A stretch of 64,000 nucleotides of DNA, from contig DASWNF010000005.1 of NCBI GenBank assembly GCA_036399335.1, positions 6,069-70,068 on the forward strand, written 5' to 3'. Below, piece after piece: positions 1 through 64,000 of the stretch. The notes beneath the pieces are model-generated. The model was not told the origin of the DNA and made no database searches. It saw only the letters and a program-made list of their open reading frames with translations. The translations under genes and the position numbers were made by a program. How positions within the stretch are numbered: position 1 is the stretch's first letter; the number at the start of each line of letters is the position of its first letter. Source of the DNA: Minisyncoccota bacterium (lineage in GTDB: Bacteria > Patescibacteriota > Minisyncoccia > Phycocordibacterales > Phycocordibacteraceae).

Positions 1-59
1 ATTGGTTACAGCTGTGCGTTGTCCTTTGGCTGCGCTACCCCTATAACGCGGAGGTCCTG

Positions 60-584
60 ATGCGTCACGAAATCCTTCCCCATCTCTGGCTGCTCGTAAA
101 GCCCTGCATCGCAAGCGCGCTGCTCGGCCTCACCTGGTACTTCGTCTTCTTCAAGAACGGCATCCACTTCGCCAAGGGCGACATGTCGGTGTTCACGGAC
201 GCGGGCATCCCGGTGTTGGCGGCCTTCCATACCTTCATGGCGGCTTTCGTCGTGAGCAAGGTGTGGAAGGAGCACACCGAAATAACGATGTTCTGCCGGA
301 GCAAGGACTATGAGGGATTCCGCCGGATTATCGATAACCGGATCCCGATGACGATTCACTTGCTCCTCGGCACCCTGGCACTGATTATCCAGTTGCTCGT
401 CATGTTGCTCGATTACGAGCGCGCGGACGCAGGTATCGCGCTCACCTGCTCGGTCTCCTTCGTCCTCGTCTTGTATTGGCAGGTCGCGACCAACCTCGAC
501 GACCCGAGCGCGGGCGTCTGGTACGTCAAGCACATACCTCCCTCCTGGCTTAACGGGGAGGAGGAAGAAAAAAGGAGTTCCTGA
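60..584 (+). CDS. hypothetical multi-pass membrane protein
   Basis: 174-aa ORF, several hydrophobic helices, GGAGG SD about 8 nt upstream of ATG, GC-rich third positions; hairpin terminator follows. Opposite-strand ORF 6..533 is an antisense artefact. Confidence 0.5.
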   Translation: MRHEILPHLWLLVKPCIASALLGLTWYFVFFKNGIHFAKGDMSVFTDAGIPVLAAFHTFMAAFVVSKVWKEHTEITMFCRSKDYEGFRRIIDNRIPMTIHLLLGTLALIIQLLVMLLDYERADAGIALTCSVSFVLVLYWQVATNLDDPSAGVWYVKHIPPSWLNGEEEEKRSS

Positions 585-594
585 GGGTTCTCCG

Positions 595-628
595 ATAGCC
601 CCGCCATCTCGGCGGGGCTATGTTTTTA
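595..628. terminator. intrinsic terminator hairpin (ATAGCCCCGCC-loop-GGCGGGGCTAT) followed by GTTTTTA
   Basis: perfect 11-bp inverted repeat then T-tract, between convergent genes 60..584(+) and 626..1018(-). Confidence 0.6.
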
Positions 629-1018
629 TACGTTAGGCCGAAGGTCGACGGTGTGCGCGTCGCTTTGCGCCTGTGCATTCGAACGAGCCTCGTAATGCGC
701 GACGGTGTCGGTATTCCACTTGCGAAGCGTATCCGCTTCGTCGCGAAGGCCCTGGTTCTCCCGCCTCAGGTTGCGGATGTCGAAGCTCCGACGGATGAGG
801 CTCGGGAGCGAGAAGAGCATGCCGAGCAATAGGCCGATGGAGCTTGCGAGAAGGATGAGGAGCGCCAAGGAACTCTCGAATTGCCATCCGAGGAACGTAA
901 GCGAGACGATGTCCGTATTTTGGAGCGCGAAGATGATGGTCGCGGCACCGAGAACGAACCCGAGAATGAGTGGAAGCATGGGATAGGTAATGAGGCTAAT
1001 AAGCTCATCTAGTAGCAT
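626..1018 (-). CDS. LapA-like (DUF1049) small inner-membrane protein
   Basis: 130 aa, N-terminal TM helix, ALQNTDIVSLTFLGWQFESSLALLIL... second helix then basic tail, pattern typical of the LapA/YciS family. Confidence 0.5.
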   Translation of the reverse strand: MLLDELISLITYPMLPLILGFVLGAATIIFALQNTDIVSLTFLGWQFESSLALLILLASSIGLLLGMLFSLPSLIRRSFDIRNLRRENQGLRDEADTLRKWNTDTVAHYEARSNAQAQSDAHTVDLRPNV

Positions 1019-1056
1019 GCCCTATTAAGCATGCGATTTTCATGAAGACTATGCGC

Positions 1057-1353
1057 TTACCGGCTTGGGTAAATGAAATTAATGACACGGTTCCTGAATC
1101 GGTCGGCAAAGCTTTGGATGCGCGGATATTTCTGGGTGCGGCGTTTGACCCAGGCATATACGCTCGGAGACGATATGGAAAGGAGGACAAGCCCGATGAG
1201 CATCGTGATGCGCGATGGGAAGCCCGGCAGGGGCGTACTTACGATGCCGATGATGATGAGCAGCAGCGCGATAAACACGAGGAAGATGCGCTTCGGCGTC
1301 TTCGCATTTCCCTTGAGCTCGCGCCCCGCCTGCTTGATGCTGAACTTAGCCAT
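1057..1353 (-). CDS. small two-TM membrane protein (PGPGW-like)
   Basis: 98 aa, two hydrophobic helices with PLPGFPS motif; overlapping + strand ORF 1042..1836 is acidic antisense junk. Confidence 0.4.
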   Translation of the reverse strand: MAKFSIKQAGRELKGNAKTPKRIFLVFIALLLIIIGIVSTPLPGFPSRITMLIGLVLLSISSPSVYAWVKRRTQKYPRIQSFADRFRNRVINFIYPSR

Positions 1354-1380
1354 AGCTGTGGAACCCTCGCATCCCCTACC

Positions 1381-1926
1381 CTAAGCGATGGTGAACAATA
1401 TCTTGAAGGCAAGCGCAATGAGGACGAGCGCGCCCAGTATCTCAATTTTCGGGCCGATAAGCCGCTTGCTGTGCATGCCGAAGTAGACACCCAGGAGCGA
1501 GAGCACGAAGGTCATGATGCCGAGGGCAACGGCCATGAGGGTGACGGACGCCCCGATGAACGAAAGCGAGATGCCGACGACGAGGGCGTCGACGCTCGTC
1601 GCAAACGCTACGGCGAGCAGCGGGCCGTTCTGGAGGAGGTTCCGTTCGTCATCATCTTCCTTCTTGAGGGCATCGAAGAGCATCTTGAGGCCGATGCCGA
1701 GGAGCAGCACGAAGCTCACGATGCGCGCATACTCGAGCCCTTCGGTGAAGGCGCCCGCGGCAAGGAATCCGACAACCAGCATCACGACGTGGAATACGGA
1801 GAGGGTGAGGGCGATGAAGAGCGCGCGCAGCCATGAGAGGCGGTTCAGGGTGCCCGCCCCTATCGACACGACCGTCGTATCAAGCGAGAGGCTGAGCGCG
1901 AGCGCGAGGACTTCGAGGAGGGACAT
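1381..1926 (-). CDS. mntP: manganese efflux pump MntP family (2x DUF204)
   Basis: 181 aa, six TM segments with internal duplication, length and pattern of MntP/YebN; start overlaps stop of upstream ABC-F gene. Confidence 0.7.
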   Translation of the reverse strand: MSLLEVLALALSLSLDTTVVSIGAGTLNRLSWLRALFIALTLSVFHVVMLVVGFLAAGAFTEGLEYARIVSFVLLLGIGLKMLFDALKKEDDDERNLLQNGPLLAVAFATSVDALVVGISLSFIGASVTLMAVALGIMTFVLSLLGVYFGMHSKRLIGPKIEILGALVLIALAFKILFTIA

Positions 1927-1927
1927 G

Positions 1928-3418
1928 TTACTTCGAGGAGCCTAGGTCAAGTACCTCGTCCACCCGTATCTGCGCCACGAATTCGGGTACGTGGCTTACC
2001 AGGATCATTGCGCCGTCATACGCGTCGAGGGCCTTGGCGATGATGGGGATATGGCGGAAGTTAATGTGGTTGGTCGGCTCATCGAGGATGAGGAGACCCG
2101 GTTCCTCAAGCACGAGCCGCGCAAAGGCGACGAGCCCCTTCTGTCCTTCGGAGAGCATGCCGATCTTCTTATTGATGACGTCGGACGTGATGATGAAGCC
2201 TGCGGCCGTGGCGCGCATCTTCTCCTCGTTCTGCTGCTTCATGACGGAGAGGAGCGACTCGCGCACCGTGTGCTCGAAGTTAAGCGTCGAGAAGTCCTGT
2301 CGGTAATACCCGACGCGCACGCCAGGCGCGATGACAGCGCCCTCGGCCTTCCCTTTAGCGAGGGATTCGAGCAAGGTCGTCTTGCCGATGCCGTTTGGCC
2401 CCTGGAGGAGGAGGTGGTCGCGCTTCTTAAGCGTAATTTCCTTCTTATGCACCTTAGGCTCGTGGGTCTTCGGGTCGAGCGTCGTGTATGACGTTATGGA
2501 AAGTATTTTCCCGACGAGTTCCTGCTGCGAGGGGATGGTAAAGGGGCGGATGGTCTTGTCCTCCTTGCGGACGTCGACCTTATTCTCCTCCATTTCCTCA
2601 ACCTCCTCACGCATCTTCTTGGCGACGAGACGCATCTTGCCTCCTTTCTGCGCGAAGAAGTTCGCCTTGTCCTTATTCTCTTGGATCTTCTTCGCAAGCT
2701 GCGCGTTCTTGCGGTTCTCGCGCTCGATGCGCGCGGAGATCTCCTTTAGGAGGTCGTAGTAGTTGCCCATGTACTGCTCGACCTTGCGCGTATGCACGTC
2801 GAGGTAGAGGACACCGTCCGAAAAGGAGTTAAGGAATTCCGCATCATGCGAAATGACCATACAGCTCTTCTTGTATTCCTTCAGGAAGTCGGTGAGGTGC
2901 GCGATGCCGTCCTTGTCGAGGTTGTTCGTCGGCTCGTCGAGAAGCAGAAGGTCTGGATCCTGGATGAGCGCGCTCGCAAGCAGGAGCCGCGCCTGCTGGC
3001 CGCCCGAAAATGAGTTTATGATGCGCTCCTTGGGCGCCTTCAAATTCACGACCTCAAGTATGGCGTCAATCTTCGGGTCGATGTCATACACCTTCCCGGG
3101 GAAGACCGACTCAAAGAACTCGCGGACCGTCTTCTCCCGGAGGTCGGGCGGGATGACCTGGGCTGCCATGGCAACGCTCGTACCGCGCGTGATGTGGATG
3201 ATGCCCTGCTCGGGCTTGTATTCCCCGGTGATGAGTTTGAACAGCGTCGACTTCCCCGCCCCGTTTTGTCCCATGAGGGTCACCTTCATGCCGCGGCGCA
3301 CTGAAAAGCTCACCTCATCCAGGATGGGGTGGTTGTGGCCATGGTTGAAGTGGACCTCCTCAAAGCGCAAAACTATTTCTTTCGGCGGTGCCGCGTCCTT
3401 GTTCTTCTTATCTGCCAT
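1928..3418 (-). CDS. ABC-F family ATPase (tandem ABC cassettes, Uup/YheS/EttA-like)
   Basis: 496 aa; two Walker A (GQNGAGKST, GPNGIGKTT), two ABC signatures (SGGQQAR, LSEGQKG), Walker B LLLLDEPTN and LLILDEPTN, charged linker between cassettes. Confidence 0.9.
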   Translation of the reverse strand: MADKKNKDAAPPKEIVLRFEEVHFNHGHNHPILDEVSFSVRRGMKVTLMGQNGAGKSTLFKLITGEYKPEQGIIHITRGTSVAMAAQVIPPDLREKTVREFFESVFPGKVYDIDPKIDAILEVVNLKAPKERIINSFSGGQQARLLLASALIQDPDLLLLDEPTNNLDKDGIAHLTDFLKEYKKSCMVISHDAEFLNSFSDGVLYLDVHTRKVEQYMGNYYDLLKEISARIERENRKNAQLAKKIQENKDKANFFAQKGGKMRLVAKKMREEVEEMEENKVDVRKEDKTIRPFTIPSQQELVGKILSITSYTTLDPKTHEPKVHKKEITLKKRDHLLLQGPNGIGKTTLLESLAKGKAEGAVIAPGVRVGYYRQDFSTLNFEHTVRESLLSVMKQQNEEKMRATAAGFIITSDVINKKIGMLSEGQKGLVAFARLVLEEPGLLILDEPTNHINFRHIPIIAKALDAYDGAMILVSHVPEFVAQIRVDEVLDLGSSK

Positions 3419-3563
3419 TTCTTACTACCCTACCGTATAAAGGCCTTTGCGGACAGGCCTATGCCGCAACCAGGCGCGTATATATGACATAAAACCTCCT
3501 TAATTCATTGACAATTTAGCTCATAAGCATCAAAATCCGCCTGGACAAACAAGGAGAGACGAA

Positions 3564-4334
3564 ATGCCGTTAACTAAGAAGGGCTTTGTGGTGATCAATC
3601 TTGCCCTGATCGCCGCCGCCATCGTCACCAGCATCATGTACAGAAGCGCTTTCCTGGTGGCGTGCGGCCTCTACGCAGCGACCTTCGTCACCATGTATGC
3701 GGCCGGATTTTTCAGGCATCGCTGCCCCGCGTGCGCCAGCTTGCTGACCACGTGGTCAGAGGGAGTGAAGGTGTGGCCGGGCGATACGAACCTTGACCCG
3801 ACCGACATTCGGGAATTCGAAGGACTGTTCTGCCATTCATGCGGCGCGATGAGCGAACGTCCTGCCGAGTGGCGCTTGGTGCCGACGGCGACCGCCCGCC
3901 TTCCTCGCGGTCAGAATGCCGCTCGTTTCACCTTCGCCCCGAATGCGCGGCAGCACATCGCCATCTCGGCGGCAGACGCGCTCAACGAGGTGGTGTTCAG
4001 CGGCCGCCTCTCTGCGAAGGATCGCGAACTGCTCGTCCGTGCAATGGAGCTGACCCTCCATCACCAATACATGTATAAGGTGGAAGAGGAGAATCCGCTC
4101 AGGGTTATCCTCTACAACGACGCCTTCTACATGATGGAAGCTGATGCTACCGTCTTCAACAAGGGCTCCCGCTGGCCGCTCGACCACCTCTACGCCGTCG
4201 GCACGCACCTCGCCCAGCAAGCGCTGCAGGCTAAGTACCCGGGCGTCGCCTTCGAGTTCGAGGGCGGCGATAACCTGAACTCCGCCCACACGGCTATCAC
4301 CAGGGCCAACAAAAGCGTGAGGGCGACCGCATAG
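3564..4334 (+). CDS. hypothetical membrane-anchored protein with CxxC...CxxC zinc-ribbon
   Basis: 256 aa, two N-terminal TM helices, CPACAS...CHSCGA pair, AGGAGA SD. Confidence 0.5.
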   Translation: MPLTKKGFVVINLALIAAAIVTSIMYRSAFLVACGLYAATFVTMYAAGFFRHRCPACASLLTTWSEGVKVWPGDTNLDPTDIREFEGLFCHSCGAMSERPAEWRLVPTATARLPRGQNAARFTFAPNARQHIAISAADALNEVVFSGRLSAKDRELLVRAMELTLHHQYMYKVEEENPLRVILYNDAFYMMEADATVFNKGSRWPLDHLYAVGTHLAQQALQAKYPGVAFEFEGGDNLNSAHTAITRANKSVRATA

Positions 4335-4357
4335 GCCGAATCCTCTCAGAGAATCAC

Positions 4358-4392
4358 AACCCGCTCGGCAGTGCCGAGCGGGTTCTTTTATT
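4358..4392 (+). terminator. intrinsic terminator AACCCGCTCGG-loop-CCGAGCGGGTT then CTTTTATT
   Basis: perfect 11-bp stem directly after stop of 3564..4334, T-rich tail. Confidence 0.65.
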
Positions 4393-4483
4393 CATATTGA
4401 TTGAACAGATGTTAGGCGGCGGTGGTGACCAGAGAAGTAAGTCAGTGGAAACTGGAGATTGAGTAGTTGATATAAAGACGGCC

Positions 4484-4822
4484 TCATCCAGGGACGAGGC
4501 CGTCAGTGTCGGGAAGATAGGGTGTGAGCACGAACTTAAGGCGCCGTAAATCAAGCGGCGTAATGAATTCAGCCGCACGTGCCACCACATCTTCCAGGTG
4601 AGGCAGGTACCAGGATTTATTAGGTGTCCCGGCAAGCTCCTTAACGATGAGGACAAAGGAGTGGCTGTTCAGGCAGTAATAGATCTCGACCTCATCGGTC
4701 GTCGCAATTCTGTAACCTTTGAGTTGCCACCTCGCCATACCTGGCATAAGAGCCGTTAATTCAAGACTCTGTGGGGCACCCTTCTTTCGCTCAAGGCGTA
4801 GCTCAAGATATCTTTCCATCAC
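4484..4822 (-). CDS. hypothetical protein (ORFan in low-GC island)
   Basis: 112-aa ORF in an AT-richer segment, no recognisable motif; real start may be an internal Met (MPGMARW / MARWQLK). Confidence 0.35.
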   Translation of the reverse strand: MMERYLELRLERKKGAPQSLELTALMPGMARWQLKGYRIATTDEVEIYYCLNSHSFVLIVKELAGTPNKSWYLPHLEDVVARAAEFITPLDLRRLKFVLTPYLPDTDGLVPG

Positions 4823-4934
4823 ATACTCCCTTCTGGCATCCTTATATCACCAAATGAGTGGCATGTCTGCGGAGGACGCCTGAGGCTTTTTGCTATTGCT
4901 GGCAGTCTGGGACGATGTTGGAAAAGCTTCCTAC

Positions 4935-4963
4935 TTGACAAGTATGATTAAAAGTACTAGTAT
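4935..4963 (+). promoter_or_regulatory. near-consensus sigma70-type promoter (TTGACA-17 nt-TAGTAT)
   Basis: TTGACA at 4935..4940, 17-nt spacer, TAGTAT, then GGAAAGAGAGG SD and ATG at 4989; lies in 165-bp AT-rich divergent spacer. Confidence 0.5.
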
Positions 4964-4988
4964 TATATACAGGAAAGAGAGGTGCTAA

Positions 4989-5369
4989 ATGGTTGACCGC
5001 TTGATCATGGGGGTTTTCGGTCTCCTGGTATTTGCGCTCGTGGTGCTGCTAGGTGTGATCGGATATTACGTGGCTGACTCGGTCAATCTGCCTGAACATG
5101 AAAGTTCAGGTCAGGTTAGCGGGAAAAGCTACCATCACGCTTATACCTCAATGGTAGTCGTATCGACAGGCAGAACGACGACGGTGATACCTCAATATCA
5201 TCCCGAACGCTATTCGATCTGCATATTCGTCGACGCGACCCAACAAATCGGATGCGCCAATTATGCTCAGTCGACCTGGAATCAGGTCGAGAGGGGGCGT
5301 ATGGTGCGTGTGGCCTATACGAGTGGGCGCTTCTCCGGAGCCACCTATATCGGCAATTTCACTTATTGA
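4989..5369 (+). CDS. hypothetical membrane-anchored protein (ORFan in low-GC island)
   Basis: 126 aa, N-terminal TM helix, Thr/Ser-rich body; strong promoter and SD upstream. Confidence 0.4.
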   Translation: MVDRLIMGVFGLLVFALVVLLGVIGYYVADSVNLPEHESSGQVSGKSYHHAYTSMVVVSTGRTTTVIPQYHPERYSICIFVDATQQIGCANYAQSTWNQVERGRMVRVAYTSGRFSGATYIGNFTY

Positions 5370-5460
5370 CCCACCGACGGGATTCCCGCCTCGGTGGGTT
5401 TCCTGTTTTGTGGCTGGGGGTGTGGGACGACGTTAGAACTTTTCTACTATTCTCCAGATA

Positions 5461-5991
5461 TTGAACCAATACGATATCTTGACATATAGAGTGAAACGTC
5501 TTATTCTCTTTGAGAAATTTCATTGGGAAGGGTTTGAAATGAAATCTAAGTTCTTTGAGAACCTGCGCACATTCGGCCCTGATTTGGTCGAATATGCTCA
5601 AGGGTGGATGGTCTGGCGCTCGGGGCAGAAAGCTAAACGTTCTGCTGCGGGAGCGATTGCTGCACTTTTGAAGTTAGAGCTGCGGAGGCAAACCATCTCC
5701 AAAATTGTCGAGGCCTGGGATCCAATCTCAGATGCGGTGGAGCCCGATGGTTTTCCTCTTCCCATGGAGCGAGACATCCAGGCGTACGACGCCGAGGGCA
5801 ATATGGTGGATATGGAGCGTCTCTTTAATGAGTCAAACTCATTACTGCCATCTCATTGGAGTCGTAGGCCATATACCCGGCAGGAGATTGAGATGGCTCT
5901 CGATATTTTGGCCGAAAAGTATCGTGCCGATATACGGGTCGAACACACCTTCCCTCATGGCGCACCTGCACGAGAGTTCAGGTTGAGATAA
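5461..5991 (+). CDS. hypothetical protein (ORFan in low-GC island)
   Basis: 176-aa ORF (alternative start MKSKFF at about 5539); no recognisable domain; followed by hairpin 6018..6050. Confidence 0.4.
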   Translation: MNQYDILTYRVKRLILFEKFHWEGFEMKSKFFENLRTFGPDLVEYAQGWMVWRSGQKAKRSAAGAIAALLKLELRRQTISKIVEAWDPISDAVEPDGFPLPMERDIQAYDAEGNMVDMERLFNESNSLLPSHWSRRPYTRQEIEMALDILAEKYRADIRVEHTFPHGAPAREFRLR

Positions 5992-6017
5992 ATACCAACA
6001 GCCATCAAGTTCTCAGG

Positions 6018-6050
6018 GCCGCTCGATCACTCGAGCGGCTCTACTTGTTT
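6018..6050 (+). terminator. hairpin GCCGCTCGA-TCAC-TCGAGCGGC with T-rich tail
   Basis: perfect 9-bp stem after 5461..5991; tail TCTACTTGTTTATCTGTT only moderately T-rich. Confidence 0.45.
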
Positions 6051-6104
6051 ATCTGTTCCAAGAGCACCGGACACTAAACACTAGCGCTCAATCCGGTTGG
6101 CAGA

Positions 6105-7223
6105 ATGGGTTTTGTACTTGCCTCCATTCCTTTAATAATGGATAGTGCCTATATGCAATTTAAGGCATTCCATACGGTTTCGGATATCTGGGAAGCGCAG
6201 CTCCGGGATATTGAAAGCGCCAAGCACTCTATCCTCCTTGAGCAGTACATCATCGAGGATGTCGTGGGTGACGGCATCGGCCGACGCTTCGTTGATGCAC
6301 TTGTGCGGAAGGCCCGGGAAGGTGTCGAGGTGCGGTGCATACTCGACGCGCAGGGGTGCTTTGAACTTTTCAAGAATTACGAACTCAACAACGAGCTTGC
6401 CGCTGCCGGCGGTAAGGTCTTTTATTACAAGACGCTCGGCGTCACGAACGTCGTCACTCCTGCGCGGCTTTTCCTTCGCGACCACCGGAAGCTCCTCCTC
6501 GTTGACCGCGAAACCACCTGGATCGGCGGTGCCGTCATCGGTGAGCGCTTCCGCGACTGGCAGGACCTCATGGTCCGCTTTACGGACGCACCGCTCGCAG
6601 ACGTATGCGGCAAGGAATTCCGTAACCAACTCCTCAGGCTCCAGGAGAAGGGTTCCCTCCTTGCGCCCTTACAAAAGGTGGATGAGGAAACCCACATTAC
6701 CGGGAACGCGCCCGGCATCGGTAACCGCTTCTGTTATGAGGAACTCTCGCACGCCATCATGCTTGCGGATACGTCGGTAACCCTCGTGACGCCCTATTTC
6801 GCCCCGCCCCTAAAGCTGCAGCGGGTCATTAACCGCCGCCTTCGCGACGGGCTCGAGATTAACCTCATCGTGCCGCGGACAAGCGATAAGCGGCTCGCCG
6901 ACATCGCGCGTGAGGGATACTTCGAGGACATGCTGAAGCACGGGCTTATCCTTAAGTATGTGCCGGGGATGCTTCACGCAAAGATTGTCGTCGTCGACAA
7001 CGAGTGGATGTCGTTCGGCTCCACGAACCTCGATGCCATCAGCCTTATCTTTAACCACGAGCTTAACCTGGTGACCCGCAATGCCGACCTCATTGCAGAG
7101 GTGTGCCGTATCGTGCGCGGCTGGACCGACGGCCTTGAGCGCATCACCACGGAAACGTGTGAATACCGGAAGATGTCGGCCTTGGAGCACTTCCTCGGAC
7201 GCTGTGTCCGTTTCATCGCCTAG
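6105..7223 (+). CDS. phospholipase D / cardiolipin-synthase-like protein (two HKD motifs)
   Basis: 372 aa; HKD motifs RDHRKLLLVD...G and LHAKIVVVDNEWMSFGSTNLD; likely true start at internal Met (MQFKAF, about 6150) because the first 15 codons are AT-rich island sequence. Confidence 0.8.
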   Translation: MGFVLASIPLIMDSAYMQFKAFHTVSDIWEAQLRDIESAKHSILLEQYIIEDVVGDGIGRRFVDALVRKAREGVEVRCILDAQGCFELFKNYELNNELAAAGGKVFYYKTLGVTNVVTPARLFLRDHRKLLLVDRETTWIGGAVIGERFRDWQDLMVRFTDAPLADVCGKEFRNQLLRLQEKGSLLAPLQKVDEETHITGNAPGIGNRFCYEELSHAIMLADTSVTLVTPYFAPPLKLQRVINRRLRDGLEINLIVPRTSDKRLADIAREGYFEDMLKHGLILKYVPGMLHAKIVVVDNEWMSFGSTNLDAISLIFNHELNLVTRNADLIAEVCRIVRGWTDGLERITTETCEYRKMSALEHFLGRCVRFIA

Positions 7224-7287
7224 GACTTGCTTTTCTAGGTATAGTGGGTCATATTAACGCCAGCAACAAAAAAAAGGGGGTAAACGA

Positions 7288-7461
7288 ATGCCGGAGGTTT
7301 CGGGGGAAGACAAGAAGTGTGCACACACGGAGTGCGGCAAGCTCATTCCCGACTTGCCGAATTCCAGTGAAAGCCCGTACTGCCACTCGCTCTGCCAGTG
7401 GTTGCATCAGGCAATCTGGACGCCCTGCGATGCGGGGCCCCAGCAGGAGCAAGCTGCGTAA
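7288..7461 (+). CDS. small Cys/His-rich (putative Zn-binding) protein, 57 aa, absent from ORF track
   Basis: ATG at 7288 preceded by AAAAAAGGGGGTAAACGA (SD GGGGGT); translation MPEVSGEDKKCAHTECGKLIPDLPNSSESPYCHSLCQWLHQAIWTPCDAGPQQEQAA; GC3-rich codons; TAA then perfect 11-bp hairpin. Confidence 0.4.
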   Translation: MPEVSGEDKKCAHTECGKLIPDLPNSSESPYCHSLCQWLHQAIWTPCDAGPQQEQAA

Positions 7462-7507
7462 GGTGCCCGGCATCCGTGCCGGGCACCAGCCCTACCGCAC
7501 TCTTTTT
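7462..7507 (+). terminator. strong hairpin GGTGCCCGGCA-TCCG-TGCCGGGCACC, T-tract 14 nt downstream
   Basis: perfect 11-bp stem immediately after the small ORF stop; T-run (CTCTTTTTG) is not adjacent, so termination efficiency uncertain. Confidence 0.4.
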
Positions 7508-7611
7508 GAGTCCTTTATCACGCCGCCCTGACCAGGCGGTTTTTGTATTAATTAATCCACAGATGGCATCATGTCTTCTTCATGAAGCGTGCGTAATACT
7601 CAGTCTATAAA

Positions 7612-9675
7612 ATGAATACTGAGCCTGAGGTCGGATACGAGATGTTGAGCCAAATGCTCGATGCGCTCGACTTCCCTGCATACACCTTCGATAAGGACAG
7701 GAAGGTTTTGTTTGCTAATGCCGCTATGCGGTCAGTACTCCCCGTTTCCCCGCCCGGCTCAGCCATCGGTGCCGGTGTGAAGGACTATTTCATCGAGCAC
7801 CAGTACTATGACGTCGACGGCAACCTGCTCGACTACCCGAACGACTCTGCCGTAGACCGTGCGCTCCGAGGCCAGGAGACGCGCGACCTCATGCTCGAGC
7901 ACCGCAACCTGAAGGACCACACGCATGAGTGGATCAGCGTGTCATGCGTCCCCGTCATGAAGGACGGCGCCTTCAGCTACGGCATCCTCTGGTATCGCGA
8001 CATTTCCCGCATACAGTCGCATGAAGCCAAGCTCCGTTTTCTCCTCAAGGCAACGCGCGTCCTTACGATAACGACCGACTTCCGGAAGCGCCTTCGCGAG
8101 AAGGCGGCGCTCGCCGTCCCCACCCTCGCTGACTGGTGCGGCATCGAGATCGTTACGCCCGACGGCATGCTTGAGCGCGTCGTGCTGGTGCATCGTGACC
8201 CGAAGAAAATCGAGTGGATTAAGGAATACGAAGAAAAGTACCTGAACCCAGCAGGGATCGAGAAGACTTCGGAACGCGTCATCCGCACCGGTAAGCCGGA
8301 ATTCACGCCCCGCGTGACCCGCGAAATGATCGAGCAAATACCGAATGTCACCGAGGAGCAGAAGCAGGATATCTACCGGCTCAGCCTGACCTCGATCATG
8401 GTGCTGCCCATCGGGAACCCTGACCGCAGGCTCGGCATCCTCACGCTCGCCTACGCCGAGTCCGGCCGCGAGTATACGGAGGAGGACTTCTCCTTCTTTG
8501 AGGAGTTTGCCCGTCACTTGGGCGTCCTCCTTGAGAACGCGCGGTTGTATAACGAGATAAACGAACGGGACCTCTACAAGGACATGTTCCTTGCTTCCCT
8601 TTCGCACGAGCTCCGGAACCCCCTTGCCCCAATCAAGACATCACTCGAGCTTTTGAAACTCCATAATCCTGAGGAGGCGACCGCGGCTGAGGTGAAGGTA
8701 ATCGAGCACCAGTTCGACCACATGGCGCGGCTCCTGAACGATCTTCTTGATGCGACGCGCTTCGTGCGCGGCAAGATCCGAATCGAGACCGAGGCCATAG
8801 ACCTGCGGGAAGTCCTCGATGATGTCGTAAAGGCCCACGAGCCGGTTGCGCGCGAGAAGACGGTCGAGCTCATTGTCGAGGTTGCGGATACCCCGCTTAT
8901 CGTAGACGCCGATCGCACCCGCATCGAGCAGGCCATGACGAACGTACTTGGTAATGCCGTTAAGTTTACGCCCGAAGGCGGGAAAGTGACAGTACGGGCG
9001 GCGCAGGACGGAAACGGGAATGCCGTGCTTACGATACAAGATACGGGCGTAGGCATTACGAGCGACGAGCTCGCACGCGTCTTCGAGCCGTATTACCAAA
9101 GCGAGCGCGTGAAGGGCGGCAATACCGGGCTCGGTATCGGCCTGCGCCTCGTGCATGAAATCATGCGCCTCCACGGGGGTACCATTACGGCGCAAAGCAG
9201 CGGCTCGGGGCTTGGAAGCGAATTCACGCTTACCTTGCCGCTTGCAAAGGCTGCTGAAGCCGCTACCATGCCCGAACCAGCACCATCCGTTATGTCCGCC
9301 CCCGAACCTGCCCTGCCCCCAAAGAACATACTGGTCATTGACGACAACCAGGCCGCTGCCGATGCCCTCGTGCGCCTCTTCAGTGCGCTCGGCTGGGATG
9401 CGGTCGCCCGGTACTCCGCACGTGAAGCCTTCGCCCACATGGACGAGTCGTCCGCCGACATCATTTTCGCCGACATCGGCATGCCTGAAATGAACGGATA
9501 TGAGTTCGTAAAGACCTTGCGCGAAAACGGGTATACGGACGTACCGGTCGTCGCACTTACGGGTTACGGCCTTGAGGAAGACCGCGAACGCGCGCTCGCT
9601 GCGGGCTTCAACGACCATCTCACGAAGCCCGTAGGCGTGGACGAGCTCCGCCGGGTTATCGAAGCGTTGACCTAG
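7612..9675 (+). CDS. hybrid sensor histidine kinase (PAS-GAF-HisKA-HATPase) with C-terminal receiver domain
   Basis: 687 aa; H-box LSHELRNPLAPI, N/G boxes (VLGNAVKFT, DTGVGI, GLGIGL), C-terminal REC (ILVIDDN...DIIFADIGMPEMNGYEF...LTKP). Confidence 0.9.
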   Translation: MNTEPEVGYEMLSQMLDALDFPAYTFDKDRKVLFANAAMRSVLPVSPPGSAIGAGVKDYFIEHQYYDVDGNLLDYPNDSAVDRALRGQETRDLMLEHRNLKDHTHEWISVSCVPVMKDGAFSYGILWYRDISRIQSHEAKLRFLLKATRVLTITTDFRKRLREKAALAVPTLADWCGIEIVTPDGMLERVVLVHRDPKKIEWIKEYEEKYLNPAGIEKTSERVIRTGKPEFTPRVTREMIEQIPNVTEEQKQDIYRLSLTSIMVLPIGNPDRRLGILTLAYAESGREYTEEDFSFFEEFARHLGVLLENARLYNEINERDLYKDMFLASLSHELRNPLAPIKTSLELLKLHNPEEATAAEVKVIEHQFDHMARLLNDLLDATRFVRGKIRIETEAIDLREVLDDVVKAHEPVAREKTVELIVEVADTPLIVDADRTRIEQAMTNVLGNAVKFTPEGGKVTVRAAQDGNGNAVLTIQDTGVGITSDELARVFEPYYQSERVKGGNTGLGIGLRLVHEIMRLHGGTITAQSSGSGLGSEFTLTLPLAKAAEAATMPEPAPSVMSAPEPALPPKNILVIDDNQAAADALVRLFSALGWDAVARYSAREAFAHMDESSADIIFADIGMPEMNGYEFVKTLRENGYTDVPVVALTGYGLEEDRERALAAGFNDHLTKPVGVDELRRVIEALT

Positions 9676-9728
9676 TCGCTTTTTTATACGGGCGTGGTAT
9701 AACGCTCTTAGGAAACGGGAGATAGGAC

Positions 9729-9956
9729 ATGTTCGAAAATCATGACTGGACCATTCCGGTCCTCATCATCGCCTGCCTCTTCGTGCTGCTTTGGATCCGT
9801 GTGCTTCGACACATCGACGCCTGGCGCATGCGCTGCGAAGCCGCGACGAGGGAGCGTATCCTTTCCGAGGAGCGCAGGCGCGAGGACGAGGAGCGCAGGC
9901 GCGAGGACAATCAATGCGGGCGGGGGTCGTACGAGGTGACGGATGTTGTCGCTTAA
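9729..9956 (+). CDS. small membrane protein with charged EERRRED repeat tail
   Basis: 75 aa, one TM helix, GGGAGATAGGAC SD-like upstream; contains perfect 21-bp tandem duplication. Confidence 0.35.
   Translation: MFENHDWTIPVLIIACLFVLLWIRVLRHIDAWRMRCEAATRERILSEERRREDEERRREDNQCGRGSYEVTDVVA
9867..9908 (+). repeat. perfect 21-bp x2 tandem repeat (GAGGAGCGCAGGCGCGAGGAC) in-frame
   Basis: two identical adjacent copies encoding EERRRED twice. Confidence 0.8.
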
Positions 9957-9998
9957 GGGACTACGGAGAGGCACTGCCCCCGTAGTCCCTCTCTTTTA
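9957..9998. terminator. bidirectional hairpin GGGACTACGG-loop-CCGTAGTCCC then TCTCTTTTA
   Basis: perfect 10-bp stem between convergent genes 9729..9956(+) and 9996..10754(-). Confidence 0.55.
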
Positions 9999-10754
9999 CG
10001 TAAGCAGGCCTTGGAGCTCCTCGGCGTTCCGCAGCGCATGCCCGCCGATGTCGTTATTGAAGTATACATATACGCGCTTTCCGCCCTTCCCTGCCTTACG
10101 GATAAATGACGCCCAGTCCTTGAGTTCGCTCGTCGAGTACGGCGAGGCAAAAAGCTCCTTGGGGCCGTGGAGGCGCAGGTAGCTGAAGTCGGCGGTCAGT
10201 TCGCGTGCTTCGGGATAGCGTGAAGACTGTGCGGCGACGAGCGCGACGTTATGCTTCCGCAGGAGCGCGAACGTGTCGTCATTGAACCAATCCTTGGCGC
10301 GGAATTCTATGGCAATGTCCGGCGGGTGCGCCTTTGACCGCGCGGCCTCGGTAAAGTGCGCGAGGAAGGTATCAACGCGCGCCAAGTCCTGCTTGAAGCT
10401 CGGCGGAAGCTGTACGACGATGGCGCCGAGCTTGGGGCCCAGTATTTGCGTGGTCGTGAGTATGTAGTCGATGCGCTCCCGTACGGCCTCGGTGAGGTTA
10501 AGGCGGTGGATGTGCGTAATGAAGCGGTTTAGCTTGAGTGAGAAGGTAAATCCTTCGGGGGTCATGCGATCCCAGGTCTTGTAGGTCGACTCCTTGCTTA
10601 TGCGATAGAAAGACGAGTTATTCTCGACGCTCGAGAAGTGCTCGGAAAAGAAGCGCAGCTCGTTATACCCCTTTACCTCGGGCGGATAGAATACGCCATT
10701 CCAGTGGTTGTAGTGCCAGCCGGACGTCCCGATGCACAGGTGCTTTGTACGCAT
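9996..10754 (-). CDS. DUF72 (UPF0759/YecE-like) TIM-barrel protein
   Basis: 252 aa with the DUF72 hallmarks: N-terminal CIGTSGWHYNHWNGVFYP and LRFFSEHFSSVENNSSFY, length typical. Confidence 0.8.
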   Translation of the reverse strand: MRTKHLCIGTSGWHYNHWNGVFYPPEVKGYNELRFFSEHFSSVENNSSFYRISKESTYKTWDRMTPEGFTFSLKLNRFITHIHRLNLTEAVRERIDYILTTTQILGPKLGAIVVQLPPSFKQDLARVDTFLAHFTEAARSKAHPPDIAIEFRAKDWFNDDTFALLRKHNVALVAAQSSRYPEARELTADFSYLRLHGPKELFASPYSTSELKDWASFIRKAGKGGKRVYVYFNNDIGGHALRNAEELQGLLT

Positions 10755-10837
10755 CCCCTACTCATACCCCACGCCGGATGAGCCATTCGTTAACGCCTCA
10801 TCAATAGTTCATAGCTTCCCGCTTAGTATGCTTTCAT

Positions 10838-11629
10838 ATGCGGCCTATCTGGTCAGGAGCCCTCACCTTCGGGCTCATCAATATACCCGTGAAGCTCTAC
10901 AGCGCGTCCGAGGAGCGTGCGCTCAAGTTCAAGATGCTTACCAAGCACGGTAATTGCCCCATCAGCTACCTCAAGGTCGTCCGTGGCACGAACAAGGAGG
11001 TTCCCTACGAGGACATCGTAAAGGGGTATGAATACCAGAAGGGCGACTATGTCGTACTCACCGACGACGACTTCAGGAAGGCGTCGCCCCGAAAGACGAA
11101 GACCGTCGATGTCGTGAGCTTCGTCGACGAGGACGAGATAGATAGCCGGTACGTGAACAAACCCTATTACCTCGAGCCCGATCCCAAGGCCGAAAAGGCG
11201 TACGTACTCCTGCGCGAGGCGCTCCGCCGCGCAAAGAAAGTGGGCGTCGCCACCTTCGTGCTTCGCGATAAGGAACATGTGGCCATGATCCGTCCTGAAG
11301 GCCATGCGCTCATGCTCGTGCAGCTCCGGTATGAGGACGAAATCCGGAAGCCCGAAGACCTGAAGCTGCCGAAGGACGCTAAGTACTCGGAGAAAGAACT
11401 CAAGATGGCGCTTGCCTTGATCGGGCAGCTCGAGGAGCATTTTAATGCGAAGGAGTTTAAGGACACGTATACGGAAGAACTCGAGAAGGTCATCGCAAAG
11501 AAGGCCAAGGGCCAGACGGTGAAAGTGAGCGGCGAGGACGCCGCTCCGGTACCGACCGACATGAAGAACCTCATGGAGGCGCTCCGCAAGAGCCTTGAGG
11601 AAGAACAAAAGCGCCCCGTGCGCGCATAG
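10838..11629 (+). CDS. ku: non-homologous end-joining protein Ku
   Basis: 263 aa; N-terminal MRPIWSGALTFGLINIPVKLYSA... and core typical of bacterial Ku; immediately upstream of ligD. Confidence 0.9.
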   Translation: MRPIWSGALTFGLINIPVKLYSASEERALKFKMLTKHGNCPISYLKVVRGTNKEVPYEDIVKGYEYQKGDYVVLTDDDFRKASPRKTKTVDVVSFVDEDEIDSRYVNKPYYLEPDPKAEKAYVLLREALRRAKKVGVATFVLRDKEHVAMIRPEGHALMLVQLRYEDEIRKPEDLKLPKDAKYSEKELKMALALIGQLEEHFNAKEFKDTYTEELEKVIAKKAKGQTVKVSGEDAAPVPTDMKNLMEALRKSLEEEQKRPVRA

Positions 11630-11641
11630 CTGCCGCTCCCT

Positions 11642-14200
11642 ATGTCACTACTCGGCGAGTACAACCGCAAGCGTTCCTTCAAGAAGACGCCCGAGCCGAA
11701 GGGCGCCGTTAAGAAGTCCGCCGGCCCGCTCCATTTCGTCGTCCAGAAGCATGACGCCACGCGCCTCCACTATGACTTCCGTCTCGAGATCGATGGCGTG
11801 CTCAAGAGCTGGGCAGTGCCGAAGGGGCCTTCCCTGAACCCGTCCGACAAGCGCCTCGCCATGATGACGGAAGACCACCCGTATTCGTATAAGGACTTCG
11901 AGGGCGTTATCCCTGCGGGCGAATATGGCGGGGGCGACGTAATCGTCTGGGACACCGGGGTCTTCGCAAGCAGCGAGTCGTCAGGCCCGGAGGATGGCCA
12001 CAAGAAGCTCAAGTCCGGGCTCCATAGAGGCGAGCTGTCATTCGTACTGTTTGGCGAGAAGCTCAAAGGAGGGTTCAAGCTCGTGAAGATACAAAACGGC
12101 AAGGAGGACAACGCCTGGCTCCTTATGAAGGCAAAGGACGAGTATGCTGAAAAACGCGACGTCACCGAAGATACCGCCTCCGTGCTCTCGGGGCGCATAC
12201 TTCCCCGCGATGTCCCTGGTAAGTTAGTGAAAAAGGGCGCGGGCCTGCAGGCAGTTACTGCCGGTATGCCGAAAAAGGAAAAGACCCCCGCGCCTCCCGC
12301 AAAGAAGGCCAAACGAGGCACGGACCCGATGCCCCGCGACGTGAGCCCCATGCTCGCGACGCTTATCGATGCGCCCTTCGACCGCGCCGGGTGGATATAC
12401 GAGATGAAGTGGGACGGCTACCGGGCAGTAGCCGAGGTAGAAGGCGGCGACGTGCGGCTCTACTCACGTAACGGCAAGTCGTTTGCCGGCACCTACACTC
12501 CCGTCGTTACGGCACTCAAAAGTCTCGGGCACGATGCCGTGCTCGACGGCGAGATAATCGCGCTTAAGGACGGCCGTCCTGATTTCCACGCGCTCCAACA
12601 ATATAAGGACGCGCCCGTCCCGCTCCAGTACGCCATCTTCGACGCCCTATGGATTAACGGCGAGGACTTGCGCGAGCTCCCGCTCATTGAGCGTAAGGAG
12701 CGTCTTGTCGGCATAATTCCCGAAAGCCCCCACCTCTTCGTAAGCGAGCACATCGAGGAGCACGGCACGGCTTTTTTCGAGGAGATGCGCAAGCAATCCT
12801 TCGAGGGCATGCTCGCCAAAGACGGCCAAAGCCGGTACGTGACGAAGTCTCGCTCGAAGTCCTGGCTCAAGGTGAAGACGAGCAACGAGCAGGAGGCCGT
12901 TATCGTCGGCTACACCGAACCGCGCGGTTCACGTAAGAGCCTCGGCGCGCTCGTACTCGCGGCGCACATTAATGGGGTGCTTACCTACATCGGCCACAGC
13001 GGCGGCGGCTTTACGGGCAAGGAGCTCGCCGACCTGTGCAAGAAACTGTCGAAGGTTAAGGTGAATAAATCTCCCATCGCGGAAAAGGTCCCCATCAACT
13101 CCCCCATTACCTGGGTAAAGCCTCACTACGTGTGCCAGGTGAAGTTTACCGAATGGACGCCAAGTGGGCGCATGCGCCACCCTATTTACGTAGGGCTGCG
13201 GGTAGATAAGGAGGCGAAGGACGTCGTGAAGGAATCTCCCGAGGACGTAGGTGGAGGTAGTGAACTTACACCCACACCACCGAAGAAGGCGGCTGCACGT
13301 GCAAAGGCCGCCACAGCGACTGAAACCCCGTTTACGAACCTTACGAAGGTGTACTGGGAGGAGGAAGGCATTACGAAGGGCGACCTCATCGACTACTACC
13401 AGGCAATGGCGCCCCTCATGCTCCCCTACCTCAAGGACCGCCCTGAAAACTTAAACCGGCACCCGAACGGCTGGAAGGGCAAGAATTTCTACCAGAAGGA
13501 CATGAAGGCCGAGCTCCCCGACTTCGCGCGGTCAGTCGAGATATGGTCGGAGAGCAACAAGGCGGAGCTCCGGTATCTCGTCTGCGACAATGAGGAGACC
13601 CTGCTCTATATGGCAAACCTCGGCTGCATTGAAATTAACCCGTGGAATTCGCGCGTCACTTCGATCGATAATCCGGACTACATGGTATTCGACCTTGATC
13701 CCGATACCAATACGATGGACGAGCTCGTCGAAGTAGCGCAGGAATTCCATAAGGTACTTACGCGTGCGTGCGAGGAGCACTATATAAAGACTTCCGGCAA
13801 GACCGGGCTCCATATCTACGTACCGCTTAACGGCCGCTACGGCTACGACCAGATACGCACCTTCTCGGAGCTTGTCTGCCGACTCGTGCACCGGAAATTC
13901 CCGAAGAATACGAGTCTTGAGCGGAGCGTCTCAAAACGCAAGGGACAAATATACCTCGATTATATGCAGAATCGCTTCGGGCAGACTATTGCTGCGCCGT
14001 ATTCCGTGCGTCCAGCAGCAGGCGCGACGGTCTCTACGCCGCTCGAATGGAGCGAGGTGCGCAAAGGGCTCGACCCGACCAAGTTTACGATCAAGACTAT
14101 CGGGAAGCGCCTCGAGAAAAAAGGAGACCTCTGGGAACCCGTACTCGGGAAGGGCGTCGACCTCGCGGCCTCGATCAAGTGCCTTGAGGCGGAGTTCTAG
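11642..14200 (+). CDS. ligD: multidomain ATP-dependent DNA ligase LigD (phosphoesterase - ligase - polymerase/primase)
   Basis: 852 aa; N-terminal PE domain (HFVVQKHDATRLHYDFRLE), ligase motif I EMKWDGYR, C-terminal primase-like polymerase domain (MVFDLDPD...). Confidence 0.92.
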   Translation: MSLLGEYNRKRSFKKTPEPKGAVKKSAGPLHFVVQKHDATRLHYDFRLEIDGVLKSWAVPKGPSLNPSDKRLAMMTEDHPYSYKDFEGVIPAGEYGGGDVIVWDTGVFASSESSGPEDGHKKLKSGLHRGELSFVLFGEKLKGGFKLVKIQNGKEDNAWLLMKAKDEYAEKRDVTEDTASVLSGRILPRDVPGKLVKKGAGLQAVTAGMPKKEKTPAPPAKKAKRGTDPMPRDVSPMLATLIDAPFDRAGWIYEMKWDGYRAVAEVEGGDVRLYSRNGKSFAGTYTPVVTALKSLGHDAVLDGEIIALKDGRPDFHALQQYKDAPVPLQYAIFDALWINGEDLRELPLIERKERLVGIIPESPHLFVSEHIEEHGTAFFEEMRKQSFEGMLAKDGQSRYVTKSRSKSWLKVKTSNEQEAVIVGYTEPRGSRKSLGALVLAAHINGVLTYIGHSGGGFTGKELADLCKKLSKVKVNKSPIAEKVPINSPITWVKPHYVCQVKFTEWTPSGRMRHPIYVGLRVDKEAKDVVKESPEDVGGGSELTPTPPKKAAARAKAATATETPFTNLTKVYWEEEGITKGDLIDYYQAMAPLMLPYLKDRPENLNRHPNGWKGKNFYQKDMKAELPDFARSVEIWSESNKAELRYLVCDNEETLLYMANLGCIEINPWNSRVTSIDNPDYMVFDLDPDTNTMDELVEVAQEFHKVLTRACEEHYIKTSGKTGLHIYVPLNGRYGYDQIRTFSELVCRLVHRKFPKNTSLERSVSKRKGQIYLDYMQNRFGQTIAAPYSVRPAAGATVSTPLEWSEVRKGLDPTKFTIKTIGKRLEKKGDLWEPVLGKGVDLAASIKCLEAEF

Positions 14201-14253
14201 CTTACGTCGCGGAAAGGTCTTCTCTTGCGCAAGCCTAAGCCGCTTTGAGTAAT

Positions 14254-14291
14254 GCAAAAGGCCCGCGGCTATGCCGCGGGCCTTTTGCATT
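14254..14291. terminator. bidirectional intrinsic terminator GCAAAAGGCCCGCGGC-TAT-GCCGCGGGCCTTTTGC
   Basis: perfect 16-bp inverted repeat flanked by A-tract and T-tract, between ligD(+) and 14302..15405(-). Confidence 0.75.
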
Positions 14292-14301
14292 ACGCTCTAG
14301 C

Positions 14302-15405
14302 TTACTGGATGTTCCAGACGTTGCCGCGGATCGGGAACGTGCCGGCGATGCTCTTTGCGTTTGAGATGACCGAGACGACATCGAGGACCACCGTGCTGCC
14401 TGCCTGGACGCTCGAGCCGAGAAGGGCCTTCACCGTGAAGAGTTTGAACTTTCCCGGTTCGATGGTTGCGTCCGAAGGCGCGATGGCGACGCCGTTCTTG
14501 AACGATGCCTTTGCCGATGCGCGCGATGCACCGAGGTTATCGAGCGAGGAGAGCTCGGTGACCACGCTTACGGACGCCGTACCGCTCTGGCGGACGCCGA
14601 AGCCCGAGATGTGTACGGCTTCCGTACCGCGGTTGCGAACCTCGATGAGCGTAGCGGCAATGTTGCCCCCGGCCGTCGTGCTGCCGCCCATGCCAAGCGG
14701 GATCATGCCGACGGAGAGTACGCCATTGGACTTGGCTGGAGCCTTGTCATCGTCATCGTTGTCCTTGGTCGTTGTGCCGATGGTTACCTCCTTAGTCTCG
14801 ATGAGGTTGAGCTCGTAGCTCTTGTCGCCGTAGAGGCGTACCTCGTACTCACCGGAAGCAAGGCGCTTAGAAAGCGAGACATTCCACTTCCCTTTCTTGA
14901 CCGAGATGTTCTCCTTCTTGAAGACGGCCTTTTTCGTGCCCTCCTTGTAGACTTCGACGCCTACTTTCTTGGTACCCTCGGCGGTGCCGGAGAGGGTCTG
15001 CTTGTTGGCATTCTTGGTGAGCCCCGAGGTCGTGATCGTACCCTCGGCTACGTATGCCGTGAATTCACAGGTTGCCTTCTTGGAACCGTTTTCGACGACG
15101 AGCTTGTAGGTCGTGGTCTTCTCAGGCGAGAATTCTTCGCTGTCCGAGAGCTTCACTTCTTCGCCGTTCAGTTCGGCCTCCTTGCCGTTCTTCGATGACC
15201 ATTCAATCTCGAGGTCTTCGCCTTCGGCAACGAGGATCTTGGCTTTATTCTTAAGCGTCACTTCCCCTTCCTCCGTGGTTACGGAGACGGTGCAGGACGG
15301 GTTCTTGGTCGCTGCTGCTGCCGAAAGCGGCATAAAGCTGGCGAGCAAGAATGCAGCTCCCATAAGGACTGCTGATATAGGTGCTTGTAGTGCGGTTGTT
15401 TGCAT
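14302..15405 (-). CDS. secreted Lys/Thr-rich repeat protein (Ig-like beta-rich surface protein)
   Basis: start taken at Met preceding signal peptide MQTTALQAPISAVLMGAAFLLASFMPLSAAAA; repetitive K/T/E/G-rich modules, acidic DDDD linker. Confidence 0.5.
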   Translation of the reverse strand: MQTTALQAPISAVLMGAAFLLASFMPLSAAAATKNPSCTVSVTTEEGEVTLKNKAKILVAEGEDLEIEWSSKNGKEAELNGEEVKLSDSEEFSPEKTTTYKLVVENGSKKATCEFTAYVAEGTITTSGLTKNANKQTLSGTAEGTKKVGVEVYKEGTKKAVFKKENISVKKGKWNVSLSKRLASGEYEVRLYGDKSYELNLIETKEVTIGTTTKDNDDDDKAPAKSNGVLSVGMIPLGMGGSTTAGGNIAATLIEVRNRGTEAVHISGFGVRQSGTASVSVVTELSSLDNLGASRASAKASFKNGVAIAPSDATIEPGKFKLFTVKALLGSSVQAGSTVVLDVVSVISNAKSIAGTFPIRGNVWNIQ

Positions 15406-15456
15406 AAGGGTAAGTATACGTGGCCTATTTTTAATGGAAAGCTGAGCCGTGGGCAC

Positions 15457-15489
15457 AAAAACACGCCCCGGCTAGCGGGGCGTGTTTTC
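15457..15489. terminator. bidirectional terminator ACACGCCCCG-loop-CGGGGCGTGT flanked by A5 and T4
   Basis: perfect 10-bp stem. Confidence 0.65.
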
Positions 15490-15513
15490 ATTGAACGTGA
15501 TGCGAGTTAATGC

Positions 15514-15750
15514 CTAGGCACCAGCTACGTCGTCACCGACAAGATTCTGATCGTCCGTGCTGTCAATAAGCATGACACCACTGCGAGCGTGAATTGCCGG
15601 AGCCGTACGGATCGCGGTGTTCGGGTCCGTGGCCTCAACCGTGCGCACCTCACCAGCCTGGTTTACGTATGCGTACATCGCTGCGGATGCAGGAGATGCG
15701 ACGAGTACGAAAGCACCTAGGGCGAGAGTTCCAAGAAGATACTTTTTCAT
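15514..15750 (-). CDS. small secreted protein (signal peptide)
   Basis: 78 aa from Met of MKKYLLGTLALGAFVLVASPASAAMYAYV; AT-rich promoter-like region upstream. Confidence 0.4.
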   Translation of the reverse strand: MKKYLLGTLALGAFVLVASPASAAMYAYVNQAGEVRTVEATDPNTAIRTAPAIHARSGVMLIDSTDDQNLVGDDVAGA

Positions 15751-15851
15751 AGCAGTCGTTATTAGGTAGGATGCCAACGGCTATCCTTAAACTCTAGTAT
15801 AGCAGGTACCTATGAACGTTTCATGAATGGCTGAGCTTAACTTCAATCAGC

Positions 15852-17060
15852 TCATTTCGGCTCAAAAAGTCCGGTAAGGTCTTCATAGGTCTGGCGGCGT
15901 TTCGTAAGGCGGAGGTCATCCCCGTCTATCAGCACTTCGACTGCCGTCCCTCGCATGTTATACGTCGAGCTCATGGAGCTCCCGTACCCGCCTGCGACCA
16001 ATAGGGCGACAAGGTCCCCTTCCTCGGGGCTCGCGAGCTCGATGTCCCGGTTCATGACGTCTCCGGTCTCGCACAGGTTTCCGGCGACGACGACCGGCAC
16101 GGCTTCACCTTCAGGCTTTGAGAGGTTTACGACATGATGGTACGCGCCGTACATCGCCGGACGGACGAGATGGTTGAAGCCCGTATCAAGCCCGACGAAG
16201 GTGCGTCCGCCCTTCTCCTTTATGGTCGTGATGCGCGACAGCAGCACGGTCGATGCGGACACCAGGTACTTGCCGGGTTCAAGGTAGAGCGTGAGCGCGC
16301 GTCCGGTGCGCGCCGTAAAGTCCGCGAGCGTGCCGCGCGCGGACGCGGCCAAGGCCTCAATGTCGATCTCGCTTTGTTCAAGACGGTACGGTACGCCGAA
16401 GCCCCCTCCCAGGTCTATAAACAAGGCGTCTTCGAACCGTTCGGCAATCCCGGCAACGGCGACCATGGCCTGGCTCAGGGCCGAGGCCTCATAAAAGCCC
16501 GACCCAATGTGGCAGTGGATGCCGACGATGGCGACGCCTGCGGCGTCGCAGATGCGCTTGGCTTCGTCGACGTCAGAAAGCGCAATACCGAATTTAGACT
16601 CGACGTTACCTGTCGTCACTTGCTCAAATTCCCCTGCCCCCACTTCAGGGCATATGCGCACCGATACGCGGTCATTCGGGAAGAGCCTGCAGAAGCGGCG
16701 TATCTCGGAAAGTGAGCCGAGGTTCTGGAGCACGCCCTTCGTGCCTGCATAGCGAAGTTCGTCATCGGACGGGTTGCTTGGCGTATAGAGCACCTGGTCG
16801 GGCGTGAAGCCTAGCTCGAGGGCAAGGCGTATCTCATGCGGGGAGACGGCGTCGATGCCGTCTATCCCGGCTTCTTTAAGGACGCCTACGATATGCGGGT
16901 TGTAGTTTGCCTTAACGGCATAGAAAAGCTTCGTCTCCGCGCCGAAGGCTGCGCGCATCTTCCGCACCTGTGCGCGGAGCGTGCTTGCGTCCGTAACGAA
17001 TGCCGGCGTGCCGTGCAGGGTTGCTACGGATTCGGCGTGCGCTCTTGAAGGGGTGTACAT
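15852..17060 (-). CDS. lysA: PLP-dependent decarboxylase, diaminopimelate decarboxylase family (fold-III Orn/DAP/Arg decarboxylase)
   Basis: motifs FYAVKAN (PLP Lys), HCHIGSG, YLEPGKYLV, CETGDV...GGYGSSMSSTYNMR; start set to MYTPSRAH (17060) to leave a promoter spacer before divergent M23 gene; track ORF extends to 17123. Confidence 0.8.
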   Translation of the reverse strand: MYTPSRAHAESVATLHGTPAFVTDASTLRAQVRKMRAAFGAETKLFYAVKANYNPHIVGVLKEAGIDGIDAVSPHEIRLALELGFTPDQVLYTPSNPSDDELRYAGTKGVLQNLGSLSEIRRFCRLFPNDRVSVRICPEVGAGEFEQVTTGNVESKFGIALSDVDEAKRICDAAGVAIVGIHCHIGSGFYEASALSQAMVAVAGIAERFEDALFIDLGGGFGVPYRLEQSEIDIEALAASARGTLADFTARTGRALTLYLEPGKYLVSASTVLLSRITTIKEKGGRTFVGLDTGFNHLVRPAMYGAYHHVVNLSKPEGEAVPVVVAGNLCETGDVMNRDIELASPEEGDLVALLVAGGYGSSMSSTYNMRGTAVEVLIDGDDLRLTKRRQTYEDLTGLFEPK

Positions 17061-17125
17061 CCCTTCACCATACCAGAAGCCCGATTCTCGGCTGTGGAAA
17101 AGCGAATCTGCTAGAATGCCCACCT

Positions 17126-17725
17126 ATGGAAGACCAGGAGCGTTCCCGGGGGTGGCAACAATGGGTGTTCGCACTCGGCGTTGCCGCCTTCGTATTCGCT
17201 ATCAACTATAACAACCACGTCTGGCACGCGACGCCCCTGCCGCGCGTCCTTGGCGAATCCATCCATGCGGTCCGCGTGACAAGCGACCATGCGGCCTATA
17301 CGGCTTCGCTGCTTGCGAGCCCTGCAGCAGCGCTCCTGCCCGTGCCCGTCGTCGGCGTCCCTTCTAGTGAAGTGGCCGATACCTTCGGCGCGCCGCGCGG
17401 CACCGACCGTACGCACCAAGGCGTCGATATCTTTGCGCCGCGTGGGACGTATATCCTTTCCGCGACCGAGGGTATCGTCGCGCGCATCGGTACGAACGGG
17501 CTCGGCGGGAATGTCGTATTCGTCCTTGGCCCCGGCGGCGAGCGGTACTACTATGCGCACCTCGACGAGGTTGACCCGGTGCTTGAGCTAGGCCAGCGGG
17601 TCAGTACCACGACCATCATCGGCCGGGTCGGTACGACCGGGAACGCCGCGGGAACGCCCCCGCACCTCCACTTCGGCATCTATGGCGCCGGAGGCGCCCA
17701 AAACCCCTTCTCGCGCCTGGATTAG
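17126..17725 (+). CDS. M23 family metallopeptidase
   Basis: HQGVDIFAPRGT...YAHL...TTGNAAGTPPHLHFGIY (HxxxD and HxH motifs), N-terminal TM anchor; start at MEDQERS Met. Confidence 0.8.
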   Translation: MEDQERSRGWQQWVFALGVAAFVFAINYNNHVWHATPLPRVLGESIHAVRVTSDHAAYTASLLASPAAALLPVPVVGVPSSEVADTFGAPRGTDRTHQGVDIFAPRGTYILSATEGIVARIGTNGLGGNVVFVLGPGGERYYYAHLDEVDPVLELGQRVSTTTIIGRVGTTGNAAGTPPHLHFGIYGAGGAQNPFSRLD

Positions 17726-17756
17726 CTTACGGAAGCTTTAGTACGCAGTATGACGC

Positions 17757-18341
17757 TCATAGGCTCTTGATGTCTGCGACAAGCTCAGGGAACTCTTCCT
17801 GATTAAAATGCCCACGGTCTTCAAAAGAACGTACTACGGCATTTGGTAGTGCAGCCGTATATTTTTCTACTTCTTCGTAGGGGACGACCTGATCATCCTT
17901 GCTGTGGTACAGGAAGATTGTTCCTGCCTGCTTGGCAAAATGTTCCAGCGAACTATCTATACTAAATTCAGGCAATGCGCGGTTACCGTTAGGATATGTA
18001 CCCGCAACCAGAACGGTAGCCACTATTTTTTTCGGGAAATTGTTCTCAGTTAGATATTTGACCAAGAAGTCAGCGCCAAGCGAATGGCCGATCAAGATAA
18101 CCTCGTCGTTAAGGAGCGGCACGTATTTTTCAAACCAAATACTCCACTCGCCATACTTGGCATTAAACGAATTAGGCATGCGCGGGAGAATTACTTGGTA
18201 GTTTGTGCCAAGCACTTCCTGTAATCCCGACTTCCATCCGCGACCTGGCTCGAGGTCAACTACGGCTTTTTTCAAGAAATCCAGGTACTCCCCGTACGTG
18301 TTAAAAGACTCCCCACCATGAATGGCTATTACCTGCTTCAT
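17757..18341 (-). CDS. alpha/beta hydrolase (YdeN/RBBP9-like serine hydrolase)
   Basis: 194 aa, nucleophile elbow ILIGHSLGADF, conserved Asp/His downstream. Confidence 0.7.
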   Translation of the reverse strand: MKQVIAIHGGESFNTYGEYLDFLKKAVVDLEPGRGWKSGLQEVLGTNYQVILPRMPNSFNAKYGEWSIWFEKYVPLLNDEVILIGHSLGADFLVKYLTENNFPKKIVATVLVAGTYPNGNRALPEFSIDSSLEHFAKQAGTIFLYHSKDDQVVPYEEVEKYTAALPNAVVRSFEDRGHFNQEEFPELVADIKSL

Positions 18342-18398
18342 ATCCGAAAGTATACCTGATTCATCGATGCTTCAGAGCCGACTCGCCATAGTACGCGC

Positions 18399-19583
18399 AT
18401 GAAAGCACTTACATTCCATGGCACCAAGAAAGTGGCAGTTGAAGAGGTCCCGGACCCCGTTATTAAGCACCCTAAGGATGTTGTTATACGCATAACCTCG
18501 ACCGCCATTTGCGGGTCGGACCTCCACCTCTTCGGCGGATACATCCCGACCGTACAGGACGGCGACATCCTCGGCCATGAGTTCATGGGTGAGATTGTCG
18601 ATATCGGCACGGAGGTGACCAAGCTCAAAATCGGTGACCGTATCGTCGTCCCTTTCGTTATCTCGTGCGGCGAGTGCGAATACTGCACCGAAGGACGGAC
18701 GTCGCTTTGCGACCGCTCAAACCCGAACAAGGAACTTGCGGAGAAGGTCTTCGGCTACTCCCCTGCCGGCCTTTACGGCTTCTCGCACATGTTTGGCGGG
18801 TACTGCGGCGGCCAGGCCGAATACGCGCGCGTGCCCTTTGCCGAGTCGAGCGTTTTCGTCGTCCCTGACAGCGTGCCGGACGAGCAGGCGCTCTTCCTGA
18901 CCGACATCTTCCCTACGGGCTTCATGGCAGCGGAGAACGCAAACATCAAGGAGGGCGACACCGTCGCCATTTGGGGTGCCGGTCCCGTGGGCCAATTCGC
19001 CATACGATCCGCATTCATGCTCGGCGCGGCGCGCGTCATCTCAATTGACCGCTTCCCCGAGCGCCTCGCCATGGCGCGCGAAGGAGGCGCCGAAACCCTT
19101 AACTATGAGGATGACGAGATGAACATCCCGGAGATACTGAAGGACATGACGAGCGGCCGCGGTCCTGACGCCTGCATCGACGCCGTCGGCATGGAGGCCC
19201 ACGGTGCAGGGACGCTCGGCTCACTCATGAATGTCTATGACCGCGCAAAGCAGGCGGTGATGCTTGAGAGCGATCGTCCGGCCGCTCTTCGCGAAATAAT
19301 CTATGCGGCGCGCAAAGGCTCGACCATATCCATACCCGGCGTGTACGGCGGGCTTTCGGACAAGTTCCCGCTCGGCATCGCCTTCAATAAAGGGCTTACG
19401 CTCAAGATGGGCCAGACCCATGTGCAGAGCTACGTGCCGAAGCTCCTCGAGCGCATACAGAAAGGCGATATCGACCCATCGTTCGTCATTACGCATCGCA
19501 TGCCGCTCCAGGACGCCGTCGAGGGATACCGCATCTTCCGCGATAAGGAAGACTCGTGCATTAAGGTCGTGCTGACGCCGTAG
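18399..19583 (+). CDS. zinc-dependent alcohol/formaldehyde dehydrogenase (MDR family)
   Basis: 394 aa; catalytic Zn site CGSDLH, structural Zn cluster CGECEYC..C, Rossmann GAGPVG. Confidence 0.9.
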
Positions 19584-19618
19584 GGGTACGGCTAAGCACG
19601 GAAGGCGCACGCGATATG

Positions 19619-19645
19619 AAAAAGGCCCCGAGCGGGGCCTTTTTC
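19619..19645. terminator. bidirectional terminator AAAAAGGCCCCG-AG-CGGGGCCTTTTT
   Basis: perfect 7-bp GC stem with A5/T5 flanks. Confidence 0.7.
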
Positions 19646-19659
19646 ATAAGACGCTTCCC

Positions 19660-19965
19660 TTAGCGGGGCGACGAGGTCGAGGTGACGGTCGTCGTGCTGT
19701 TGAACGTGTTGTTTATGACGGAGGGTTCGATGCTTGCGCCCGTACCCGAACTGTTCGTTCCGGTGCCTCCCATGCCTGCACCCGTATTGGCTGCGGGCAC
19801 GGTGACGTTAACCTCATTGTCCGCGTTGTCAGAGCCGTTGAAGAGCTGCGGGAACAACATGAGGGCAAGGAGGAGAAGGATAATAATGACGACGATTGCC
19901 ACGATCCAGCCTCCCGCGCCGTTGCCGTTATTCGTCCCGTCAGGACCGTTTACTATAGTTGCCAT
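19660..19965 (-). CDS. small membrane protein with Gly/Thr/Asn-rich extracytoplasmic tail
   Basis: 101 aa, one TM helix (IVAIVVIIILLLLALMLF), GC3-rich codons on - strand; + strand ORF 19682..19972 judged antisense. Confidence 0.4.
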   Translation of the reverse strand: MATIVNGPDGTNNGNGAGGWIVAIVVIIILLLLALMLFPQLFNGSDNADNEVNVTVPAANTGAGMGGTGTNSSGTGASIEPSVINNTFNSTTTVTSTSSPR

Positions 19966-20025
19966 ATCTTGATATGCCGTTACTGCTAACGGTAGCAGCC
20001 TAGTACAGCGGAGGTGATAATTCGG

Positions 20026-20274
20026 TTAATTGCCGGTCTCGCCCAGGTGGCGCGTGAAGTGCTTCTTTATGGTTGAATCGAGCGCACGGCTGAAGTCGAT
20101 GGCGTGCTTCGGGGAAAGCACGATTTCACTGATGAGCTGGCCGGTGGTCGTATCGGGGCGCACGTATGCAAACTGGAGGACGACGGAGTCGTCCGATACG
20201 GTAACCTGCGTCGCATTACTGAATGTCGGCTTTGCCTGCTGGGGGATGCTAATCGCTATTTGTTTCTTTTCCAT
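20026..20274 (-). CDS. hypothetical small soluble protein
   Basis: 82 aa, stop overlaps next gene start region (operon of three small genes). Confidence 0.4.
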   Translation of the reverse strand: MEKKQIAISIPQQAKPTFSNATQVTVSDDSVVLQFAYVRPDTTTGQLISEIVLSPKHAIDFSRALDSTIKKHFTRHLGETGN

Positions 20275-20275
20275 G

Positions 20276-20488
20276 TTATCCGGGGATGATGCCTGTAATG
20301 ATGCCGGTGACCGTGGCGACGAAGCCTACAATGAGCCCCCATATCGAGTCCCAGCCTTCCTCCACCAGGCCGAGCACGAATCCCATGTTCGTCTGCGTCG
20401 TCGGGTTCTCGATAAGCCCTTGTATGGAAACGCCGAAGAATGACAGGAAGAGCACGATTATGACGGTCCAGAAGAGTATCCTGAGCAT
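20276..20488 (-). CDS. small two-TM membrane protein
   Basis: 70 aa, two hydrophobic helices. Confidence 0.4.
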   Translation of the reverse strand: MLRILFWTVIIVLFLSFFGVSIQGLIENPTTQTNMGFVLGLVEEGWDSIWGLIVGFVATVTGIITGIIPG

Positions 20489-20529
20489 GGAGCCAAGTAT
20501 ACCGCAGCGTTGCTATACTTTCCCCACGT

Positions 20530-21186
20530 ATGGTGAGAAGAAAACCCCAGGAAGAGGATCCCGCATTTATGGCCTATGAGCAGGAGGCCTTGCGGCACTT
20601 TAAGAAGGTGGACCCAATACTCTATGCCGCTGCACTGCCCCACCGGGGCAAGTTCGCGCTCCGACCTGACCCGAAGAGGCGCAATAGCGAGCTCTTCGCA
20701 TCGCTTGCGGCGAGCGTCGTCGGGCAGCAGCTTTCCATCAAGGCCGCCGACACAATTTGGGGGCGCGTAAAGGCCGCCGTAGGCGGCCGGGTGACGGCGC
20801 CTACCATTGCCGCAGCCCCCGAGTCGACACTCCGTGCGGCCGGACTCTCCGCCTCGAAGGTGAAGACATTGAAGGCGTTGTCGACTGCCGTGCTTCACGA
20901 TGGGCTTAATCTCCTCTCGCTCCGTACGCTGACCTATGAAGAAGCGTGCGCACGCCTTACGCAAATTTGGGGCATCGGCCCCTGGACGGTCGAGATGTTC
21001 CTCATCTTCGCGCTCGGCGCCCGCGACATCTTCTCACCCGGCGACCTCGGCCTCGTGCGGGCGATAGAGAAGCTCTACGGCCTCCCCAAGGGCGCGCCGC
21101 GTGATGTCCTCGTCAGCATCGCCAATACTTGGTCACCCCACCGTTCCTTTGCCTGCCTCGTCCTTTGGCGGGTGTATGAGTCCTAG
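20530..21186 (+). CDS. alkA: DNA-3-methyladenine glycosylase II (HhH-GPD family)
   Basis: 218 aa, HhH-GPD region GIGPWTVEMFLIFALGARDIFSPGDLGL with catalytic Asp. Confidence 0.85.
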   Translation: MVRRKPQEEDPAFMAYEQEALRHFKKVDPILYAAALPHRGKFALRPDPKRRNSELFASLAASVVGQQLSIKAADTIWGRVKAAVGGRVTAPTIAAAPESTLRAAGLSASKVKTLKALSTAVLHDGLNLLSLRTLTYEEACARLTQIWGIGPWTVEMFLIFALGARDIFSPGDLGLVRAIEKLYGLPKGAPRDVLVSIANTWSPHRSFACLVLWRVYES

Positions 21187-21280
21187 GGAGCCCGCCTCCA
21201 GTAGGGCTTGACTATAAAGTATAATCCTGTATAATGGGATATGGGGTGCTTTTGCCCTTTGAATAACAGGAGATATCACG

Positions 21281-21952
21281 ATGTCGAGTTTTGGCGCTGC
21301 TTATGCAGCCTCGACTGATTACATTCCCGTCCCCGTCATCGCGCGCGAGACCCTGCATACGGGCCCCGTCGTGAAGGTGAAGGTTCCCGTCGGTGCGAAC
21401 GACGGCGCCTATCCGGACGGGGATGAGATGGTCCCCTTCATGGCGTTCCACCACAACGTCCCCGGCGGCTTCGTGAAGTTCTTCGTCCATTCGGGCGATG
21501 CTGCACTGCGCGGCAAGACCATCACGGCCTCGGCGAGCGTGCACCGGAAGCAGCTCCAGGATGACCGCCTCTACCTCTACGTCGACCTTCATCCGGTCGA
21601 CGCCGACACGCCGGTCACCCACCGTCTGGCCGTCCTGCCGAAGGGGCCGGGGTCGTGGGATGCGCTCGATCACACGAAGTTCGAGACGCCGGCGCCCATC
21701 AACGGCCTCGTCATCTTCGCGCCTCCGGAAGCGAAGCTCGTTCCCGAAGGAATGGTGGTGCAGCTGCCGAAGCCCGCTCCCGCAAGGAAGTCGACCGGCG
21801 ACTCGCAGCTCGACCGCCTGCTCGAAGCCGGCTGGGAGATCGGCAGCGAGAACACCACCCAGGTGCTTCTCTTCCACATGAAGGGCGACGTGCGCAAGAC
21901 GATGACCCACTACCGTCCGAAGAAGGCGGTCGACAAGCAGCGGCGCAGGTAA
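21281..21952 (+). CDS. hypothetical protein
   Basis: 223 aa, AGGAGA SD; opposite-strand ORF 21212..21970 is Arg/Leu-rich antisense junk. Confidence 0.45.
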   Translation: MSSFGAAYAASTDYIPVPVIARETLHTGPVVKVKVPVGANDGAYPDGDEMVPFMAFHHNVPGGFVKFFVHSGDAALRGKTITASASVHRKQLQDDRLYLYVDLHPVDADTPVTHRLAVLPKGPGSWDALDHTKFETPAPINGLVIFAPPEAKLVPEGMVVQLPKPAPARKSTGDSQLDRLLEAGWEIGSENTTQVLLFHMKGDVRKTMTHYRPKKAVDKQRRR

Positions 21953-21993
21953 AACTGCCAACCGACCCAACGTAAACCGTCCAACCTATACAG

Positions 21994-22027
21994 AGCCCGT
22001 CCGGTGATTCGGACGGGCTTTTTTTAT
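21994..22027 (+). terminator. intrinsic terminator AGCCCGTCCG-GTGATT-CGGACGGGCT then T7
   Basis: perfect 10-bp stem and long T-tract. Confidence 0.75.
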
Positions 22028-22081
22028 TTCCGCTATCTACCGTCAATACTTCCGTACCTAGGCTGTATACTAGGAACACCT

Positions 22082-22621
22082 ATGGGAAAAGAAGGATCGC
22101 AATTCCAGTTCAACCTAACGCCAGGCAGTAGGCCCGTAAGAATTCCCGAGCAGGTGTCCGGTGAGGCCACGGAGTCAGCAGAAGCCGAACACCTGCCGAC
22201 GACCGCGCGCGACCTTGCAAACCCGGAGATGCTCCGGCAAATCGAAGGCAAACACCTCTGGAGCAAGAACGAAGGGCACCATATCGGTACCATCGTAAAC
22301 GTGCTCGACCGGAGGAGCGAAGGGATTATCGCCGTACTCCATGACGGCGAGCATGTGCGTCTCTTCCCTGCCGAAGATGTGCGCGTGTATGACGAGTCTA
22401 CGCGCCAGACCACTTCGCTCGAAGACCTCCGTAGGAACGACTTCCTCATCGAGGGTACGCACACCCTCCGGATATTGAGTAATACGTCCGACATTTCAAC
22501 TACCGGGCACCGGCGCATTACCTTTGACGGTCATCCTGCGCGCACCTACGACGAGGACGATGCCCACCTGGAATTCAGGGTCATACGGACCCCCGATAAG
22601 GACATCTTGCACGCTACGTAA
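22082..22621 (+). CDS. hypothetical protein
   Basis: 179 aa from MGKEGSQ Met downstream of terminator; no recognisable motif. Confidence 0.4.
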   Translation: MGKEGSQFQFNLTPGSRPVRIPEQVSGEATESAEAEHLPTTARDLANPEMLRQIEGKHLWSKNEGHHIGTIVNVLDRRSEGIIAVLHDGEHVRLFPAEDVRVYDESTRQTTSLEDLRRNDFLIEGTHTLRILSNTSDISTTGHRRITFDGHPARTYDEDDAHLEFRVIRTPDKDILHAT

Positions 22622-22653
22622 AAACACCGGCGCCATGGGCGCCGGTGTTTTTC
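22621..22653. terminator. bidirectional terminator ACACCGGCGCC-ATG-GGCGCCGGTGT with A4/T5 flanks
   Basis: perfect 11-bp stem. Confidence 0.75.
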
Positions 22654-22668
22654 AATACCTACTTCACT

Positions 22669-24051
22669 CTAGAGGTACGACATCGGGTTCAGGTAAGCGT
22701 CCTTAGGCGCCACCGGCATGCGTGCATTCGCGCACGGCGTGGTAGCACCCCGGTACTGCCCAAGGGTGAGGATCTGCGTACCCTGGCTCGCATATACGCC
22801 GAAGTGGAGGTGCGGGCCGGTCGCGTACCCCGTCATGCCCGAGTAGCCGAGTACCGAGCCTGTCGACACGGATTGTCCGGGAGAGACGCTGATGCTTGAA
22901 AGGTGCGAGTAGAGGGTCGAGAGGCCGTTTGCGTGCTTCACGAGTACCCACTTGCCGAAGGAGTAGCAGCCCGGGATGGCGTCCGTATTGCCGGTACCGG
23001 TGACGCTTCCCGAGAGCGAGGCGAGCACGGCCGTGCCGGTCGGCATGCCGATGTCGATGGCATTATGTCCCGAACCGTTATATACCTGCGGGTTTGCGGT
23101 CGAGAATGGGGTCGTGCCGAAGTACTGGGTGATGCAGTAGCGGTTGCCGAGCGCTCCGGCCTTTGACTGGCAGGTGGCCGCAAAGGCTGCCGTGTACGGC
23201 CACGCGAGGACGCCAGTGCCGACGCTCGGGATGACGGCCGGGTTCACATCGACCTTGAGGCTGTCCTCAAGTGCGGAGAGCGCGGACTCGAAGGCTTTCT
23301 GCTGCGAGCGCTTCTGCGCGATGATTGACTGGTAGCTCGATTCCGTCTGCTTGGTTTGGCCGAGGAGGCGCTGCTTTTCGCGCTTGTTCGCATCGAGCTC
23401 CCCTTGCTGGGCTGCGAGCTGGCGGCGGAGTTGGCCGAGCTCGGCGCGCGTCGCTTCGACGGCGGTGTGCTGGCCAGTGAGTACGATGCGGTCCGAGGCG
23501 AGGCCTTCGGCGTTCTCACGGAGCGCGCGGCTCACTTCCGTCAGGTGGTCGGCCGTCGTCCAGCCGTCGGCAAAGGTGCCGGAGGCGAAGACGCGTTCGA
23601 TAAGGCCGCGCTCCCCTTCCTGGTGGAGCTTCCGGATGGACTGCGCGATGGCCTTCTGGTCGAGCGCGATGGCCTCCGACTTGTCGGTAATCTTAAAGGC
23701 AAGCTCGTCGAGTTTCAGGTTCGTCGCATTAATCTTCGCCTGGGTTACGGAAATCTGCGCAAGGATCTTCTGGCGCGACACGTCAATCGACTTGATCGAG
23801 CCTTCGAGGGTCTGCTTCTGCCCGCTGATGACGTTCAGCTCTTTCTGGTACGTGGCGATTTCGCGCTCAAGCGCCGCAATCTGCTCGTTGTGGCTATCGA
23901 TCTGCGACCGTATGTCGGTTACGGTCGGCGCCTGGGCCTCGGCTAGGTGTGCAAGGAGCCCGGCGATCACGAGGAGCGTGGCCAGGAGTACGGCAAGGTT
24001 CGCAAAGGAACGGATGGAAGCACGGGAACTCATACGGCTAGTATAAACCAC
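22669..24051 (-). CDS. coiled-coil M23 peptidase (EnvC-like murein hydrolase/activator)
   Basis: 460 aa; signal/TM, long coiled-coil (Q/E/L-rich), C-terminal M23 domain (HNAIDIGMP...GPHLHFGVY). Confidence 0.85.
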   Translation of the reverse strand: MVYTSRMSSRASIRSFANLAVLLATLLVIAGLLAHLAEAQAPTVTDIRSQIDSHNEQIAALEREIATYQKELNVISGQKQTLEGSIKSIDVSRQKILAQISVTQAKINATNLKLDELAFKITDKSEAIALDQKAIAQSIRKLHQEGERGLIERVFASGTFADGWTTADHLTEVSRALRENAEGLASDRIVLTGQHTAVEATRAELGQLRRQLAAQQGELDANKREKQRLLGQTKQTESSYQSIIAQKRSQQKAFESALSALEDSLKVDVNPAVIPSVGTGVLAWPYTAAFAATCQSKAGALGNRYCITQYFGTTPFSTANPQVYNGSGHNAIDIGMPTGTAVLASLSGSVTGTGNTDAIPGCYSFGKWVLVKHANGLSTLYSHLSSISVSPGQSVSTGSVLGYSGMTGYATGPHLHFGVYASQGTQILTLGQYRGATTPCANARMPVAPKDAYLNPMSYL

Positions 24052-24096
24052 GATAGCGTATCCGCCATGTGGGTACCGTGCGGCAAGGCTTACGTA

Positions 24097-25527
24097 CTAT
24101 ATGAGCGCAATGGCCGCGCGTACGCGCGCAAGGGACTCTTCCCGGCCAAGGACATGGATAAGGGAAAAGGGGTCGGGAGAACGCTCGGCTCCCGAAAGCG
24201 CGTAACGAAGCGGCCACAGGGCCGCGCCCCGTCCGCCTGCTTCCTTAGGGATGGTGTCGGCATACGGCATAAGCGCGGCCTTAACCTCATCAGATACGGC
24301 GCCGTCCGGGAGCGCCTCGATGTGCGCCATAAGTGTTTCAAGGTGGCTTGTTGCCGCAGCCTCGCCTCCCTCCTTGGCCTTCGCAAGGAGGACGGTCCGG
24401 TCAAGGGCAGGTGCCGTAAACAGGAAGCCGAGTTCCCCTTCGAATATTTCGCGGGCCTCGAGGAGCGTGTACGCGCGCTCGCGAATAAGGGGGAGTGCGC
24501 GCATGAGCCGGGCCTCGTCCGGTGTCGTTAATGCCGCTTCCTTAAGGAAGGCGTCGTCGGGGAGCGTCCGCAGGTGCTCGCGGTTCAGGTGCCGAAGCTT
24601 TGCCGTATCAAACTGTGCACCGCTCTTCTGGACGCGCTCAAGGGAGAATTCACGGACGAGGTCCTCGGGCGTGAATACTTCCTGGTCTCCCGCCGGGTGC
24701 CAGCCAAGGAGCGCAAGGAAGTTCATCATCGCCTCGGGCAGGATCCCCTCCTCGCGGTAATCAAGGACGTCTTTTGCGCCGTCGCGCTTTCCGAGCTTTT
24801 TGTTCCCGGTCTCGTTTAAGATCGGCGGCAAGGTAGCGAAAATCGGCGGCTTCTGGTCGAGTGCGTCATAGAGTGAGAGGAATTTCGGTGTTGAGGGGAT
24901 GAACTCCTGCGCGCGCATGACGTGCGTGATCTTCATCTCGATATCGTCGACGACGTGCGCGAAGTTATACGTCGGGTACCCGTCGCTCTTTATAAGTATG
25001 AAATCGTCGAGCGCTTCTTCTCCTGCGGACAATTTCCCAAAGACGACGTCTTCCCACTCGTATCGCTTGATGATCGGCACCTTGAACCGGAGCGGCGATA
25101 CGCCGTTCCATTCGGTAAGCGTTTCGGGGCGATGGTCGCGGAACAAGAAGGGACGCTTTTCTACCTCTGCCTGCTTGCGGAAGCCTTCAACGTCCGCTTC
25201 TGTATACGGGTCGGGGTACGCAAAGCCTGCCGCAAGCAGCTGTTCTGCGTAGCGACGATGCGAGTCGAGCCGCGCTGACTGTAAGTACGGCTCATAGGGC
25301 CCGCCTACATCGATGCTCTCGTCCCAGTCGATGCCCAGCCATTTCAAGGACTCCATGATGTGCCCTATCGAACCCTCGACCTCGCGCGCCTTGTCCGTGT
25401 CCTCAATGCGCAGGATGAATTTCCCGCCGTGCTTACGGGCATAGAGCCAGGCGTAGAGGGCCGTGCGCACGCCGCCTACGTGCATGAAGCCGGTGGGGCT
25501 GGGGGCGAATCGTGTCCTAACAGTCAT
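24097..25527 (-). CDS. gltX: glutamate--tRNA ligase
   Basis: 476 aa; HIGH-region variant HVGGVRTALYAW, class-I GluRS catalytic core and anticodon-binding C-terminus. Confidence 0.92.
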   Translation of the reverse strand: MTVRTRFAPSPTGFMHVGGVRTALYAWLYARKHGGKFILRIEDTDKAREVEGSIGHIMESLKWLGIDWDESIDVGGPYEPYLQSARLDSHRRYAEQLLAAGFAYPDPYTEADVEGFRKQAEVEKRPFLFRDHRPETLTEWNGVSPLRFKVPIIKRYEWEDVVFGKLSAGEEALDDFILIKSDGYPTYNFAHVVDDIEMKITHVMRAQEFIPSTPKFLSLYDALDQKPPIFATLPPILNETGNKKLGKRDGAKDVLDYREEGILPEAMMNFLALLGWHPAGDQEVFTPEDLVREFSLERVQKSGAQFDTAKLRHLNREHLRTLPDDAFLKEAALTTPDEARLMRALPLIRERAYTLLEAREIFEGELGFLFTAPALDRTVLLAKAKEGGEAAATSHLETLMAHIEALPDGAVSDEVKAALMPYADTIPKEAGGRGAALWPLRYALSGAERSPDPFSLIHVLGREESLARVRAAIALI

Positions 25528-25538
25528 ATCCCGACACC

Positions 25539-26684
25539 TTAGGCTTTAGCAGTGCCGTGCGCAAGCGCGATACTGAGAAGCTCCTCGGCAATCAACCGGG
25601 CGGCGTCTGGGTTGGCGAAGCCTTGGGCGGCCTTTGCCATGGCCCCGGCAACGGCTGGGTTTGAGAGGCGTTTCAATTCCGATACGAGGATGTGCGGGGT
25701 CATATTCTCCTCCTCAAGCACTTCGGCTGCGCCCGTGCGCGCGTAGGCATAGGCGTTCGTGCGCTGGTCGTGGCTTACCGACTCCGGTATCGGGATGAGT
25801 ATGGCCGGGCGGCCCCAGAGGGAGATTTCGGTAATGGCCGTAGCGCCTGCGCGCGAGACGACGATGTGCGAGGCACCGGCAGCGCGCCTGAGGCTCTCAA
25901 GGGTCAGGAATGGGAAGGCGTGGTATCGCTCCTTGTGCGCCGCCGTCTCAAGGATGACGCGTGAGCGGGCTTGTACCTCGTCGAAGTTCGCCTTCCCGGT
26001 CTGGTGGATGACGTTTGCGAATGCGGTTATCTCCGGAAGCGCCGCGAGTACGATCTCGTTAATGCGCTGTGAGCCGAGCGAGCCGCCGAGGATGAGCACC
26101 GTCGGTACGGAACGGTCGAGGCCGAGCTCTTCTGCTGCCCCTTCGCTGAGCGGATGTGTGATGAGCTCGCGGACGGGAATACCGGTACGGGCGATGTTGC
26201 CCCGCACCTTCTTCGGGAAGTACGGAATCGAAGATTCGAAGGTTACGGCGATGCGTTTAGCGAATCGGGCGGTGAGCAGGGTCGCGCGCGCCGGCTTTGA
26301 GTCTGACTCGTGGACGACGACCGGGATGCCGAGGATGCGCGCAGCGAGGACTACGGGCACGCTCGCATAGCCGCTCCGGGAGAAGACGACATCGGGATAT
26401 ATGCGGAAGAGCGCAAAGAAGGCGACGATGATGCCACCGAAGGTTAAGAATGCATCCGTGAAGTTCTTAAAGCTGAAGTACCGGCGCAACTTCCCTGCCG
26501 GGACGCGTACGTGCGCGATGCCGTTCTCAAAGAGCGCTTGGGCGTCATAGGGATCCGGTGCCAGGAAGAAAAGCTGGGGCTCCATGAACCGATTCTCGCT
26601 TGCGAGCTTCCGGATCGCTTCGGCGACGGCGATGTGGGGATAGAAATGGCCGCCCGTACCCGACCCGGCAAAAACAATTTTCAT
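25539..26684 (-). CDS. murG: UDP-GlcNAc:undecaprenyl-PP-MurNAc-pentapeptide GlcNAc transferase MurG
   Basis: 381 aa; N-terminal MKIVFAGSGTGGHFYP, GT28 fold. Confidence 0.9.
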   Translation of the reverse strand: MKIVFAGSGTGGHFYPHIAVAEAIRKLASENRFMEPQLFFLAPDPYDAQALFENGIAHVRVPAGKLRRYFSFKNFTDAFLTFGGIIVAFFALFRIYPDVVFSRSGYASVPVVLAARILGIPVVVHESDSKPARATLLTARFAKRIAVTFESSIPYFPKKVRGNIARTGIPVRELITHPLSEGAAEELGLDRSVPTVLILGGSLGSQRINEIVLAALPEITAFANVIHQTGKANFDEVQARSRVILETAAHKERYHAFPFLTLESLRRAAGASHIVVSRAGATAITEISLWGRPAILIPIPESVSHDQRTNAYAYARTGAAEVLEEENMTPHILVSELKRLSNPAVAGAMAKAAQGFANPDAARLIAEELLSIALAHGTAKA

Positions 26685-26702
26685 AGGCGTTACGCCACTA
26701 TA

Positions 26703-27140
26703 TCACGCCAACCGGCCGGCATATTTCTTGAGGATGTATGGTAATTGCGAATGAAGCGGCGCCGGCAAGGCATCCAAGCGGAACCATCCTATCTCATCAA
26801 ATTTATGCGGCTCACCATTCCTGACGCTTTTACGGTTGACCCGCACCTTGAAATCGAGCGCAATCCAGTGGGTCTTTTCCCCTTCGTGCTCGCGGTGGGC
26901 TTCGCTGTACCCGAGGAATTCGTGCTCGAGGATGTCCGCACAGTATTCTTCGGCAATTTCTCTTTTGAGCGTGTCGAGCACGTTGTCATGGAGTTCGAGC
27001 CCGCCGCCGCCTGCGTCCCAGGTGCCATGTTCATCACGGCATCGGATACCCCGTTTGCTGAAAAGGAAGTTGCCTTCCCCGTCGTGGCAAAAGAAGGAGA
27101 CGACAATGCCCACGTAATCTATGCCTTTGCGCGGTTCCAT
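26703..27140 (-). CDS. NUDIX hydrolase
   Basis: start at internal Met MEPRKGIDYVG (27140); Nudix box GGGGLELHDNVLDTLKREIAEEYCADI; track ORF extends to 27356 with junk N-terminus. Confidence 0.8.
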   Translation of the reverse strand: MEPRKGIDYVGIVVSFFCHDGEGNFLFSKRGIRCRDEHGTWDAGGGGLELHDNVLDTLKREIAEEYCADILEHEFLGYSEAHREHEGEKTHWIALDFKVRVNRKSVRNGEPHKFDEIGWFRLDALPAPLHSQLPYILKKYAGRLA

Positions 27141-27141
27141 A

Positions 27142-28251
27142 CTAGGCGCGCTTCTTCCGGTTCGCCGCGATATTGAGGATAATGCCCACCGACAGGAGCG
27201 TAGCCATGAGCGCCGTACCGCCGTGGCTGATGAACGGGAGCGGAAGTCCCGTAAGCGGCGCGATACCGAGGAGCGCGCCGATATTAAGGAAGGCCGAGAA
27301 AGTAATGAGGAGCGTGAGCCCGGTCGCCACCAAGAGCCCGAACATCGAGGACGCACTGCTTGCGATCATGAGCCCGCGGAGCGCAAAGGCGACAAAGAGC
27401 ATGACAAGGAGCAGGGTGCCGACGAATCCGAATTCTTCGCCGTATACGGCGAAGACGGAGTCGGACTGGGCTTCAGGAAGATAGTTGAATTTCTGCACGC
27501 TCTGCCCGAAGCCGCGGCCGGTAAGCCCGCCTGAGCCGATGGCGATGAGCGACTGCTGGATGTGGTACCCCGCCGCCTGGGGGGCTGCCGACGGGTCGAT
27601 GAAGGTCTGCACGCGCGCCATGAGGTACGGGCGCATGAAGACGAGCACGGTAAGTGCGGCGACGGAGACGGCGCCGAGGATGAGGAAGTCGCGCCACGGC
27701 GCCCCTGCAAGGAAATACATCGACGCGCATGTTGCGCCGATGATGAGTACGGTTGAGGTGTTCGGCTGCGCGAGGAGGATGACGGCAGGCACGCCGACGA
27801 TAAGGCAGAACGGGACGAGCCCTTCCCTCAAGTCCTTGATTCGCGGCCCGGCCTTGGCGAGGAAAGCTGCGAGCATGAGCACGACGCCGATTTTCAAGAA
27901 CTCAGCCGGCTGGAACGTCGTGATGCCGATGTTAATCCACCGCCGCGCGCCGTTAAGCTCGAGGCCGAGCGGCGAGAAGACGGCGAGGGCGAGAAGGATA
28001 CTCGCGATATAGAACGGCAGGACAAGCGCCAAAAGCCGCTTTTGCGGCATGAGACGAAATGCGAGGAGTGCGATAAAGCCCGGGATAAGACCGAGCGTGA
28101 ACTGCGTGAGGAGGAGCTTCCAGGGTGAAGCGTCGGCGCGTGCGAGGAGCCCGAGCGAAGCCGACGAGAAGAGTGCGAGCCCGGCAACGACCAGGGTCAG
28201 CACGATGATGGCAAAGACGCGGTCGCCGGAGGCTTTCATGTTGCATATCAT
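27142..28251 (-). CDS. ftsW: peptidoglycan glycosyltransferase FtsW/RodA (SEDS family)
   Basis: 369 aa, 10 TM, SEDS conserved blocks (GARRWI, FQPAEF...). Confidence 0.88.
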   Translation of the reverse strand: MICNMKASGDRVFAIIVLTLVVAGLALFSSASLGLLARADASPWKLLLTQFTLGLIPGFIALLAFRLMPQKRLLALVLPFYIASILLALAVFSPLGLELNGARRWINIGITTFQPAEFLKIGVVLMLAAFLAKAGPRIKDLREGLVPFCLIVGVPAVILLAQPNTSTVLIIGATCASMYFLAGAPWRDFLILGAVSVAALTVLVFMRPYLMARVQTFIDPSAAPQAAGYHIQQSLIAIGSGGLTGRGFGQSVQKFNYLPEAQSDSVFAVYGEEFGFVGTLLLVMLFVAFALRGLMIASSASSMFGLLVATGLTLLITFSAFLNIGALLGIAPLTGLPLPFISHGGTALMATLLSVGIILNIAANRKKRA

Positions 28252-28419
28252 AGCGCATCCCCAGGGAACTCAATCTTCCTTGGAATCGCACCGCATAGTG
28301 ACGCTCTAAACAATAGTGAACCTAAGGCCCCTTGATTCGTGGCCCTGGGGCAAGGGCGGCATATGAGGAATTGACTGACCTACGAACACTGTTATGGTAG
28401 CCAGCATACGTGTAGACCA

Positions 28420-28998
28420 ATGGAGGATGGCATGTATCTCACGATTCATGGCGTTGAACGTATCCAGGGTCGCACGCAGATGCTGATCAAGGATGTTCTT
28501 TCGCTCATCGAAAATAAGAAAGTAGTTGAATTGGGCACGGACGGCAGGTTCGATTACCTGCTCTTCTACTCTGCTCCCGACCGTTCCTGTAAGATCGCCG
28601 TCGTCACTAAAGACCGCGTGAAGCTGGTGTCCGTTTGGCACAGATATTTCCGATTCCCTATAGGTATATGCCTGACGAAGGAAAAGGAAGCCGAGGCACG
28701 CATCCTCGCGGTGTCCCGCACGCTTCGGGCGGAAATCCATGTGTACAAGGACGGAAGTGAAGAGTTCGTCCTTAAAGCCGGGACAATCAACGTCCAGCGC
28801 GGTTTACACGAGATTACGGCCCTGGCTGCGGTCGCGTCCCAAATGCAGGCACTCGTGGATGTCGTCGAGGAAAACAGGAGCCGGATTAAAGGCCGGGTCA
28901 AGTATCGAATATATATGTTTGACGGCGATAACGTGCGTTTCAATTACGAGTTCCGACATTCGACCGCAGTACGCTTGCTTGCAGCCAGCAAGACTTAA
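28420..28998 (+). CDS. hypothetical protein (opposite-strand ORFan inside dcw cluster)
   Basis: 192 aa (or from MYLTIHG), GGAGG SD, followed by hairpin terminator. Confidence 0.4.
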   Translation: MEDGMYLTIHGVERIQGRTQMLIKDVLSLIENKKVVELGTDGRFDYLLFYSAPDRSCKIAVVTKDRVKLVSVWHRYFRFPIGICLTKEKEAEARILAVSRTLRAEIHVYKDGSEEFVLKAGTINVQRGLHEITALAAVASQMQALVDVVEENRSRIKGRVKYRIYMFDGDNVRFNYEFRHSTAVRLLAASKT

Positions 28999-29030
28999 TC
29001 CCGCCCTCACCAGGCGGGATTTTACTATTT
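28997..29030. terminator. bidirectional hairpin AATCCCGCC-loop-GGCGGGATT with T-rich tail
   Basis: perfect 9-bp stem between convergent 28420..28998(+) and mraY(-). Confidence 0.55.
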
Positions 29031-30134
29031 CAAGAGTGCGATGGCGACGCCAAAGATGCCCGCGATGATGGTGATGATCCAGTAGCGCATCGTAACCTTG
29101 TACGAAGGCCAGCCGAGGACTTCGAAGTGGTGGTGGAGCGGCGCTATATGGAACAACTTCTTCTTGAAGACCTTCTTCCAGAACATTTGGAGGATGTTCG
29201 AGGCAACCGTCGCAAAGAGCGGGAAAGCAATGATGGGGAGGACGGCGATACCCACCCCTTCCCCAAGCACGTCAGCCGAGAAAGCGACGACGGTGAGCGT
29301 GAGCGTGAGCGCCATGGATCCGGTCTCGGTCATCCAGAAGCGGGCGGGCGGGATGTTGAACCAGAGGAAGGCAAAGGTGGCACCTGATACTGTTGCGCAG
29401 AAGGCGCCAAGCGCGACCTGGTTCTGCGCGAAGGCGATGGCCGCGTATGACATGAAGATGATGGCGAAGATGCCGCCCGAGAGCCCGTCGATGCCGTCAA
29501 TTACGCCCGAGGCGTAGACGACGAGGGCGACGAGGATGAAGAACGGTATGAAAAAGAGGCCGAGTGGCAGGACGCCGAGGAACGGGATACCGACGGCCGC
29601 AACGCCGAGCTTCGCATAGAACCACCAGGCGATGAAGCCCGAAATGAGGACGACGGCAATAAGCCGGTAGCGAAGCGAGATGCCTCGCGCATCCGGCGTC
29701 GTAACGTCGAGCAAGTCATTCAAGAAGCCCACAAAGGCACCGGTAATGAGCGCAAACAAAGGAAGCCAGGTCTGGCCGCGGGTTACGAAGTTCAGGCGCG
29801 TAAACGAGCCGTCGAGCATCAGCGCGAGGAGTGAGAATACCGAAGCCGTAATAAGTACCGACGCCCAAATGACGATGCCGCCCATGCGCGGCGTCTGCCC
29901 TTCCTGTGCCTGGTGGAGCTTGTTGAAGTTCTCGGCCTCGCGGCCGTCGAGCGCTATCTTTCCCGTCTTCTTCTTCCACACCTCGTGCTTATACAGGTAA
30001 TGCGTAAGGACGGGCGTCAGCAGTATGCCGACCACGAAGCTCATCACGAACGGGATGAGGATGCGCGCGGCTTCGTAAGTGAAAACGTCCATGTTATTGC
30101 GAAGCGCCGGCGAAGTACTCGTGGGTAGCGTCAA
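29025..30134 (-). CDS. mraY: phospho-N-acetylmuramoyl-pentapeptide transferase MraY
   Basis: 369 aa; 10 TM, conserved DD..D and NxxNxxDGIDGL motif (VIDGIDGLSGG), HHHFE motif. Confidence 0.92.
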   Translation of the reverse strand: MTLPTSTSPALRNNMDVFTYEAARILIPFVMSFVVGILLTPVLTHYLYKHEVWKKKTGKIALDGREAENFNKLHQAQEGQTPRMGGIVIWASVLITASVFSLLALMLDGSFTRLNFVTRGQTWLPLFALITGAFVGFLNDLLDVTTPDARGISLRYRLIAVVLISGFIAWWFYAKLGVAAVGIPFLGVLPLGLFFIPFFILVALVVYASGVIDGIDGLSGGIFAIIFMSYAAIAFAQNQVALGAFCATVSGATFAFLWFNIPPARFWMTETGSMALTLTLTVVAFSADVLGEGVGIAVLPIIAFPLFATVASNILQMFWKKVFKKKLFHIAPLHHHFEVLGWPSYKVTMRYWIITIIAGIFGVAIALLK

Positions 30135-31041
30135 TCAGACGGTTCACGTCGCTGAACCTCCCTTCCCGTGTCGAGCCGAGGACGACTACGGCCACTGGGT
30201 GCCCTATGCCCACATCGAAGACGACGACGAGGTTCCCGCCGGCAAGATCGGTGAAGCCGGTTTTCGAAAGGAGGATGCCCGGCACCGTCACCACGCCCTG
30301 GTTCGTGTTCGGGAGCGAGCGCGCCATGCCCGTGCCGCTGTATATGGTGACCGATGATTCGGTCGTCGCGCTCGCCAGATCCGGGGATTTCTTAAGGAGC
30401 GCTCCCGCAAGGAGCGCCATATCGCGTGCGCTGCCGTAACCGCCCGATTGGCTCGTGCTTATGTCGAGGCCGGAACCGTTGACGGCATAGGTTTTCGTAA
30501 GCCCCACGCTAGCTGCCGTGCCGGAGAGCGCTTCCTTCATGGTCGTGCCCCGGCGCGCTGCCGCCTCTTCGGCGATGGCTTCGGCTGCGTCGTTCGAGGA
30601 CGCGACGAGCGCGAAGCGTGCAAGGTCGCGGAAGCTGTACGTCTCACCCACCAAAAGCCCGCTCTCCCCTTCGGCCGCTATCGCGCTTGCGGACATCGTG
30701 ATGACCGTACTTGGTGAAAATGCAGACGCGCCGGCGTAAACCGAAAGGAGCTTCGTAAGCGAGGCGAGCGGAAGCTGGCGGTCGGCGTTCTCCGAGTAGA
30801 GGGTTTGGCCGTTTGAGAGGTCGTAGACGATAGCTGCCTGTCCGGTGAGGTTGATGCCCATGAAGGCGTTCGGGGCCACCGGCGTGGTCGTAGCGACCGG
30901 GTGCGGGGCTGTAATGGGTACCGGGAGCGCGTCCGTACGCTTCCCGTAAGCAACGACAAGTAACGCAATGGCCGCAAGCAATACAAGCCCGGCTACGGGC
31001 TTCCAGGCCTTTTTCAAATTAAAGGAAATACGTCGGCTCAT
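30094..31041 (-). CDS. D-alanyl-D-alanine carboxypeptidase (S11, PBP5-like)
   Basis: 315 aa; signal/TM, SxxK (SLTKLLS), SxN (SSND), KTG (SKTGFT). Confidence 0.85.
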   Translation of the reverse strand: MSRRISFNLKKAWKPVAGLVLLAAIALLVVAYGKRTDALPVPITAPHPVATTTPVAPNAFMGINLTGQAAIVYDLSNGQTLYSENADRQLPLASLTKLLSVYAGASAFSPSTVITMSASAIAAEGESGLLVGETYSFRDLARFALVASSNDAAEAIAEEAAARRGTTMKEALSGTAASVGLTKTYAVNGSGLDISTSQSGGYGSARDMALLAGALLKKSPDLASATTESSVTIYSGTGMARSLPNTNQGVVTVPGILLSKTGFTDLAGGNLVVVFDVGIGHPVAVVVLGSTREGRFSDVNRLIDATHEYFAGASQ

Positions 31042-31604
31042 GGTGCAGCTTCAGGTGCGGTTGCGGCTTCTTCGGCCTCGGTGCGGCGGCTGGCGAGCGC
31101 GCCGGCAAATTCCCCGTATCGCGGCAGGGCTTCCTTATGGGAGATGCCGAGGTGTGCGAGCGCATCGATGGTTGCCGTGTACCGGGCGCGGCGCTTGTCG
31201 GCGGCATCTTCGCCGCGTTCGATGAGCCCGCGCATGAGAAGTGAACGGATGGCTGCCGTTGAATTAACCCCGCGTACCCAATCGATGTCGCTACGGGTCG
31301 CGCCGCCCTGGTAGAGGATGATGGCGAGGGTCTCGAGGCCTGCCTTGCCGAGGTCGCGCGACAGCTCGCTTTCGCGAAGCGTCTTTATGACCGGTGCTGC
31401 GTCCGGATGGGTACGGAGCTCGACTTCCGTGTCGGTCTCGATGAGTGCTAGTCCGTGCGAAGCCAGCTGCCCGCCAAGCTCAACAAGCCCGGCCGCGAGC
31501 ATCGCCTCCGGAATGCCGAGGAGCGCGACGAGGCGCTTCTTCTGCATCGGCTCGCCGTGGGCAAAGAGCACGGCCTCAATCGTCGCGGGAAGTGAGAGGG
31601 TCAT
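31038..31604 (-). CDS. scpB: segregation and condensation protein B
   Basis: 188 aa, tandem winged-helix ScpB pattern; overlaps downstream gene start by 4 nt. Confidence 0.85.
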   Translation of the reverse strand: MTLSLPATIEAVLFAHGEPMQKKRLVALLGIPEAMLAAGLVELGGQLASHGLALIETDTEVELRTHPDAAPVIKTLRESELSRDLGKAGLETLAIILYQGGATRSDIDWVRGVNSTAAIRSLLMRGLIERGEDAADKRRARYTATIDALAHLGISHKEALPRYGEFAGALASRRTEAEEAATAPEAAP

Positions 31605-31652
31605 GGATAGTATCCAGGATACCCCACCTCTCCCCTCTAGAAAACCCTCTCC

Positions 31653-32903
31653 TTATTTAAGTGCGTTCGCTACTGCGCCCCTGAAGAACTCTTCCGTATA
31701 GTCGCGCCCCATCTTCCAAAGCTGCTTCATGGTCGGGGTTCGTCCCGGGCGGTAGAGTTCGGTATAGGGGTTTTCCTTCCCGATGACGAGGTCGCGCGCC
31801 ATCATGGCCGTGATGACCCCGTACGTCATTCCGTTCCCGGAGAAGGCCGTCGCGACGATGCGGTGCGAGTCGTATTCGCCGATGAAGGCGAGGCCGTCGA
31901 CTGGTTCCTCGATAGGCCCCGACCACATGCGCACGACGGGGTATTTCTTACCGAAGAGGTCTTCGGCATAGCCGAGGAGCGCCTCGAAGCTCTTCTTATG
32001 CATGGGGATCTCCTTCCGGTGGTCTTCACCGCCGAGAACGACGCGATCCTTGCCCCGCATGCCCTTTCCGGAATCGACGCGGAAATAGTGGTACGGGTTG
32101 TCCTGGTCTTCGTATATGCCTTCGGGATACTTCCCTTTCGGTACCTCAAGCTCGACGACATGCGTGATGTACATGCCCTTCTTAAGGAATACCTCCTTCG
32201 GGTTATTGAATGGGTGGTAGGTCGACGTGAGGGCCCAATCGGCCGAGACCGTATGGCTGCCGACGCGCGCCTTGAGCGGCAGGTCGCCGTCGATGTCCTT
32301 CACTTCGGACTTTTCATAAATGCGCACGCCCATGCGCTCGAGCGCGGGCAGGATGCCGGCGAGGAATTTGAGCGGATGGTATTTCGCCTGTTTGGGGATG
32401 GCGAGCACGCCGCGGTTCCCGAAGCCGAGCGTCGTGCTGTCGGAAAGGGTCGCCCGGATGCCGATTTGCTTCAGCGCCGCGTATTCTTCCTCTATTTCGC
32501 GGCGCTCCTTGCGGTCGTTCGCGTATTGGAAGTTAGGGCACCGCATGAATTCACAGTCGATCTTCTCCTTCTTGATGATCCGCTCGATGAATTCAATGGC
32601 TTCACCGTGCGATTGCCACACGAGCTGGGCATCCTCCTTGCCGTACATGTCGATGAGGTCGGGCGTATCGACGTCTATTGATTGGGTAATAAAGGCCGTC
32701 GTGCGGGGCGTTGTCTGCGACAAGACGCGCTGTTTCTCGAGGACCACTACGTTCTTGCCCGCTTCAGCGAGCGCGTAAGCGGAAAGGAGGCCGGCGATGC
32801 CTGCGCCAATGACGACGACATCGGCTTCCGTATCGCCCGTGAGTTTCGGGAAGCTCGGGATGTCTATGTCTGCCTGCCAGGTGGTTTCAGCGTTGTTTTT
32901 CAT
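31653..32903 (-). CDS. FAD-dependent oxidoreductase (DAO-like)
   Basis: 416 aa; dinucleotide fold VVVIGAGIAGLLSAYALAEAGKNVVVLE. Confidence 0.8.
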   Translation of the reverse strand: MKNNAETTWQADIDIPSFPKLTGDTEADVVVIGAGIAGLLSAYALAEAGKNVVVLEKQRVLSQTTPRTTAFITQSIDVDTPDLIDMYGKEDAQLVWQSHGEAIEFIERIIKKEKIDCEFMRCPNFQYANDRKERREIEEEYAALKQIGIRATLSDSTTLGFGNRGVLAIPKQAKYHPLKFLAGILPALERMGVRIYEKSEVKDIDGDLPLKARVGSHTVSADWALTSTYHPFNNPKEVFLKKGMYITHVVELEVPKGKYPEGIYEDQDNPYHYFRVDSGKGMRGKDRVVLGGEDHRKEIPMHKKSFEALLGYAEDLFGKKYPVVRMWSGPIEEPVDGLAFIGEYDSHRIVATAFSGNGMTYGVITAMMARDLVIGKENPYTELYRPGRTPTMKQLWKMGRDYTEEFFRGAVANALK

Positions 32904-32984
32904 ATGCTCCCAGTGTATGCACTTCGCATGAATGGGGCATGAGGAACGAAAAACCCCGCGCGCATCGCTGCGGGCGGGGTTGGC

Positions 32985-33404
32985 CTACGCGGCCAGGTCA
33001 AGTTCGATGTCGTCCAGTTCGATCAGCTTCAGCATGAGGCCGAGGATAATGAAGGCCACGAGCGTGAGCACGTAGAGGACGGCGAGTTCGATGCCGAGCG
33101 CGATGGCCGCTGCCGACCAGAACGCGGGTCCCGCATAGAGGCCGGCGAGCAGCGGAATGGCGACGAGCACGGCGATGGCGACCAGGCGGCTGCGCTTGCG
33201 CCAGCCGGACTCGTCGATAAACACGAAATGTGCGGCAAGGAGCGGGCTGATGATCCACTCCCACAGCTCAAGGGCGAAGAATCGGGCATCCGGGAATCTC
33301 ATCATCACAAGCTCCTGCGTGTTGACTAATGGTATGGAACCACGGAGCAGGCCGGATGTCCAGGTAAGCGCCGGGCTAGTAGCGCGGTACCGACGCGCTC
33401 GCAT
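32985..33404 (-). CDS. hypothetical four-TM membrane protein
   Basis: 139 aa, hydrophobic; overlaps scpA start region slightly. Confidence 0.4.
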   Translation of the reverse strand: MRARRYRATSPALTWTSGLLRGSIPLVNTQELVMMRFPDARFFALELWEWIISPLLAAHFVFIDESGWRKRSRLVAIAVLVAIPLLAGLYAGPAFWSAAAIALGIELAVLYVLTLVAFIILGLMLKLIELDDIELDLAA

Positions 33405-34116
33405 TCGTTATCTGGATGTCATTAAAGGCGCCTGGCTGGTCGGCTTCGACGGCTCCCTGTTTTACAAGCTCGAGGAGCGCAAGGAAAGAAACGATGACCT
33501 CTACTTTCTCGGTCTTACTTCCGGTGAACTCGGAGAATGAAAGCGTGAGCGCATGCTCGACGCGCGTACGGAGGTTGTCCATCATCTCTTCGATAGAAAC
33601 CATAGGGCGGATGCGCGCTTCGGGCAGCTTCACTTCGGCTTCGCGTGCGGCGAGCGTCTCCTCAAGGGCCTTGGCAAGGCGCGCGAGGTCGAGGTCCTTC
33701 GACGGCGCAAACATGGGCTCAGGCCTGCGCTCCCCTGCGCCGAGCATGACGGCGCGCCCGAAGATGCGCACAAGTTCGCGCGCAGCCTCGCGCGCCCGTT
33801 CGTACGCCTCAAGCCTCCGCTTTAAGTCTTCAACGTCCCCTTCTTCTTCGTGGGAAAGTTCGAGCTCGGGGAGAAGCGAGCGCGATTTAATGAGGAGGAG
33901 CGTCGCCGCGACGCTGATGAAATTTGTCGCGTCCTCCATCGGGAATTCTTCAGAGTTCCTGATGTAGGTGATGAAGTCATCCGTCACTTGCGAAAGCGAC
34001 AGTTCGTTTACGAGGAGCTTCCGTTTCTCGATGAGGTCGAGGAGCACTTCGAGCGGCCCCTCGTATTCGCCTGCGCGGACGGTGAACGCGGGATGGGATG
34101 CGGCAGCCGGTTCCAT
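33376..34116 (-). CDS. scpA: segregation and condensation protein A
   Basis: 246 aa; ScpA/kleisin N- and C-terminal winged-helix pattern (EGPLEVLLDLIEKRKL...). Confidence 0.85.
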   Translation of the reverse strand: MEPAAASHPAFTVRAGEYEGPLEVLLDLIEKRKLLVNELSLSQVTDDFITYIRNSEEFPMEDATNFISVAATLLLIKSRSLLPELELSHEEEGDVEDLKRRLEAYERAREAARELVRIFGRAVMLGAGERRPEPMFAPSKDLDLARLAKALEETLAAREAEVKLPEARIRPMVSIEEMMDNLRTRVEHALTLSFSEFTGSKTEKVEVIVSFLALLELVKQGAVEADQPGAFNDIQITNASASVPRY

Positions 34117-34120
34117 ATCC

Positions 34121-34438
34121 CTATCGTAACTCGAACGGGTGCACTTCTATGGCCGGTTCCTCATTTGGGTGCGCATCCTTTACCGCCTTGATGACGGCGT
34201 CGACCTGTCCTTCCTCGCACCAGGTCTGTATCTGCACGGCATCGGTGATGGTGAGCCCGCCCGCCTCTCCTAATGTCGGGTCCGCGTCCTCAGTCGCATA
34301 AAATTGCGCCTTGCCGTGTGTCATGAACTGGCAGTTACGGTAGTTGCCTATCTTCCCCACGCCCGCAGAGCCGAGCGCTTCGCGCACCGTAGCCTCGTGG
34401 GTCGTTTGCACGATGATGGATAGTTTGACTACCTTCAT
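34121..34438 (-). CDS. small PII-like protein resembling the inserted domain of NIF3/YqfO proteins
   Basis: 105 aa from MKVVKLSII; IGNYRNCQF..G.AQF...GEAGGL...AHPNEEPA pattern recalls NIF3 insert domain; start chosen at internal Met. Confidence 0.4.
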   Translation of the reverse strand: MKVVKLSIIVQTTHEATVREALGSAGVGKIGNYRNCQFMTHGKAQFYATEDADPTLGEAGGLTITDAVQIQTWCEEGQVDAVIKAVKDAHPNEEPAIEVHPFELR

Positions 34439-34440
34439 GG

Positions 34441-35868
34441 CTATTTCCCTTCCCAGCTCTCGATGAAGGAGATGAGGAAGCGTACGGGCGTGCCGATGGC
34501 TCCCTTGGAGAGTTCTTCCCCGGGTGCGGGCGTCATGCGCGGCGCGATATCGAGGTGCGCCCACGGGCACTTCAACTCCTTGGCGAATTGCCAGAGGAAG
34601 ATGGCGCCGTTCGAGGCTCCCCCGAATTTCCCGCCGCCGATCTCGTGGTTCTTAAGGTCTGCAAAATCGCTCTTTACTGATGCCTCGTATTCGTCCCATA
34701 GCGGAAGCCGCCACAGGTAGTCCCCGCTCAACTCGCCGAGCGCGAGGAACTGGTCGGCGAGGGCGTCGTCACGGGTCATGAGGCCGCTCGCGTAGTGGCC
34801 GAGCGCGATGTGCGCCGCGCCCGTAAGGGTGGCGACATCAACGACGACGGCGGGGTCGAAGCGCTTCGCATAGGTGAGCGCATCTGAAAGGACGAGCCGT
34901 CCTTCGGCATCGGTGTCGGTGACCTCGATGGTCTTTCCGGAAAGGGATTTCAATATGTCACCCGGACGAAGCGCGTCATGCCCAACCATGTTCTCTGCCG
35001 ACGGTATGAGGCCGATGACATTACGCTTCACCTTAAGGCGCGCAGCGAGTGCGACGGCATGTATGACGGCAGCAGCGCCTGACATATCCATATGCATCTC
35101 ATATATGGATGCTGAGGGCTTTATGTTAATGCCCCCCGAGTCGAATGTTATGCCCTTCCCGGCGAGGACGATGGGCCTTGTCTTGCCGCCACCGCGGTAT
35201 TCCATGACGGTGAAGGTTGGCTCGTGTGCCGAGCCGCGACCGACTCCGAGGATGGCACCCATCCCGAGTTTCTCCATCTCGCGGCGGCCCAAGGTCGTAA
35301 CCTTCACGGGAAGGCCTTTAACGGATGCCTTCGCCGCTGCCCCTAAAAGGCGGGGCGTCATGTCGCCGCCGGGGGTGTTTGCAAGTTCGCGGGTCGCGTT
35401 TACGGCGCGCCCGATCTCTTGCCCGCGCTTTACCGCTACCTCTATGGATTTCGAGGACTCTCCGCACGCGAGGACGTCCGTAATGCCCGGCCAGCCGTTC
35501 TTGGGCGCTGTCTTGAAAGTGGTGAAATCAAAGTTCGCCATCTCGAAGTTCGTGCCGACGATTTCCGCTATCTGTTCCGGGCTCAGGTGTTGCAGGTTCG
35601 TAAAGAGCTTTGGCGTCCGGTCGAACTGCATCGCGAACTTCTTGTACTTGGCGGCCTTGGCGGCGCGTACCATGCTGCGACAGAGCGTAACGAAGCGCCG
35701 CTGGTTCATGTCTGCTGCCTTGCCCGCACCGAGTTCGAGCCACTCTACGCCTTTCTCGCCCGCACCCTCGCGGATAATGCGCTTGGTTCCTCGGTCTTCT
35801 TCCGTGAGCCGGATGCGGAGGTACCCTGCCGGAGCCTTGTCGATGTCTTTGCCGAAGGTGATGTTCAT
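34441..35868 (-). CDS. pepA: leucyl aminopeptidase (M17)
   Basis: 475 aa; signature VTDTDAEGRLVLSDAL (NTDAEGRL), metal ligands conserved. Confidence 0.9.
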   Translation of the reverse strand: MNITFGKDIDKAPAGYLRIRLTEEDRGTKRIIREGAGEKGVEWLELGAGKAADMNQRRFVTLCRSMVRAAKAAKYKKFAMQFDRTPKLFTNLQHLSPEQIAEIVGTNFEMANFDFTTFKTAPKNGWPGITDVLACGESSKSIEVAVKRGQEIGRAVNATRELANTPGGDMTPRLLGAAAKASVKGLPVKVTTLGRREMEKLGMGAILGVGRGSAHEPTFTVMEYRGGGKTRPIVLAGKGITFDSGGINIKPSASIYEMHMDMSGAAAVIHAVALAARLKVKRNVIGLIPSAENMVGHDALRPGDILKSLSGKTIEVTDTDAEGRLVLSDALTYAKRFDPAVVVDVATLTGAAHIALGHYASGLMTRDDALADQFLALGELSGDYLWRLPLWDEYEASVKSDFADLKNHEIGGGKFGGASNGAIFLWQFAKELKCPWAHLDIAPRMTPAPGEELSKGAIGTPVRFLISFIESWEGK

Positions 35869-35869
35869 G

Positions 35870-37273
35870 CTAATCCTTTTTCTTCTTCACTACCTGCAGC
35901 GCCAGCTCGTCGAGCTGCTTTTCTTCGAGCGGCTTAGGCGCGCGCATGACCGACGTCTGACCGCCGCGCGTCATCGGGAATGCCTGGACCTCGCGGAGGT
36001 AGCTCTCTCCGGTGAGGTTCATGATATTGCGCTCCACGCCAAGGGCGATGCCGCCATGAGGAGGCGTGCCGAGCTTAAAGGCCTCGAGCATGTGCCCGAC
36101 GCGCTCGCGCATCTCTTCCTGGGCAAAGCCCATGATCTTATAGGTCGCCTCGAGGATCTCCGGCTTATGTGCCCGAATGGAACCGCCGCCTGATTCGTAG
36201 CCGTTACAGACGAGGTCGTACTGGGTCGTAAGGATGTCCTCGATGTGCTCGCCCTTCATAAGCCAGTCGAGGTGCTCGGGGATAGGCATGGAGAAGGGGT
36301 TGTGGGTAAAGGTCCACGTACCCTCATCCGTCTTTTCGAAGAAGGGGAAATTAACCACCCACGCATAGGCGAGGACGCCCGCCGCCTTTTCCTCCTCGGT
36401 GCGGAGGTCGAACTTGTCCGCGCCGTGGGTTTCCATGGCGTCCTTATAGGAAACGCGGGGGAAAGGCTTCTGCTTAATGGTAAAGCCCATAGCCTCTACG
36501 GTTTCCGTTACCATGGCCTCAACCGTCTGCATCACGTCCTCCATTTCTACAAAGGACATCTCGATGTCTATCTGCGTGTGCTCAAAGCCGCGGTCGGCCC
36601 GCAAGTCCTCGTCGCGGAGTGCGCGCGCCGTCTGGAAGTAGCGCTCGAAGCCAGCTGTCATGAGGAGCTGCTTGTATTGCTGCGGCGATTGCGGGAGCGC
36701 GTAGAAGTTCCCTGGGTTGTGCCGTGAAGGGACGACGAAGTCGCGCGATCCCTCGGGCGTTGACTCGGTGAGGAGCGGGGTCTCAATTTCCGCGAAGCCC
36801 TGGGCAAACAGGAACTCCCGGCACCGTCGCACGAATTCGCTCCGGGTGCGCATGTTCTTTTGCATGCGCGCGGAACGCAGATCGAGGTAGCGATACTTGA
36901 GGCGAACGCTCTCATCGATGCCGCTCGTATCTTCCCCAATTTCAAAGGGGAGCGGTTCGGATGCGTTCAGTACCTCGATGCCCTTGATCTCGAGCTCGAT
37001 GTCGCCGTTCTGCTTCCCTTCCTGCACATTCCGCTCAGGGCGCTTGTTTACGATACCGGTGATTGATACGACGTATTCGTTACGCACCTCCTTCGCGATT
37101 TCCATGAGCACTTCGTCGCCTGGGAGCACGACACCCTGGACGGTGCCCGTCCGGTCGCGGAAGTCGAAGAAGACGAGCTTCCCCTGGTCGCGGCGCACAT
37201 CGACCCATCCTTTTATCGTGACGGTCTCGCCTGCGTGCTCGCCCAGTTCCCCTATAAGTATGCGTGTATCCAT
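35870..37273 (-). CDS. aspS: aspartate--tRNA ligase, short (archaeal/eukaryote-like) type lacking the bacterial GAD insertion
   Basis: 467 aa; OB anticodon-binding N-domain, class-II motifs (FRDEDLRADR, GGGSIRAHKPE, GTPPHGGIALGVERNIMNL). Confidence 0.85.
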   Translation of the reverse strand: MDTRILIGELGEHAGETVTIKGWVDVRRDQGKLVFFDFRDRTGTVQGVVLPGDEVLMEIAKEVRNEYVVSITGIVNKRPERNVQEGKQNGDIELEIKGIEVLNASEPLPFEIGEDTSGIDESVRLKYRYLDLRSARMQKNMRTRSEFVRRCREFLFAQGFAEIETPLLTESTPEGSRDFVVPSRHNPGNFYALPQSPQQYKQLLMTAGFERYFQTARALRDEDLRADRGFEHTQIDIEMSFVEMEDVMQTVEAMVTETVEAMGFTIKQKPFPRVSYKDAMETHGADKFDLRTEEEKAAGVLAYAWVVNFPFFEKTDEGTWTFTHNPFSMPIPEHLDWLMKGEHIEDILTTQYDLVCNGYESGGGSIRAHKPEILEATYKIMGFAQEEMRERVGHMLEAFKLGTPPHGGIALGVERNIMNLTGESYLREVQAFPMTRGGQTSVMRAPKPLEEKQLDELALQVVKKKKD

Positions 37274-37306
37274 TGCGTATAAAATAGCACGGGCCGTCCT
37301 GGGGTG

Positions 37307-37555
37307 TCAGGACGGCCCGTTGTTGTCGAGGTCGTGAGTCAGGAGCTCTGCCATGTCGTGGCCGCCAAGCGTACCCGGGGATTCCTTGCGGATCCGGGTG
37401 CGAGGCGGCGTCTTTGGCAGCAGGGTCTCCGCAGGCTCCCCTTCGTAATTGACGATAAAGGTACTCGGCTTGTCGGGATGGGGTATGGTGGCGATGCACG
37501 TGATCTTGAGCCCACGCGTTTTTTCGACCCAGTCATCTGCAGTAAATACGGCCAT
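37307..37555 (-). CDS. small hypothetical protein
   Basis: 82 aa from MAVFTADDW; AGGAGG SD 7 nt upstream on - strand. Confidence 0.45.
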   Translation of the reverse strand: MAVFTADDWVEKTRGLKITCIATIPHPDKPSTFIVNYEGEPAETLLPKTPPRTRIRKESPGTLGGHDMAELLTHDLDNNGPS

Positions 37556-37625
37556 CTCTCTATCCTCCTCTGGAAAGAGGTATACCTGCCAAGTCGCCCC
37601 CTGGCAAGTCGTGCTAAGTAATAAG

Positions 37626-38636
37626 CTAGCGTACACCCACGGCCTTACGTACGGCCTCCATCTTGATGCCCGCACGCTCGCGCGCAACTACGGCGCTCCG
37701 CTCCAGGACTTCGGCGACGTCGGCGTCGGTGAGGCTCTCGTACTTCTCGCGGAGCGGCGTGAAGTAGACGTCGAGGTCTTCGATAAGTGCTTCCTTGAGC
37801 GCCTTGTACTTCCCTTCGTGCTCGCGGTAGAGCGCGTCGAGCGACGCCTCGTCCTTAATGAGCTTGTGTATGGCGTATACGTTCTCCGGGCGGCCGCCTC
37901 CCGAATCGGTGACGATGCCCATGACGGCCTTGGCGACGGCGTCGCGGGATGCAAAAAGCGGCACGGTGTTCCCGTAGCTCTTACTCATCTTCGCGCCGTC
38001 GGTGCCGGGAACGATGCCTACGGCCGGAAGGATGAGCTCCTTCGGTTTCTTAAAGAGCTCCCCGTACGCCTTATTAAACTTTGTCGCTGCCTCGCGCGCG
38101 TATTCGACGTGCTGGCGCTGGTCCTCGCCGACGGGCACGACGTCGGTGTCGTAGAGGAGGATGTCCGCAGCCATGAGCATCGGATATGTAAAGAGTCCGG
38201 CGTTCGCCTCAAGCCCTTTTGCTACCTTGTCCTTGTAGGCGTGCGCCTGCTGGAGGAACGGCACCGTAACGACGCAGTCAAAGACCCACGCGAGTTCCGT
38301 GTGCTCGGGGACGTCTGACTGGCGGAAAATGGTCGCCTTTTCAGGGTCGACGCCGGCGGCAATATAACTTTTTACGATCTCGGTAACGTTCCTCCGCAGC
38401 TCGTCCGGGTTCCTGAGGGAGGTCAGGGAGTGGTAGTCAGCCACCATGATGAAGCTTTCGTTCCCTGCGCCCAGTTCCCGTTGTGCATCGACAAACGGCT
38501 TAAGCGCGCCGAAGTAATTGCCTATATGGAGATCCCCGGATGGCTGGAGACCGGTCAGGATGGTTTGCTTTTCGCTCATGAGGGTACGATAGCACATCCG
38601 TTGGTGCAATAAGAAAGCCGCCGACTCGTGAATCAC
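37626..38636 (-). CDS. trpS: tryptophan--tRNA ligase
   Basis: 336 aa; TGLQPSGDLHIGNYFGA (HIGH-type), KMSKS present. Confidence 0.92.
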   Translation of the reverse strand: MIHESAAFLLHQRMCYRTLMSEKQTILTGLQPSGDLHIGNYFGALKPFVDAQRELGAGNESFIMVADYHSLTSLRNPDELRRNVTEIVKSYIAAGVDPEKATIFRQSDVPEHTELAWVFDCVVTVPFLQQAHAYKDKVAKGLEANAGLFTYPMLMAADILLYDTDVVPVGEDQRQHVEYAREAATKFNKAYGELFKKPKELILPAVGIVPGTDGAKMSKSYGNTVPLFASRDAVAKAVMGIVTDSGGGRPENVYAIHKLIKDEASLDALYREHEGKYKALKEALIEDLDVYFTPLREKYESLTDADVAEVLERSAVVARERAGIKMEAVRKAVGVR

Positions 38637-38676
38637 GAGCCGACGGCCAGTGCAGGCATAGCCTGCTTTTAGCCCG

Positions 38677-39135
38677 TTACGGGAGACGGATGCCGGTGAC
38701 CCGGTACGGTTTCCCTTGGGCGGTTATCTCGTCGTCGACGCCCTTGCCGAGGAAGGCGCGGGCGAAAGATGCGAGGTAGCTGTATTTCGGCGGTGAGGCC
38801 GGGGTGTCGCCTTCGTCCATGCCGACGATCTGGAACGCAAACGACCTCCCGGTTTCGACATCCTCCGCGTCGACGATATGGCCCAGGCGGATCTCGTCGC
38901 ATTGCGTGGGGAGGGGGCAGATCGAACAGCTGCCGAGAATCTGTTCCACCCGGTGCAGCCGGTGGCGCAGGCGCTGCTCCTCCTCGTCGCGCGCCGCTTG
39001 TTCGGCGCTGTACGGGGCCCCGCCGCGCGACGTACGCTCGCTCGCCGCAGCCCGGTTGTGCGCGCGCAGGGCCGCTGCGATCGTCGTTTGCTCATCCTTG
39101 AAATTCTTCCAGCCATCAGCAGTAACGTAAGGCAT
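38677..39135 (-). CDS. greA: transcription elongation factor GreA family
   Basis: 152 aa; N-terminal coiled-coil with acidic tip (DEEEQ), C-terminal FKBP-like block LASFARAFLGKGVDDEITAQGKPYRVTGI. Confidence 0.7.
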   Translation of the reverse strand: MPYVTADGWKNFKDEQTTIAAALRAHNRAAASERTSRGGAPYSAEQAARDEEEQRLRHRLHRVEQILGSCSICPLPTQCDEIRLGHIVDAEDVETGRSFAFQIVGMDEGDTPASPPKYSYLASFARAFLGKGVDDEITAQGKPYRVTGIRLP

Positions 39136-39228
39136 CTTAAGTCCTTCCTAGCGTGTACAACCCATCTTTATGGGTGTCTAGATAGTACAACTTAAATATC
39201 TTTAAGCAAGCCTGTGGAAAAGCCTTTT

Positions 39229-40233
39229 CTAGACGAACACGGGTTCGGGTTCGAGCGTAATGCCGAAACGCTCGCGCACCATGCCTTGGATGTCTGAAAT
39301 CAACTCGGCCAGCTCTTCGTACGTCGCCTCGCCGTTATTAACGACTACGAGCGCATTCTGGGGGTACAGTGATAGGTTCCCGAAAGACTTCCCTTTTAAC
39401 CCAAGGAGGTCGATAAGCCAGCCCGCGCCCACCTTATATGTCCCGTCTGGAAGCCCGAAAACCACCGGCTTCTCAAATTCGCTTATGAATCGCTCCGCGA
39501 CCGAGGCGGGCACGATGGGGTTTTTGAAGAAGGAGCCCACGGAGGCGAGGTCCCGGGGGTCCGGGAGCTTCGTTTTCCGTATGTCGATAATGGCCGTGCG
39601 GATGTCACGGAGCGTGGGGCTTCCTATGCCCTGCTTCTCGAAATATGCCTTCACGCCCGGATAGTCGGGGACGGTAGGAGTCTCTTTTGAAAGCCTAAGT
39701 GTTACGTGCGTGATAACGTATCGGGCATCGTGTTTGAATATGCTGTCGCGGTATGAAAAGCCGCACTCCTCTCTTGTGAGCCGGTGCACGGAGCCGGTTT
39801 CGTGCTCGTATACTTCGACGTTTTCCAGGACATCGGCAATTTCCGTACCGTAGGCACCGACATTCTGTATCGGCGTCGCCCCGGTACGACCCGGGATAGC
39901 CGAAAGCGACTCTATGCCTGAGAAGCTCGCGATAACCGCACGCGCAACGACCGAGTCCCACTCCTCTCCGGCACCGATGCGCGCTCGGCCGTCGTCGCCA
40001 AGCTCGAACCCCGGTATGCGCAGGTCGAGCACTACTCCCTCATACCGTTCGGGCATGGTGAATATCGTATTCGAACCCCCACCGAGCACGACGAACGGAA
40101 GCCCCTTTTCGCGGATGAAGGCGAAGGCCTTTGGCAGGTCTTCGACGGCGCCTATCTCGATGAGATACTGTGCCACCGGCCCCATGCGGAAGGTCGTGCG
40201 GGGGGCGAGGGGGATATCCTCCTGTACGTTCAT
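39229..40233 (-). CDS. murB: UDP-N-acetylenolpyruvoylglucosamine reductase MurB
   Basis: 334 aa from MNVQEDIPLAPRTTFRMGPVA; FAD-binding domain; the upstream half of track ORF 39229..41355 is antisense of murA and rejected. Confidence 0.88.
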   Translation of the reverse strand: MNVQEDIPLAPRTTFRMGPVAQYLIEIGAVEDLPKAFAFIREKGLPFVVLGGGSNTIFTMPERYEGVVLDLRIPGFELGDDGRARIGAGEEWDSVVARAVIASFSGIESLSAIPGRTGATPIQNVGAYGTEIADVLENVEVYEHETGSVHRLTREECGFSYRDSIFKHDARYVITHVTLRLSKETPTVPDYPGVKAYFEKQGIGSPTLRDIRTAIIDIRKTKLPDPRDLASVGSFFKNPIVPASVAERFISEFEKPVVFGLPDGTYKVGAGWLIDLLGLKGKSFGNLSLYPQNALVVVNNGEATYEELAELISDIQGMVRERFGITLEPEPVFV

Positions 40234-40247
40234 ATCATATATGATAT
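40232..40247. promoter_or_regulatory. 16-bp perfect palindrome ATATCATATATGATAT in the murB/murA divergent spacer (candidate HTH operator)
   Basis: self-complementary 16-mer overlapping murB start codon, 5-11 bp from the murA start; only AT-rich element in a GC-rich neighbourhood. Confidence 0.5.
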
Positions 40248-40251
40248 ACCT

Positions 40252-41772
40252 GTGGGCATGACTAAAACAAGCGAGCAGTCGAAGATCGGCTTCTTCATCC
40301 GGAAGCTCCGTGAAGAGAAAGGAATGACCCAGAAGGCCTTTGCCGAGGCCTTGGCGACGTCCCAGAGCGCCGTCGCTCGCATGGAGAGCGGTCGCCAGAA
40401 CCTCACCCTGGGCGAGCTTGGGAAAATCAGCGAAGTACTTGAGCGCCGCCTCATCAACCTCCAGGAGTCGATAGACTTCCGCATTACGGGCGGACGCAAG
40501 CTGAAGGGCGCCATCACCATGAACGGCTCGAAGAACGGCGCCGTAAACATGATCTGCGCTTCCTTGCTGAATCGCGGCAAGACCGTCCTCCAGGGCATCC
40601 CGCGCATTGAGGAGGTATACCGGTACATCGAGCTCGTCGAGAGCCTCGGCGTCTCGGTCAAGTGGACCTCTCCCGATACGCTCGAAATACAGCCGCCGGC
40701 GAAGCTCGACTTTGCGAACATCGACGCCGACGTTGCCGCGCGTACCCGGTCCTTTACCTTCATCGGCGCACTCATCCACTGGAAGATGCCGTTCCGTCTT
40801 CCCCATTCGGGCGGGTGCAAGATGGGTGAGCGCACCATTTCCGCGCACCGCCACGGTCTTGAGAAGTTCGGCGTATCCATAAAGACTCGTGAGCACTATT
40901 ACGACATTAAGGCCGGCAAACTCACTCCTGCGGAAATCATCCTCTACGAGTCGAGCGATACGGGCGCGATCAACGTGCTCCTTGCCGCAGCCCGCACGCC
41001 CGGCGTCTCGCGCATAAAGTTTGCCCCGCCGAACTACCAGGTACAGGACGTCTGCTTCCTGCTTGAGAAGATGGGCGTGAAGATTGAAGGCATCGGTTCG
41101 ACGACGCTTACCGTCCACGGCGTGAAGGATATTAACGAAACCGTCGAGCACTACAACAGCGAAGACCCGATTGAGGCGATGTTCTTCCTCGCCGCAGCCA
41201 TCGTCACCGAATCGAAGCTGACGATAAAGCGTGTGTCGATTGACTTCATCGAGCTTGAGCTTGAGAAGCTCCGCCTGATGGGGCTTAAGTTCGAGCTCGG
41301 GAAGCGGTACCTCTCGCGGAACGGCCGTACGACGCTCACCGACCTCATCATCCACCCGTCCGAGCTGAAGGCGCTACCGGATAAGCTCCATACCCAGCCG
41401 TTTCCGGGGCTTCAGAACGACAACCTTCCCTTCTTCGTCCCTATTGCGACCACCGCCACGGGTTCGTCCCTTATCCATGACTGGACGTGGGAGAACCGCG
41501 CCATTTACTTCACCGAACTCAATCGCATGGGCGCAAAGGTCACCCTGCTCGACCCACATCGCGCGCTCGTAGAAGGGCCGACCAAGCTCAAAGCCGCACA
41601 GATCGTCTGTCCGCCGGCACTTCGTCCGTCTGCGATTATCCTTATCGCCATGCTCGGTGCCGAAGGCACGTCCACCCTTCGGAACGTATACTCCATCCAG
41701 CGCGGGTATGCAGAAGTCGCCGAACGCCTCAATGCCCTCGGGGCCAAGGTGGAAGTGATACGGAATATGTAG
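40252..41772 (+). CDS. murA: UDP-N-acetylglucosamine 1-carboxyvinyltransferase MurA with N-terminal XRE (Cro/C1) helix-turn-helix domain
   Basis: 506 aa single ORF (GTG 40252 or ATG 40258). First about 65 aa: KIGFFIRKLREEKGMTQKAFAEALATSQSAVARMESGRQNLTLGELGKISEVL (HTH_XRE). Rest is full MurA: GSKNGAV (Lys22), HSGGCKMGERT (Cys115 loop), RGYAEVAERLNALGA C-terminus. Confidence 0.9.
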   Translation: MGMTKTSEQSKIGFFIRKLREEKGMTQKAFAEALATSQSAVARMESGRQNLTLGELGKISEVLERRLINLQESIDFRITGGRKLKGAITMNGSKNGAVNMICASLLNRGKTVLQGIPRIEEVYRYIELVESLGVSVKWTSPDTLEIQPPAKLDFANIDADVAARTRSFTFIGALIHWKMPFRLPHSGGCKMGERTISAHRHGLEKFGVSIKTREHYYDIKAGKLTPAEIILYESSDTGAINVLLAAARTPGVSRIKFAPPNYQVQDVCFLLEKMGVKIEGIGSTTLTVHGVKDINETVEHYNSEDPIEAMFFLAAAIVTESKLTIKRVSIDFIELELEKLRLMGLKFELGKRYLSRNGRTTLTDLIIHPSELKALPDKLHTQPFPGLQNDNLPFFVPIATTATGSSLIHDWTWENRAIYFTELNRMGAKVTLLDPHRALVEGPTKLKAAQIVCPPALRPSAIILIAMLGAEGTSTLRNVYSIQRGYAEVAERLNALGAKVEVIRNM

Positions 41773-41779
41773 GAAATGG

Positions 41780-41803
41780 AAAAGGCCCCGTAGGGGCCTT
41801 TTC
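41780..41803. terminator. bidirectional terminator AAAAGGCCCC-GTA-GGGGCCTTTT
   Basis: perfect GC stem with A/T flanks between murA(+) and tRNA-Tyr(-). Confidence 0.7.
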
Positions 41804-41806
41804 CAT

Positions 41807-41892
41807 TGGTGCGCCGGGCAGGATTCGAACCTGCGTAGGATAAATCCGCTTGGTTTACAGCCAAGTGCAATTGACCACTCTGCCACCGACGC
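41807..41892 (-). tRNA. tRNA-Tyr (anticodon GUA), class II with long variable arm, CCA encoded
   Basis: reverse complement reads GCGTCGG TG GCAG AGTGGTCAATTGC ACTTGG CTGTAAA CCAAG CGGATTTATCCTACG CAGG TTCGAAT CCTGC CCGGCGC A CCA; acceptor 7 bp (one G-U), anticodon loop CUGUAAA, T-loop TTCGAAT. Confidence 0.85.
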
Positions 41893-41935
41893 GAGTACTC
41901 GCCAGTATAGCAACTCAGCGCCTAGAGTTCCAGGA

Positions 41936-43006
41936 GTGATAGAATGGGCGAAATCCATGACCGGACTCGCTTTTACCCCTAGTCGGCACGTGTCCGCTCT
42001 CGCCGCTCTTCTACTACTTGCCGCCCTTGCCGGAGGCGTGAAGCTGGCAACGGTCGGGACGACGCCGAACAGTGACTACGACAGTTACATCGCGACAGCG
42101 CAGCTTTTTTCTGGGCTTCCTGCATCCGAGCACCCTGAACGGATACTGAAGCCACTTGCGCCGCTGGCTGTTGCCCTCGTTGCGCCCGTCCTCGGGTTCC
42201 CCCAGGGGTTCGTCTTCGTCGCCTTCGTGTTTTACCTTGCCTTTGCCGCTGCGCTCTATGCGCTCGGCTGGGCATTCTTTAGGGACAGGTTTGCCGCTGT
42301 GTGCGTCGCCTTGCTCGGGGCGCTTTCTTACCCGCTCCTGCGCTATGGCGTTGACCTTTATACGGAGACCGGGGCGCTCTTTCTTTTCGTGCTCTCGCTG
42401 TACCTGCTCTTACACTACGCCAAGGAGCCGAGCGCGCGGCTCGTCATGGCGAATGCGTCCGTCATCGGGATAGCGTTGTTGTGGAAGGAGTACAGCGTCG
42501 TCGCCGGCCTGGCCTTCGGTCTCTTGCTCTTGTTTGAGCGGAATGCATGGAAGATAAAGATTGGACGGCTTACGCTTCTCGCCTTGTTCTCAATTGCGCC
42601 TACCCTCCTCGTGCAGGTGTGGGTCTACCTGACGTACGGGTACACGTACCTCGATTGGTACGTGTCCGGCGGCGCTTCCGGCTTTGCGACTGAGTTCACG
42701 CTTACGAACCTCGTTAAGAGCACGGCGGCGCTGCTTGGCGTTGCCTGGCTTTTCGTACCGCTTGGGCTTCACCGCTTTGCTTCATTACCCCAGCCTTCGC
42801 GGGCATTCCTGTTTTCTGTCATTCCCGCAACCATGGCATGCTTTGCCTGGGGCTACGTATCAAGCCGCCTGTTCTACGTGATGGCGCCGGCGTTCCTGCT
42901 CCTTGCCGTACTCGGCCTTTCCCGCCTCCCGCGCGGACTACAGTATGCGGGGCTAGGTGTGTCCCTTGCTGCTAACATCATCTGGCTGTACGTCGCTACC
43001 TCATGA
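41936..43006 (+). CDS. polytopic membrane protein, putative GT-C-type glycosyltransferase
   Basis: 356 aa, about 10 TM helices, aromatic/Gly-rich loops; translationally coupled to downstream polyprenol-phosphate sugar synthase-like gene. Confidence 0.45.
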   Translation: MIEWAKSMTGLAFTPSRHVSALAALLLLAALAGGVKLATVGTTPNSDYDSYIATAQLFSGLPASEHPERILKPLAPLAVALVAPVLGFPQGFVFVAFVFYLAFAAALYALGWAFFRDRFAAVCVALLGALSYPLLRYGVDLYTETGALFLFVLSLYLLLHYAKEPSARLVMANASVIGIALLWKEYSVVAGLAFGLLLLFERNAWKIKIGRLTLLALFSIAPTLLVQVWVYLTYGYTYLDWYVSGGASGFATEFTLTNLVKSTAALLGVAWLFVPLGLHRFASLPQPSRAFLFSVIPATMACFAWGYVSSRLFYVMAPAFLLLAVLGLSRLPRGLQYAGLGVSLAANIIWLYVATS

Positions 43007-44064
43007 AGCTCTCGGTAATCATTCCCTGCTATAACGAGTCCGCGCACCTCAAGGAGGTCCTTGTGCGTACGTATGCCGTTACCCTGCCTCCCGGCTGGAG
43101 CCTTGAGGTAGTCGTTGTTGATGACGGCAGCGACCAAGAGACGAAGGACGCCGTTGCTGTTGCCCTCAACGCCCACCCCGACCTCGTGCACGTCGAGCGC
43201 GAACTGAATGGCGGAAAGGGTGCGGCGCTTAAGTCTGGCTTTGGGGCGGCCACGGGCGACTACCTCGTAATCCTCGATGCTGACCCGGAGTACGACCCGA
43301 ACGACATCCCGAGGCTTCTTGCTCCCGTCATCGAAGGGCCTGCGCGCGTCGTCTTCGGCGTGCGCGACCTAAAGGACAACAACGCCCCCGGACGCTTCCG
43401 CTACTACTGGGGTGGACGCCTCATGAACGGCCTCTTCAACGTGGCTTTCGGGACCCGGCTCTCCGATATCACCGTCTGCCTGAAGTTATTCCCGCACGCC
43501 CTCGTGCCGGAGCTTGTCGTGCAGCCTTCGGACGACTTCGTCTTCGATGCCATAGAGCTCACGCGTGTGCTTGCGCGCGAGCCGTTCACTGAAGTCCCCG
43601 TATCCTACGCCCCCCGCACCGCACTTGAAGGCAAGAAATTGAAGGCAAGCCACGGTATACGCATGGCCATGCGCATCATAGAGCTGCGGCTCGGGCGGAT
43701 GGCGCGCATCGCCCGGTTCCTCATCGTCGGGAGCACGGCGGCAGCCATTAACCTTTCCATACTTGTCCTCCTGACCGAGGGTATCGGCGTCTGGTACCTC
43801 CTCTCCGAAGGGATCGCTTTTTTGGTTGCGCTTTCCTTTAACTTCTTTTGCCAGCGCCTCTGGGTTTTCAGGAACCGCGAAAAGAACCGCATGCGACAGG
43901 CGGGCACCTTCCTTACCGTTAACCTCGTGAACCTCGCACTTAACGTCGGCCTCCTTTATATATTCGTCGAGTACTTCGGGCTCTGGTACGTCGTCGGCCA
44001 GGTGCTTGCCTCCGTCATTATTGCCATAGAGAGCTACGTCGTATACCGCACCATCTTCCGTTAA
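43003..44064 (+). CDS. GT2 glycosyltransferase (polyprenol-phosphate sugar synthase-like) fused to C-terminal GtrA-like 4-TM domain
   Basis: 353 aa; MKLSVIIPCYNE...VVVVDDGSDQ...ILDADPEYDP (DxD) then GtrA-like RFLIVGSTAAAINLSILVLLTEGIGVWYLLSEG... Confidence 0.85.
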   Translation: MKLSVIIPCYNESAHLKEVLVRTYAVTLPPGWSLEVVVVDDGSDQETKDAVAVALNAHPDLVHVERELNGGKGAALKSGFGAATGDYLVILDADPEYDPNDIPRLLAPVIEGPARVVFGVRDLKDNNAPGRFRYYWGGRLMNGLFNVAFGTRLSDITVCLKLFPHALVPELVVQPSDDFVFDAIELTRVLAREPFTEVPVSYAPRTALEGKKLKASHGIRMAMRIIELRLGRMARIARFLIVGSTAAAINLSILVLLTEGIGVWYLLSEGIAFLVALSFNFFCQRLWVFRNREKNRMRQAGTFLTVNLVNLALNVGLLYIFVEYFGLWYVVGQVLASVIIAIESYVVYRTIFR

Positions 44065-45293
44065 CCCTGCACGAGTACGAGCATCTGCTTTCCGCGCCGC
44101 AGGAGCGCGAGGCCGTTATCAAAGTCTTCGCCGGCAATTACCGTATCTGCGCCCGTTACCGGGACGTCGTTTACGGTCACGCCCTTGGCGTCGATGAGCC
44201 TGCGGGCATCACCCTTGGAGGTCGCAAGCCCCGAGAGCGTGAGCGCGTCGACGACGAGCGTCCCAGGCATGGCGCGAAGCGACGGGGCCTCGGCGAGGAG
44301 CGCAGTGCGCTCGCTTGCGGATAGGCTGCCGAGCGCGCGGTCGCCGAAGAGTGACTCCGAAACGACGACGCAGCGGTGAGCCGCATCCTTGCCGTGGACT
44401 ATCTCGGTCACGGTGCGCGCAAGCGTCTTCTGTGCCTCCCGTTTCCCCGGGTTCCGCGAATGGAGCTCCATGAGCATGCCGATTTCGAGCACGGAGAGGA
44501 AGGTGTAGTACTTGAGGTAATTCTCGACGACAGTGTCAGGCTGGTTAAGCCAGAACTGGTAGAAGGCGTAGGGCGAGGTCTTCTGTGGGTCGAGCCACAC
44601 CGCGTTCCCTTCTGATTTACCGAACTTCTTTCCGCTCGCATCGGTCACGATGGGCGTCGTGAGCGCGTATGCTTCCTTGCCGACCTTACGGCGGATGAGC
44701 TCGACTCCTGAGAGAAGATTCGTCCACTGGTCGTTCCCTCCTATCTGAAGGTCGGTGCCGTACTTCTGGTTCAGGATGAAATAGTCGTAGCCCTGGAGGA
44801 GCGAGTAGGCGAACTCCGTGTAGGAAATGCTGTCGTCCTCGTTGTCGAGGCGGCGGCGAATGACGTCGCGCTTCACGAGTTCGTTCACGGTGAAGTGCTT
44901 GCCAATATCGCGCAGGAAATCAACGAGCCCTACTTTGAGGAGCCAGTCGGCGTTGTCGACGACTTTCACGCGGTGGCCGATGATCGCCTGCATCTGCGCC
45001 TTGATGGCCCGCTTATTCTTTGCGACCGTGCGCTCGTCTGCAAGCGGCCGCTCCCCTTTCTCCTTCGGGTCGCCGATCATTCCCGTACCGCCACCGACAA
45101 GAAGCTGGACGGTATGTCCGGCGTCAGCCAGGCGCTTCATCGTGAGTACGACGAGCAGGTTGCCCGCGTGCATCGAGTCGGCTGTAGGGTCGACGCCAAG
45201 GTAGACGGTGCGATGCTTCCCGAGGATCGCATCGATATCCGCAGAGGAATTCTCGACGAGGCCGCGCGCTTTCAGGTCTTCTGCTAAGGTCAT
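44061..45293 (-). CDS. tyrS: tyrosine--tRNA ligase
   Basis: 410 aa; HIGH variant (DSMHAGNLLV), KFGKS, C-terminal S4 domain. Confidence 0.92.
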   Translation of the reverse strand: MTLAEDLKARGLVENSSADIDAILGKHRTVYLGVDPTADSMHAGNLLVVLTMKRLADAGHTVQLLVGGGTGMIGDPKEKGERPLADERTVAKNKRAIKAQMQAIIGHRVKVVDNADWLLKVGLVDFLRDIGKHFTVNELVKRDVIRRRLDNEDDSISYTEFAYSLLQGYDYFILNQKYGTDLQIGGNDQWTNLLSGVELIRRKVGKEAYALTTPIVTDASGKKFGKSEGNAVWLDPQKTSPYAFYQFWLNQPDTVVENYLKYYTFLSVLEIGMLMELHSRNPGKREAQKTLARTVTEIVHGKDAAHRCVVVSESLFGDRALGSLSASERTALLAEAPSLRAMPGTLVVDALTLSGLATSKGDARRLIDAKGVTVNDVPVTGADTVIAGEDFDNGLALLRRGKQMLVLVQG

Positions 45294-45313
45294 GCCGCTA
45301 GTATAGCAAGAGC

Positions 45314-45919
45314 CTAATGCGCCGCCCCCCAGGGCTCTTGGCCGTACGCTTCTATTGACCGGCTGAGATGGCTTCGCATTATGCGTACAGTACTGAGAAG
45401 GGTCGTTCCCGTTTTGGCATACGCTTCAAATGACGTGCCCTCGATGCCTGAAATCATCGGGTCTACTATGGGTAGGAAGTAGCTTTGCATCCACTCGGTC
45501 CCGAGGCTCCCTATCGATATGCTTGCCTGGGACAGGTTATCAATAAGGTCGGAGAGCTTAATGAGACGGACTTCTTCCCCGTTTTCACTCACCTGGCGCG
45601 TATAGGCATCCGGATGGTCGTCCCCAAACGTATTGGTCAGGCTCTCAATATATGAGAGCGCCGCGTGCCCGGATGCCTCGGCTATCTCTTCCTTGGCGGC
45701 GGCGGTGTCTTCGAGCAAATCATGGCCTATGGCACCGCACAGGAGGGCGGAGAGCGCATCAGGATCGCGGCATTCGCCGGATTGCGTGAGCGCGGACGAG
45801 AGTATCGTCTGCACGCGTCTTGCATGGACTAGGGCCGGCGTGCCGTCCTGTCGGGCCTGTCCTTTGTGCAGTCGGGAGGCGAGCTCGTCCATCCGCGCCA
45901 GTCGCTCCTCGGGAGTCAT
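45314..45919 (-). CDS. stand-alone HD-domain hydrolase of the SpoT/Mesh1 (small alarmone hydrolase) type
   Basis: 201 aa from MTPEERLARMDELASRLHKGQARQDGTPALVHARRV (RelA/SpoT HD N-terminal signature), HD dyad in GAIGHDLLEDT; track ORF extends upstream to 46054. Confidence 0.6.
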   Translation of the reverse strand: MTPEERLARMDELASRLHKGQARQDGTPALVHARRVQTILSSALTQSGECRDPDALSALLCGAIGHDLLEDTAAAKEEIAEASGHAALSYIESLTNTFGDDHPDAYTRQVSENGEEVRLIKLSDLIDNLSQASISIGSLGTEWMQSYFLPIVDPMISGIEGTSFEAYAKTGTTLLSTVRIMRSHLSRSIEAYGQEPWGAAH

Positions 45920-45990
45920 GCCTCCACTATCGCGCACCTTGTCCCTTTCGACAAGTTGTAGTTTAATGCGAATGGACAAGGAGAACCGCC

Positions 45991-46614
45991 ATGACGTATG
46001 AGGACTGGATTCATTACGCCGGCGCCTCGGTAGAGGCGCTCTCACGGACGGCAAACGGGGTCAACGACCCGTCGCTATCGCATGACAAGCCCGGGCTGAG
46101 TATCGAAAGCGGTCCTGCGCTTAGGGCGCAGGCCGCAGCGAACATTCGGCGGGCTGTCGACTTCGCCTGGCATTCCCGGGACAGCGTACGCGGTGCACGC
46201 GAACTCTGCGCGTTCATTGAGACCCTTGCGGCCCAACTGAACGAAGGGCTCGTGCCTGCAGACCGCCCGCTATTGCGAACGTGGCACACGAAGTATTCGG
46301 GACCCGTCGCGCCTGAAGACGTGCCCGCGGCATTTGGTGCCTTCTGCGTGAAGCACGCGACAAGCCTGGTACACGACTGGTCGATAGCTGAGGCCATATT
46401 TATGGCTGCGGAAATCGAACGGGACTTCAACTACCACGTCCATCCGCTTGCCGACGGCTGCGGAAGGGTCTCGCGGATACTCGGCGCGCTCGTGCTTCTG
46501 CGGGTCGGGTCACGTCCCGCCCGCTTTGAAGACCGGACGGAGTACTACGCGCTTATGCGTGCGTCGTCCGAAGCCTGGCACGAAGCCTATGAGCGCCAAC
46601 TGCTCCGTGCGTAA
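45991..46614 (+). CDS. Fic/DOC family protein with non-canonical active-site motif HPLADGCGRVSR
   Basis: 207 aa; motif aligns to HPFx[DE]GNGRxxR with F to L and N to C substitutions, followed by ILGALVLLRVG helix. Confidence 0.65.
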   Translation: MTYEDWIHYAGASVEALSRTANGVNDPSLSHDKPGLSIESGPALRAQAAANIRRAVDFAWHSRDSVRGARELCAFIETLAAQLNEGLVPADRPLLRTWHTKYSGPVAPEDVPAAFGAFCVKHATSLVHDWSIAEAIFMAAEIERDFNYHVHPLADGCGRVSRILGALVLLRVGSRPARFEDRTEYYALMRASSEAWHEAYERQLLRA

Positions 46615-46653
46615 CATAAAGGGGCCCGCGACCGGTTGGTCGTGGCCCCTCTC

Positions 46654-47325
46654 TTATCCGTCGATGCCGACGTATTTGAGGTCGCGGAACATCTCGGGCC
46701 GCAGGTTGAAGAAACGTTCTTCCACCGGCGGCTTAACGTCCACTGCCTCGACCTCGTCCCAGTCCCGTAAGTCAAACGGGAGCGGCGCCTCGACGTCGCG
46801 GATAGTCAGCATCGGCATGGCGAGTCCGGCACCGACCAGTGGATAGTTCCGGTGGATCCCGTCGAGGAGTGCGGACCCGTTATCCCGGCCGATCTCAATG
46901 ATAGGCGGAAGGTAGTGGGCCACCACCCGGGTACCGTCCTGCATCCTCCCGAAGGCGATGAAGGCACCGAGGCCGGTTGGCCCGCTCGGTGTCGCAAACC
47001 CTTCGAGGATCTGCTGGAAGCGTTCGACCAAGGCGGTATATTTGCCCCGTTCAATGAACCGTTGGCCGACCCTCGCGGACCGTGCCGAAAGGTTCATGGT
47101 GCCAATCCACTTTCCCGTGTACGGATGGGTCTTACCGTCCTTGCACACGACACTTTCGAGAAGCCTCCTCAGGTATTGGTGGTGCATGAGCTGAACGCAG
47201 TCAATGATCTCCAGCTGGCGCAAGGAGACCACCTGCGTGACGGAATCCCGTGGGTAGAAAAGGTCGGCCTCGGTGTCGAGACCCGTCCTGCCCAGGAACT
47301 CCGCCACCGGTATGGGTGTAAACAC
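46654..47325 (-). CDS. hypothetical protein, possibly ParB/sulfiredoxin-like fold
   Basis: 223 aa; LLDGIHRNY recalls the DGHHR motif of ParB-like nucleases; weak. Confidence 0.3.
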   Translation of the reverse strand: MFTPIPVAEFLGRTGLDTEADLFYPRDSVTQVVSLRQLEIIDCVQLMHHQYLRRLLESVVCKDGKTHPYTGKWIGTMNLSARSARVGQRFIERGKYTALVERFQQILEGFATPSGPTGLGAFIAFGRMQDGTRVVAHYLPPIIEIGRDNGSALLDGIHRNYPLVGAGLAMPMLTIRDVEAPLPFDLRDWDEVEAVDVKPPVEERFFNLRPEMFRDLKYVGIDG

Positions 47326-47381
47326 GGCTGTTCTCCTTGCGGTTCTGGCCGCATTAAATCACTATTTCAGACTTTTGCAAA

Positions 47382-47900
47382 TTATTTAACCAGGAAGAGG
47401 AGGCCGACAAGCGGCGCCACGAACCACCAGAAGAAGTACTCGTTCGGCGCAAACAGGGAGTTAATGGGGTTAGGGAACGTATAGATATTGCTGATATGGA
47501 AGACATGGTACGCAAGCGTAAGGAGAAAGGTCGCCGCAAGGAAGGACAGTACAAAGCGTGGGACAAAGGAAAGGACGCCGAATCCTCCGCTCGTGAGCCG
47601 CTGGATGAAATGGAACGGCACGAAGGTTGCTGCCGCGTAGAGGGCAATGCTGATGACGGCCTTCACGATCGTTGAGCCGCCCGCGTCGAGGATGTCGTCC
47701 GTGTACGGGAACACCATGTAGAGTGCATAGCCCGCATAGAAGGCGATGATAAGCGAGATGATGCCGCCCCGCCCTGACTTATAGGAAAAGCCGATCATGA
47801 TGACCGTTAGGATCCCCAGCACGAGGAAGTTGCCGATGAGGAGCCACGCGCTCTCGACGCCTGAGGTGGCGAAGTCGCTGATGCTGGTGACGAAGTCCAT
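47382..47900 (-). CDS. hypothetical five-TM membrane protein
   Basis: 172 aa hydrophobic ORF. Confidence 0.45.
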   Translation of the reverse strand: MDFVTSISDFATSGVESAWLLIGNFLVLGILTVIMIGFSYKSGRGGIISLIIAFYAGYALYMVFPYTDDILDAGGSTIVKAVISIALYAAATFVPFHFIQRLTSGGFGVLSFVPRFVLSFLAATFLLTLAYHVFHISNIYTFPNPINSLFAPNEYFFWWFVAPLVGLLFLVK

Positions 47901-47965
47901 GGGAGTAGTATGGGGCAGAAACGCTTAGCTGAGAATAGAGGGAGGCGAACAGCCCTTCTGGTGCT

Positions 47966-49036
47966 CTACAGGCTCTCTGCGCGGAGCTCTTCGACGAGCT
48001 TCCTGGCTTTCCCCGAGAGCTTCTTCGGGAAGGCCGCGGTGAGGTGGATGAGGAGGTCGCCCGCCCGCCCGTCGATATCTACGCCACGGTTACGGATGCG
48101 GAGCGTTTGCTCGGGCGCCGTCATGGGGGGCACTTTCACCTCGAGCTGCTTGTCGTCGATGGTCGTTATCGTGACGGTTGAGCCAAGGAGCGCGTCGGTG
48201 AGCTTTACCGGCATTTCCATAACTAGGTTAAGTCCCTGCTTCTTATATACGGGGTGCGGCTTTACGTGCACCTTTACGTAGAGGTCGCCCGACACCCCGC
48301 CCTTAATGGCTTCGCCGAGTCCAGGCATGCGAATCATCTCGCCGCCGTCGATGCCCGCAGGGATGCTGACGTTTATTTCCTCTTCCTTCCGTACGACGCC
48401 GCGTCCGCCGCAATTCTTGCAGGCGTCCTTGGGTACCTTCCCGCTCCCTTCGCACGTCGGGCAGGAGCGTACGCTCGAGAATGCGCCCAGGATGGAGTCG
48501 CGCGTCTCGTGCACGCGCCCTGCCCCGTTACACGTCTTGCAGGTTTCAAGCTCGGTACCCGGCTTTGCGCCCGAGCCGGTGCAGGTATCGCACTTGCCCA
48601 CCTTGGTGATGAGTACCTGGCGCTTGCCGCCCTGCACGCTTTCCTTGAACGGCACCTCGATGTCTATTGAGATATCCCGGCCGCGGCGCGCCTTGCTCCG
48701 TCCGCCGAAGAGGTCGCCGAAGCCCCCGCCGAAAAGGTCGGAGAAGTCGAAGTCTACACCGCCCTGCTGGCCGAAGCCCGAGAAGTCGAAGCCGCCGAAG
48801 GGGTTCCCGCCAGCTCCTGCTCCCCCGCCTTGGAATGCCTGGCCGTACGTGTCGTATTCGCGACGCTTCTTCTCGTCCGAGAGGATGCTGTATGCCTCCG
48901 TTATCTCCTTGAACGTCGCCTCGTCGCCGCCCTTGTCTGGGTGGTGTTGCTGTGCGAGCTTACGGAACGCCTTTTTTACGTCGTCCTTGCTCGCCTTCTT
49001 ATCGACGCCGAGTATGTCGTAGTAGTTCTTAGCCAT
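47966..49036 (-). CDS. dnaJ: molecular chaperone DnaJ
   Basis: 356 aa from MAKNYYDILGV; J-domain HPD, G/F-rich linker, four CxxCxGxG zinc repeats, C-terminal domains. Confidence 0.92.
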   Translation of the reverse strand: MAKNYYDILGVDKKASKDDVKKAFRKLAQQHHPDKGGDEATFKEITEAYSILSDEKKRREYDTYGQAFQGGGAGAGGNPFGGFDFSGFGQQGGVDFDFSDLFGGGFGDLFGGRSKARRGRDISIDIEVPFKESVQGGKRQVLITKVGKCDTCTGSGAKPGTELETCKTCNGAGRVHETRDSILGAFSSVRSCPTCEGSGKVPKDACKNCGGRGVVRKEEEINVSIPAGIDGGEMIRMPGLGEAIKGGVSGDLYVKVHVKPHPVYKKQGLNLVMEMPVKLTDALLGSTVTITTIDDKQLEVKVPPMTAPEQTLRIRNRGVDIDGRAGDLLIHLTAAFPKKLSGKARKLVEELRAESL

Positions 49037-49100
49037 GAATACCCTCATTCTACGCGTTCTGGTTTTCGTATGCAAAAAAAGAGGAAGTTGCGGGCCATAG

Positions 49101-49147
49101 GTATAAAAAAGAGGGCGGCTGCGGATGTGGTGTCCGCTGCCGCCCTC
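49101..49147 (-). terminator. hairpin terminator, copy 1 of a duplicated about 47-bp element
   Basis: GAGGGCGGCTGCGGA-TGTGGTG-TCCGCTGCCGCCCTC, on - strand followed by T6; terminates 49168..49881. Confidence 0.65.
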
Positions 49148-49167
49148 GTTCCTCCATAAGGAGGGCC

Positions 49168-49881
49168 TTACTTCGCCTTCGGGACCGGAGGCGCGGTGAT
49201 TGCCGCGCGGATGTCCTTCAGCGCTTCGCGGTACTGCCGCGCCCAGGCCGGGTAGTGATCGACGCCGACGTCGTTCTCGTCACCAGGATAATCCTGGTAG
49301 GCGAAACGGAGCCGGAACGGCACCGGCGCATAGCGCGAGCCGCCGATGGCCTGGTCGACGTCGCCGTCGAGCCCGATGTCCCACATCGTGCCGGACGTCT
49401 TGTTCACGTCCGAGGTGGGGTCGAGCGCCTCGACAGCCTTCGGCATGTCCGTGACGCTGAGCGCCCGGTCGTTCGGCTCCAGCTGGTCACCGGTGTAGGT
49501 GAGCTCATAGAGCTTGCCGCTCGCGCCCTTCACGACGCGCGTGATGTCGCCGCCGTTGTGGTCCGGCTTGTTGGCCTTGAGGAAGTTGACGATGACGGCA
49601 ACGTCGGTGTCGGTGTCGGGCGTGGCTGCCGGCATCGGCTTCACCGGCGCAGGCGGCGGCGCAGGCGCGGCCGCAGCCGTAGGTTCGGGCTGGGCTTTCA
49701 CCGGTGCCGCTTCCTCCGCGGCGGCGGCTTCCGTCGCCGCGACAGCGTTGTCGGCGTCGGAGCTGCCGAGCCAATTAAAGGTATTGGCGACGAGCACGCC
49801 GCCGATGAGCAGAACGATGATGAGGCCTACGATCATCCAATTCCTATTGGTCACAATGAGTCTCCCTGAATACGACGCCAC
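49168..49881 (-). CDS. hypothetical membrane-anchored protein with Ala/Pro-rich linker
   Basis: 237 aa, one TM helix, AAPAPPPAPVKP linker, C-terminal globular domain. Confidence 0.45.
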   Translation of the reverse strand: MASYSGRLIVTNRNWMIVGLIIVLLIGGVLVANTFNWLGSSDADNAVAATEAAAAEEAAPVKAQPEPTAAAAPAPPPAPVKPMPAATPDTDTDVAVIVNFLKANKPDHNGGDITRVVKGASGKLYELTYTGDQLEPNDRALSVTDMPKAVEALDPTSDVNKTSGTMWDIGLDGDVDQAIGGSRYAPVPFRLRFAYQDYPGDENDVGVDHYPAWARQYREALKDIRAAITAPPVPKAK

Positions 49882-49946
49882 AGGTACGTGGCAATCCGTT
49901 AGGAGTTTACGGTATATAAAATAAAAGTCAAGCCCCCAGAATTCGG

Positions 49947-49994
49947 CATATAAAAAGAAAGGGCGGCAACGGATGTGGTGTCCGTGCCGCCCTC
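49947..49994 (-). terminator. hairpin terminator, copy 2 of the duplicated element
   Basis: AAGGGCGGCAACGGA-TGTGGTG-TCCGTGCCGCCCTC, about 85 % identical to copy 1 including the CATATAAAAAGA flank; terminates 50014..50514. Confidence 0.65.
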
Positions 49995-50013
49995 TTTGAG
50001 CGAATGGCTCTGC

Positions 50014-50514
50014 TCAGCTCGTGAGCGTCATCGCCGACTGATCGTTGTACTGGGCCAGCAGCGCGTTGTACTGGGCCAGCAGCGCGTCGTACTTATCCGC
50101 AGAAGTCTTGTCGTACCGCGGATAGCCGTTGAAGATGAAGACCAGCTTTCCCGGAACTGCCCGAGACGAGCTCGGGTAGAATTCCTCGGACGCTTCCTCG
50201 TCGCTCCAGCTGACGCGGAGGGCGCCGGTAGCGCGATCGAGGCTGAAAACCCGGCCGACGATCTTCTTCCCGTTGTGAAGCTGGTAGATGATGAACGGCA
50301 CCCCTTCGCACAGGCGCTCGCTGCTCGGGTCGCCCGACGCGGAGATCAGGCCGCCGTACGGTTCGCTGAGGCAGTAGGGCTCGAAGAGGCTGACGACCTT
50401 GTTCAGGCCTGCGGGCGAATACGGCGTCTCCTGCGCCGCCGACTTGGTGTCGGCGTTGCCGCAGCCAGCGAGAGCAGTGGTGAATGCCATCAGACCGACA
50501 ATCTTCCTGATCAT
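50014..50514 (-). CDS. lipoprotein (lipobox LAGC)
   Basis: 166 aa, signal peptide plus Cys, C-terminal ALLAQYN repeat from 21-bp tandem duplication. Confidence 0.5.
   Translation of the reverse strand: MIRKIVGLMAFTTALAGCGNADTKSAAQETPYSPAGLNKVVSLFEPYCLSEPYGGLISASGDPSSERLCEGVPFIIYQLHNGKKIVGRVFSLDRATGALRVSWSDEEASEEFYPSSSRAVPGKLVFIFNGYPRYDKTSADKYDALLAQYNALLAQYNDQSAMTLTS
50044..50092 (-). repeat. 21-bp tandem repeat, 2.3 copies (CGTTGTACTGGGCCAGCAGCG)
   Basis: two perfect copies plus partial third, in-frame. Confidence 0.75.
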
Positions 50515-50593
50515 GTTATTTGGCCCTCCTTAGGCCTTTGTTGAATGAGAAGAACAACGCGAACAATTCCGGTATATATTCACATACTAAGAC

Positions 50594-50632
50594 AAAAGGT
50601 CAAGCCCTACAGGATTGCTCCTGTAGGGCTTG
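50594..50632 (-). terminator. dnaK terminator CAAGCCCTACAGG-ATTGCT-CCTGTAGGGCTTG then T4 on - strand
   Basis: perfect 13-bp stem. Confidence 0.7.
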
Positions 50633-50658
50633 AGTACTTACGTTCCCGGACGTTGTGC

Positions 50659-52569
50659 CTACTCCCCCTCTTTTGGCTTCTCCGTGAATTCGGCGTCAGT
50701 GGTGCCAGCCTCGGAGTTCGGGGCTGCGTCTGCGCCCTCAGGGGCTGCGGCTCCTCCGCTTTCCTTCTCGTTTTTCATCATGGCCTCGCCGATTTTCGAC
50801 ATGCTGGCCGAAAGCGCATCGGAAGCTGCCTTGATGGCTTCAATGTCGTCGCCCTCGCGCGCCTGCTTGAGTGCGGCAACCTTCTCATTCACTTCCGTAA
50901 CGACCTCGGCAGGGGCCTTGTCGCCGGCATCCTTTACGGCCTTCTCGGCGGTATAGGCCATTTGCTCGGCGAGATTCTTCGCTTCGATAAGCTCCTTCCG
51001 CTTTGCGTCCTCGCCTGCGTGCGTCTCGGCGTCGGCCTTCATCTTCTCAATGTCTTCCTTCGAGAGGCCGGTCGAGCCTTCGATGCGGATGGACTGCTCC
51101 TTGCCGGTGGTCTTCTCGAGCGCCTTCACGGTGAGGATACCGTTGCTGTCAACGTCGAAGGTGACCTCGACCTGCGGCATGCCGCGCGGTGCGGGAGGGA
51201 TGCCGTCGAGCATGAACTTGCCGAGGTCCTTGTTGTCGTTGGCCATTGCGCGCTCGCCCTGTACGACGTGGATCTCGACGCTCGTCTGGTTATCCGCGGC
51301 CGTCGAGAACGTCTGTGACTTCGACGTCGGAATCGCCGAGTTGCGCTCGATGAGCTTGGTAGCGACGCCGCCCATGGTCTCGATAGAGAGGGAGAGCGGG
51401 ATGACGTCCACAAGCAGGATGTCCTTCACGTCGCCCTGGAGGATACCGGCCTGGATAGCCGCACCGATGGCGACGACCTCGTCTGGGTTCACGCCCATGT
51501 GGAGCTCCTTCCCGAAGAGCTTCTTCACCTCTTCCTGGATGAGCGGCATGCGGGTCTGTCCGCCGACCATGATGATCTCGTTTATGTCCCCCGCCTTCAT
51601 GCCTGCCGCATCAAGCGCGCGCTTCACGATGTCGATCGAGCGCGTGACGTATTCCTCGGCGAGCTGCTCGAGCGTCGAGCGCGTGAGCCTGAGGAGGAGG
51701 TGCTGGGGGCCGGCGTCGGTTGAGGTAATGAACGGGATGTTGATCTCGGTCTCGGAAGCTGACGAGAGCTCGTGCTTCGCCTTTTCTGCCGCCTCATCAA
51801 GGCGCTGGAGAGCAAGCGGGTCTTTCGAGACATCGATGCCGCTTTCCTTCTTATACTCGTCGGCGATGTACCGCACGACCTTCGTGTCGATATCGCGGCC
51901 ACCCATGTGCGAGTCACCGTCGGTCGACTTCACCTCGATGACATCGTCGCCGACCTCAAGTACGGACACGTCGAAGGTGCCTCCCCCGAAGTCATAGACC
52001 ACGATCTTCTCGTCCTTCTTCTTATTAAACCCGTAGGCGAGGGCCGCAGCCGTAGGCTCGTTGATGATGCGCTTCACGTCGAGCCCGGCGACCTCACCTG
52101 CGGCCTTCGTCGCAGCGCGCTGTGCGTCGTCGAAGTATGCAGGGACGGTGATGACGGCCTCGGTGATCTTCTCCCCGAGCTTTGCCTCGGCATCCGCCTT
52201 CAGTTTGGAGAGGATCATCGCTGAAATCTCTTCAGGGCGGTAGTCCTTGTCGGACAGCGTAACCTGTACGCCGCCGTCAGGGCCTCCCTTAATTGCGTAG
52301 GGCACGACGTCCTTGTCGCGCGCAACGACCTCGTCCTCCATACGGTGGCCCATGAAGCGCTTGATGCCGTAAATCGTGTTCTTTGGGTTCGTGACTGCCT
52401 GGCGCTTTGCAAGCGTACCGACAAGCCGCTCGCCGTTCTTTGCGATTGCCACTACCGACGGCGTCGTGCGTGCGCCCTCGCTGTTTTCGAGTACGCGCGG
52501 CTCACCTCCCTCCATGATAGCCATGGCGGAGTTTGTCGTACCCAAGTCAATACCAAGAATCTTTGCCAT
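50659..52569 (-). CDS. dnaK: molecular chaperone DnaK (Hsp70)
   Basis: 636 aa; [16 protein letters not shown], full NBD and SBD. Confidence 0.95.
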
Positions 52570-52664
52570 GTGGTCTGTATTACATTTACACTTTTAAAAA
52601 TACGCCCGAGATACTCCTATTTTACGCTTCATGAAAGGGGGTTTCAAGCCCTCCGCCCGCGCCG

Positions 52665-53213
52665 TTAATTCTCGACGTGGTACACCCGGACCTTCGCAGG
52701 ACGGACGACGCCGGCTGCTGTCCTCCACCCGGCTTCGAGCACGGCGGAGACGGTGTCGTCGTCTTCCTTTGAGGTGCCAAAGTCCTGGCCCAAGGCCTCA
52801 TGGTGCCCCGGGTCGAACGGCTCGCCCACTTCCCCGAAGCGCTCAAGGCCGAGCGCCCCAACGGCGTCATGGAGCTGCTTTACGATGCCCTGCATGCCCT
52901 CAGGAATGCCGCCTGCGGCCTCAGCGCGCGCCAGGGAGTCCAGGGCCGGCAGGAAGGCCTGTGCGGCCTTGAGGGCGCCCTGGGAGCGTGCGGCCGCCCG
53001 CTCCTCCTCGAAGCGCTTGAGTGCATTCACGTAGTCGGCCTTGGCGCGCTGCCAGCCGTCGAGGTATTCCTGCTTCTCGCGCTTAACGGCCTCAAGCTCG
53101 CGCTTCAGCTTATCGGCCTTCGCGCCTGCGCGGGATTCCATTGCCTCGACGTCTTCCTCGCTTGCGCCGTCAGCGACGCGCTCGGTTTCAAAAGTTACCT
53201 CATCCTCGTCCAT
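52665..53213 (-). CDS. grpE: nucleotide exchange factor GrpE
   Basis: 182 aa; coiled-coil N-terminus, conserved YLDGWQRAKADYVN... and C-terminal beta domain. Confidence 0.88.
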   Translation of the reverse strand: MDEDEVTFETERVADGASEEDVEAMESRAGAKADKLKRELEAVKREKQEYLDGWQRAKADYVNALKRFEEERAAARSQGALKAAQAFLPALDSLARAEAAGGIPEGMQGIVKQLHDAVGALGLERFGEVGEPFDPGHHEALGQDFGTSKEDDDTVSAVLEAGWRTAAGVVRPAKVRVYHVEN

Positions 53214-53271
53214 ATAGTAAGAATATGCCTGAAAGGAGGTGGCTAGTCAAAACCCGGTAGCCACCCGTACC

Positions 53272-53664
53272 CTACTCTGTCGTATCTCCCAGGAACTCCT
53301 CGTCATCCTGTTCGGCCTTTTCCTTGGTCGCGTGCACGGTGCCGTCCTTGTGGTGCGGTGGCGCATAGAGGGTGTAGAGCTTGAGGGCACCGCTGCCCGT
53401 ATTCACGATGTTGTGTTCGGTGCTCGCGGGAATGACGACGACGGAGCCGGCCGTTAGGGCGTGTTCCGTGCCGTCGAGTACGGCCTTACCGTTCCCTGCC
53501 TCGATGCGGATGAACTGGTCTTGCCCGTGTACTTCGCTTCCGATTTCGCTTCCTTCGGGTATGCACATGACAACCAGCTGCATGTATGCGGACGTATAGA
53601 GCACGCGACGGAAGTCGTTGTTCTCAAGCGTATCCTTCTCGATGTCGGTGACGAATCCTTTCAT
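53272..53664 (-). CDS. cupin domain protein
   Basis: 130 aa; two cupin motifs with His ligands (GSEVHGQDQFIRIEAG ... PASTEHNIVN). Confidence 0.65.
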   Translation of the reverse strand: MKGFVTDIEKDTLENNDFRRVLYTSAYMQLVVMCIPEGSEIGSEVHGQDQFIRIEAGNGKAVLDGTEHALTAGSVVVIPASTEHNIVNTGSGALKLYTLYAPPHHKDGTVHATKEKAEQDDEEFLGDTTE

Positions 53665-53670
53665 AATGTC

Positions 53671-53904
53671 CTACATCAAGGGGCCGGGGTCGGCGTATGT
53701 CGCTGTCGCCCGTCGTATCGTCGGGGAAGTTTTGAGTATTACGAAATATGTGGCCGACAGCGCGAGTGAGATGAGGAGAAGCAGCGTACTAAAATATTCC
53801 TGCGCAAAAAGAAGACAAAAGACCTGGTAAAAGACACTTCCAATCCAGAACCAAAAGAAGACCGTGAAAAGGATGAGGAGGAACGCTTGTACTTGTTTCT
53901 TCAT
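53671..53904 (-). CDS. small membrane protein
   Basis: 77 aa, two hydrophobic helices. Confidence 0.35.
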   Translation of the reverse strand: MKKQVQAFLLILFTVFFWFWIGSVFYQVFCLLFAQEYFSTLLLLISLALSATYFVILKTSPTIRRATATYADPGPLM

Positions 53905-53906
53905 GT

Positions 53907-54215
53907 CTAGGCAGTCTGTACCAGCAGTGCCGCCGCGTGCTTCCGGCGAACGAGGTCATAGGCGTCATACCCGAAGGCGAGTCCGGCGATGAAGTACGAG
54001 AGCCCTTCGAGGTACCGGCCAACCGTCCCGACGGAAAGGAGTATTTCCTGGTGCGCCGGGGCCGGGTCCGTCAGGATGACGATGCCGAAGAGGACTGAGG
54101 CCATGAGCGTAAGGGTGCCGAAGACCATCCGCTCGCGTATGAGGAGGTACCCGAGGCCCGGGATGAGGGCATTAACGATGCCGGCGGAAATAGGGTTTGC
54201 GTGCATAGCCCCCAT
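53907..54215 (-). CDS. small three-TM membrane protein
   Basis: 102 aa hydrophobic. Confidence 0.4.
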   Translation of the reverse strand: MGAMHANPISAGIVNALIPGLGYLLIRERMVFGTLTLMASVLFGIVILTDPAPAHQEILLSVGTVGRYLEGLSYFIAGLAFGYDAYDLVRRKHAAALLVQTA

Positions 54216-54296
54216 GGTAGCGCTTCGTACGTTCTTGCCAAGTGCTTCCTGCCTGATAACAAAAAAGCCCCCGTGCGGAGGCTTTTTTGGAAGCGG

Positions 54297-54695
54297 CTAG
54301 CGCTTCGACCACTGCGGGCGCTTGCGCGCCTTCCGGAGTCCCGGTTTCTTGCGCTCTACGGCGCGTGGGTCGCGCTTAAGGAACCCGGCAGCCTTGAGTG
54401 GCGACCGGAGGCTTTCCTTGGCGAGCGTGAGCGCGCGGGCGACTCCCATGCGCACGGCTTCTGCCTGGGCATTAATGCCGCCACCGTTCACCTTGGCCTC
54501 AATGGTGTAGGTGCCATCGACGTCCTCGAGGTTAATCGGGTCAAGCGGGATGGCGCGGCGTTCCTTCGTGTTGAAGTACTCCTCGCCGGACTTACCGTTC
54601 ACCGTAACGCTCGTCTTCGCGGCCGGCGTGAGCTTAACCCGCGCGGTTGCGGTCTTGCGGCGGCCGACGGCCAGGGTGTAGGTCTGTTCAGGCAT
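54297..54695 (-). CDS. rpsI: 30S ribosomal protein S9
   Basis: 132 aa; GRRKTATARV ... C-terminal PGLRKARKRPQWSKR. Confidence 0.92.
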   Translation of the reverse strand: MPEQTYTLAVGRRKTATARVKLTPAAKTSVTVNGKSGEEYFNTKERRAIPLDPINLEDVDGTYTIEAKVNGGGINAQAEAVRMGVARALTLAKESLRSPLKAAGFLKRDPRAVERKKPGLRKARKRPQWSKR

Positions 54696-54714
54696 AACGT
54701 AAATAATTAAATGA

Positions 54715-55140
54715 CTAGAGGGAAATCGTGAGGCGCTTCATGCGTTCCTTGCGGAGCGAGTTGCGCGGGATCATCCCGTCCACGGCCTTGCGGATAACTT
54801 CCTCGATACCCTTCTTCTCCTTAAGCATGGCGAGGGTCTGGATGCGGAGGCCGCCCGGGTAGCCCGTGTAGCGGGTGTACTCCTTCTGGAGCATCTTCTT
54901 CTCGCCGATAACGAGCTTCGACGCGTTCGTGATCTCGACTTCGACCGGGAGGACGAAGTTCTTCACGTAGTGCGCGGACTTCTTGCCGAGGAGCGCGCTT
55001 GCAGCCTCGCTTGCGACGCGTCCGAGTGCGCGACCCTTCGCGTCTACTGTGTAGCGGATGGTCTCAACGCCCTGGAGGGTGCGCTGCTTCGAGACTTTCT
55101 GCGCGATGGTGAGGCGGATTTTCTTTGGTGTGGTTGGCAT
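54715..55140 (-). CDS. rplM: 50S ribosomal protein L13
   Basis: start at MPTTPKK Met (alternative MSAMPTT at 55149); conserved L13 core GRLASEVA-like RVASEAASALLGK. Confidence 0.88.
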   Translation of the reverse strand: MPTTPKKIRLTIAQKVSKQRTLQGVETIRYTVDAKGRALGRVASEAASALLGKKSAHYVKNFVLPVEVEITNASKLVIGEKKMLQKEYTRYTGYPGGLRIQTLAMLKEKKGIEEVIRKAVDGMIPRNSLRKERMKRLTISL

Positions 55141-55150
55141 GGCGGACATA

Positions 55151-55504
55151 TTAGACGAAGGCGATATACGCGTTGTCGCGGGCGTTCGTCGCATTCGGTG
55201 CGCGCTTCACGATGCGTACGTAGCCGCCGGGGCGGTTAGCGTAGCGCGGGCTGAGCGTCGCGAAGACTTTCTTCACGGCTGCCGCGTCTCCCCCGAGGCG
55301 GGCGGCGACGAGACGGCGGTTGGCGACGGTGTCGGCACGGCCATGCGAGATCACTTTCTCGATGAACGGGCGGAGTTCCTTGGCCTTGGCCTCGGTGGTC
55401 GAGATCCGCTCATGGATGATGAGGGAGCGCGCAAGCGACCGCACCAGCGCGGTGCGCTGGTTTGATGGCCGATTGAAAGCACGTCCTTTACTGTGGTGTC
55501 GCAT
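55151..55504 (-). CDS. rplQ: 50S ribosomal protein L17
   Basis: 117 aa; MRHHSKGRAFNRPSNQRTALVRSLARSLI... Confidence 0.92.
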   Translation of the reverse strand: MRHHSKGRAFNRPSNQRTALVRSLARSLIIHERISTTEAKAKELRPFIEKVISHGRADTVANRRLVAARLGGDAAAVKKVFATLSPRYANRPGGYVRIVKRAPNATNARDNAYIAFV

Positions 55505-55549
55505 AACGTAGTCCTAGCTTTTTAACACATTCGTCGTTTCCCGTCGAAT

Positions 55550-56488
55550 TTACTCGCCCTTGAGCGAGAGCCCGAGGGTGGTAAGCGCCTCGCTAATCTC
55601 CGTCACTGCCTTATCGCCGATGCCGTCGAGCTCGCGGAGCGCGGACGGCGTCTTGCGGGTAAGGCCGGCGACGGTCTTGATGCCGGCATCGGTAAGCGCC
55701 GAAGTAACGCGGGCGCCGAGGCCCAGTTCTTCGACCTTCGTCTTGCCTGCATCCTTCGCTTCAGCACTGTCTTCGCTCGGGGAGCCGTCCATCTCACTCT
55801 CCTCCTGGAAGCCGATAACGGCCTTCAGTTGGTGGATCATGATCTCGATGGAGCGCTCAAGCGCCTCACGGGGACCAACGGTGCCGTTCGTCTCGATGAG
55901 GATGCGCAGGCGGTTGAAGTCCGTGCGGTCACCGACGCGCATGTTCTCTACCTCGTAGTTCACGCGGCGGATAGGGGTGAAGGTCGCATCAAGCGCGATG
56001 GTGCCGATGTCTACCTTCTCGCGGGTAAGGACCTCGCGCGGCACGTAGCCGAGGCCGCGTTCAATCGTCGCCTCGAGCTCAAAGGGTACCTTGCCGGCGA
56101 TGTCGGTGATGTACTGGTCGGGGTTGGCTATCTCGACCTGGGTCGGAAGCGTGAAGTCTCCGGCGGTAACGGTCTTCGGTCCCTTCACCGAAAGGCGAAC
56201 GGTCTGCGGCTCATCACCGTGCAGCACGAAGTGTACGCGCTTCAGGTTGAGGAGGATCTCCATGACGGATTCGCGGACGCCCTCGATGGTGGCGAACTCG
56301 TGCGGCACGTCCTCGATCTTAACCGAGGTAACGGCTGCTCCCGAAAGGGATGAAAGGATAATGCGGCGGAGCGAGTTGCCGAGCGTATGCCCGTAACCCG
56401 GATACAGCGAATCAATTTCGTAAATGCCCTGGAGGCCTTCTTCGCGAACAACGCGGGGCTTTCCGGGGAGGGTGACTTGGTATTCCAT
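55550..56488 (-). CDS. rpoA: DNA-directed RNA polymerase alpha subunit
   Basis: 312 aa; N-terminal dimerisation domain and C-terminal alphaCTD (HhH). Confidence 0.95.
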   Translation of the reverse strand: MEYQVTLPGKPRVVREEGLQGIYEIDSLYPGYGHTLGNSLRRIILSSLSGAAVTSVKIEDVPHEFATIEGVRESVMEILLNLKRVHFVLHGDEPQTVRLSVKGPKTVTAGDFTLPTQVEIANPDQYITDIAGKVPFELEATIERGLGYVPREVLTREKVDIGTIALDATFTPIRRVNYEVENMRVGDRTDFNRLRILIETNGTVGPREALERSIEIMIHQLKAVIGFQEESEMDGSPSEDSAEAKDAGKTKVEELGLGARVTSALTDAGIKTVAGLTRKTPSALRELDGIGDKAVTEISEALTTLGLSLKGE

Positions 56489-56539
56489 GACTCAATCTAA
56501 GTTAACCAGTGAATAAATACTCAAACAGCACACTACAAC

Positions 56540-57154
56540 CTAACGGCTGTAGAACGACAGCACGGCGCTCAAATCGCCCGCCGGGTCCGCAGACTCGGTA
56601 GTCGGCATCATGGTGATGCCGCCCGCCATAGTCTTAGGGTCCCAGGTGAGCCATGAGGCAAGCGACCGCTCGGCGAACCGTTCCGTGAAGTTATCGAAGA
56701 GGGCGCGTGTACGGCTTCCCTCGCGGATAGCGATGACGTCGCCGACCTTAATCGTGCGGGAAGGCACGGTGGTCTTGCGGCCGTTCACGGTGATGTGTCC
56801 GTGTGACGCCATCTGGCGCGCGGCGCGGCGCGTAGGCGCGAGGCCGAGGCGGTACGCGACGTTATCAAGACGGGTCTCGATGAGGCGGTGGAGCGTCTCG
56901 GCTGGAGTTACCTCGCGGCCGTGGGAACGCATCGCTTCACGGACGTACTCACTGAACTTGCGCTCGGTGAGGCCGTACGTGATGCGCACCTTCTGCTTCT
57001 CGAGGAGCTGGCGTCCGTACTCGGTCGGACCGCGTCCACGTCCACGGGTCTTCGCACGGCGCTCGCTGGCGACGGCAAATTTCTGCGTCTGGGTCTTTTC
57101 GAATACCGAGGCTCCAAGGCGCTTGGCGATCTTATATTTTGGTCCGACTTTCAT
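56540..57154 (-). CDS. rpsD: 30S ribosomal protein S4
   Basis: 204 aa; S4 domain with typical N-terminus KYKIAKRLG. Confidence 0.93.
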   Translation of the reverse strand: MKVGPKYKIAKRLGASVFEKTQTQKFAVASERRAKTRGRGRGPTEYGRQLLEKQKVRITYGLTERKFSEYVREAMRSHGREVTPAETLHRLIETRLDNVAYRLGLAPTRRAARQMASHGHITVNGRKTTVPSRTIKVGDVIAIREGSRTRALFDNFTERFAERSLASWLTWDPKTMAGGITMMPTTESADPAGDLSAVLSFYSR

Positions 57155-57172
57155 ACTGATGATGACTGATAA

Positions 57173-57607
57173 CTATACGCGACGAGGCTTCGGCGGGCGC
57201 GGGCCGTTGTGCGGCACCGGCGTCGCGTCCTTAATAGCGCGGATGGCGATACCCTTTCCGGCAAATGCGCGGAGTGCGGACTCGCGTCCGGCACCGACGC
57301 CGCGGATGATGACCGATGCCTCCTTGAGGCCGATAACCATCGCGCGTTCGCCGAGGAGCTCGCCGACCTTAGCCGCTGCATACGGCGTCGACTTGCGGGC
57401 GCCTGAGAAGCCAAGCGCGCCTGCAGACGAGGAGATGATGGCATTGCCCTTCTCGTCCGTAAGCACAGCCTTCGTGTTGTTGAAGGTTGCCTCGACGTGG
57501 AGCACGCCGCGCTCAAGGCGCTTCTTAACGGCCTTTGAGAGCGCCCGGTCCTTGCGGCCCTGGTCGAGTCCCTTGCCTGACTTCTTGATGATTCGTTTCT
57601 TACCCAT
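57173..57607 (-). CDS. rpsK: 30S ribosomal protein S11
   Basis: 144 aa; HVEATFNNTKAVLTD... Confidence 0.93.
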   Translation of the reverse strand: MGKKRIIKKSGKGLDQGRKDRALSKAVKKRLERGVLHVEATFNNTKAVLTDEKGNAIISSSAGALGFSGARKSTPYAAAKVGELLGERAMVIGLKEASVIIRGVGAGRESALRAFAGKGIAIRAIKDATPVPHNGPRPPKPRRV

Positions 57608-57628
57608 GGTGATTTAGTGCAGTACGGA

Positions 57629-58009
57629 TTAGGTCTTTTCGAGCGTGCGGCGTCCAGAACCCATGGTCTTACGGGTGTTCCCGCGGACGGTACGTGAGTT
57701 CGTCTTCGTGCGCTGGGCACGGACGGGCAGGCGGCGCTCATGGCGGACGCCCCGGGCGGAACGGATGTCCTTCAGGCGCTTGATGTTCTGGGAGACTTCG
57801 CGGCGGAGCTCACCTTCAATCGTGAAGCCCTCGGCGAGGGTGCGTATCGTCTGCTCCTCGTCGGCGGAAAGCTCGCTTCCCTTCTTGGTAGGTTCAACCT
57901 TCGCCTCCTTGAGGATCTCAAGGGCGCGGGTCGGGCCAATGCCAAAGATAAGCGGCAGCGAGTATGCAAGCTGCTTGTTGTCGGGAAGGGTTACTCCGGC
58001 GATACGCAT
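57629..58009 (-). CDS. rpsM: 30S ribosomal protein S13
   Basis: 126 aa; MRIAGVTLP...GIG... Confidence 0.93.
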   Translation of the reverse strand: MRIAGVTLPDNKQLAYSLPLIFGIGPTRALEILKEAKVEPTKKGSELSADEEQTIRTLAEGFTIEGELRREVSQNIKRLKDIRSARGVRHERRLPVRAQRTKTNSRTVRGNTRKTMGSGRRTLEKT

Positions 58010-58051
58010 GGTTAATGACTATTACGGTAAATAAAAACGTATTAAATAAAA

Positions 58052-58168
58052 CTAGCCCTGGCGAGCCTTACGGCGCGGGTTCCGCTTGTTGATACGGTAG
58101 AGGCGCCCGCGACGGCGGACGATGATATCTCCAGGCTGCTGGACTTTGATGGATGCGCGTACTTTCAT
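58052..58168 (-). CDS. rpmJ: 50S ribosomal protein L36 (38 aa, below ORF-track cutoff)
   Basis: reverse-strand translation [38 protein letters not shown], located between infA and rpsM as expected. Confidence 0.85.
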
Positions 58169-58172
58169 GTTC

Positions 58173-58400
58173 TTAAAGGCGCCTCACGATGCGAGCCCGT
58201 CCCCCGTACGGGTCAGTGACAAGTTCTACCTTGTCCCCGACGAGTACACGGATACGGTGAAGGCGCATTTTCCCCGCGAGATAGGCGAGCAAAAGCTCAC
58301 CTTCGGGCATGCGGATACGGAATAACGAATTAGGTAGCACTTCTTCTACAGTGCCTGTTGTTGGTTCCGCTTTTCCTTCCTCCATGTGTGGCTTAGCCAT
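58173..58400 (-). CDS. infA: translation initiation factor IF-1
   Basis: 75 aa from [10 protein letters not shown]1-like OB fold [31 protein letters not shown]. Confidence 0.9.
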
Positions 58401-58537
58401 AGTAACAAGAAGGCTATTTACCGTCAAATACTACTTCGGTGGATACTTGTGTAGCGCAAAGCTCAAAAGTAGACTTTTATTGATTAATCCAAATATACGA
58501 TGCATTATCTTATCCACGAGTCCTTAATCAGGGAGTA

Positions 58538-58786
58538 ATGATGATGGATCGCGGTACGTCCTTTAAGAAAGAGCTGCAGGCACTGTGCATCGTGGTGACT
58601 ATCCTGCTCGCGGCGACATTATTGATTTTCGGGCTGCTCCAGTTTATTTGGGTAGCCAGCGAATATCGGCCGGGCAACAGGGGTTACAACAGCATGCTGG
58701 CCGACGCCTACCTCCTCATGGGGGTTGGCGTCATCCTCCTGCAGAACTGCCTGCGGCGGATGCGCGAGCTCTGGCCCGCGCGATAA
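58538..58786 (+). CDS. small two-TM membrane protein
   Basis: 82 aa; followed by strong bidirectional terminator. Confidence 0.4.
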   Translation: MMMDRGTSFKKELQALCIVVTILLAATLLIFGLLQFIWVASEYRPGNRGYNSMLADAYLLMGVGVILLQNCLRRMRELWPAR

Positions 58787-58787
58787 T

Positions 58788-58822
58788 CAAAAGGGCGCCG
58801 CGAGTATCGCGGCGCCCTTTCT
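58788..58822. terminator. bidirectional terminator AAAGGGCGCCGCG-AGTAT-CGCGGCGCCCTTT
   Basis: perfect 13-bp stem with A/T flanks between convergent genes. Confidence 0.7.
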
Positions 58823-58845
58823 CATTTAGTCCCTCTATATATCTA

Positions 58846-59433
58846 TTACCAGAGGTAGAGCGTCTCGGTCTTTTTATTGAGCTTAAGGGTCGTGAGGTCC
58901 TCCTTCGTGTTCCCTACCTTATACCCGAGCGTCGTGAACTGGACAGCGTAGTTACCCGACTCCTTAGGGGTAAGCCATACTGTTGCCGTAATGGGGGACG
59001 ACTTCCCGTTCTTGATCTTGCAGTACCCCTTGGCCTTCGTTGAGCAGGATACTTTGGAGAGCTGTAGGCCGCTGAAGTCGTCACCCTTGAGGGTATAGGA
59101 CACGCCAGTCTCGCCACGCGTCGAGTCAGTCGTCGTCATCGGGATGTAGATATCAGCACCTGAAGCGGTCGCGATGAACTCAATCTCGAAGCCGCCATAG
59201 CCTTCTGCCTTGAAGATTGTGTTGCGCACCTCGATGCCACTAATGCTAAGCGTGCCCTCTTTAGACGGAGACGGTTTCTGTGTGGCCTTAGCTTCGAGGT
59301 CGGCGAGCTTCGCCGTGAGGGAAGCTATCTGGGACTTCAGCTTCGCAATGTCCTTTGCGTAATCGGTCGTTGCGGCCTGGGCAGGTACGGCAATGAGGAA
59401 GAGGAATGCTGCGAGGATAAGGAATTTCTTCAT
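58846..59433 (-). CDS. secreted protein with signal peptide and coiled-coil
   Basis: 195 aa; MKKFLILAAFLFLIAVPAQAA signal, then heptad-like region. Confidence 0.5.
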   Translation of the reverse strand: MKKFLILAAFLFLIAVPAQAATTDYAKDIAKLKSQIASLTAKLADLEAKATQKPSPSKEGTLSISGIEVRNTIFKAEGYGGFEIEFIATASGADIYIPMTTTDSTRGETGVSYTLKGDDFSGLQLSKVSCSTKAKGYCKIKNGKSSPITATVWLTPKESGNYAVQFTTLGYKVGNTKEDLTTLKLNKKTETLYLW

Positions 59434-59441
59434 AGGTGAGG

Positions 59442-60701
59442 TTATGAGGCTGGTTGTGCAGTGCTGACTTCGATATCACCGGGGTCGCTCGGGAACGAGT
59501 TCGACCAGAACGGTCGGAGCACGAGCGTGGCGCTCGCTACCTCTGGGAAGCTCGAGAGGATGTTTGTTGCGGCGTCGCGCGTCTTCCCTGCTACGGCTCC
59601 GGCGATGCGCTCAGGGTCGATGTCCCAGACGAGCGTCGTATTTCCTGAAAGCGAGAAGGAGTAGGTTTCTGCGCCTACCGGGGCTCCTTCGACGGCCGGC
59701 TTTAGGGTAAGTCCGCTTGGGTCCGGAAGTGAGATTGGCTGTCCGGCGTATGAGCCGACTACCTTATAGGCGATGGCCTTGGCGAGCGCGTTCTGGGGGA
59801 AGACGACGGCCGTCATCGTGCCCTTCGTCGTTACCGTCACGGTGTTGTCGCGGCCGGCCGTATCAGGCACCGGGGTGTAGCTCACGAACGAGGCACCGGG
59901 GACGAGTACGTAATTCTCAGGCACTTCTGCCTGCATGCCCTCGCGGAGGCTCGTCTCGAGCGCCGCGCGGTTCTTCGTGTCCTGCGCCTCGCGCGTGCCC
60001 TGGGAGACGCTTGCGCGGGTGCCGGAGAAGCCGCCCGTCATAGGGCCCGCTGACTTTGCGGTAACGAGGTCATAGGCAGGGGTGCCGCGCAGGCCGGGAA
60101 CGGTAAAGGTTGAAGGACCTATGTTATACGTATCGCCGCCAGCGTCCGCATATACCGTGACCTCAAGCGTGCCCGGAGAGGAAGCCGAGCCGGCCGGCAC
60201 GCTTATCGAGTCCTGGATGCGGTAGATGAGGCCGTTCGGGCTCTCAAAGCGCGTGTTCTTAATGAGGGTCTGGGGCGATGCCTGGGCGTTTGAGATCGTT
60301 ATCTTCCCTGACGCCGGATCGTTTGCCGTTTCTGTTGACTCGGCTGCAACGGGCGTACCCGCCGTCTTCTCGACGGTCACTATCTCAAACGGGAGGTCGC
60401 CGTTGCTTGCCGTGGCCGTGAAGTCGCCGGTAACGAAGGCGCTGTTGGCGGTCGGCGTGACCTTAACTTCGGCGCCGGAGAAGTAGTACATGGCACCTAC
60501 CGTGGCGAGCACGATAAGGAGCACGATGACGCCCGTGCCAAATGGGAAGCGCTTCCCGCCGCGGGGGCGGCGCGGTTCGTCAGAAAGCGGTTGAGGCGGT
60601 GGCGGCGGAGGGGCGCTGAAGCCACCCGCGGGAGCCCTCCCCTCGAGCTCCATGGCGCGGCGGCGCGAAGGCGGAATGATGTCCGTAATCGTCTTGTTCA
60701 T
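59442..60701 (-). CDS. bitopic membrane protein with Pro-rich cytoplasmic N-terminus and large extracytoplasmic domain
   Basis: 419 aa; PPPPPPQPLSDEPRRPRGGKR then TM (GVIVLLIVLATVGAMYY) then T/S/G-rich beta-like domain. Confidence 0.5.
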   Translation of the reverse strand: MNKTITDIIPPSRRRAMELEGRAPAGGFSAPPPPPPQPLSDEPRRPRGGKRFPFGTGVIVLLIVLATVGAMYYFSGAEVKVTPTANSAFVTGDFTATASNGDLPFEIVTVEKTAGTPVAAESTETANDPASGKITISNAQASPQTLIKNTRFESPNGLIYRIQDSISVPAGSASSPGTLEVTVYADAGGDTYNIGPSTFTVPGLRGTPAYDLVTAKSAGPMTGGFSGTRASVSQGTREAQDTKNRAALETSLREGMQAEVPENYVLVPGASFVSYTPVPDTAGRDNTVTVTTKGTMTAVVFPQNALAKAIAYKVVGSYAGQPISLPDPSGLTLKPAVEGAPVGAETYSFSLSGNTTLVWDIDPERIAGAVAGKTRDAATNILSSFPEVASATLVLRPFWSNSFPSDPGDIEVSTAQPAS

Positions 60702-60790
60702 ATATGAAATAACCCAGGATTAACTCCCCTAATATGTGTTCAGTATACCCCCTGCCTACCCTTCGCTATCGCACGGCTGGGATAGTGGTG

Positions 60791-61939
60791 TTAGCGGGCA
60801 CCCTGCGTTGCATAGAGCGCGAGGAGCGAGAGCATCGTGTCACCCTCGGCGAGCCCTTGGAACGTGATCCGGGAAGAGAATTGGGAGGCCATTACCGGAA
60901 TGACCGATACGGGCTCGTCCGACAGCCAGAGCGTGTGGAGGGACGGTGCGTCGAGCGCGCTCTTAAGGAACCCGCGGGTTTCGTCTCCGGCGATGAGGAA
61001 GACCGTGCGCGGGAGCGCATGGCGCATCGCAAAGGCGCGCAGGAATCCGGCGAGCGCCTCGACCCACTCCTTCTCTGCCTTTTCAGCCTCGATGCCGAAG
61101 CGGGCGTTCCGTTCGCGGCTAATAGAAGGCTGCCCCGTCGTGCTCTCAGGGACGTCGGGTGCATCTTGGGCGAGGTCGCCTGCATGGCGGATGGCCTTGA
61201 GGAGCGGGTTCGTGCCATGCGGGAGCGAGCCCACGTCTACGACGTGCCCGCGCTTGATGGACGCGACGTCCGTCGCCTCGCTTGAGACTGAGAGGACGAG
61301 GAATTCCTTTTCATGCGGGTAGAGGTCGCGCAGGACGGCGAAGAACGGGTAGGCAAAGGCGGTGAAGGAAATGTCCGACGTATGGAACAGCTTCCTGAAG
61401 AGCGCCGTCACGTCCTCCCGGACGCTGTCTTCCATCGTCGAAGCAAGGACGGTGAGTTCGGCGCGGTTTGCGCGCTTCCCGAGTGCTTCCTTAACGGCGT
61501 ACCCATTAAGGCTCGTCGCGATGACGGTTTCCGTAAGGGTGAAGCCTTCGGGAGGCTCGGCGTCCCGCGTAAGCGCCTCGCTGATGAGGCTTTTGGAGAC
61601 GGTAAAGGGAGCGTCTTTTTGAATGGACTTCGTTTCGATGTGGGTTTCCTGCCACGGGCTCCCCATGTTCACGATAACGCGATCGACGCTCCCGCTCCCT
61701 GTGGCGGTGCGCAGTTGCGGTGCGCCTTCGAGCACGAGGCGGTCGCCCACATCGTTCAGGAGCTTCAGCATCGCTGTCGTCGGGCTTATAGTGTCGACGT
61801 GGTCGAGCGATTCGCGGAGCGTATAGCAAAGCACGGGCGCCTTACCCACCTCTATGCGCGCGAGCGCAACACCGATGCACGAGGCACTAATGTCGATGAG
61901 GGCAACCGACTCCCCTGCAGGTTTTTTTGAGAACCACAT
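60791..61939 (-). CDS. ASKHA-fold protein distantly resembling Ppx/GppA phosphatase
   Basis: 382 aa from MWFSKKP; N-terminal VALIDISASCIGVA resembles the AIDLGSNSFR phosphate-1 motif; divergent, low confidence. Confidence 0.4.
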   Translation of the reverse strand: MWFSKKPAGESVALIDISASCIGVALARIEVGKAPVLCYTLRESLDHVDTISPTTAMLKLLNDVGDRLVLEGAPQLRTATGSGSVDRVIVNMGSPWQETHIETKSIQKDAPFTVSKSLISEALTRDAEPPEGFTLTETVIATSLNGYAVKEALGKRANRAELTVLASTMEDSVREDVTALFRKLFHTSDISFTAFAYPFFAVLRDLYPHEKEFLVLSVSSEATDVASIKRGHVVDVGSLPHGTNPLLKAIRHAGDLAQDAPDVPESTTGQPSISRERNARFGIEAEKAEKEWVEALAGFLRAFAMRHALPRTVFLIAGDETRGFLKSALDAPSLHTLWLSDEPVSVIPVMASQFSSRITFQGLAEGDTMLSLLALYATQGAR

Positions 61940-62050
61940 GTCGGTAGTATAGCGCCTCCCTAGATGCCTGAAGTAGATTTTCGAATTTATTACTGGCTTG
62001 GGCACAATGCCAGAACAGTCGGGCTACCTACAGTCCCGTCTAACCCCGCT

Positions 62051-62839
62051 CTACTTCAAAAGTTCTTCCTGGGTTGCTGCAGTCGCGCGCCAAATGCTAA
62101 TCCCTACCACCGCCCCAACAATTGCCCCGGCAACGACGTCGGAGAGCCAGTGGAACCCGACCGAAGCTCCTGCGGCCACGATCAGAGCCCATGCCAGTGT
62201 GACAAAGCGTGTTGCTGGACGACGGTACGCGAGGTAGAGCACCGTAGCCCCTGCAACTGCCACGGCGGTGTGGTGGGAAGGCCATCCCCAGAAGATGCCG
62301 TGCTCGAAGAAGCCGAACTGGAAATTGCGGCTATGGTCGCTCGTCTCAAACGTCGTTAAGAACTCGGGCTGTATCCTTCCGGTGAATGTTTTGTAAACGG
62401 CGATGATAATCCACGCAACCACTGCGGCCTGTGTCGTGGCCACTGCTGCGCGTAAGGCAGTTACGTCCTTTTGTCTTTGGCCCCATATATATAGGCCGAC
62501 GGGTAAAAGTATCGGTACAAAGAACCCACCGACGCCCGCAAGCATGATGAGCGGATACAAGGCATCAATGCGGGTCTTTTGGAAGAACCACCAATCAAAG
62601 CCCGTTAATACGAGCACGGCCGTAATGCCTGCCGCAGCGACATGCCATACCCAAAAGTGCCCGCGATACGGCGCGAACATACGTTGCGGCAAGTGGCTTA
62701 GGAGTGTCTGGAACATACGTAAAGGTGAGTATACCAAGCCCGGCTCCGGGCCGTATTGTGAGCTTTCTGCGACATGTGCTACTTTCTGTCCAGACCCGAG
62801 CTCTGGAGGCACTAAATGGCGAAGCGCATGGTTTTTCAA
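62051..62839 (-). CDS. PAP2 family membrane phosphatase-like protein
   Basis: six TM; motif remnants KTFTGRIQP, WPSHHTAVA, HWLSDVVAG; start probably at an internal Met (62716 or 62680) since the first 24 nt overlap a divergent gene. Confidence 0.5.
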   Translation of the reverse strand: MKNHALRHLVPPELGSGQKVAHVAESSQYGPEPGLVYSPLRMFQTLLSHLPQRMFAPYRGHFWVWHVAAAGITAVLVLTGFDWWFFQKTRIDALYPLIMLAGVGGFFVPILLPVGLYIWGQRQKDVTALRAAVATTQAAVVAWIIIAVYKTFTGRIQPEFLTTFETSDHSRNFQFGFFEHGIFWGWPSHHTAVAVAGATVLYLAYRRPATRFVTLAWALIVAAGASVGFHWLSDVVAGAIVGAVVGISIWRATAATQEELLK

Positions 62840-63025
62840 ATCAACGACGCGGCTGAAGCGGCATTGCGTGACGTTAAGCGGCGTCTCGGCACCCTCGACG
62901 ACTCAGTTGCAATTCAATACGCACTTTCGGTAACGAGAACAATATTACCTCTCGCTGATGAGAACAACGTTATTGCTATTCTCACTGCCGAGGGCGAAGC
63001 CGAGGTACACCTCAATCCCGAGTGA
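62816..63025 (+). CDS. small hypothetical protein (possible ribbon-helix-helix-like)
   Basis: 69 aa, GGAGG SD about 8 nt upstream. Confidence 0.35.
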   Translation: MAKRMVFQINDAAEAALRDVKRRLGTLDDSVAIQYALSVTRTILPLADENNVIAILTAEGEAEVHLNPE

Positions 63026-63135
63026 GCCACCGACTGCGCGCATGCGCGTTGGTGGCTTCGTTTTATCCTGGGCCCTGAAACGTTGGAAGCAATTTCCAAC
63101 CATGCTAGGGTCTGTCCAGATTGCAGGAGGAAGTC

Positions 63136-63453
63136 ATGAAGACTCATCATATGTGGGTTAAGTCCATGCTCCTCGCAGACATTGAACGCGGGGACAAGGA
63201 TTTGGAAATCCGCCCGGCCAAGGGTGTGTTCTTGAAAATCAAATGCGGCGACAGGCTCGTCTTCAATCAGCGGCTTCACCGAACCGTGGTTGCCGTTCGG
63301 CGCTATGAGAGCATGGTCGCTGCGGTTATCGCTGAGCCTGCGGCGCACCTGTGGCCAGGCCATAGGCAGCAAGAAGTCCTCGCTGCATTAGCCGATCTAT
63401 ATAATCCCAACGACGACGCCTTTGTCGTTTTCGAACTCGTTAAAACCCCGTGA
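63136..63453 (+). CDS. ASCH domain protein
   Basis: 105 aa from MKTHHMW (AGGAGG SD just upstream; earlier ATG at 63121 lies inside the SD); pattern ...GDKDLEIRPAK...GDRLVF... typical of ASCH/PUA-like. Confidence 0.6.
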   Translation: MKTHHMWVKSMLLADIERGDKDLEIRPAKGVFLKIKCGDRLVFNQRLHRTVVAVRRYESMVAAVIAEPAAHLWPGHRQQEVLAALADLYNPNDDAFVVFELVKTP

Positions 63454-63475
63454 CCATGTATGGCTCACGGGGTTT
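63443..63475 (+). terminator. hairpin AAACCCCGTGA-11 nt loop-TCACGGGGTTT overlapping the ASCH stop codon
   Basis: perfect 11-bp stem; short T-tract only. Confidence 0.45.
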
Positions 63476-63479
63476 ACTC

Positions 63480-63602
63480 TTACGCTGGTGTTGGAACTCT
63501 TTATCAGCGAGCCGTGTAATAGCTACTGGAAAGATATGGAGGTGGTGATGACTTGATTCCCTCATCGTCCTCGCCCAACCTCCTTTTAGGGGGTTCTTTT
63601 TT
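63480..63602 (+). ncRNA. candidate small RNA / leader with start-stop micro-ORF and intrinsic terminator
   Basis: perfect SD GGAGGTG, 5-nt spacer, ATG-ACT-TGA (or MEVVMT), then AACCTCC-TTTTA-GGGGGTT hairpin plus T6 (63577..63602). Confidence 0.25.
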
Positions 63603-63953
63603 GCCGACTCTGAGGTTATCTAGGAACGTTCTTGACTGACGGCCTCTGCTTCGTATACTCCTCATGGGTTCAGGTAACAGTCCAGGTTCGGTTTGTGAGT
63701 CTGTAATGGGCTCACGAAACTCATTCCGTTTCGACGGGATGTTCTAAGAAAGGGTTCGAACCCCTTTCGCTGGTCCGGAGATTACCTGATTGATCGAAGA
63801 GTAGATGGGAGACTGTGAGGGTATGGTTTCGGCTATACCTTAGTCGTCAATGAGACACCATCGATATTGGGGACAAGAATAATGCCTCTCGTAGGCTGAC
63901 CTTCCGAGGATCCTGAACCCACCTGCCGCTCCACGTTGGAGCGGCTTTTTCTT
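63603..63953 (+). ncRNA. candidate structured RNA (riboswitch/leader or sRNA) ending in strong intrinsic terminator
   Basis: no ORF of 60 aa or more on either strand; contains CGTTTCGACGGGA (tmRNA D-loop-like), GAAAGGG-TTCGAAC-CCCTTTC T-arm-like hairpin, GGTATGG-TTTCGG-CTATACC hairpin, ATAATGCC...CGTAGG (TPP-box-like), terminator CCGCTCCA-CGT-TGGAGCGG plus T5 at 63926..63953. Confidence 0.25.
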
Positions 63954-64000
63954 ACTGTTGCCGGCTCTGGGACTGTCTCGGACACGAGTATAGAAAAAAG

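What the first reader, a model, noticed from the sequence alone, without database searches (positions are those of the whole stretch)
4396..6104. About 1.7-kb low-GC island with three ORFans in divergent arrangement and a near-consensus promoter
Between the terminator at 4358..4392 and the PLD gene, base composition drops to roughly 48-52 % GC. This interrupts an otherwise uniformly GC-rich, tightly packed chromosome. The island holds three ORFs without recognisable domains (4484..4822 -, 4989..5369 +, 5461..5991 +). They are arranged divergently around a 165-bp AT-rich spacer. That spacer carries TTGACA-17-TAGTAT plus a strong SD. It is the only near-consensus sigma70 promoter I can see in the window. 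The AT-rich sequence even runs into the annotated 5' end of the PLD gene. The pattern (compositional outlier, own promoter and terminators, small secreted or membrane ORFans) is typical of horizontally acquired toxin/immunity or defence cassettes.
Basis: seen in the sequence. Interest (0 to 1): 0.6.

Follow-up and report, generated by a model that had tools for sequence, protein, structure and literature searches.

The report
Gene-cassette hotspot in a Paceibacterota genome
The low-GC island is not a toxin or defence operon but three unrelated, self-contained single-gene units separated by a conserved 27-base repeat; related uncultured bacteria carry the same repeat between entirely different genes, which suggests a previously undescribed cassette-exchange hotspot.

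Summary
The composition drop is real. Window 4396..6104 is 50.0% GC against 58.9% overall, the lowest 1.7-kb stretch in the window. GC3 is 0.53-0.58 against about 0.75 in neighbouring genes. The window is a Candidatus Paceibacterota metagenome contig.

The three ORFs are real genes, but they are not a functional cassette. Each has its own predicted promoter, ribosome-binding site and terminator. Each has one or two relatives elsewhere, always alone and in unrelated neighbourhoods. DNA similarity of ORF2 to its only relative starts at the -35 box and stops after the terminator. ORF2 and ORF3 are under purifying selection. No domain, defence-system, PDB or fold match was found, so their functions stay unknown.

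A 27-nt direct repeat (GCTGGCAGTCTGGGACGATGTTGGAAC) brackets the ORF2 unit. Thirteen strong copies occur in five related loci. They are always intergenic, co-oriented within a locus, and 0.25-1 kb apart. Two syntenic relatives differ only in the interval between tRNA-Gln and the ABC-F gene, and that interval holds these repeats with different genes between them. These intervals are 47-50% GC in four loci with 52-62% GC backgrounds. The repeat resembles one relative's tRNA-Gln 3' end. No recombinase lies nearby, so recombination at the repeat is inferred, not shown.

The parts
1928..3418 (-). ABC-F ATPase gene. It is the conserved anchor gene next to which the repeat-bounded variable region lies, here and in relatives.
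   Evidence: Pfam ABC_tran x2. Relatives at 74-81% identity were found. Repeat arrays lie within 0.2-4 kb of this gene in L011, L019 and L021.
3564..4334 (+). 256-aa protein with two membrane segments and a zinc-ribbon-like motif. It is the left flank, has native composition (61% GC), and has its own promoter-like site at 3508 and terminator at 4358..4392.
   Evidence: No relative was found in any fetched locus.
4477..4504 (-). Terminator-like hairpin of ORF1.
4484..4819 (-). ORF1, 111 aa, soluble, function unknown. It belongs to a small family of 108-111-aa proteins.
   Evidence: Relatives are P0007 (51% identity, E 6e-26) and P0008 (34%, E 1.5e-12). They sit in unrelated contexts, each with its own terminator. 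Alignment A5. The AF2 model is poor (pLDDT 56, five strands then a helix) and has no fold match.
4841..4869 (-). Possible ORF1 promoter: CAGACA-17-TGnTATAAG.
   Evidence: Read by eye. It fails the scanner's rule for T at position 6. Inferred only.
4898..4924 (+). Junction repeat, copy A: GCTGGCAGTCTGGGACGATGTTGGAAA.
   Evidence: nhmmer E 4e-9. It ends 10 nt before the -35 box of ORF2.
4935..4963 (+). ORF2 promoter-like site, TTGACA-17-TAGTAT. It is conserved in the only homologous locus.
4989..5369 (+). ORF2, 126 aa. It has an N-terminal membrane anchor and an extracytoplasmic domain of about 90 aa with two invariant cysteines. Function unknown.
   Evidence: Homologue P0002 at 61% identity. 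dN/dS 0.13. Hydropathy peak 3.0. phrog_6716 at E 9e-6. Weak tblastn hits to Vibrio phage hypothetical proteins.
5370..5409 (+). ORF2 terminator hairpin (CCCACCGA...TCGGTGGG) plus T-run. It is 33/40 identical to the homologous locus, more conserved than the coding sequence.
5413..5439 (+). Junction repeat, copy B: GCTGGGGGTGTGGGACGACGTTAGAAC.
   Evidence: nhmmer E 1.5e-6.
5479..5507 (+). ORF3 promoter-like site, TTGACA-17-TATTCT. The -35 box and the leader AAATTTCATTGGGA are conserved in homologous loci.
5539..5991 (+). ORF3, 150 aa, soluble alpha/beta protein, function unknown.
   Evidence: Homologues P0005 (70%) and P0006 (61%). dN/dS 0.14-0.25. AF2 pLDDT 75, pTM 0.65. No PDB or BFVD fold match.
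6015..6083 (+). ORF3 terminator hairpin (6015..6042), with compensatory stem changes in the homologous loci. It is followed by a conserved 3' flank to about 6083.
   Evidence: The post-terminator similarity to L005 was reached by 0 of 500 shuffles.
6093..6106 (+). Possible degenerate left half of a third repeat copy (GTTGGCAGAATGGG, 11 of 14 matches). Tentative.
   Evidence: Read by eye. Not reported by nhmmer at E<10.
6153..7223 (+). PLD-family (cardiolipin-synthase-like, two HKD domains) gene, the right flank, with a corrected start.

Best explanation
The island is one instance of a lineage-conserved accessory-gene hotspot next to the ABC-F gene of a Paceibacterota clade. It is a mosaic of three unrelated, horizontally acquired single-gene transcription units (ORF1, ORF2, ORF3). 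Each has its own promoter, ribosome-binding site and terminator.

The units are joined by a conserved 27-nt direct repeat, GCTGGCAGTCTGGGACGATGTTGGAAC. In relatives the same repeat separates entirely different small genes, in arrays that start right after tRNA-Gln.

Most likely mechanism (inferred). The repeat is an att-like junction site, related to the 3' end of tRNA-Gln. A recombinase encoded elsewhere inserts, excises or swaps small cassettes at this site. New units accumulate and older ones are pushed along, as in tRNA-linked islands. The cassettes come from a shared pool of about 48-50% GC. That is why they stand out in this 59% GC genome.

The three proteins act independently: one membrane-anchored surface protein and two cytoplasmic proteins. 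Their biochemical functions are unknown.

Shown: the composition, the autonomy and separate distribution of the genes, purifying selection on ORF2 and ORF3, the repeat and its array organisation, and the variable interval between syntenic flanks.

Inferred: that the repeat is a recombination site, and that the cassettes are mobilised in trans.
For: Composition.

Autonomy of the three units:
- Promoter-like and terminator-like sites flank each ORF.
- ORF2's similarity to L003 runs exactly from window 4935 (-35 box) to 5405 (after the hairpin) and nowhere else in 64 kb.
- In L003 the gene sits between groES/groEL and secG.
- ORF3's relatives keep the promoter, leader and a covarying terminator but have other neighbours.
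- ORF1's relatives are again solitary units elsewhere.

Selection: dN/dS is 0.13-0.25 with saturated dS. The promoter and terminator are better conserved than synonymous sites.

The repeat:
- The two window copies bracket the ORF2 unit within 7-10 nt.
- There are 13 copies at nhmmer E 1e-10 to 1e-6 in the window, L007, L011, L019 and L021. Five shuffles of 1 Mb gave none.
- All copies are intergenic, co-oriented within each locus, and 256-967 bp apart.
- Only 4 of 13 copies precede a good promoter.

The hotspot:
- L019 and L021 are collinear over 21 kb, except between tRNA-Gln and ABC-F. That interval holds the repeats with different genes between them.
- Arrays share almost no cassettes.
- The repeat-bounded intervals are 47-50% GC in the four loci whose backgrounds are 52-62% GC.
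- The repeat aligns to the reverse complement of the L021 tRNA-Gln 3' end plus flank. No shuffle out of 300 reached the score, and tRNA-Tyr and tRNA-Ser show no such similarity.

Published parallel: tRNA-linked islands built by successive integrations and flanked by partial tRNAs (bioRxiv 10.1101/2020.12.28.424599).

Weak hint of an alternative junction: a contig of the same strain from another run stops exactly at the last base of copy A. Its terminal base is the repeat-consensus C, not the window's A.
Against: - No integrase, transposase or other recombinase occurs within about 10 kb to the left or 50 kb to the right of the island. None is next to the arrays in L019 or L021.
- In the window there is no tRNA-Gln next to the island.
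- The repeat is not an exact copy of a tRNA 3' end. Its consensus is not significantly similar to the L019 tRNA-Gln.
- The repeat is not palindromic, unlike typical tyrosine-recombinase core sites (read from the sequences).
- ORF2's relative in L003 and ORF1's relatives have no repeat nearby. The genes can therefore exist without it.
- dS between copies is saturated. The sampled copies are not recent transfers of one another.
- No excision or insertion polymorphism was directly observed.
- Only five loci carry strong copies, and all were fetched through ABC-F or PLD. Genome-wide frequency is unknown.
Confidence: 0.6

Rival explanations
1. Toxin/immunity or anti-phage defence cassette. The three genes work together as one horizontally acquired functional module.
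For: The island is a compositional outlier made of small genes without known domains. ORF2 is membrane-anchored. ORF1's low-confidence model of five strands plus a C-terminal helix is loosely reminiscent of small toxin folds.
Against: - The genes never co-occur in any other locus.
- Each has its own promoter-like and terminator-like sites, and ORF1 is divergent.
- There are no PADLOC, Pfam, NCBIfam or PDB hits.
- Fold searches found nothing below E 0.02.
Confidence: 0.06
2. The 27-nt repeat is a regulatory DNA site, such as an operator or upstream promoter element of a lineage-specific regulator, that controls a regulon of small genes. On this reading the island is simply a cluster of co-regulated accessory genes, and the repeat has nothing to do with recombination.
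For: Copy A and two L019 copies lie 7-10 nt upstream of strong TTGACA -35 boxes. The repeat is highly conserved across genomes of 49-62% GC, as expected for a protein-binding site.
Against: - Five of 13 copies have no promoter-like site within 75 nt downstream. Several are followed by the 3' end of a convergent gene.
- The distance to the nearest promoter varies from 7 to 39 nt.
- Copies often follow a terminator within a few to 14 nt.
- All copies are co-oriented, whatever the orientation of the neighbouring gene.
- The repeats mark exactly the interval that differs between syntenic genomes.
Confidence: 0.15
3. Inert scars. The island and its counterparts are eroded remains of larger integrative elements or prophages that once inserted at tRNA-Gln. 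The repeats are decaying att sites and the small genes are moron-like leftovers. No cassette exchange operates today.
For: - Arrays lie next to tRNA-Gln in L019 and L021.
- The repeat resembles a tRNA-Gln 3' end.
- The units have a moron-like architecture.
- ORF2 has a PHROG hit and weak phage hits.
- No recombinase lies nearby.
Against: - Decaying scars should diverge independently. Instead the copies share the same derived 27-nt sequence across genomes whose orthologous proteins are only 63-81% identical.
- No phage structural or replication genes, nor fragments of them, occur in any array.
- None of the three families was found in IMG/VR.
Confidence: 0.17

Closest known systems
tRNA-linked hypervariable genomic islands built by successive integrations (Prochlorococcus islands and tycheposons; Hackl et al., bioRxiv 10.1101/2020.12.28.424599)
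   Same: - A variable interval at a conserved chromosomal position, next to a tRNA gene in the relatives L019 and L021.
- Co-oriented direct repeats related to the tRNA 3' end between cargo segments.
- Cargo of foreign composition and mostly unknown function.
- Different content in otherwise syntenic genomes.
   Different: - The units are tiny, 0.25-1 kb with one gene each.
- No integrase or replication module is seen in or beside any array.
- The repeat is a conserved derived sequence, not an exact partial tRNA.
- In the window itself the tRNA is absent.
Integron cassette arrays and CALINs (clusters of attC sites lacking an integrase)
   Same: Arrays of single-gene cassettes separated by co-oriented conserved sites spaced a few hundred bp apart. 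Cassette content is unique to each genome. No integrase is adjacent, as in CALINs.
   Different: - The site is 27 nt and not palindromic. It has no inverse-core/core pair and no attC-type hairpin.
- The cassettes carry their own promoters and terminators and occur in both orientations.
- No IntI was found.
Phage morons (autonomous promoter-gene-terminator units of deviant composition inside prophages; my own knowledge of Hendrix and colleagues' concept)
   Same: Each of ORF1-3 is a promoter-gene-terminator unit whose composition differs from its surroundings. ORF2 has distant phage relatives.
   Different: The surroundings are core chromosomal genes, not a prophage. None of the families was found in IMG/VR.
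Type II toxin-antitoxin or small defence cassettes
   Same: Small genes of deviant composition in a variable region.
   Different: There is no operon structure, no conserved gene pairing, and no profile or fold match.

Membership tests
Integron / CALIN | Integron integrase (IntI) next to the array. Required for an integron, absent in a CALIN. | tested here: not met
   The Pfam lists of called genes contain no integrase from about 10 kb to the left of the island to about 50 kb to its right. None is beside the arrays of L007, L019 or L021.
Integron / CALIN | attC sites: imperfect palindromes with an inverse core (RYYYAAC) and a core (GTTRRRY) that fold into a hairpin. | tested here: not met
   The repeat ends in GTTGGAA or GTTAGAA, which is core-like (6 of 7). 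However, no complementary TTCYAAC lies upstream, and the 27-mer has no dyad symmetry (read).
Integron / CALIN | Mostly promoterless cassettes, co-oriented with the array. | tested here: not met
   The cassettes have their own promoter-like and terminator-like sites and occur on both strands.
tRNA-linked integrative island (tycheposon-like) | Location directly 3' of a tRNA gene. | tested here: inconclusive
   Met in L019 (tRNA-Gln 7215-7286) and L021 (5224-5295). Not met in the window, where the only tRNA is tRNA-Tyr at 41807.
tRNA-linked integrative island (tycheposon-like) | Flanking direct repeats that are partial copies of the tRNA 3' end. | tested here: inconclusive
   The repeat is significantly similar to the reverse complement of the L021 tRNA-Gln 3' end plus 4 nt (0 of 300 shuffles). 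The match has 2 mismatches and 2 indels. It is not significant against the L019 tRNA-Gln.
tRNA-linked integrative island (tycheposon-like) | An element-encoded tyrosine or serine recombinase, at least in some copies. | tested here: not met
   None was found in the sequence held. Whole genomes were not available.
tRNA-linked integrative island (tycheposon-like) | Variable content between otherwise syntenic genomes, and deviant composition. | tested here: met
   L019 against L021. GC of the repeat-bounded intervals against the rest of each locus.
Phage moron | An autonomous transcription unit of deviant composition. | tested here: met
   The signals are predicted and conserved, not measured.
Phage moron | Embedded between genes of a prophage or phage genome. 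| tested here: not met
   The neighbours are ABC-F, MntP, PLD, a histidine kinase, Ku/LigD and housekeeping genes.
Type II toxin-antitoxin pair | Two adjacent co-transcribed small genes whose pairing is conserved. | tested here: not met
   Each gene has separate promoter-like and terminator-like sites. No co-occurrence was seen in any homologous locus.
Known anti-phage defence systems (PADLOC-DB 2.0) | A profile match of at least one component. | tested here: not met
   ORF1-3 and the 256-aa neighbour have no hit at E<=1. Only the flanking PLD gene gives generic weak DrmC/PLD hits.

The most novel reading that the evidence does not exclude
Paceibacterota (candidate phyla radiation) may possess a previously undescribed cassette-exchange system that works like an integron. 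Complete single-gene transcription units would be inserted, excised and shuffled at a conserved 27-nt, non-palindromic site derived from tRNA-Gln. The recombinase would be encoded elsewhere in the genome, or another enzyme such as the reverse transcriptase-zinc-finger protein beside the L007 array would be involved. The result would be hypervariable arrays fed from a shared gene pool of about 48% GC that crosses hosts of 49-62% GC.
Probability: 0.3. Interest if true: 0.8.

Novelty: new variant of a known kind. Interest (0 to 1): 0.6.

Why it matters
Candidate phyla radiation bacteria have tiny genomes, few recognisable mobile elements and very many genes of unknown function. How they gain and exchange accessory genes is poorly understood.

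A short conserved junction repeat marks single-gene cassettes at a conserved chromosomal position, with different content in each genome and a composition that does not follow the host's. This gives a concrete, searchable handle on that process:
- The 27-mer can be used to find all such arrays.
- It can be used to catalogue the cassette pool, which probably includes surface and host-interaction proteins.
- It can be used to look for the enzyme that acts on it.

If the repeat proves to be a recombination site, this would be a new kind of cassette system. If not, it is still a strongly conserved non-coding element of unknown function.

For the three proteins themselves the result is sobering. 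They are real, selected genes with no detectable relationship to anything characterised.

Tried and rejected
**Function searches**
- Pfam, NCBIfam, PADLOC and PHROGs on all three ORFs and their relatives gave nothing. The one exception is phrog_6716 (unknown function) for ORF2.
- PDB sequence searches gave nothing below E 0.7.
- IMG/VR scans for each family found no relatives. tblastn against INPHARED found only weak Vibrio phage hits for ORF2.
- Rfam found nothing in the island.

**Synteny test**
- PLD relatives (57-65% identity) and ABC-F relatives (up to 81%) share no other neighbours with the window. The question of whether the flanks are adjacent elsewhere could not be answered directly.

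**Ideas considered and dropped**
- Att-like repeats flanking the whole island: none found.
- A tRNA relic at window 6094-6120: not significant.
- The repeat as a target-site duplication made by insertion of ORF2: replaced by the array finding.
- The repeat as a sigma-54 promoter, an ECF -35 box, a dif/Xer site, an attC site, a REP element or a CRISPR repeat. Each was checked by eye against my recollection of the consensus and fits poorly. None was formally tested.
- The repeat as a genuine tRNA 3' end: its T-loop and stem do not fit (by eye), and the similarity to tRNA-Gln is only partial.
- A phage attP. The 19-mer core hit more than 120 IMG/VR contigs, but all hits lie in one phage cytosine-methyltransferase gene (peptide VWDDVGTF), which is a coincidence. 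A 22-mer that includes the repeat's specific left part has no viral hit.
- P0009 and P0010 are repetitive proteins and were treated as spurious ORF1 hits.

**Literature**
- A search of the held paper library for the repeat sequence found nothing.
Full report
**Source and observation**

The window is part of a 100.5-kb metagenome contig (JGI 3300034138 Ga0334955_000052, also ENA ERZ27253082). NCBI labels it 'MAG TPA: Candidatus Paceibacterota bacterium', locus tags VGB97_00920 to 00930.

The window as a whole is 58.9% GC. The stretch 4396..6104 is 50.0% GC and is the lowest 1.7-kb stretch in the window (sliding mean 0.590, sd 0.023). Third-codon-position GC is 0.56, 0.58 and 0.53 for the three ORFs, against 0.70-0.81 for most neighbouring genes. 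The compositional observation therefore holds.

A few other small genes in the window also have low GC. One example is a serine hydrolase at 17757..18341 (46.5% GC). None of them forms a comparable block.

**Gene models and signals**

- ORF1 (4484..4819, minus strand, 111 aa) follows GGGAG. It ends in a hairpin terminator at 4504..4477.
- ORF2 (4989..5369, 126 aa) follows TTGACA-17-TAGTAT (4935..4963) and a strong ribosome-binding site. It ends in a hairpin at 5370..5398.
- ORF3 most likely starts at ATG 5539 (150 aa), behind GGGAAGGG and TTGACA-17-TATTCT (5479..5507). It ends in a hairpin at 6015..6042.
- The PLD gene most likely starts at 6153. Its homologues are 355 aa and their similarity starts at about 6159.

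The claim that 4935 is the only near-consensus promoter is wrong. Six sites in the window score at least 10 of 12, but three of the six lie in 3508..5507. Only ORF2 has a membrane segment.

**The three genes are real but unrelated to each other, and each travels alone**

ORF2:
- Its single relative (61% identity) lies on a 279-kb contig of about 50% GC, between groES/groEL and secG.
- DNA similarity between the two loci begins at the -35 box (window 4935) and ends just after the terminator hairpin (5405). Nothing else in the 64-kb window matches that locus.

ORF3:
- It has two relatives (70% and 61% identity) on short contigs of 45% and 40% GC, with other neighbours.
- The -35 box, the leader and the terminator are conserved. 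The terminator stem shows compensatory changes.
- About 40 nt beyond the terminator are also conserved (0 of 500 shuffles).

ORF1:
- The word-indexed search found no relative.
- The exhaustive HMMER search found two proteins of the same length, at 51% and 34% identity.
- Both sit in unrelated contexts, each with its own terminator.

Selection and composition:
- dN/dS is 0.13 for ORF2 and 0.14-0.25 for ORF3, with saturated synonymous divergence. The promoter and terminator segments are 72-82% identical, far better conserved than synonymous sites.
- Each family keeps its own GC whatever the host: ORF1 52-54%, ORF2 50-52%, ORF3 47-49%.

In no locus do two of the three families occur together. This argues against a toxin/immunity pair or a multi-gene defence system.

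**Function**

- Pfam, NCBIfam and PADLOC give nothing for the three proteins or their relatives.
- ORF2 weakly matches phrog_6716, a family of unknown function. It also weakly matches hypothetical proteins of Vibrio phages.
- PDB sequence searches give nothing.
- The ORF3 model is moderately confident (pLDDT 75, pTM 0.65). It has no PDB or BFVD match below E 0.02.
- The ORF1 model is poor (pLDDT 56), and its matches are not meaningful.

I can say only the following. ORF2 is a membrane-anchored protein with a small, probably extracytoplasmic domain and two invariant cysteines. ORF1 and ORF3 are soluble proteins.

**A conserved junction repeat**

A repeat search found a 26-nt direct repeat upstream of both ORF2 and ORF3. 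A 16-nt degenerate pattern taken from the two copies themselves matches only these two sites. None of 100 shuffles of the window gave two matches.

The two copies (4898..4924 and 5413..5439) bracket the ORF2 unit almost exactly. The segment shared with L003 fills the interval, leaving 10 nt on the left and 7 nt on the right.

The same sequence turned up in loci that I had fetched for unrelated reasons, as relatives of the flanking ABC-F and PLD genes:

| Locus | Strong copies |
|---|---|
| Window | 2 |
| L007 | 3 (plus one weak) |
| L011 | 2 |
| L019 | 4 |
| L021 | 2 |

- That makes 13 copies in all, at nhmmer E-values of 1e-10 to 1e-6. Five shuffles of 1 Mb gave none.
- The consensus is GCTGGCAGTCTGGGACGATGTTGGAAC, and the flanks are not conserved.
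- All copies are intergenic and co-oriented within a locus. Neighbouring copies are 256-967 bp apart.
- Several copies lie within a few to 14 nt after a terminator hairpin.
- Four copies are followed within 40 nt by a good promoter, and five have none within 75 nt. Several are followed by the end of a convergent gene.
- More distant genomes (L026, L036, L044, L066, L080) carry weaker variants that keep the right half GGGACGATGTTAGAACC.

**The repeats mark a hypervariable interval**

L019 and L021 come from different metagenomes. They are 62% and 52% GC outside their arrays. They are collinear over about 21 kb, with the matching stretches mostly 50-93% identical when translated. The one exception is the interval between tRNA-Gln(ttg) and the ABC-F gene. 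That interval holds the repeats, with different small genes between them.

Only one 81-aa gene is shared between the two intervals, and it is inverted. Across all arrays almost no cassette is shared.

Most cassette ORFs have no Pfam match. The few that do are a DUF6766 membrane protein, a lone dCache domain and an HD phosphohydrolase. One L019 cassette is a promoter, about 190 nt of apparently non-coding sequence and a terminator, with no Rfam match at E<=0.01.

| Locus | Repeat-bounded interval GC | Rest of locus GC |
|---|---|---|
| L019 | 48.0% | 61.7% |
| L021 | 47.9% | 52.3% |
| L007 | 47.1% | 53.6% |
| Window | 50.0% | 58.9% (whole window) |

In L011 the interval (50.0%) does not differ from the rest of the short locus (49.2%).

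In the window the far flank is PLD, not tRNA-Gln.

**Relation to tRNA-Gln, and the missing enzyme**

- Read on the strand of the adjacent tRNA-Gln, the repeat resembles the 3' end of the L021 tRNA-Gln plus four flanking bases: ATTGCTGGGAGACTAGGGATCGA against ATTGCTGGCAGTCTGGGACGA. No shuffle out of 300 reached the score. There is no such similarity to tRNA-Tyr or tRNA-Ser.
- The repeat consensus is not significantly similar to the L019 tRNA-Gln. Window copy B is weakly similar to it (5 of 300 shuffles).
- The repeat is not a functional tRNA end (by eye).
- No recombinase gene occurs in the annotated stretch from about 10 kb left of the island to about 50 kb right of it, which is housekeeping. 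None is beside the arrays of L019 or L021.
- In L007 a gene for a reverse transcriptase fused to a DnaG-type CHC2 zinc finger ends 80 nt before the first (weak) repeat copy. It is a single case.
- A 19-mer from the repeat hit more than 120 IMG/VR contigs. All hits lie in one phage cytosine-methyltransferase gene, which is a coincidence. A 22-mer that includes the repeat's specific left part has no viral hit.

**Mechanism**

The most economical reading is a tRNA-linked integration hotspot. Small, complete transcription units are inserted or exchanged at an att-like site, older units are pushed along, and the cargo comes from a pool shared among hosts of different GC. This parallels the tRNA-linked islands of Prochlorococcus, where successive integrations leave partial tRNAs between cargo segments (bioRxiv 10.1101/2020.12.28.424599).

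The steps that are shown and those that are inferred are listed under the best explanation.

One weak hint of activity exists. In another sequencing run of the same strain, a contig identical to window 1..4923 stops exactly at the last base of copy A. Its terminal base is the repeat-consensus C, where the window has A. The next contig starts only at 5108. This could be an assembly break at an alternative junction, or it could be chance.

**Rivals**

- *Regulatory site.* This fits the three copies that sit just upstream of -35 boxes. It does not fit the copies without promoters, the co-orientation that ignores gene direction, or the coincidence with the variable interval.
- *Inert scars of eroded elements.* This fits the lack of a recombinase. 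It does not fit the near-identity of the copies across genomes whose proteins are only 63-81% identical.
- *Toxin/immunity or defence.* This has no positive support.

**Comparison with known systems, and novelty**

The structure works most like a tRNA-linked island or an integron-type cassette array. It fails the defining features of integrons: no attC-type palindromes, no IntI, and cassettes that carry their own promoters. It only partly meets those of tRNA-integrating elements: no integrase, and a repeat that is only tRNA-like.

The individual units look like phage morons, but they are not in a prophage.

I rate it a new variant of a known kind. A sequence search of the held literature found no mention of the repeat. 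That corpus is limited to open-access papers and preprints.

**Limits**

- Only five loci carry strong copies, and all were reached through ABC-F or PLD. Genome-wide frequency is unknown.
- No close relative of the window genome was found, so the flank-adjacency test was not possible.
- Promoters and terminators are predictions, supported by conservation but not by transcript data.

Noticed in passing
L007:6267-7541 (+): A 424-aa protein combines a reverse transcriptase domain (RVT_1, E 2e-11) with a C-terminal DnaG-type CHC2 zinc finger (E 5e-28). It ends 80 nt before the first (weak) copy of the 27-nt repeat in that locus. It could be a cassette itself, a defence-type RT, or linked to the array.
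   Followed up: partly
L019:8210-8400 (- strand): One inter-repeat cassette holds no ORF of note. It consists of a TTGACA-16-TACTAT promoter, about 190 nt of GC-rich and apparently structured sequence, and a strong terminator. Rfam finds no match at E<=0.01, so it may be an undescribed small RNA. The next cassette (L019 about 9290-8860) has a leader of about 180 nt before a 78-aa ORF.
   Followed up: partly
L218:1 (Logan SRR10954984); window 4924: A contig from another sequencing run is 100% identical to window 1..4923. It ends exactly at the last base of repeat copy A, and its terminal base matches the repeat consensus (C) where the window has A. The neighbouring contig L219 equals window 5108..6777. 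This may be an alternative junction, or a chance break.
   Followed up: partly
window 6105-6152: The longest ORF for the PLD-family gene (start 6105) and the JGI gene call (start 6138) are probably too long. Homologues are 355 aa and similarity starts at about 6159, which favours ATG 6153. The protein has two PLDc_2 domains and scores below the cut-off for cardiolipin synthase (TIGR04265, 145 bits against 290).
   Followed up: yes
window 10838-14200: Ku (263 aa) and a full-length LigD (852 aa: phosphoesterase, ligase and primase-polymerase domains) lie side by side. This is a complete non-homologous end-joining pair in a candidate-phyla-radiation genome, a group usually described as having a reduced repair repertoire.
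   Followed up: no
window 17757-18341 (-): A 194-aa serine hydrolase gene (Ser_hydrolase, E 2.5e-11) has 46.5% GC and GC3 of 0.50. It sits between native-composition genes and is probably another isolated foreign gene. No copy of the 27-nt repeat is nearby.
   Followed up: partly
L005:366-821 and its ends: The ORF3 homologue on this 946-bp contig has an in-frame TAG where the other family members have Trp. The source predicted the protein with Gln at that position. The contig ends in the 3' end of a tRNA or tmRNA-like gene on the minus strand (920-946, Rfam E 0.006). By eye it also carries a tRNA-like 3' half at about 155-210, which no tool confirmed.
   Followed up: partly
L094-L213 (IMG/VR): The 19-mer GTCTGGGACGAYGTTGGAA from the repeat occurs exactly in more than 120 viral contigs of 59-70% GC. 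In all of them it encodes VWDDVGTF in one conserved phage cytosine-5 DNA methyltransferase gene. I judged this a coincidence amplified by a large gene family.
   Followed up: yes
L026 (1111-7777), L044:6139, L036:4082, L080:925 and 3805, L066:1275: Genomes of 36-49% GC that are more distant relatives carry co-oriented intergenic copies of a variant repeat. The right half (GGGACGATGTTAGAACC) is conserved but the left half is different. The element family may therefore be much wider than the five loci analysed.
   Followed up: partly
window 3564-4334 (+): The gene just left of the island encodes a 256-aa protein with two N-terminal membrane segments, a CxxC...CxxC zinc-ribbon-like motif and a C-terminal domain without matches. 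It has its own strong promoter-like site (3508) and terminator, native GC (61%), and no relative in any fetched locus. It may be an older, ameliorated cassette.
   Followed up: partly
L019:6539-7213 (+): A 224-aa ORF with a weak helix-turn-helix match lies between a conserved 303-aa gene and tRNA-Gln in L019. It is absent at the same place in the syntenic L021. This is a second small insertion at the same hotspot, on the other side of the tRNA.
   Followed up: no
window 7288-7461 (+): A 57-aa cysteine-rich ORF (CxxC-type spacing) lies between the PLD gene and the hybrid histidine kinase. Both public annotations call it a gene, and it has no family match on record.
   Followed up: no

Follow-up and report, generated by a model that had tools for sequence, protein, structure and literature searches.

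A Fic-fold family with cysteine in its active-site motif, encoded beside or fused with Mesh1/SAH-type HD proteins, points to an undescribed system for adding and removing phosphate or nucleotide

A Fic family with a cysteine in the active-site motif, encoded beside or fused with HD proteins of the Mesh1/SAH type, points to an undescribed system that adds and removes a phosphate or a nucleotide. The family is represented in the window (the whole stretch of DNA that was analysed, 64,000 nucleotides) by VGB97_01150 (45991..46614, plus strand, 207 aa), a Fic-fold protein of the Cys-variant clade. It is flanked by VGB97_01145 (45314..45919, minus strand, 201 aa from the ATG), a predicted stand-alone Mesh1/SAH-type HD phosphohydrolase, and by VGB97_01155 (46654..47325, minus strand, 223 aa), a ParB/Srx-like ('ParB-CE'-related) gene. 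All three are annotated by NCBI as hypothetical proteins in a Candidatus Paceibacterota MAG, and all three are real genes with homologues at E ≤ 1e-24 for each. The three open reading frames, the motif HPLADGCGRVSR and the GACAAG repeats of the original prediction are all present where it had placed them. The wider clade comprises at least 1,000 sequence clusters without the phosphate-binding Asn or the inhibitory Glu, largely outside Pfam annotation, and is bound by gene order and fusion to HD domains of the Mesh1/alarmone-hydrolase type and to Zeta-type kinases. It offers a concrete, testable way into a Fic-catalysed reaction that is probably new and into the eraser dedicated to it, and bears on how ultra-small CPR bacteria, in which stress signalling is poorly understood, use alarmone-type hydrolases.

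The AF2 model of the Fic-like protein (pLDDT 96.3) was compared with the PDB using Foldseek. All 33 matches at E ≤ 0.001 are Fic-domain proteins, FICD and IbpA included, with query-normalised TM-scores of 0.54–0.69. In sequence, the family profile matches FICD at E = 7.6e-16 over a span from the flap to the motif, with the best bacterial Fic protein weaker at 1.5e-8; the single sequence matches FICD and 8uqu at about 5e-5. The Pfam Fic model gives the window protein 16 bits, below its cut-off of 24 bits, and PHROGs returns only families of unknown function. Fic enzymes are defined by the motif HxFx(D/E)GN(G/K)RxxR. The segment HPLADGCGRVSR (residues 151–162, H151 to R162; 46441..46476, plus strand) aligns with HPFIDGNGRTSR of FICD, so that HPLADGCGR lies column for column on the HPFxDGNGR loop, and the earlier description as a Fic protein with a variant motif stands. 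The motif residues in the window protein are H151, D155, C157, G158, R159 and R162. The fold, the sequence similarity, the catalytic His with its acidic residue, the (G/K)-R pair and the basic residue at position 12 of the superfamily are thus kept; the Asn at position 7 is not, its place being taken by Cys157. The flap segment R96-T-W (46276..46284, plus strand) aligns with the RTTQ flap of FICD, and R96 is invariant. The SRTANG loop (residues 18–23; 46042..46059, plus strand), in the family an invariant S-R-T-x-x-G, may be topologically equivalent to the inhibitory helix. The original prediction had proposed a search for that helix; where class II Fic proteins have (S/T)xxxE(G/N), the loop of the window protein has no glutamate, and this motif of the auto-inhibited Fic classes I–III is absent from the protein as a whole.

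An exhaustive HMM search places at least 1061 representatives in the clade at E ≤ 1e-3 (350 at E ≤ 1e-10), most of which score under the Pfam Fic threshold; the clade is large and so far unannotated. The motif, taken from 141 sequences, is H-x-[FLWY]-x-D-G-[C 82%/V 12%]-G-[R/K]-x-x-[K/R]. The His and Asp corresponding to H151 and D155 are each present in 141/141 and position 9 is R or K in 141/141, with K or R at position 12 in 113/141. Position 7 is Cys in 116/141 and Val in 17/141, but Asn in 0/141. The five motif classes of a 2015 census of Fic motifs keep the Asn in every one (PMC4454073), and in VopS this residue stabilises the β-phosphate (PMC8097203). Position 7 is Val, Met or Ile in some members, so Cys is not a universal catalytic nucleophile. 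The original prediction had allowed that the altered motif could mean inactivity; this is unlikely, as the His, Asp, Gly-x-Gly and Arg/Lys are kept across a very large family in which Cys or Val is the rule, and the change from Asn to Cys defines the clade and is not decay. Outside the motif, S18, R19, G23 and R96 are invariant in an alignment of 55 sequences, with K33, N51 and E143 nearly so. In the SR[TS]xxG loop of the family, the position that would correspond to the inhibitory glutamate (residue 22) is occupied by K, N, Q or R, with Glu in 1/137. Literature searches with the motifs DGCGR, DGCGK and DGVGR found no relevant papers.

FICD/HYPE and the class II Fic AMP-transferases (PF02661) have the same fold as the clade, and their flap Arg-Thr, catalytic His and Asp, Gly-x-Gly-Arg nest and trailing Arg align with it. 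They differ in the motif Asn, for which the clade has Cys or Val, and in the N-terminal residues S18, R19, K33 and N51, whose conservation is distinct to the clade; the FICD loop reads TVAIEN, whereas that of the clade is SRTxxG and has no inhibitory Glu. Doc, the EF-Tu kinase with the motif HxFx(D/N)(A/G)NKR, is likewise a Fic-fold enzyme with motif variation. In Doc, small changes in the motif invert the donor and turn AMP transfer into phosphoryl transfer; by this precedent the Cys variant can be read as a change of chemistry. To our knowledge, each departure from the motif so far described (Doc, AnkX) has meant a new chemistry. The clade does not belong with Doc: Doc has the Asn and a Lys at position 8, where the window protein has Cys at position 7 and Gly158 at position 8, and the partner of Doc is the Phd antitoxin, whereas that of the clade is an HD hydrolase.

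The HD protein had been described as a stand-alone SpoT/Mesh1-type hydrolase, and its sequence agrees with this. It is a single domain of 201 aa with no synthetase domain, and phmmer against the PDB finds PaSAH (6yvc, 2e-6) and Mesh1 (3nqw, 1e-5). The profile of its subfamily matches Mesh1 (6e-17), human MESH1 (2.5e-12) and the hydrolase domains of Rel (about 1e-9), and also PaSAH and a (p)ppApp hydrolase. The open reading frame carries LHKGQARQDGTPALVHARRV and GHDLLEDT; the HD...ED catalytic motif (H66 D67 L L E70 D71; 45707..45724, minus strand) aligns with HDxxED of Mesh1 and PaSAH. In the subfamily alignment of 26 sequences H66, D67, E70, D71, D124 and N128 never vary and H32 hardly does, and all seven metal and catalytic residues line up with those of Mesh1 and PaSAH. 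NCBIfam spoT_relA matches the N-terminal part only (model positions 3–77), Pfam HD_4 scores 20.3 bits, below its cut-off of 27.2 bits, and PHROGs returns 'metal-dependent phosphohydrolase'. By its residues, the protein is best described as a predicted Mesh1/SAH-type hydrolase with every catalytic motif. Mesh1, PaSAH and PbcSpo of the RSH superfamily are similarly single-domain with the full H...HD..ED...D..N signature, but members of the subfamily carry about 70 further, conserved residues at the C-terminus (consensus LG.KW..SYFLPIV.PM), and the conserved partner of the subfamily is Fic-fold and not an RSH synthetase. No RSH gene (relA/spoT) is present among ten scanned open reading frames of the window, nine of them among the largest (423–852 aa).

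The original prediction had found it odd for an alarmone hydrolase to stand alone; adjacency and fusions show instead that the Fic-like gene has the HD protein as its conserved partner. Linkage was counted at 35 evaluable non-redundant loci, adjacency being defined as an SAH-like HD no more than 400 bp from the Fic-like gene. Such an HD is found in 15/35, arranged as Fic>HD (n = 7), HD<>Fic (n = 5) or HD>Fic (n = 3). At the other 20/35 there is no adjacent HD of the window subfamily, so the pairing is frequent and not obligatory. The divergent HD/Fic pair with a ParB-like gene, as in the window, recurs at two loci (L001 and L003) with proteins 35–50% identical. Five representative proteins unite the two domains in one chain, four as HD-Fic (P0152, P0161, P0196 and P0109) and one as Fic-HD (P0118). 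A further protein of 1,652 aa (P0200) carries, in order, two cNMP-binding domains, a Zeta kinase, the Fic-like domain and HD. The HD next to the Fic-like gene is therefore no chance neighbour, and the three arrangements together with the fusions argue against a pairing confined to one syntenic block passed on by vertical descent. The toxSAS-SAH modules (FaRel/ATfaRel) and bifunctional Rel (HD-SYNTH) likewise place a nucleotide-transferring enzyme beside or fused after an SAH-type HD, and in the toxSAS-SAH modules this HD destroys the product of its partner (PMC7229694). As in Rel, the HD precedes the transferase in 4/5 representative fusions of the clade. The transferase of the clade, however, is Fic-fold, not of the RelA/SpoT nucleotidyltransferase fold. 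Searches of the literature found no relevant paper joining a small alarmone hydrolase with a Fic domain, and papers on polyvalent proteins and NTP-conflict systems do not mention Fic.

Kinases are the other frequent companions of the clade. A Zeta_toxin kinase domain is present in 19/71 multidomain members, and APH, His_Phos_1, NUDIX, 2H and Csx3 domains also occur on multidomain members. A TCAD9/APH-kinase+HD protein adjoins a distant branch in seven loci. Kinases of the Zeta-toxin/AvrRxo1 type act on nucleotide-linked substrates, whose sugar or ribose hydroxyls they phosphorylate. None of this P-loop type is encoded in the window, where, by analogy, the ParB/Srx-like protein may stand in place of the Zeta-type kinase.

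We consider it moderately probable, from conserved residues and gene linkage, that the Fic-like protein is an active phosphotransferase with an altered donor-phosphate pocket that acts with the opposing HD hydrolase as a writer/eraser pair. The fold, the motif homology, the conservation of catalytic residues and both the linkage and the fusion of the genes are direct observations; from them we infer catalytic activity, the direction of both reactions and the nature of the substrate. The Fic-like enzyme would use His151 as the base, a metal bound by Asp155 and the G-C-G-R phosphate nest to move a phosphate-containing group from a nucleotide donor to a hydroxyl group. With the Asn that contacts the β-phosphate replaced by Cys (sometimes Val), the donor would be held otherwise than ATP in canonical AMPylators, and the enzyme has no inhibitory glutamate. 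The clade would be functionally coupled to a dedicated subfamily of Mesh1/SAH-type HD proteins, the divergent neighbour in the window included. HD enzymes of this family are known to take a (pyro)phosphate off the ribose 2′ or 3′ position; the HD partner would hydrolyse the product of the Fic-like enzyme, or its donor. Cancelling of the product of an adjacent nucleotide transferase by an SAH has a precedent in ATfaRel/toxSAS (PMC7229694). In some genomes a kinase-type third partner may take part, ParB/Srx-like here and a Zeta-toxin-like or APH-like kinase elsewhere. Two features are less favourable to opposing reactions. The HD and Fic-like genes of the window are divergent and not co-transcribed, which weighs against a writer/eraser pairing, and an HD-Fic fusion in a single chain is equally compatible with successive steps of one pathway. 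Should the product be a nucleotide or RNA end instead of a protein, the Fic fold would have a broader range of substrates. A more specific version, which we regard as quite unlikely, is that the kinase, Cys-Fic and SAH-type HD triad makes and removes a ribose-(pyro)phosphorylated nucleotide or RNA-end mark independently of RSH; the Fic-fold enzyme would there take the place of the RelA/SpoT synthetase beside an alarmone-type hydrolase. If true, genome-reduced CPR bacteria would gain an alarmone-like circuit built on a different synthetase fold.

The same gene linkage can be read as a toxin with its antidote, the Fic-like protein AMPylating or phosphorylating an essential protein, as FicT does GyrB/ParE and Doc EF-Tu, and the HD protein removing the modification as a type IV-like antitoxin. 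Bicistrons with Fic before HD occur in seven non-redundant loci, five of them tight with gaps of 15–70 bp (L018, L029, L038, L040 and L046); some very long proteins end in a Fic-like domain, and of these one has a WXG100-like N-terminus (P0160) while many carry Zeta-toxin domains. PADLOC matches the Fic-like protein weakly to SoFic and PDC-S04, with no match for the HD or ParB-like proteins, and SAH action as a type IV antitoxin is already established (PMC7229694). Against this, tblastn with the window Fic-like protein found no match in phages or plasmids, nor did the domain of a Zeta-fused member in plasmids or the family scan in viral contigs, and in Paceibacterota genomes the cluster is surrounded by housekeeping genes (tyrS, dnaJ/dnaK) whose synteny is conserved. 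Fusion of both halves in one polypeptide would be unusual for a toxin–antitoxin pair. The sites of SAH-type HD proteins are made for (pyro)phosphates on the ribose of nucleotides, and we know of none that deAMPylates a protein. We judge the toxin and antidote reading unlikely. The setting near chaperone genes, with dnaJ 0.6–3 kb from the cluster and usually accompanied by dnaK-grpE (window, L001/L036, L003 and L018), could instead suggest that the Fic-like enzyme modifies DnaK as FICD does BiP, and the best relative with a solved structure is, by a wide margin, FICD. This seems highly improbable: the proximity arises because synteny is shared among related Paceibacterota, none of the roughly 30 other non-redundant loci has the chaperone genes, it is the HD protein and not DnaK that is kept as partner, and the family has no Glu of the kind that the regulatory switch of FICD requires. 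Loss of the Asn could also have left a catalytically dead domain that binds nucleotide as a regulatory subunit of the HD protein or the kinases; the repeated fusion to enzymes and to cNMP-binding domains would suit such a role, and non-catalytic Fic domains are on record, for example BepC (PMC8097203). The His and the metal-binding Asp are nevertheless invariant, and the Gly-x-Gly-[R/K] nest is kept across at least 1000 divergent representatives, a pattern that marks purifying selection for catalytic activity. In the dead Fic domains on record, it is typically the His or the acidic residue that has been lost. A pseudoenzyme is very doubtful on these grounds.

The 71-bp spacer between the HD and Fic-like genes (45920..45990) raises a separate question, since the original prediction had proposed its GACAAG repeats as candidate operator half-sites, which would serve a regulator of both divergent genes. 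The repeats are present as placed. The inverted repeat CTTGTC-6 nt-GACAAG occupies 45938..45955 and the third GACAAG 45975..45980 (plus strand), giving three copies in 43 bp, two of them as a 6-bp inverted repeat. A perfect 6-bp inverted repeat with a loop of 3–10 nt is found in 11% of Markov-generated 71-mers, and the repeat with a third copy in only 0.4%; the latter configuration, however, occurs in 18/1801 real 71-bp windows of the sequence, in which the hexamer is over-represented (50 matches, with 27 expected). The third copy runs into the ribosome-binding site of the Fic-like gene (Shine-Dalgarno GGAG, 45980..45983). The spacer sequence is not conserved, and the repeat is absent from four orthologous divergent spacers (L001, L003, L024 and L030). 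The cluster also encodes no DNA-binding protein. The repeat is real but unremarkable at the scale of the window; as an operator it was rejected on the chance statistics and the lack of conservation in orthologous spacers, and we think such a function most unlikely.

The third gene of the cluster had been called ParB/sulfiredoxin-like, a description that its homologues and its motif make probable. The protein has 26 homologues, three of which (P0032, P0039 and P0044, 39–43% identical to it) pass the cut-off of Pfam PF24392 'ParB CE'; the window protein itself has no Pfam match. Its AF2 model (pLDDT 90) gives Atu1540 and the serine kinase SbnI as best PDB fold matches, both weak, and a sequence search of the PDB with the family profile found no significant match. 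Residues 155–159 form a DGIHR motif (46849..46863, minus strand), of which D155, G156, H158 and R159 do not vary across the family alignment. We take a DGxHR or GxxR-type Arg motif to be a signature of the ParB/Srx superfamily. Literature searches for PF24392, ParB-CE and TCAD9 found no relevant papers. The gene adjoins the Fic-like gene in six non-redundant loci. In the window the two are convergent and separated by a GC-rich hairpin (46620..46650) with a folding energy of −25.2 kcal/mol (z = −4.4 against shuffles), likely a bidirectional terminator. The proposed triad would take more than one form: the ParB-like, Fic-like and HD proteins are encoded by separate genes in the window, and elsewhere Zeta kinase, Fic and HD are joined in one putatively cNMP-regulated polypeptide.

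The three genes of the locus lie where the original prediction had placed them: the HD gene at 45314..45919 (−), the divergent Fic-like gene at 45991..46614 (+) and the ParB-like gene at 46654..47325 (−), convergent on the Fic-like gene. The source is a Candidatus Paceibacterota (CPR) MAG, and NCBI labels all three genes hypothetical protein. The variant motif HPLADGCGRVSR was confirmed at residues 151–162 of the plus-strand ORF (46441..46476), as were LHKGQARQDGTPALVHARRV and GHDLLEDT on its minus-strand neighbour. A strong GC-rich hairpin (46620–46650; −25.2 kcal/mol, z = −4.4) separates the Fic-like gene from the ParB-like gene convergent on it and is likely a bidirectional terminator, though lacking a T-run.

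Against the Pfam Fic model, the window Fic-like protein scores 16 bits, below the cut-off of 24 bits. We consider the assignment to the Fic-domain proteins and the placement of the motif settled by phmmer alignment, structure prediction and the family profile. In the phmmer search of the PDB, hvHPLaDGcGRvSRil aligned with ihPFiDGNGRtSRll of FICD (E about 5e-5), so the segment does match the Fic loop; a Bordetella Fido protein aligned with the same segment (E about 5e-5). The AlphaFold2 model, built from 55 family sequences, has a pLDDT of 96.3. Foldseek gave it 33 matches at E<=0.001, every one a Fic-domain protein (query-normalised TM-score 0.54–0.69), with FICD, IbpA Fic2 and C. elegans Fic-1 among them. 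The family profile matches FICD with E=7.6e-16 over a span that runs from the flap (yRTw versus fRTTQ) through the motif and beyond.

A word-indexed search returned only two relatives, both with DGCGR; an exhaustive HMM search brought the number of representatives to 1061 at E<=1e-3, of which 350 reach E<=1e-10. Recognisable motifs are present in 141 of 151 sequences examined. All 141 keep the motif His and Asp. At position 7, 116 have Cys, 17 Val and 3 Met; Arg or Lys always fills position 9, and in 113 one of these two basic residues also occupies position 12. Other invariant or near-invariant residues of the family are S18-R19-T20, G23, K33, N51, R96 and E143. Decay of the motif as the origin of the Asn-to-Cys change was rejected; Cys is a family trait, and none of the 141 motifs has Asn at position 7. 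All five motif classes of the 2015 census of Fic motifs contain Asn (PMC4454073). The motif Asn of VopS stabilises the β-phosphate of ATP, and the GNG nest of FICD holds the α-phosphate (PMC8097203). Base, metal ligand and backbone nest are thus retained in the clade, but its contact to the leaving group of the donor has been remodelled. Cys can be replaced by Val, Met or Ile, which argues for a pocket-shaping role of the position 7 residue and against its being a nucleophile. The inhibitory motif (S/T)xxxE(G/N), for which a check had been proposed, is absent from the window Fic-like protein. Where class II Fic proteins have the inhibitory helix, before the first core helix, the family has a loop, SR[TS]xxG, with K/N/Q/R at the would-be Glu position (Glu in only 1 of 137); from spacing and topology, this loop may be the equivalent of the helix.

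The HD protein had been assigned as a Mesh1/SAH-type hydrolase lacking a synthetase, and this assignment holds: the single sequence matches PaSAH (6yvc, 2e-6) and Drosophila Mesh1 (1e-5) in the PDB, and the 201-aa protein has no synthetase domain. The subfamily profile matches Mesh1 (6e-17), Lmo0812, PaSAH, human MESH1, a (p)ppApp hydrolase and Rel hydrolase domains. The subfamily keeps H66-D67, E70-D71, D124 and N128 without exception and H32 almost without, and it has its own conserved C-terminal extension. A tyrosyl-tRNA synthetase gene (44061–45293, −) directly abuts the HD gene, and the only tRNA gene of the window, tRNA-Tyr (GTA; 41807–41892, −), lies about 2 kb from the synthetase gene.

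This three-gene layout, with the HD gene divergent from and the ParB-like gene convergent on the Fic-like gene, is repeated in two other Paceibacterota contigs (L001 and L003) with protein identities of 35–50%. HMMs of all three families were run over every fetched locus, among them 57 metagenome loci found with the Fic-like profile alone. Loci were made non-redundant by clustering at 80% identity and counted as evaluable if flanked by 700 bp or more on each side or if an HD gene was seen. Of the 35 evaluable non-redundant loci, 15 have a SAH-like HD gene no more than 400 bp from the Fic-like gene, two of the 15 having been reached from the HD side. The arrangement is Fic>HD in seven, HD<>Fic in five and HD>Fic in three. 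Of three contexts inspected starting from the HD gene, two include the Fic-like gene. Five representatives are HD/Fic fusions, in both orders (P0152, P0161, P0196 and P0109, HD-Fic; P0118, Fic-HD). P0200, an NCBI protein of 1652 aa, joins two cNMP-binding domains, a Zeta-toxin-like kinase (1015–1138), a Cys-Fic domain (1243–1444) and a SAH-like HD domain (1458–1643). The two proteins are evolutionarily coupled, and mere inherited synteny is excluded because gene orders differ and fusions occur in two motif subtypes (HP.. and HFF..). In locus L013 (1208–6539), the genes downstream of a Fic-like>HD bicistron are those of dCTP deaminase, a cytidylyltransferase-like protein, dCMP deaminase, thymidylate synthase and DHFR.

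A Zeta_toxin P-loop kinase domain is present in 19 of 71 multidomain clade members, with an additional match to the related AAA_33 kinase model in 13, and an APH domain in three; further fused domains are His_Phos_1, NUDIX, 2H phosphoesterase, GrpB, Csx3, cNMP-binding, TCAD9, NAD-epimerase and a WXG100-like N-terminus. A distant Cys-Fic branch has, immediately upstream in seven loci, a protein of about 1000 aa that combines a TCAD9/APH-type kinase domain with a generic HD domain (996 aa; L064 1932–4919, +; likewise L048, L055, L058, L061, L063 and L067). Kinases and phosphohydrolases acting on nucleotide-type substrates are the recurring theme. The window ParB-like protein has no Pfam match; homologues at 39–43% identity pass PF24392 (ParB CE domain), and D155, G156, H158 and R159 are invariant in the family. 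Its model (pLDDT 90) has weak best PDB matches, Atu1540 (2hwj, E=0.02) and SbnI, a serine kinase with a ParB fold. Six non-redundant loci have this gene together with the Fic-like one (the window, L001/L036, L003, L012, L030 and L041), L012 as Fic-HD-ParB on a single strand; in three other CPR genomes it is unlinked to the Fic/HD pair. We regard it as a facultative third component. In two of these three genomes, its neighbour is an NT5C 5'(3')-deoxyribonucleotidase gene (L008 3399–3932, L010 3391–3936), which hints at a role in nucleotide metabolism; the protein may be a phosphotransferase in the place held elsewhere by Zeta kinases.

The alignments and the model show a predicted Fic fold with intact catalytic residues, an altered phosphate pocket and no inhibitory Glu, beside a partner predicted to be an intact Mesh1/SAH-type hydrolase. 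HD enzymes of this family strip the 3'-pyrophosphate from (p)ppGpp and (p)ppApp; they are also reported to act on tRNA ends, taking off pyrophosphate, and on NADPH, taking off the 2'-phosphate. We infer that the Fic-like enzyme would be a transferase of a phosphate-containing group, with a nucleotide donor bound differently from ATP in AMPylators, and that the HD enzyme would hydrolyse the product or the donor. Neutralisation of an adjacent nucleotide transferase by a SAH has experimental precedent (PMC7229694). De-AMPylation by FICD needs its Glu (PMC8097203); a clade devoid of this residue might plausibly leave the removal step to another protein.

Within this transferase–hydrolase reading, an RSH-independent, Fic-based synthetase/hydrolase circuit for an alarmone-like nucleotide or an RNA-end mark is a speculative proposal that we hold to be rather doubtful. 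That the Fic-like protein is a protein-targeting toxin with the HD protein as antidote is unlikely, if worth bearing in mind. A Fic-like domain serving as a non-catalytic sensor, set beside the invariant motif His and Asp, seems very improbable. A DnaK-directed, FICD-like enzyme would fit the dnaJ or dnaK genes near the Fic-like gene, but these are limited to four non-redundant loci and we give this reading scarcely any credence. The Fic superfamily is known; the motif class and the conserved partnership are new. The literature search returned no paper joining Fic domains to small alarmone hydrolases or naming the motif, and the family has no name in any source queried.

The 71-bp divergent spacer contains the repeats originally described, CTTGTC-6-GACAAG (45938..45955) and a third GACAAG (45975..45980), which overlaps the GGAG ribosome-binding site of the Fic-like gene. 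Their proposed role as operator half-sites is not supported. A 6-bp inverted repeat with a 3–10 nt loop occurs in 11% of random 71-mers, and the repeat with a third copy in 0.4% of these and in 18 of 1801 segments of 71 bp from the actual sequence; GACAAG is nearly twofold over-represented in the window (50 copies versus 27 expected) and absent from the orthologous divergent spacers of L001, L003, L024 and L030. A second site, GACAAG-6 nt-CTTGTC (58218–58235), has the same spacing with the arm order reversed. All five divergent loci share a −10-like hexamer that precedes the ATG of the HD gene by exactly 6 nt (TATACT in three and TAGGAT in one of L001, L003, L024 and L030; GATAGT in the window, 45926–45931, −), which suggests a leaderless HD transcript.

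Elsewhere in the window, the gene at 11642–14200 (+) gives this small CPR genome a complete LigD with all three domains (3'-phosphoesterase, ATP-dependent ligase and primase-polymerase). A 708-aa ORF (39229–41355, −) has MurB domains only at residues 396–708, and Pfam gave no match at E<=1e-5 for the ~390 residues N-terminal to them; the ORF may be over-extended or may represent a fusion. The hybrid sensor kinase at 7612–9675 (+), with PAS, GAF, HisKA, HATPase and receiver domains, is a comparatively elaborate signalling protein.

What the first reader, a model, noticed from the sequence alone, without database searches (positions are those of the whole stretch)
63454..64000. More than 550 bp of non-coding sequence with three terminators, a start-stop micro-ORF behind a perfect SD, and tmRNA-like / TPP-box-like motifs
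Spacers elsewhere are tens of bp, so this ORF-free stretch on both strands stands out. It contains three parts. (a) A hairpin overlaps the ASCH stop. (b) A roughly 120-nt unit (63480..63602) has GGAGGTG plus a 5-nt spacer plus ATG-ACT-TGA. That is a minimal start-stop (or MEVVMT) ORF, directly followed by a hairpin plus T6. This is reminiscent of leader-peptide or ribosome-sensing attenuators. (c) A roughly 350-nt unit (63603..63953) ends in CCGCTCCA-CGT-TGGAGCGG plus T5. Inside (c) are CGTTTCGACGGGA (identical to the conserved tmRNA D-loop analogue UUCGACGGG) and, 12 nt later, a 7-bp stem with TTCGAAC loop (T-arm-like). Inside (c) is also ATAATGCC..CGTAGG preceded by TGAGA..CACC, which loosely resembles the 3' half of the TPP aptamer. 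Neither assignment is complete. There is no 5' GGGG or tag-ORF region for tmRNA, and the P2/P3 helices of TPP are not evident. I leave it as a candidate novel or divergent structured RNA.
Basis: seen in the sequence. Interest (0 to 1): 0.6.

Follow-up and report, generated by a model that had tools for sequence, protein, structure and literature searches.

The report
Small RNA copying the ribosome's L1 stalk
The long gene-free stretch holds two self-contained small-RNA genes facing each other, and one of them carries a faithful 68-nt copy of the ribosome's "L1 stalk" head, the part that binds ribosomal protein L1 and grips tRNA, so it probably acts as a decoy for one of those partners.

Summary
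The gene-free stretch is about 870 bp (63454 to ~64324), the only long non-coding stretch in 73 kb of a CPR (Paceibacterota) genome. It lies between convergent genes inside a ~4.6 kb block that all seven relatives examined lack.

The tmRNA and TPP readings fail (ARAGORN and Rfam negative; no downstream gene). Instead the gap holds two convergent units of identical build: TTGACT, 16 nt, TAnnCT, 6 nt, then an RNA whose first 9-10 nt pair perfectly with the segment just before an intrinsic terminator.
- Unit C: + strand, 63666-63953, 288 nt.
- Unit D: minus strand, ~233 nt, mostly beyond the window.

Of 21 terminators tested, only these two have such a closing helix.

C's central arm (63795-63862) is a gap-free copy of the 23S rRNA L1-stalk head:
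- Rfam LSU model: 29 bits, E=5e-7.
- My own E. coli + archaeal model: 39 bits, E=2e-7 in 1.67 Mb; next best 17 bits.
- Both T-loops, helix 77, the GGGAG core and the base of helix 78 are intact, with two compensatory pair changes.

The most likely mechanism is mimicry: binding protein uL1 and/or tRNA elbows in trans. I found no homologues and no expression data. The function of D is unknown.

The parts
63443..63475 (.). T1: a 12-bp hairpin with one bulge, overlapping the ASCH-like gene's stop codon. It has a weak U-tail on + (UUUACUCUU) and UUUUAA on -, so it is the first, possibly bidirectional, terminator.
63476..63602 (+). Unit B: most likely the 3' tail of the ASCH mRNA. It contains GGAGGUG (63538-44), AUG-ACU-UGA (63548-56) and terminator T2 (63577-95 + U6). 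GGAGGU can pair with the ACCUCC arm of T2.
   Evidence: No promoter at >=9/12. z=-0.6.
63632..63659 (+). Promoter of unit C: TTGACT, 16 nt, TATACT (10 of 12 matches).
   Evidence: It is one of only 7 such sites in 73 kb; 5 of the 7 precede protein genes.
63666..63674 (+). 5' arm of C's closing helix (GGGUUCAGG). It starts 6 nt after the -10 box, at the predicted transcript start.
   Evidence: pairing probability 1.00
63678..63792 (+). Domain I of C: a four-way junction with three hairpins.
   Evidence: ARAGORN calls it tRNA-like only at <=93% of its threshold.
63795..63862 (+). Domain II of C: a copy of the 23S rRNA L1-stalk head (E. coli 2111-2178).
- T-loop 1: 63798-803
- Helix 77: 63804-08 / 63858-62
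- GA: 63809-10
- Base of helix 78: 63811-13 / 63843-45
- Helix 78 body with UUCG loop: 63819-40
- T-loop 2: 63851-55
   Evidence: Rfam LSU_rRNA_archaea, 29.2 bits, E=5.2e-7; own model, 39.4 bits, E=2e-7
63870..63908 (+). Domain III of C: a small 3' arm.
63912..63920 (+). 3' arm of C's closing helix (CCUGAACCC), followed by ACCU.
63925..63953 (+). T3: intrinsic terminator of C (9-bp stem, CGU loop, U5).
63993..64000 (-). 3' end of unit D, a second, convergent RNA gene that is mostly beyond the window.
- -35 box TTGACT: L001 11124-19
- -10 box TAAGCT: L001 11102-097
- RNA start: L001 11090
- 10-bp closing helix: L001 11090-81 / 10901-892
- Terminator T4: L001 10885-863
- Length ~233 nt

L001 position = window position - 53135.

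Best explanation
The gap is packed with transcription signals for two convergent, stand-alone small-RNA genes, plus the 3' ends of the two flanking mRNAs.

Unit C (63666-63953, + strand, ~288 nt) appears to be transcribed from its own sigma-70-type promoter. Its first 9 nt pair with the 9 nt that lie 4 nt before an intrinsic terminator, so both ends are locked in helices. Its central arm is a faithful copy of the head of the 23S rRNA L1 stalk: helix 77, the GGGAG core, helix 78 and both interdigitated T-loops.

C therefore most likely works by molecular mimicry in trans. It would offer a free copy of the site that ribosomal protein uL1 binds, and of the platform that stacks on the tRNA elbow, and so titrate or dock one or both partners.

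Unit D (minus strand, ~233 nt) has the same promoter, closing-helix and terminator build, but nothing in it is recognisable.

Shown here: the signals, the geometry and the rRNA match. Inferred: transcription, binding of uL1 or tRNA, and any physiological effect.
For: 1. Promoter. TTGACT-N16-TATACT is one of 7 sites scoring >=10/12 in 73 kb on both strands. Five of the seven sit 26-50 nt upstream of protein genes. The narrower motif TTGACT-N16-TAnnCT occurs 3 times: before C, before D, and before a normal gene at 49931.

2. Terminators. They are rare and specific in this genome: ~16 sites, 13 of them intergenic.

3. Closing helices. Of 21 strand-specific terminators, only T3 and T4 have a perfect long-range helix (10 bp each) abutting them. 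The 5' arms start 5-6 nt after the -10 boxes (at 63665/63666 for C, 64225 for D). All other terminators have <=7 bp. Pairing probability is 1.00.

4. Strand asymmetry. C folds at -94 kcal/mol on + against -73 on -.

5. L1-stalk copy.
- Rfam LSU_rRNA_archaea positions 2214-2281: gap-free, posterior probability 1.0, 29.2 bits, E=5.2e-7.
- 20 of 22 most-conserved consensus positions are identical, and all 13 model pairs are standard pairs.
- There are compensatory G-C to A-U changes at E. coli 2121:2177 and 2128:2160.
- The T-loop residues AG..A and UG..A, and the platform residues G2112 and A2169, are conserved (motif definition from PMC3664808).
- A model built without this sequence scores it 39.4 bits, E=2e-7, in 1.67 Mb; the next best hit scores 16.8 bits.
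- Enforcing the stalk fold costs only +5.1 kcal/mol and keeps the closing helix.

6. Not coding. There is no codon periodicity, and relic frames match no Pfam family.

7. Literature. uL1 binds isolated stalk fragments and small mRNA mimics (PMC2175363, PMC3616713). The double T-loop module docks tRNA elbows in three RNA classes (PMC4810234).
Against: - No homologue of C or D was found anywhere I could search: 1.63 Mb of CPR loci with a model of C, 80 GTDB loci by blastn and nhmmer, a structure-aware metagenome scan, phages and plasmids, and viral contigs. So there is no covariation or conservation support for the RNA as a whole.
- The unit sits in a lineage-specific, compositionally odd insertion. 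A recently acquired, unselected sequence therefore cannot be excluded.
- After calibration the folding z-score of C is only moderate: -2.9, and 3 of 30 ordinary windows do as well.
- D's -10 box is weak (3 of 6 matches).
- Whether this genome encodes uL1 at all is unknown. None is encoded in the 73 kb, and some Parcubacteria lack it (bioRxiv 10.1101/2022.01.07.475337).
- There are no expression data.
Confidence: 0.55

Rival explanations
1. Inert relic. The insertion brought in, or picked up, a scrap of a 23S rRNA gene together with leftover promoters and terminators of decayed genes. Nothing in the gap is functional.
For: The block is lineage-specific and has foreign-looking composition. C and D are orphans. 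The folding z-scores are modest.
Against: - Only the 68-nt stalk head matches rRNA; nothing else in the gap does.
- All 13 helical pairs are intact, with compensatory changes.
- The copy sits inside a unit whose promoter, transcript start, perfect 9-10-bp closing helix and terminator are in exact register, and the same build is repeated in D.
- Neutral decay that erased all coding signal would not have spared these signals.
- Almost every stretch of the 870 bp is accounted for by a signal or a unit.
Confidence: 0.2
2. Displaced cis-regulatory L1 operator. The stalk-like element is the autoregulatory uL1-binding site of an rplK/rplA leader, or a T-box-like leader, that has lost its gene.
For: uL1 operators mimic the same GGGAG / helix-77-78 core (PMC3616713, PMC2175363). 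T-box Stem I uses the same double T-loop and is followed by a terminator (PMC3664808).
Against: - Known operators are 37-41-nt stems with a G-A bulge and no T-loops or helix 78, and they precede rplK or rplA (PMC3616713).
- Here the full rRNA-type head is present.
- No L1, L11, L10 or L12 gene is in the 73 kb.
- No + strand gene follows.
- The Rfam T-box model gives no hit at E<=10.
- The element is enclosed by the closing helix of a terminated RNA.
Confidence: 0.06
3. One reading: a divergent tmRNA, or a TPP riboswitch, or a leader-peptide attenuator.
For: - The RNA starts 5' GGG... and ends ...CCC-ACC 3'.
- It has a T-arm-like hairpin and a UUCGACGGG string, and its size is similar to tmRNA.
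- ARAGORN at <=93% of its threshold draws a poor cloverleaf at 63692-63776.
Against: - ARAGORN at its default threshold and all Rfam tmRNA and TPP models are negative.
- The third pair is G3-C, not G3.U. The T-arm is not adjacent to the 3' strand. The tail is ACCU, whereas the genome's tRNA-Tyr gene encodes CCA. No tag ORF exists.
- No gene lies downstream for a riboswitch or attenuator.
- The relaxed ARAGORN setting also makes a spurious call elsewhere.
- The unit lies in a non-core insertion.
Confidence: 0.02
4. C is a leaderless mRNA for a 27-aa peptide (ATG at 63664; MGSGNSPGSVCESVMGSRNSFRFDGMF).
For: The ATG sits at about the predicted transcript start.
Against: - There is no Shine-Dalgarno, whereas neighbouring genes have strong ones.
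- There is no codon periodicity.
- The ORF is buried in the closing helix and in hairpins.
- About 200 nt of highly structured RNA, including the stalk copy, would be left unexplained.
Confidence: 0.03

Closest known systems
Head of the L1 stalk of 23S rRNA (helices 76-78; E. coli 2111-2178)
   Same: - Same length (68 nt) and a gap-free alignment.
- Both T-loops, helix 77, the GGGAG core and the base and body of helix 78 are present.
- 20 of 22 most-conserved positions are identical.
- Outside the variable helix-78 body it matches the archaeal consensus at 36/47 positions and E. coli at 32/47. E. coli matches the archaeal consensus at 38/47.
   Different: It is not part of an rRNA gene. There is no long helix 76 and no flanking domain V sequence. 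It is embedded as one arm of a ~290-nt RNA with its own promoter and terminator, inside an accessory gene block.
Autoregulatory uL1-binding sites on L11/L1 operon mRNAs (bacteria and archaea)
   Same: It mimics the same rRNA site, and the GGGAG core flanked by two helices is present. Expected mode of action: it competes with 23S rRNA for uL1.
   Different: Known sites are 37-41-nt stems without T-loops or helix 78. They act in cis, just upstream of rplK or rplA, and bind more weakly than rRNA (PMC3616713, PMC2175363). This element is the full rRNA-type site on a free-standing RNA with no ribosomal gene nearby.
Interdigitated double T-loop modules of T-box Stem I and RNase P (J11/12-J12/13)
   Same: The same six-residue core (AG..A / UG..A), which builds a flat platform for the tRNA elbow (PMC3664808, PMC4810234).
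   Different: The sequence is rRNA-like rather than convergent, and it includes helix 78. The Rfam T-box and RNase P models give no hit. There is no specifier or T-box sequence, no P4 sequence and no downstream gene.
Protein-titrating small RNAs (6S RNA, CsrB-type), as an analogy for mechanism only
   Same: It is a stand-alone, highly structured RNA with paired ends that would act by imitating a protein's natural nucleic-acid target.
   Different: There is no sequence or structure relationship (Rfam negative). The imitated target here is an rRNA element.
tmRNA
   Same: Similar size; 5' GGG / 3' CCC-ACC terminal helix; one T-arm-like hairpin.
   Different: It fails every defining test (see membership tests).

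Membership tests
23S rRNA L1-stalk head (helices 77-78 plus double T-loop) | Significant covariance-model match to the LSU rRNA model over this element | tested here: met
   Rfam RF02540, positions 2214-2281: 29.2 bits, E=5.2e-7, gap-free. An independent model built from E. coli plus the archaeal consensus: 39.4 bits, E=2e-7 in 1.67 Mb; next best 16.8 bits.
23S rRNA L1-stalk head (helices 77-78 plus double T-loop) | Six near-invariant T-loop core residues (AG..A and UG..A) and the platform residues 2112 and 2169 | tested here: met
   - A63798 G63799 ... A63803
- U63851 G63852 ... A63855
- G63796 and A63853 are identical to E. coli G2112 and A2169

From; the motif is defined in PMC3664808.
23S rRNA L1-stalk head (helices 77-78 plus double T-loop) | Helix 77, the GA bulge and the base of helix 78 all able to pair | tested here: met
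   All 13 model pairs are standard pairs. There are G-C to A-U double changes at 2121:2177 and 2128:2160.
23S rRNA gene | The element is embedded in a complete LSU rRNA (flanking helices 75, 76 and 79, and domain V) | tested here: not met
   The match ends at 68 nt, and no other rRNA match occurs in C, D or the gap. Only a 3-bp extension beyond the head is possible (sequence).
uL1 autoregulatory mRNA operator | A stem with a G-A bulge plus unpaired A (the GGGAG core) flanked by base pairs | tested here: met
   GAUGG-GA-GAC / GUC...CCAUC. The consensus is described in PMC3616713.
uL1 autoregulatory mRNA operator | Lies in the 5' leader of rplK or rplA and overlaps or abuts their translation start | tested here: not met
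   No L1, L11, L10 or L12 gene is in the 73 kb. No + strand gene lies downstream, and the element is followed by a terminator.
uL1-binding RNA (function) | Binds uL1 specifically | not testable with these tools
   Needs a filter-binding or gel-shift assay. It is also unknown whether this genome encodes uL1.
tmRNA | Detected by ARAGORN or by the Rfam tmRNA models (standard, alpha, beta, cyano, permuted) | tested here: not met
tmRNA | Acceptor stem with G3.U70; T-arm directly 5' of the 3' acceptor strand; CCA end | tested here: not met
   The third pair is G3-C. The T-arm-like hairpin is ~145 nt upstream of the 3' strand. The tail is ACCU, whereas tRNA-Tyr in this genome encodes CCA.
tmRNA | Tag reading frame ending in a hydrophobic, Ala-rich tail | tested here: not met
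   Three-frame translation of C shows none.
TPP riboswitch | Match to the aptamer model (RF00059), with P2-P5 architecture | tested here: not met
   No hit at E<=10. 'UGAGA..CACC' belongs to the L1-stalk copy.
TPP riboswitch / T-box / leader-peptide attenuator | A regulated gene downstream on the same strand | tested here: not met
   The next gene is convergent, on the minus strand, and three + strand terminators intervene.
T-box riboswitch / RNase P RNA | Covariance-model match | tested here: not met
   No hit at E<=10 under the permissive filters.
tRNA | Cloverleaf accepted by ARAGORN or the Rfam tRNA model | tested here: not met
   Default settings find none. Only at <=93% of the threshold does a poor cloverleaf appear, and that setting also gives a spurious call at 16913.
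Stand-alone bacterial small-RNA gene | Own promoter and own intrinsic terminator, with no coding potential | tested here: met
   (in silico only)
Stand-alone bacterial small-RNA gene | A discrete transcript is detected | not testable with these tools
   No transcriptome data are available here.

The most novel reading that the evidence does not exclude
[quoted passage not shown] It would be a free-standing 'L1 stalk in trans' that grips tRNA elbows (or its own tRNA-like domain I) and/or soaks up protein uL1, and so tunes E-site function or ribosome composition. It is carried on an acquired gene block in a bacterial group (Parcubacteria/CPR) in which some members have lost uL1 or helix 78.
Probability: 0.3. 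Interest if true: 0.85.

Novelty: new variant of a known kind. Interest (0 to 1): 0.6.

Why it matters
RNA mimics of rRNA are known as short cis-acting operators that let ribosomal proteins repress their own mRNAs. The double T-loop platform that grips the tRNA elbow is known from only three RNA classes, and reviewers of the field have predicted that more would be found (PMC4810234).

A separately transcribed small RNA carrying a complete, rRNA-grade copy of the L1-stalk head would be a new way of using that module. It could act as a trans decoy for uL1 or as a tRNA-docking small RNA. The claim is directly testable with a 68-nt transcript and purified uL1 or tRNA.

It is also one of very few concrete small-RNA gene candidates in CPR bacteria, whose ribosomes are already known to vary at exactly this site.

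There is a practical lesson as well. Routine Rfam scans of kilobase windows missed the match because of the speed filters.

Tried and rejected
**Searches for known families**
- Rfam E-value scans of 1 kb and 1.8 kb, and gathering-threshold scans of the window, L001 and L083-86, found nothing relevant.
- ARAGORN at default settings found nothing.

**Synteny and searches for relatives**
- The ASCH-like gene has no relative among 5.8 billion clusters.
- The 80 GTDB AlaRS loci are only 45-62% identical and contain nothing similar to the gap.
- The closest AlaRS relatives (77-82%) all lack the whole block.
- A joined query of the 97-, 285-, 214- and 69-aa proteins found one relative of the 285-aa protein, in an unrelated context.
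- Viral scans with three of the block's proteins were negative.
- PADLOC, PHROGs, NCBIfam and Pfam on the block's proteins gave nothing informative.

**Searches with the RNA itself**
- A structure-aware metagenome pattern (UUCG hairpin plus T-arm) gave 18 hits, all chance tRNA or tmRNA T-arms or coding sequence.
- A covariance model of the whole of C found no hit in 1.63 Mb.
- An L1-stalk-type pattern in viral contigs gave two chance hits.
- Phage and plasmid BLAST found no match.

**Alternative readings of the gap**
- Pseudogene test: no periodicity, and relic frames have no Pfam match.
- C and D are neither similar nor complementary to each other.
- C shows no preferential complementarity to neighbouring start regions, and the seed-like 8-mers are at chance level.
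- No terminal or tandem repeats mark a mobile element.
- No 23S gene occurs in any fetched locus, so there is no comparison with a CPR stalk.

**Not done**
Full report
**Observation.** The window is identical to a 100-kb ENA contig (L001; L001 position = window position - 53135) and to a Logan contig. Reading on past base 64000 shows that the gene-free stretch is ~870 bp (63454 to ~64324). It lies between an ASCH-like 105-aa gene on the + strand and a 97-aa ORF on the minus strand, so the two flanking genes are convergent. A rough gene call over 73 kb gives a median intergenic gap of 45 bp. The next two 'gaps' turned out to be small coding genes, so this is the only long non-coding stretch. 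It has no codon-position GC periodicity in any frame, unlike all its neighbours, and its longest stop-to-stop frames match no Pfam family even at E<=1.

**Context.** The source is a 'Candidatus Paceibacterota bacterium' MAG from the CPR. AlaRS, 2.2 kb away, has relatives of 74-82% identity. In all seven relatives whose sequence or gene calls extend past AlaRS, it is followed directly by homologues of the window's 382-aa and 419-aa genes, then IF-1 and S13. In the window's genome about 4.6 kb lies between those two anchors: PAP2, 69 aa, ASCH-like, the gap, 97 aa, 285 aa and 214 aa. None of these six proteins has a match in the four relative loci tested by tblastn (L083-L086). The 285- and 214-aa genes have GC3 of 0.58 and 0.47, against 0.77-0.79 for the core genes. 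The gap is therefore part of a lineage-specific, probably acquired block. No repeats mark a mobile element, and no defence, phage or curated family explains the block. The ASCH-like protein matches PDB 1xne (P. furiosus PF0469) at E=3e-7.

- ARAGORN finds no tRNA or tmRNA here.
- No tmRNA, TPP, RNase P, 6S, SRP or T-box model reaches E<=10.
- 'UUCGACGGGA' is the loop and 3' arm of an 8-bp hairpin capped by UUCG.
- The terminal helix has G3-C rather than G3.U, and the T-arm-like hairpin is internal.
- The 3' tail is ACCU, whereas the genome's tRNA-Tyr gene encodes CCA.
- No tag-like ORF exists.
- Because the flanking genes converge and three + strand terminators intervene, a riboswitch or attenuator has no gene to act on.
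- At <=93% of its threshold ARAGORN draws a poor cloverleaf at 63692-63776, but that setting also gives a spurious call elsewhere.

**Two convergent RNA genes.** Transcription signals are rare and specific in this genome.
- I count about 16 perfect-stem terminators in 73 kb. Thirteen are intergenic, usually 20-40 nt after a gene end.
- Only 7 sigma-70-type sites score >=10/12 on both strands, and five of them precede protein genes.
- Unit C: TTGACT (63632-37), 16 nt, TATACT (63654-59), 6 nt, then GGGUUCAGG (63666-74). This arm pairs perfectly with CCUGAACCC (63912-20), which is followed by ACCU and terminator T3 (63925-45 + U5). The RNA is 288 nt.
- Unit D, on the minus strand, has the same build: TTGACT, 16 nt, TAAGCT, 6 nt, then GGUGAGAGAG. 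This arm pairs perfectly with CUCUCUCACC, which is followed by 6 nt and terminator T4. The RNA is ~233 nt (L001 11090 to 10858).
- TTGACT-N16-TAnnCT occurs only three times in 73 kb. The third copy is the promoter of an ordinary gene.
- As a control, I asked of 21 strand-specific terminators whether a perfect long-range helix abuts them. Only T3 and T4 qualify, with 10 bp each and 5' arms at 63665 and 64225. All others have <=7 bp.
- Both closing helices have ensemble probability 1.00.
- C and D share no sequence and are not complementary to each other.
- Unit B (63476-63602) has no promoter and an unremarkable fold. It is most simply the 3' tail of the ASCH mRNA between a first hairpin (T1) and a second terminator (T2). 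GGAGGU can pair with the ACCUCC arm of T2, so an antiterminator-like alternative exists but has no evident purpose.
- After calibration against 30 windows of the same genome (mean z -0.67, sd 1.6), C's core has z=-2.9, matched or beaten by 3 of 30 windows, and D's has z=-1.3. The case therefore rests on the geometry of the signals, not on folding energy.

**The L1-stalk copy.** Scanning the 306-nt unit alone, where Infernal's filters are laxest, gave a hit the larger scans had dropped. Window 63795-63862 matches LSU_rRNA_archaea positions 2214-2281 at 29.2 bits and E=5.2e-7, gap-free, with posterior probability 1.0 throughout.
- E. coli 23S 2111-2178, fetched as a ruler, is also 68 nt and aligns without gaps.
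- 20 of the 22 most-conserved consensus positions are identical, and all 13 model pairs are standard pairs.
- Helix 77 and the base of helix 78 each carry one G-C to A-U double change relative to E. coli.
- T-loop 1 (AGAGUA, 63798-803) corresponds to E. coli AGGAUA (2114-19). T-loop 2 (UGAGA, 63851-55) corresponds to UGAAA (2167-71).
- The GA bulge and the platform residues G2112 and A2169 are conserved.
- Outside the variable helix-78 body the element matches the archaeal consensus at 36/47 positions and E. coli at 32/47. E. coli matches the archaeal consensus at 38/47.
- A covariance model built only from E. coli and the archaeal consensus scores the element end to end at 39.4 bits, E=2e-7, in 1.67 Mb of mostly CPR DNA. 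The runner-up scores 16.8 bits.
- Enforcing the stalk fold costs +5.1 kcal/mol, before any tertiary contacts are counted, and leaves the closing helix intact. C then resolves into a three-hairpin junction (63678-63792), the stalk head (63796-63862) and a small 3' arm.
- Nothing else in C, and nothing in D, matches rRNA, so this is a module and not a fragment of an rRNA gene.

**What is known about this module.**
- The stalk head consists of two head-to-tail T-loops with a six-residue invariant core. It stacks on the G19:C56 platform of the tRNA elbow. The same module occurs in RNase P and in T-box Stem I (PMC3664808).
- A review counts 'at least three classes' and expects more (PMC4810234).
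- uL1 binds an isolated 55-nt stalk fragment, and binds 36-49-nt mRNA mimics more weakly. That difference is the basis of its feedback control (PMC2175363).
- Known operators are 37-41-nt stems with a G-A bulge, located before rplK or rplA (PMC3616713).
- Some Parcubacteria lack uL1, and some CPR lineages lack helix 78 (bioRxiv 10.1101/2022.01.07.475337).
- My literature searches found no description of a free-standing small RNA carrying this element. That is absence from one library, not proof of novelty.

**Mechanism proposed.** C is a stable small RNA with both ends locked in helices. It presents an rRNA-grade L1-stalk head in trans and therefore binds uL1 and/or tRNA elbows.
- Shown: the signals, their register and the rRNA match.
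- Inferred: transcription, binding and effect.
- Against a classical seed-pairing mode: C is 66% paired, and its few unpaired stretches have only chance-level targets.

**Limits.**
- I found no homologue of C or D by any route.
- No 23S gene or rplA gene is in the DNA available.
- There are no expression data.
- An inert relic in a recently acquired block remains the main rival (about 0.2).

Noticed in passing
window ~61940-64000, continuing to L001 13415 (L001 8805-13415): A ~4.6 kb block (PAP2, 69 aa, ASCH-like, the gap, 97 aa, 285 aa, 214 aa) is inserted between AlaRS and the 382-aa gene. All 7 relatives checked lack it. The 285- and 214-aa genes have much lower GC3 than the core genes.
   Followed up: yes
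window 58541-59433 (L001 5406-6298): There is a second lineage-specific addition. The 195-aa and 81-aa genes between the 419-aa gene and IF-1 have no counterpart in L083-L086, where the 419-aa homologue is followed directly by IF-1.
   Followed up: partly
window 62777-62794 and 63103-63120: An 18-nt box (TGCTACTTTCTGTCCAGA / TGCTAGGGTCTGTCCAGA, 15 of 18 identical) lies ~20-40 nt upstream of both the 69-aa gene and the ASCH-like gene. It could be a shared operator or promoter element.
   Followed up: no
L083 11912-12302 and L084 7430-7804: The two closest relatives each have a ~380-bp gene-free gap at the same AlaRS/382-aa junction. The two gaps resemble neither each other nor the window's gap, so the junction is a variable spot.
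   Followed up: partly
window 41807-41910 (minus strand): The tRNA-Tyr gene encodes its CCA end and has a TATACT -10-like box just upstream, the same hexamer as unit C's promoter.
   Followed up: no
L105 10001-11185: The only relative of the 285-aa protein (62% identity) sits in an unrelated CPR context among small hypothetical genes, about 8 kb from a serine recombinase gene.
   Followed up: partly
window 19616-19709 (minus strand): A weak Rfam Thr_leader match (29 bits, E=0.0024, below the gathering score) overlaps the bidirectional terminator at 19624-39. It is probably just the hairpin.
   Followed up: no
window 63925-63945 and L001 10863-10885: The convergent terminators of C and D face each other ~40-50 nt apart and share the same apex, CA-CGU-UG.
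   Followed up: partly
window 63666-63674 / 63912-63924: C's terminal helix reads like a 7-bp acceptor stem plus discriminator A plus CC (GGGUUCA...UGAACCC-A-CC-U). This is unexplained. It lacks G3.U and does not end in CCA.
   Followed up: partly
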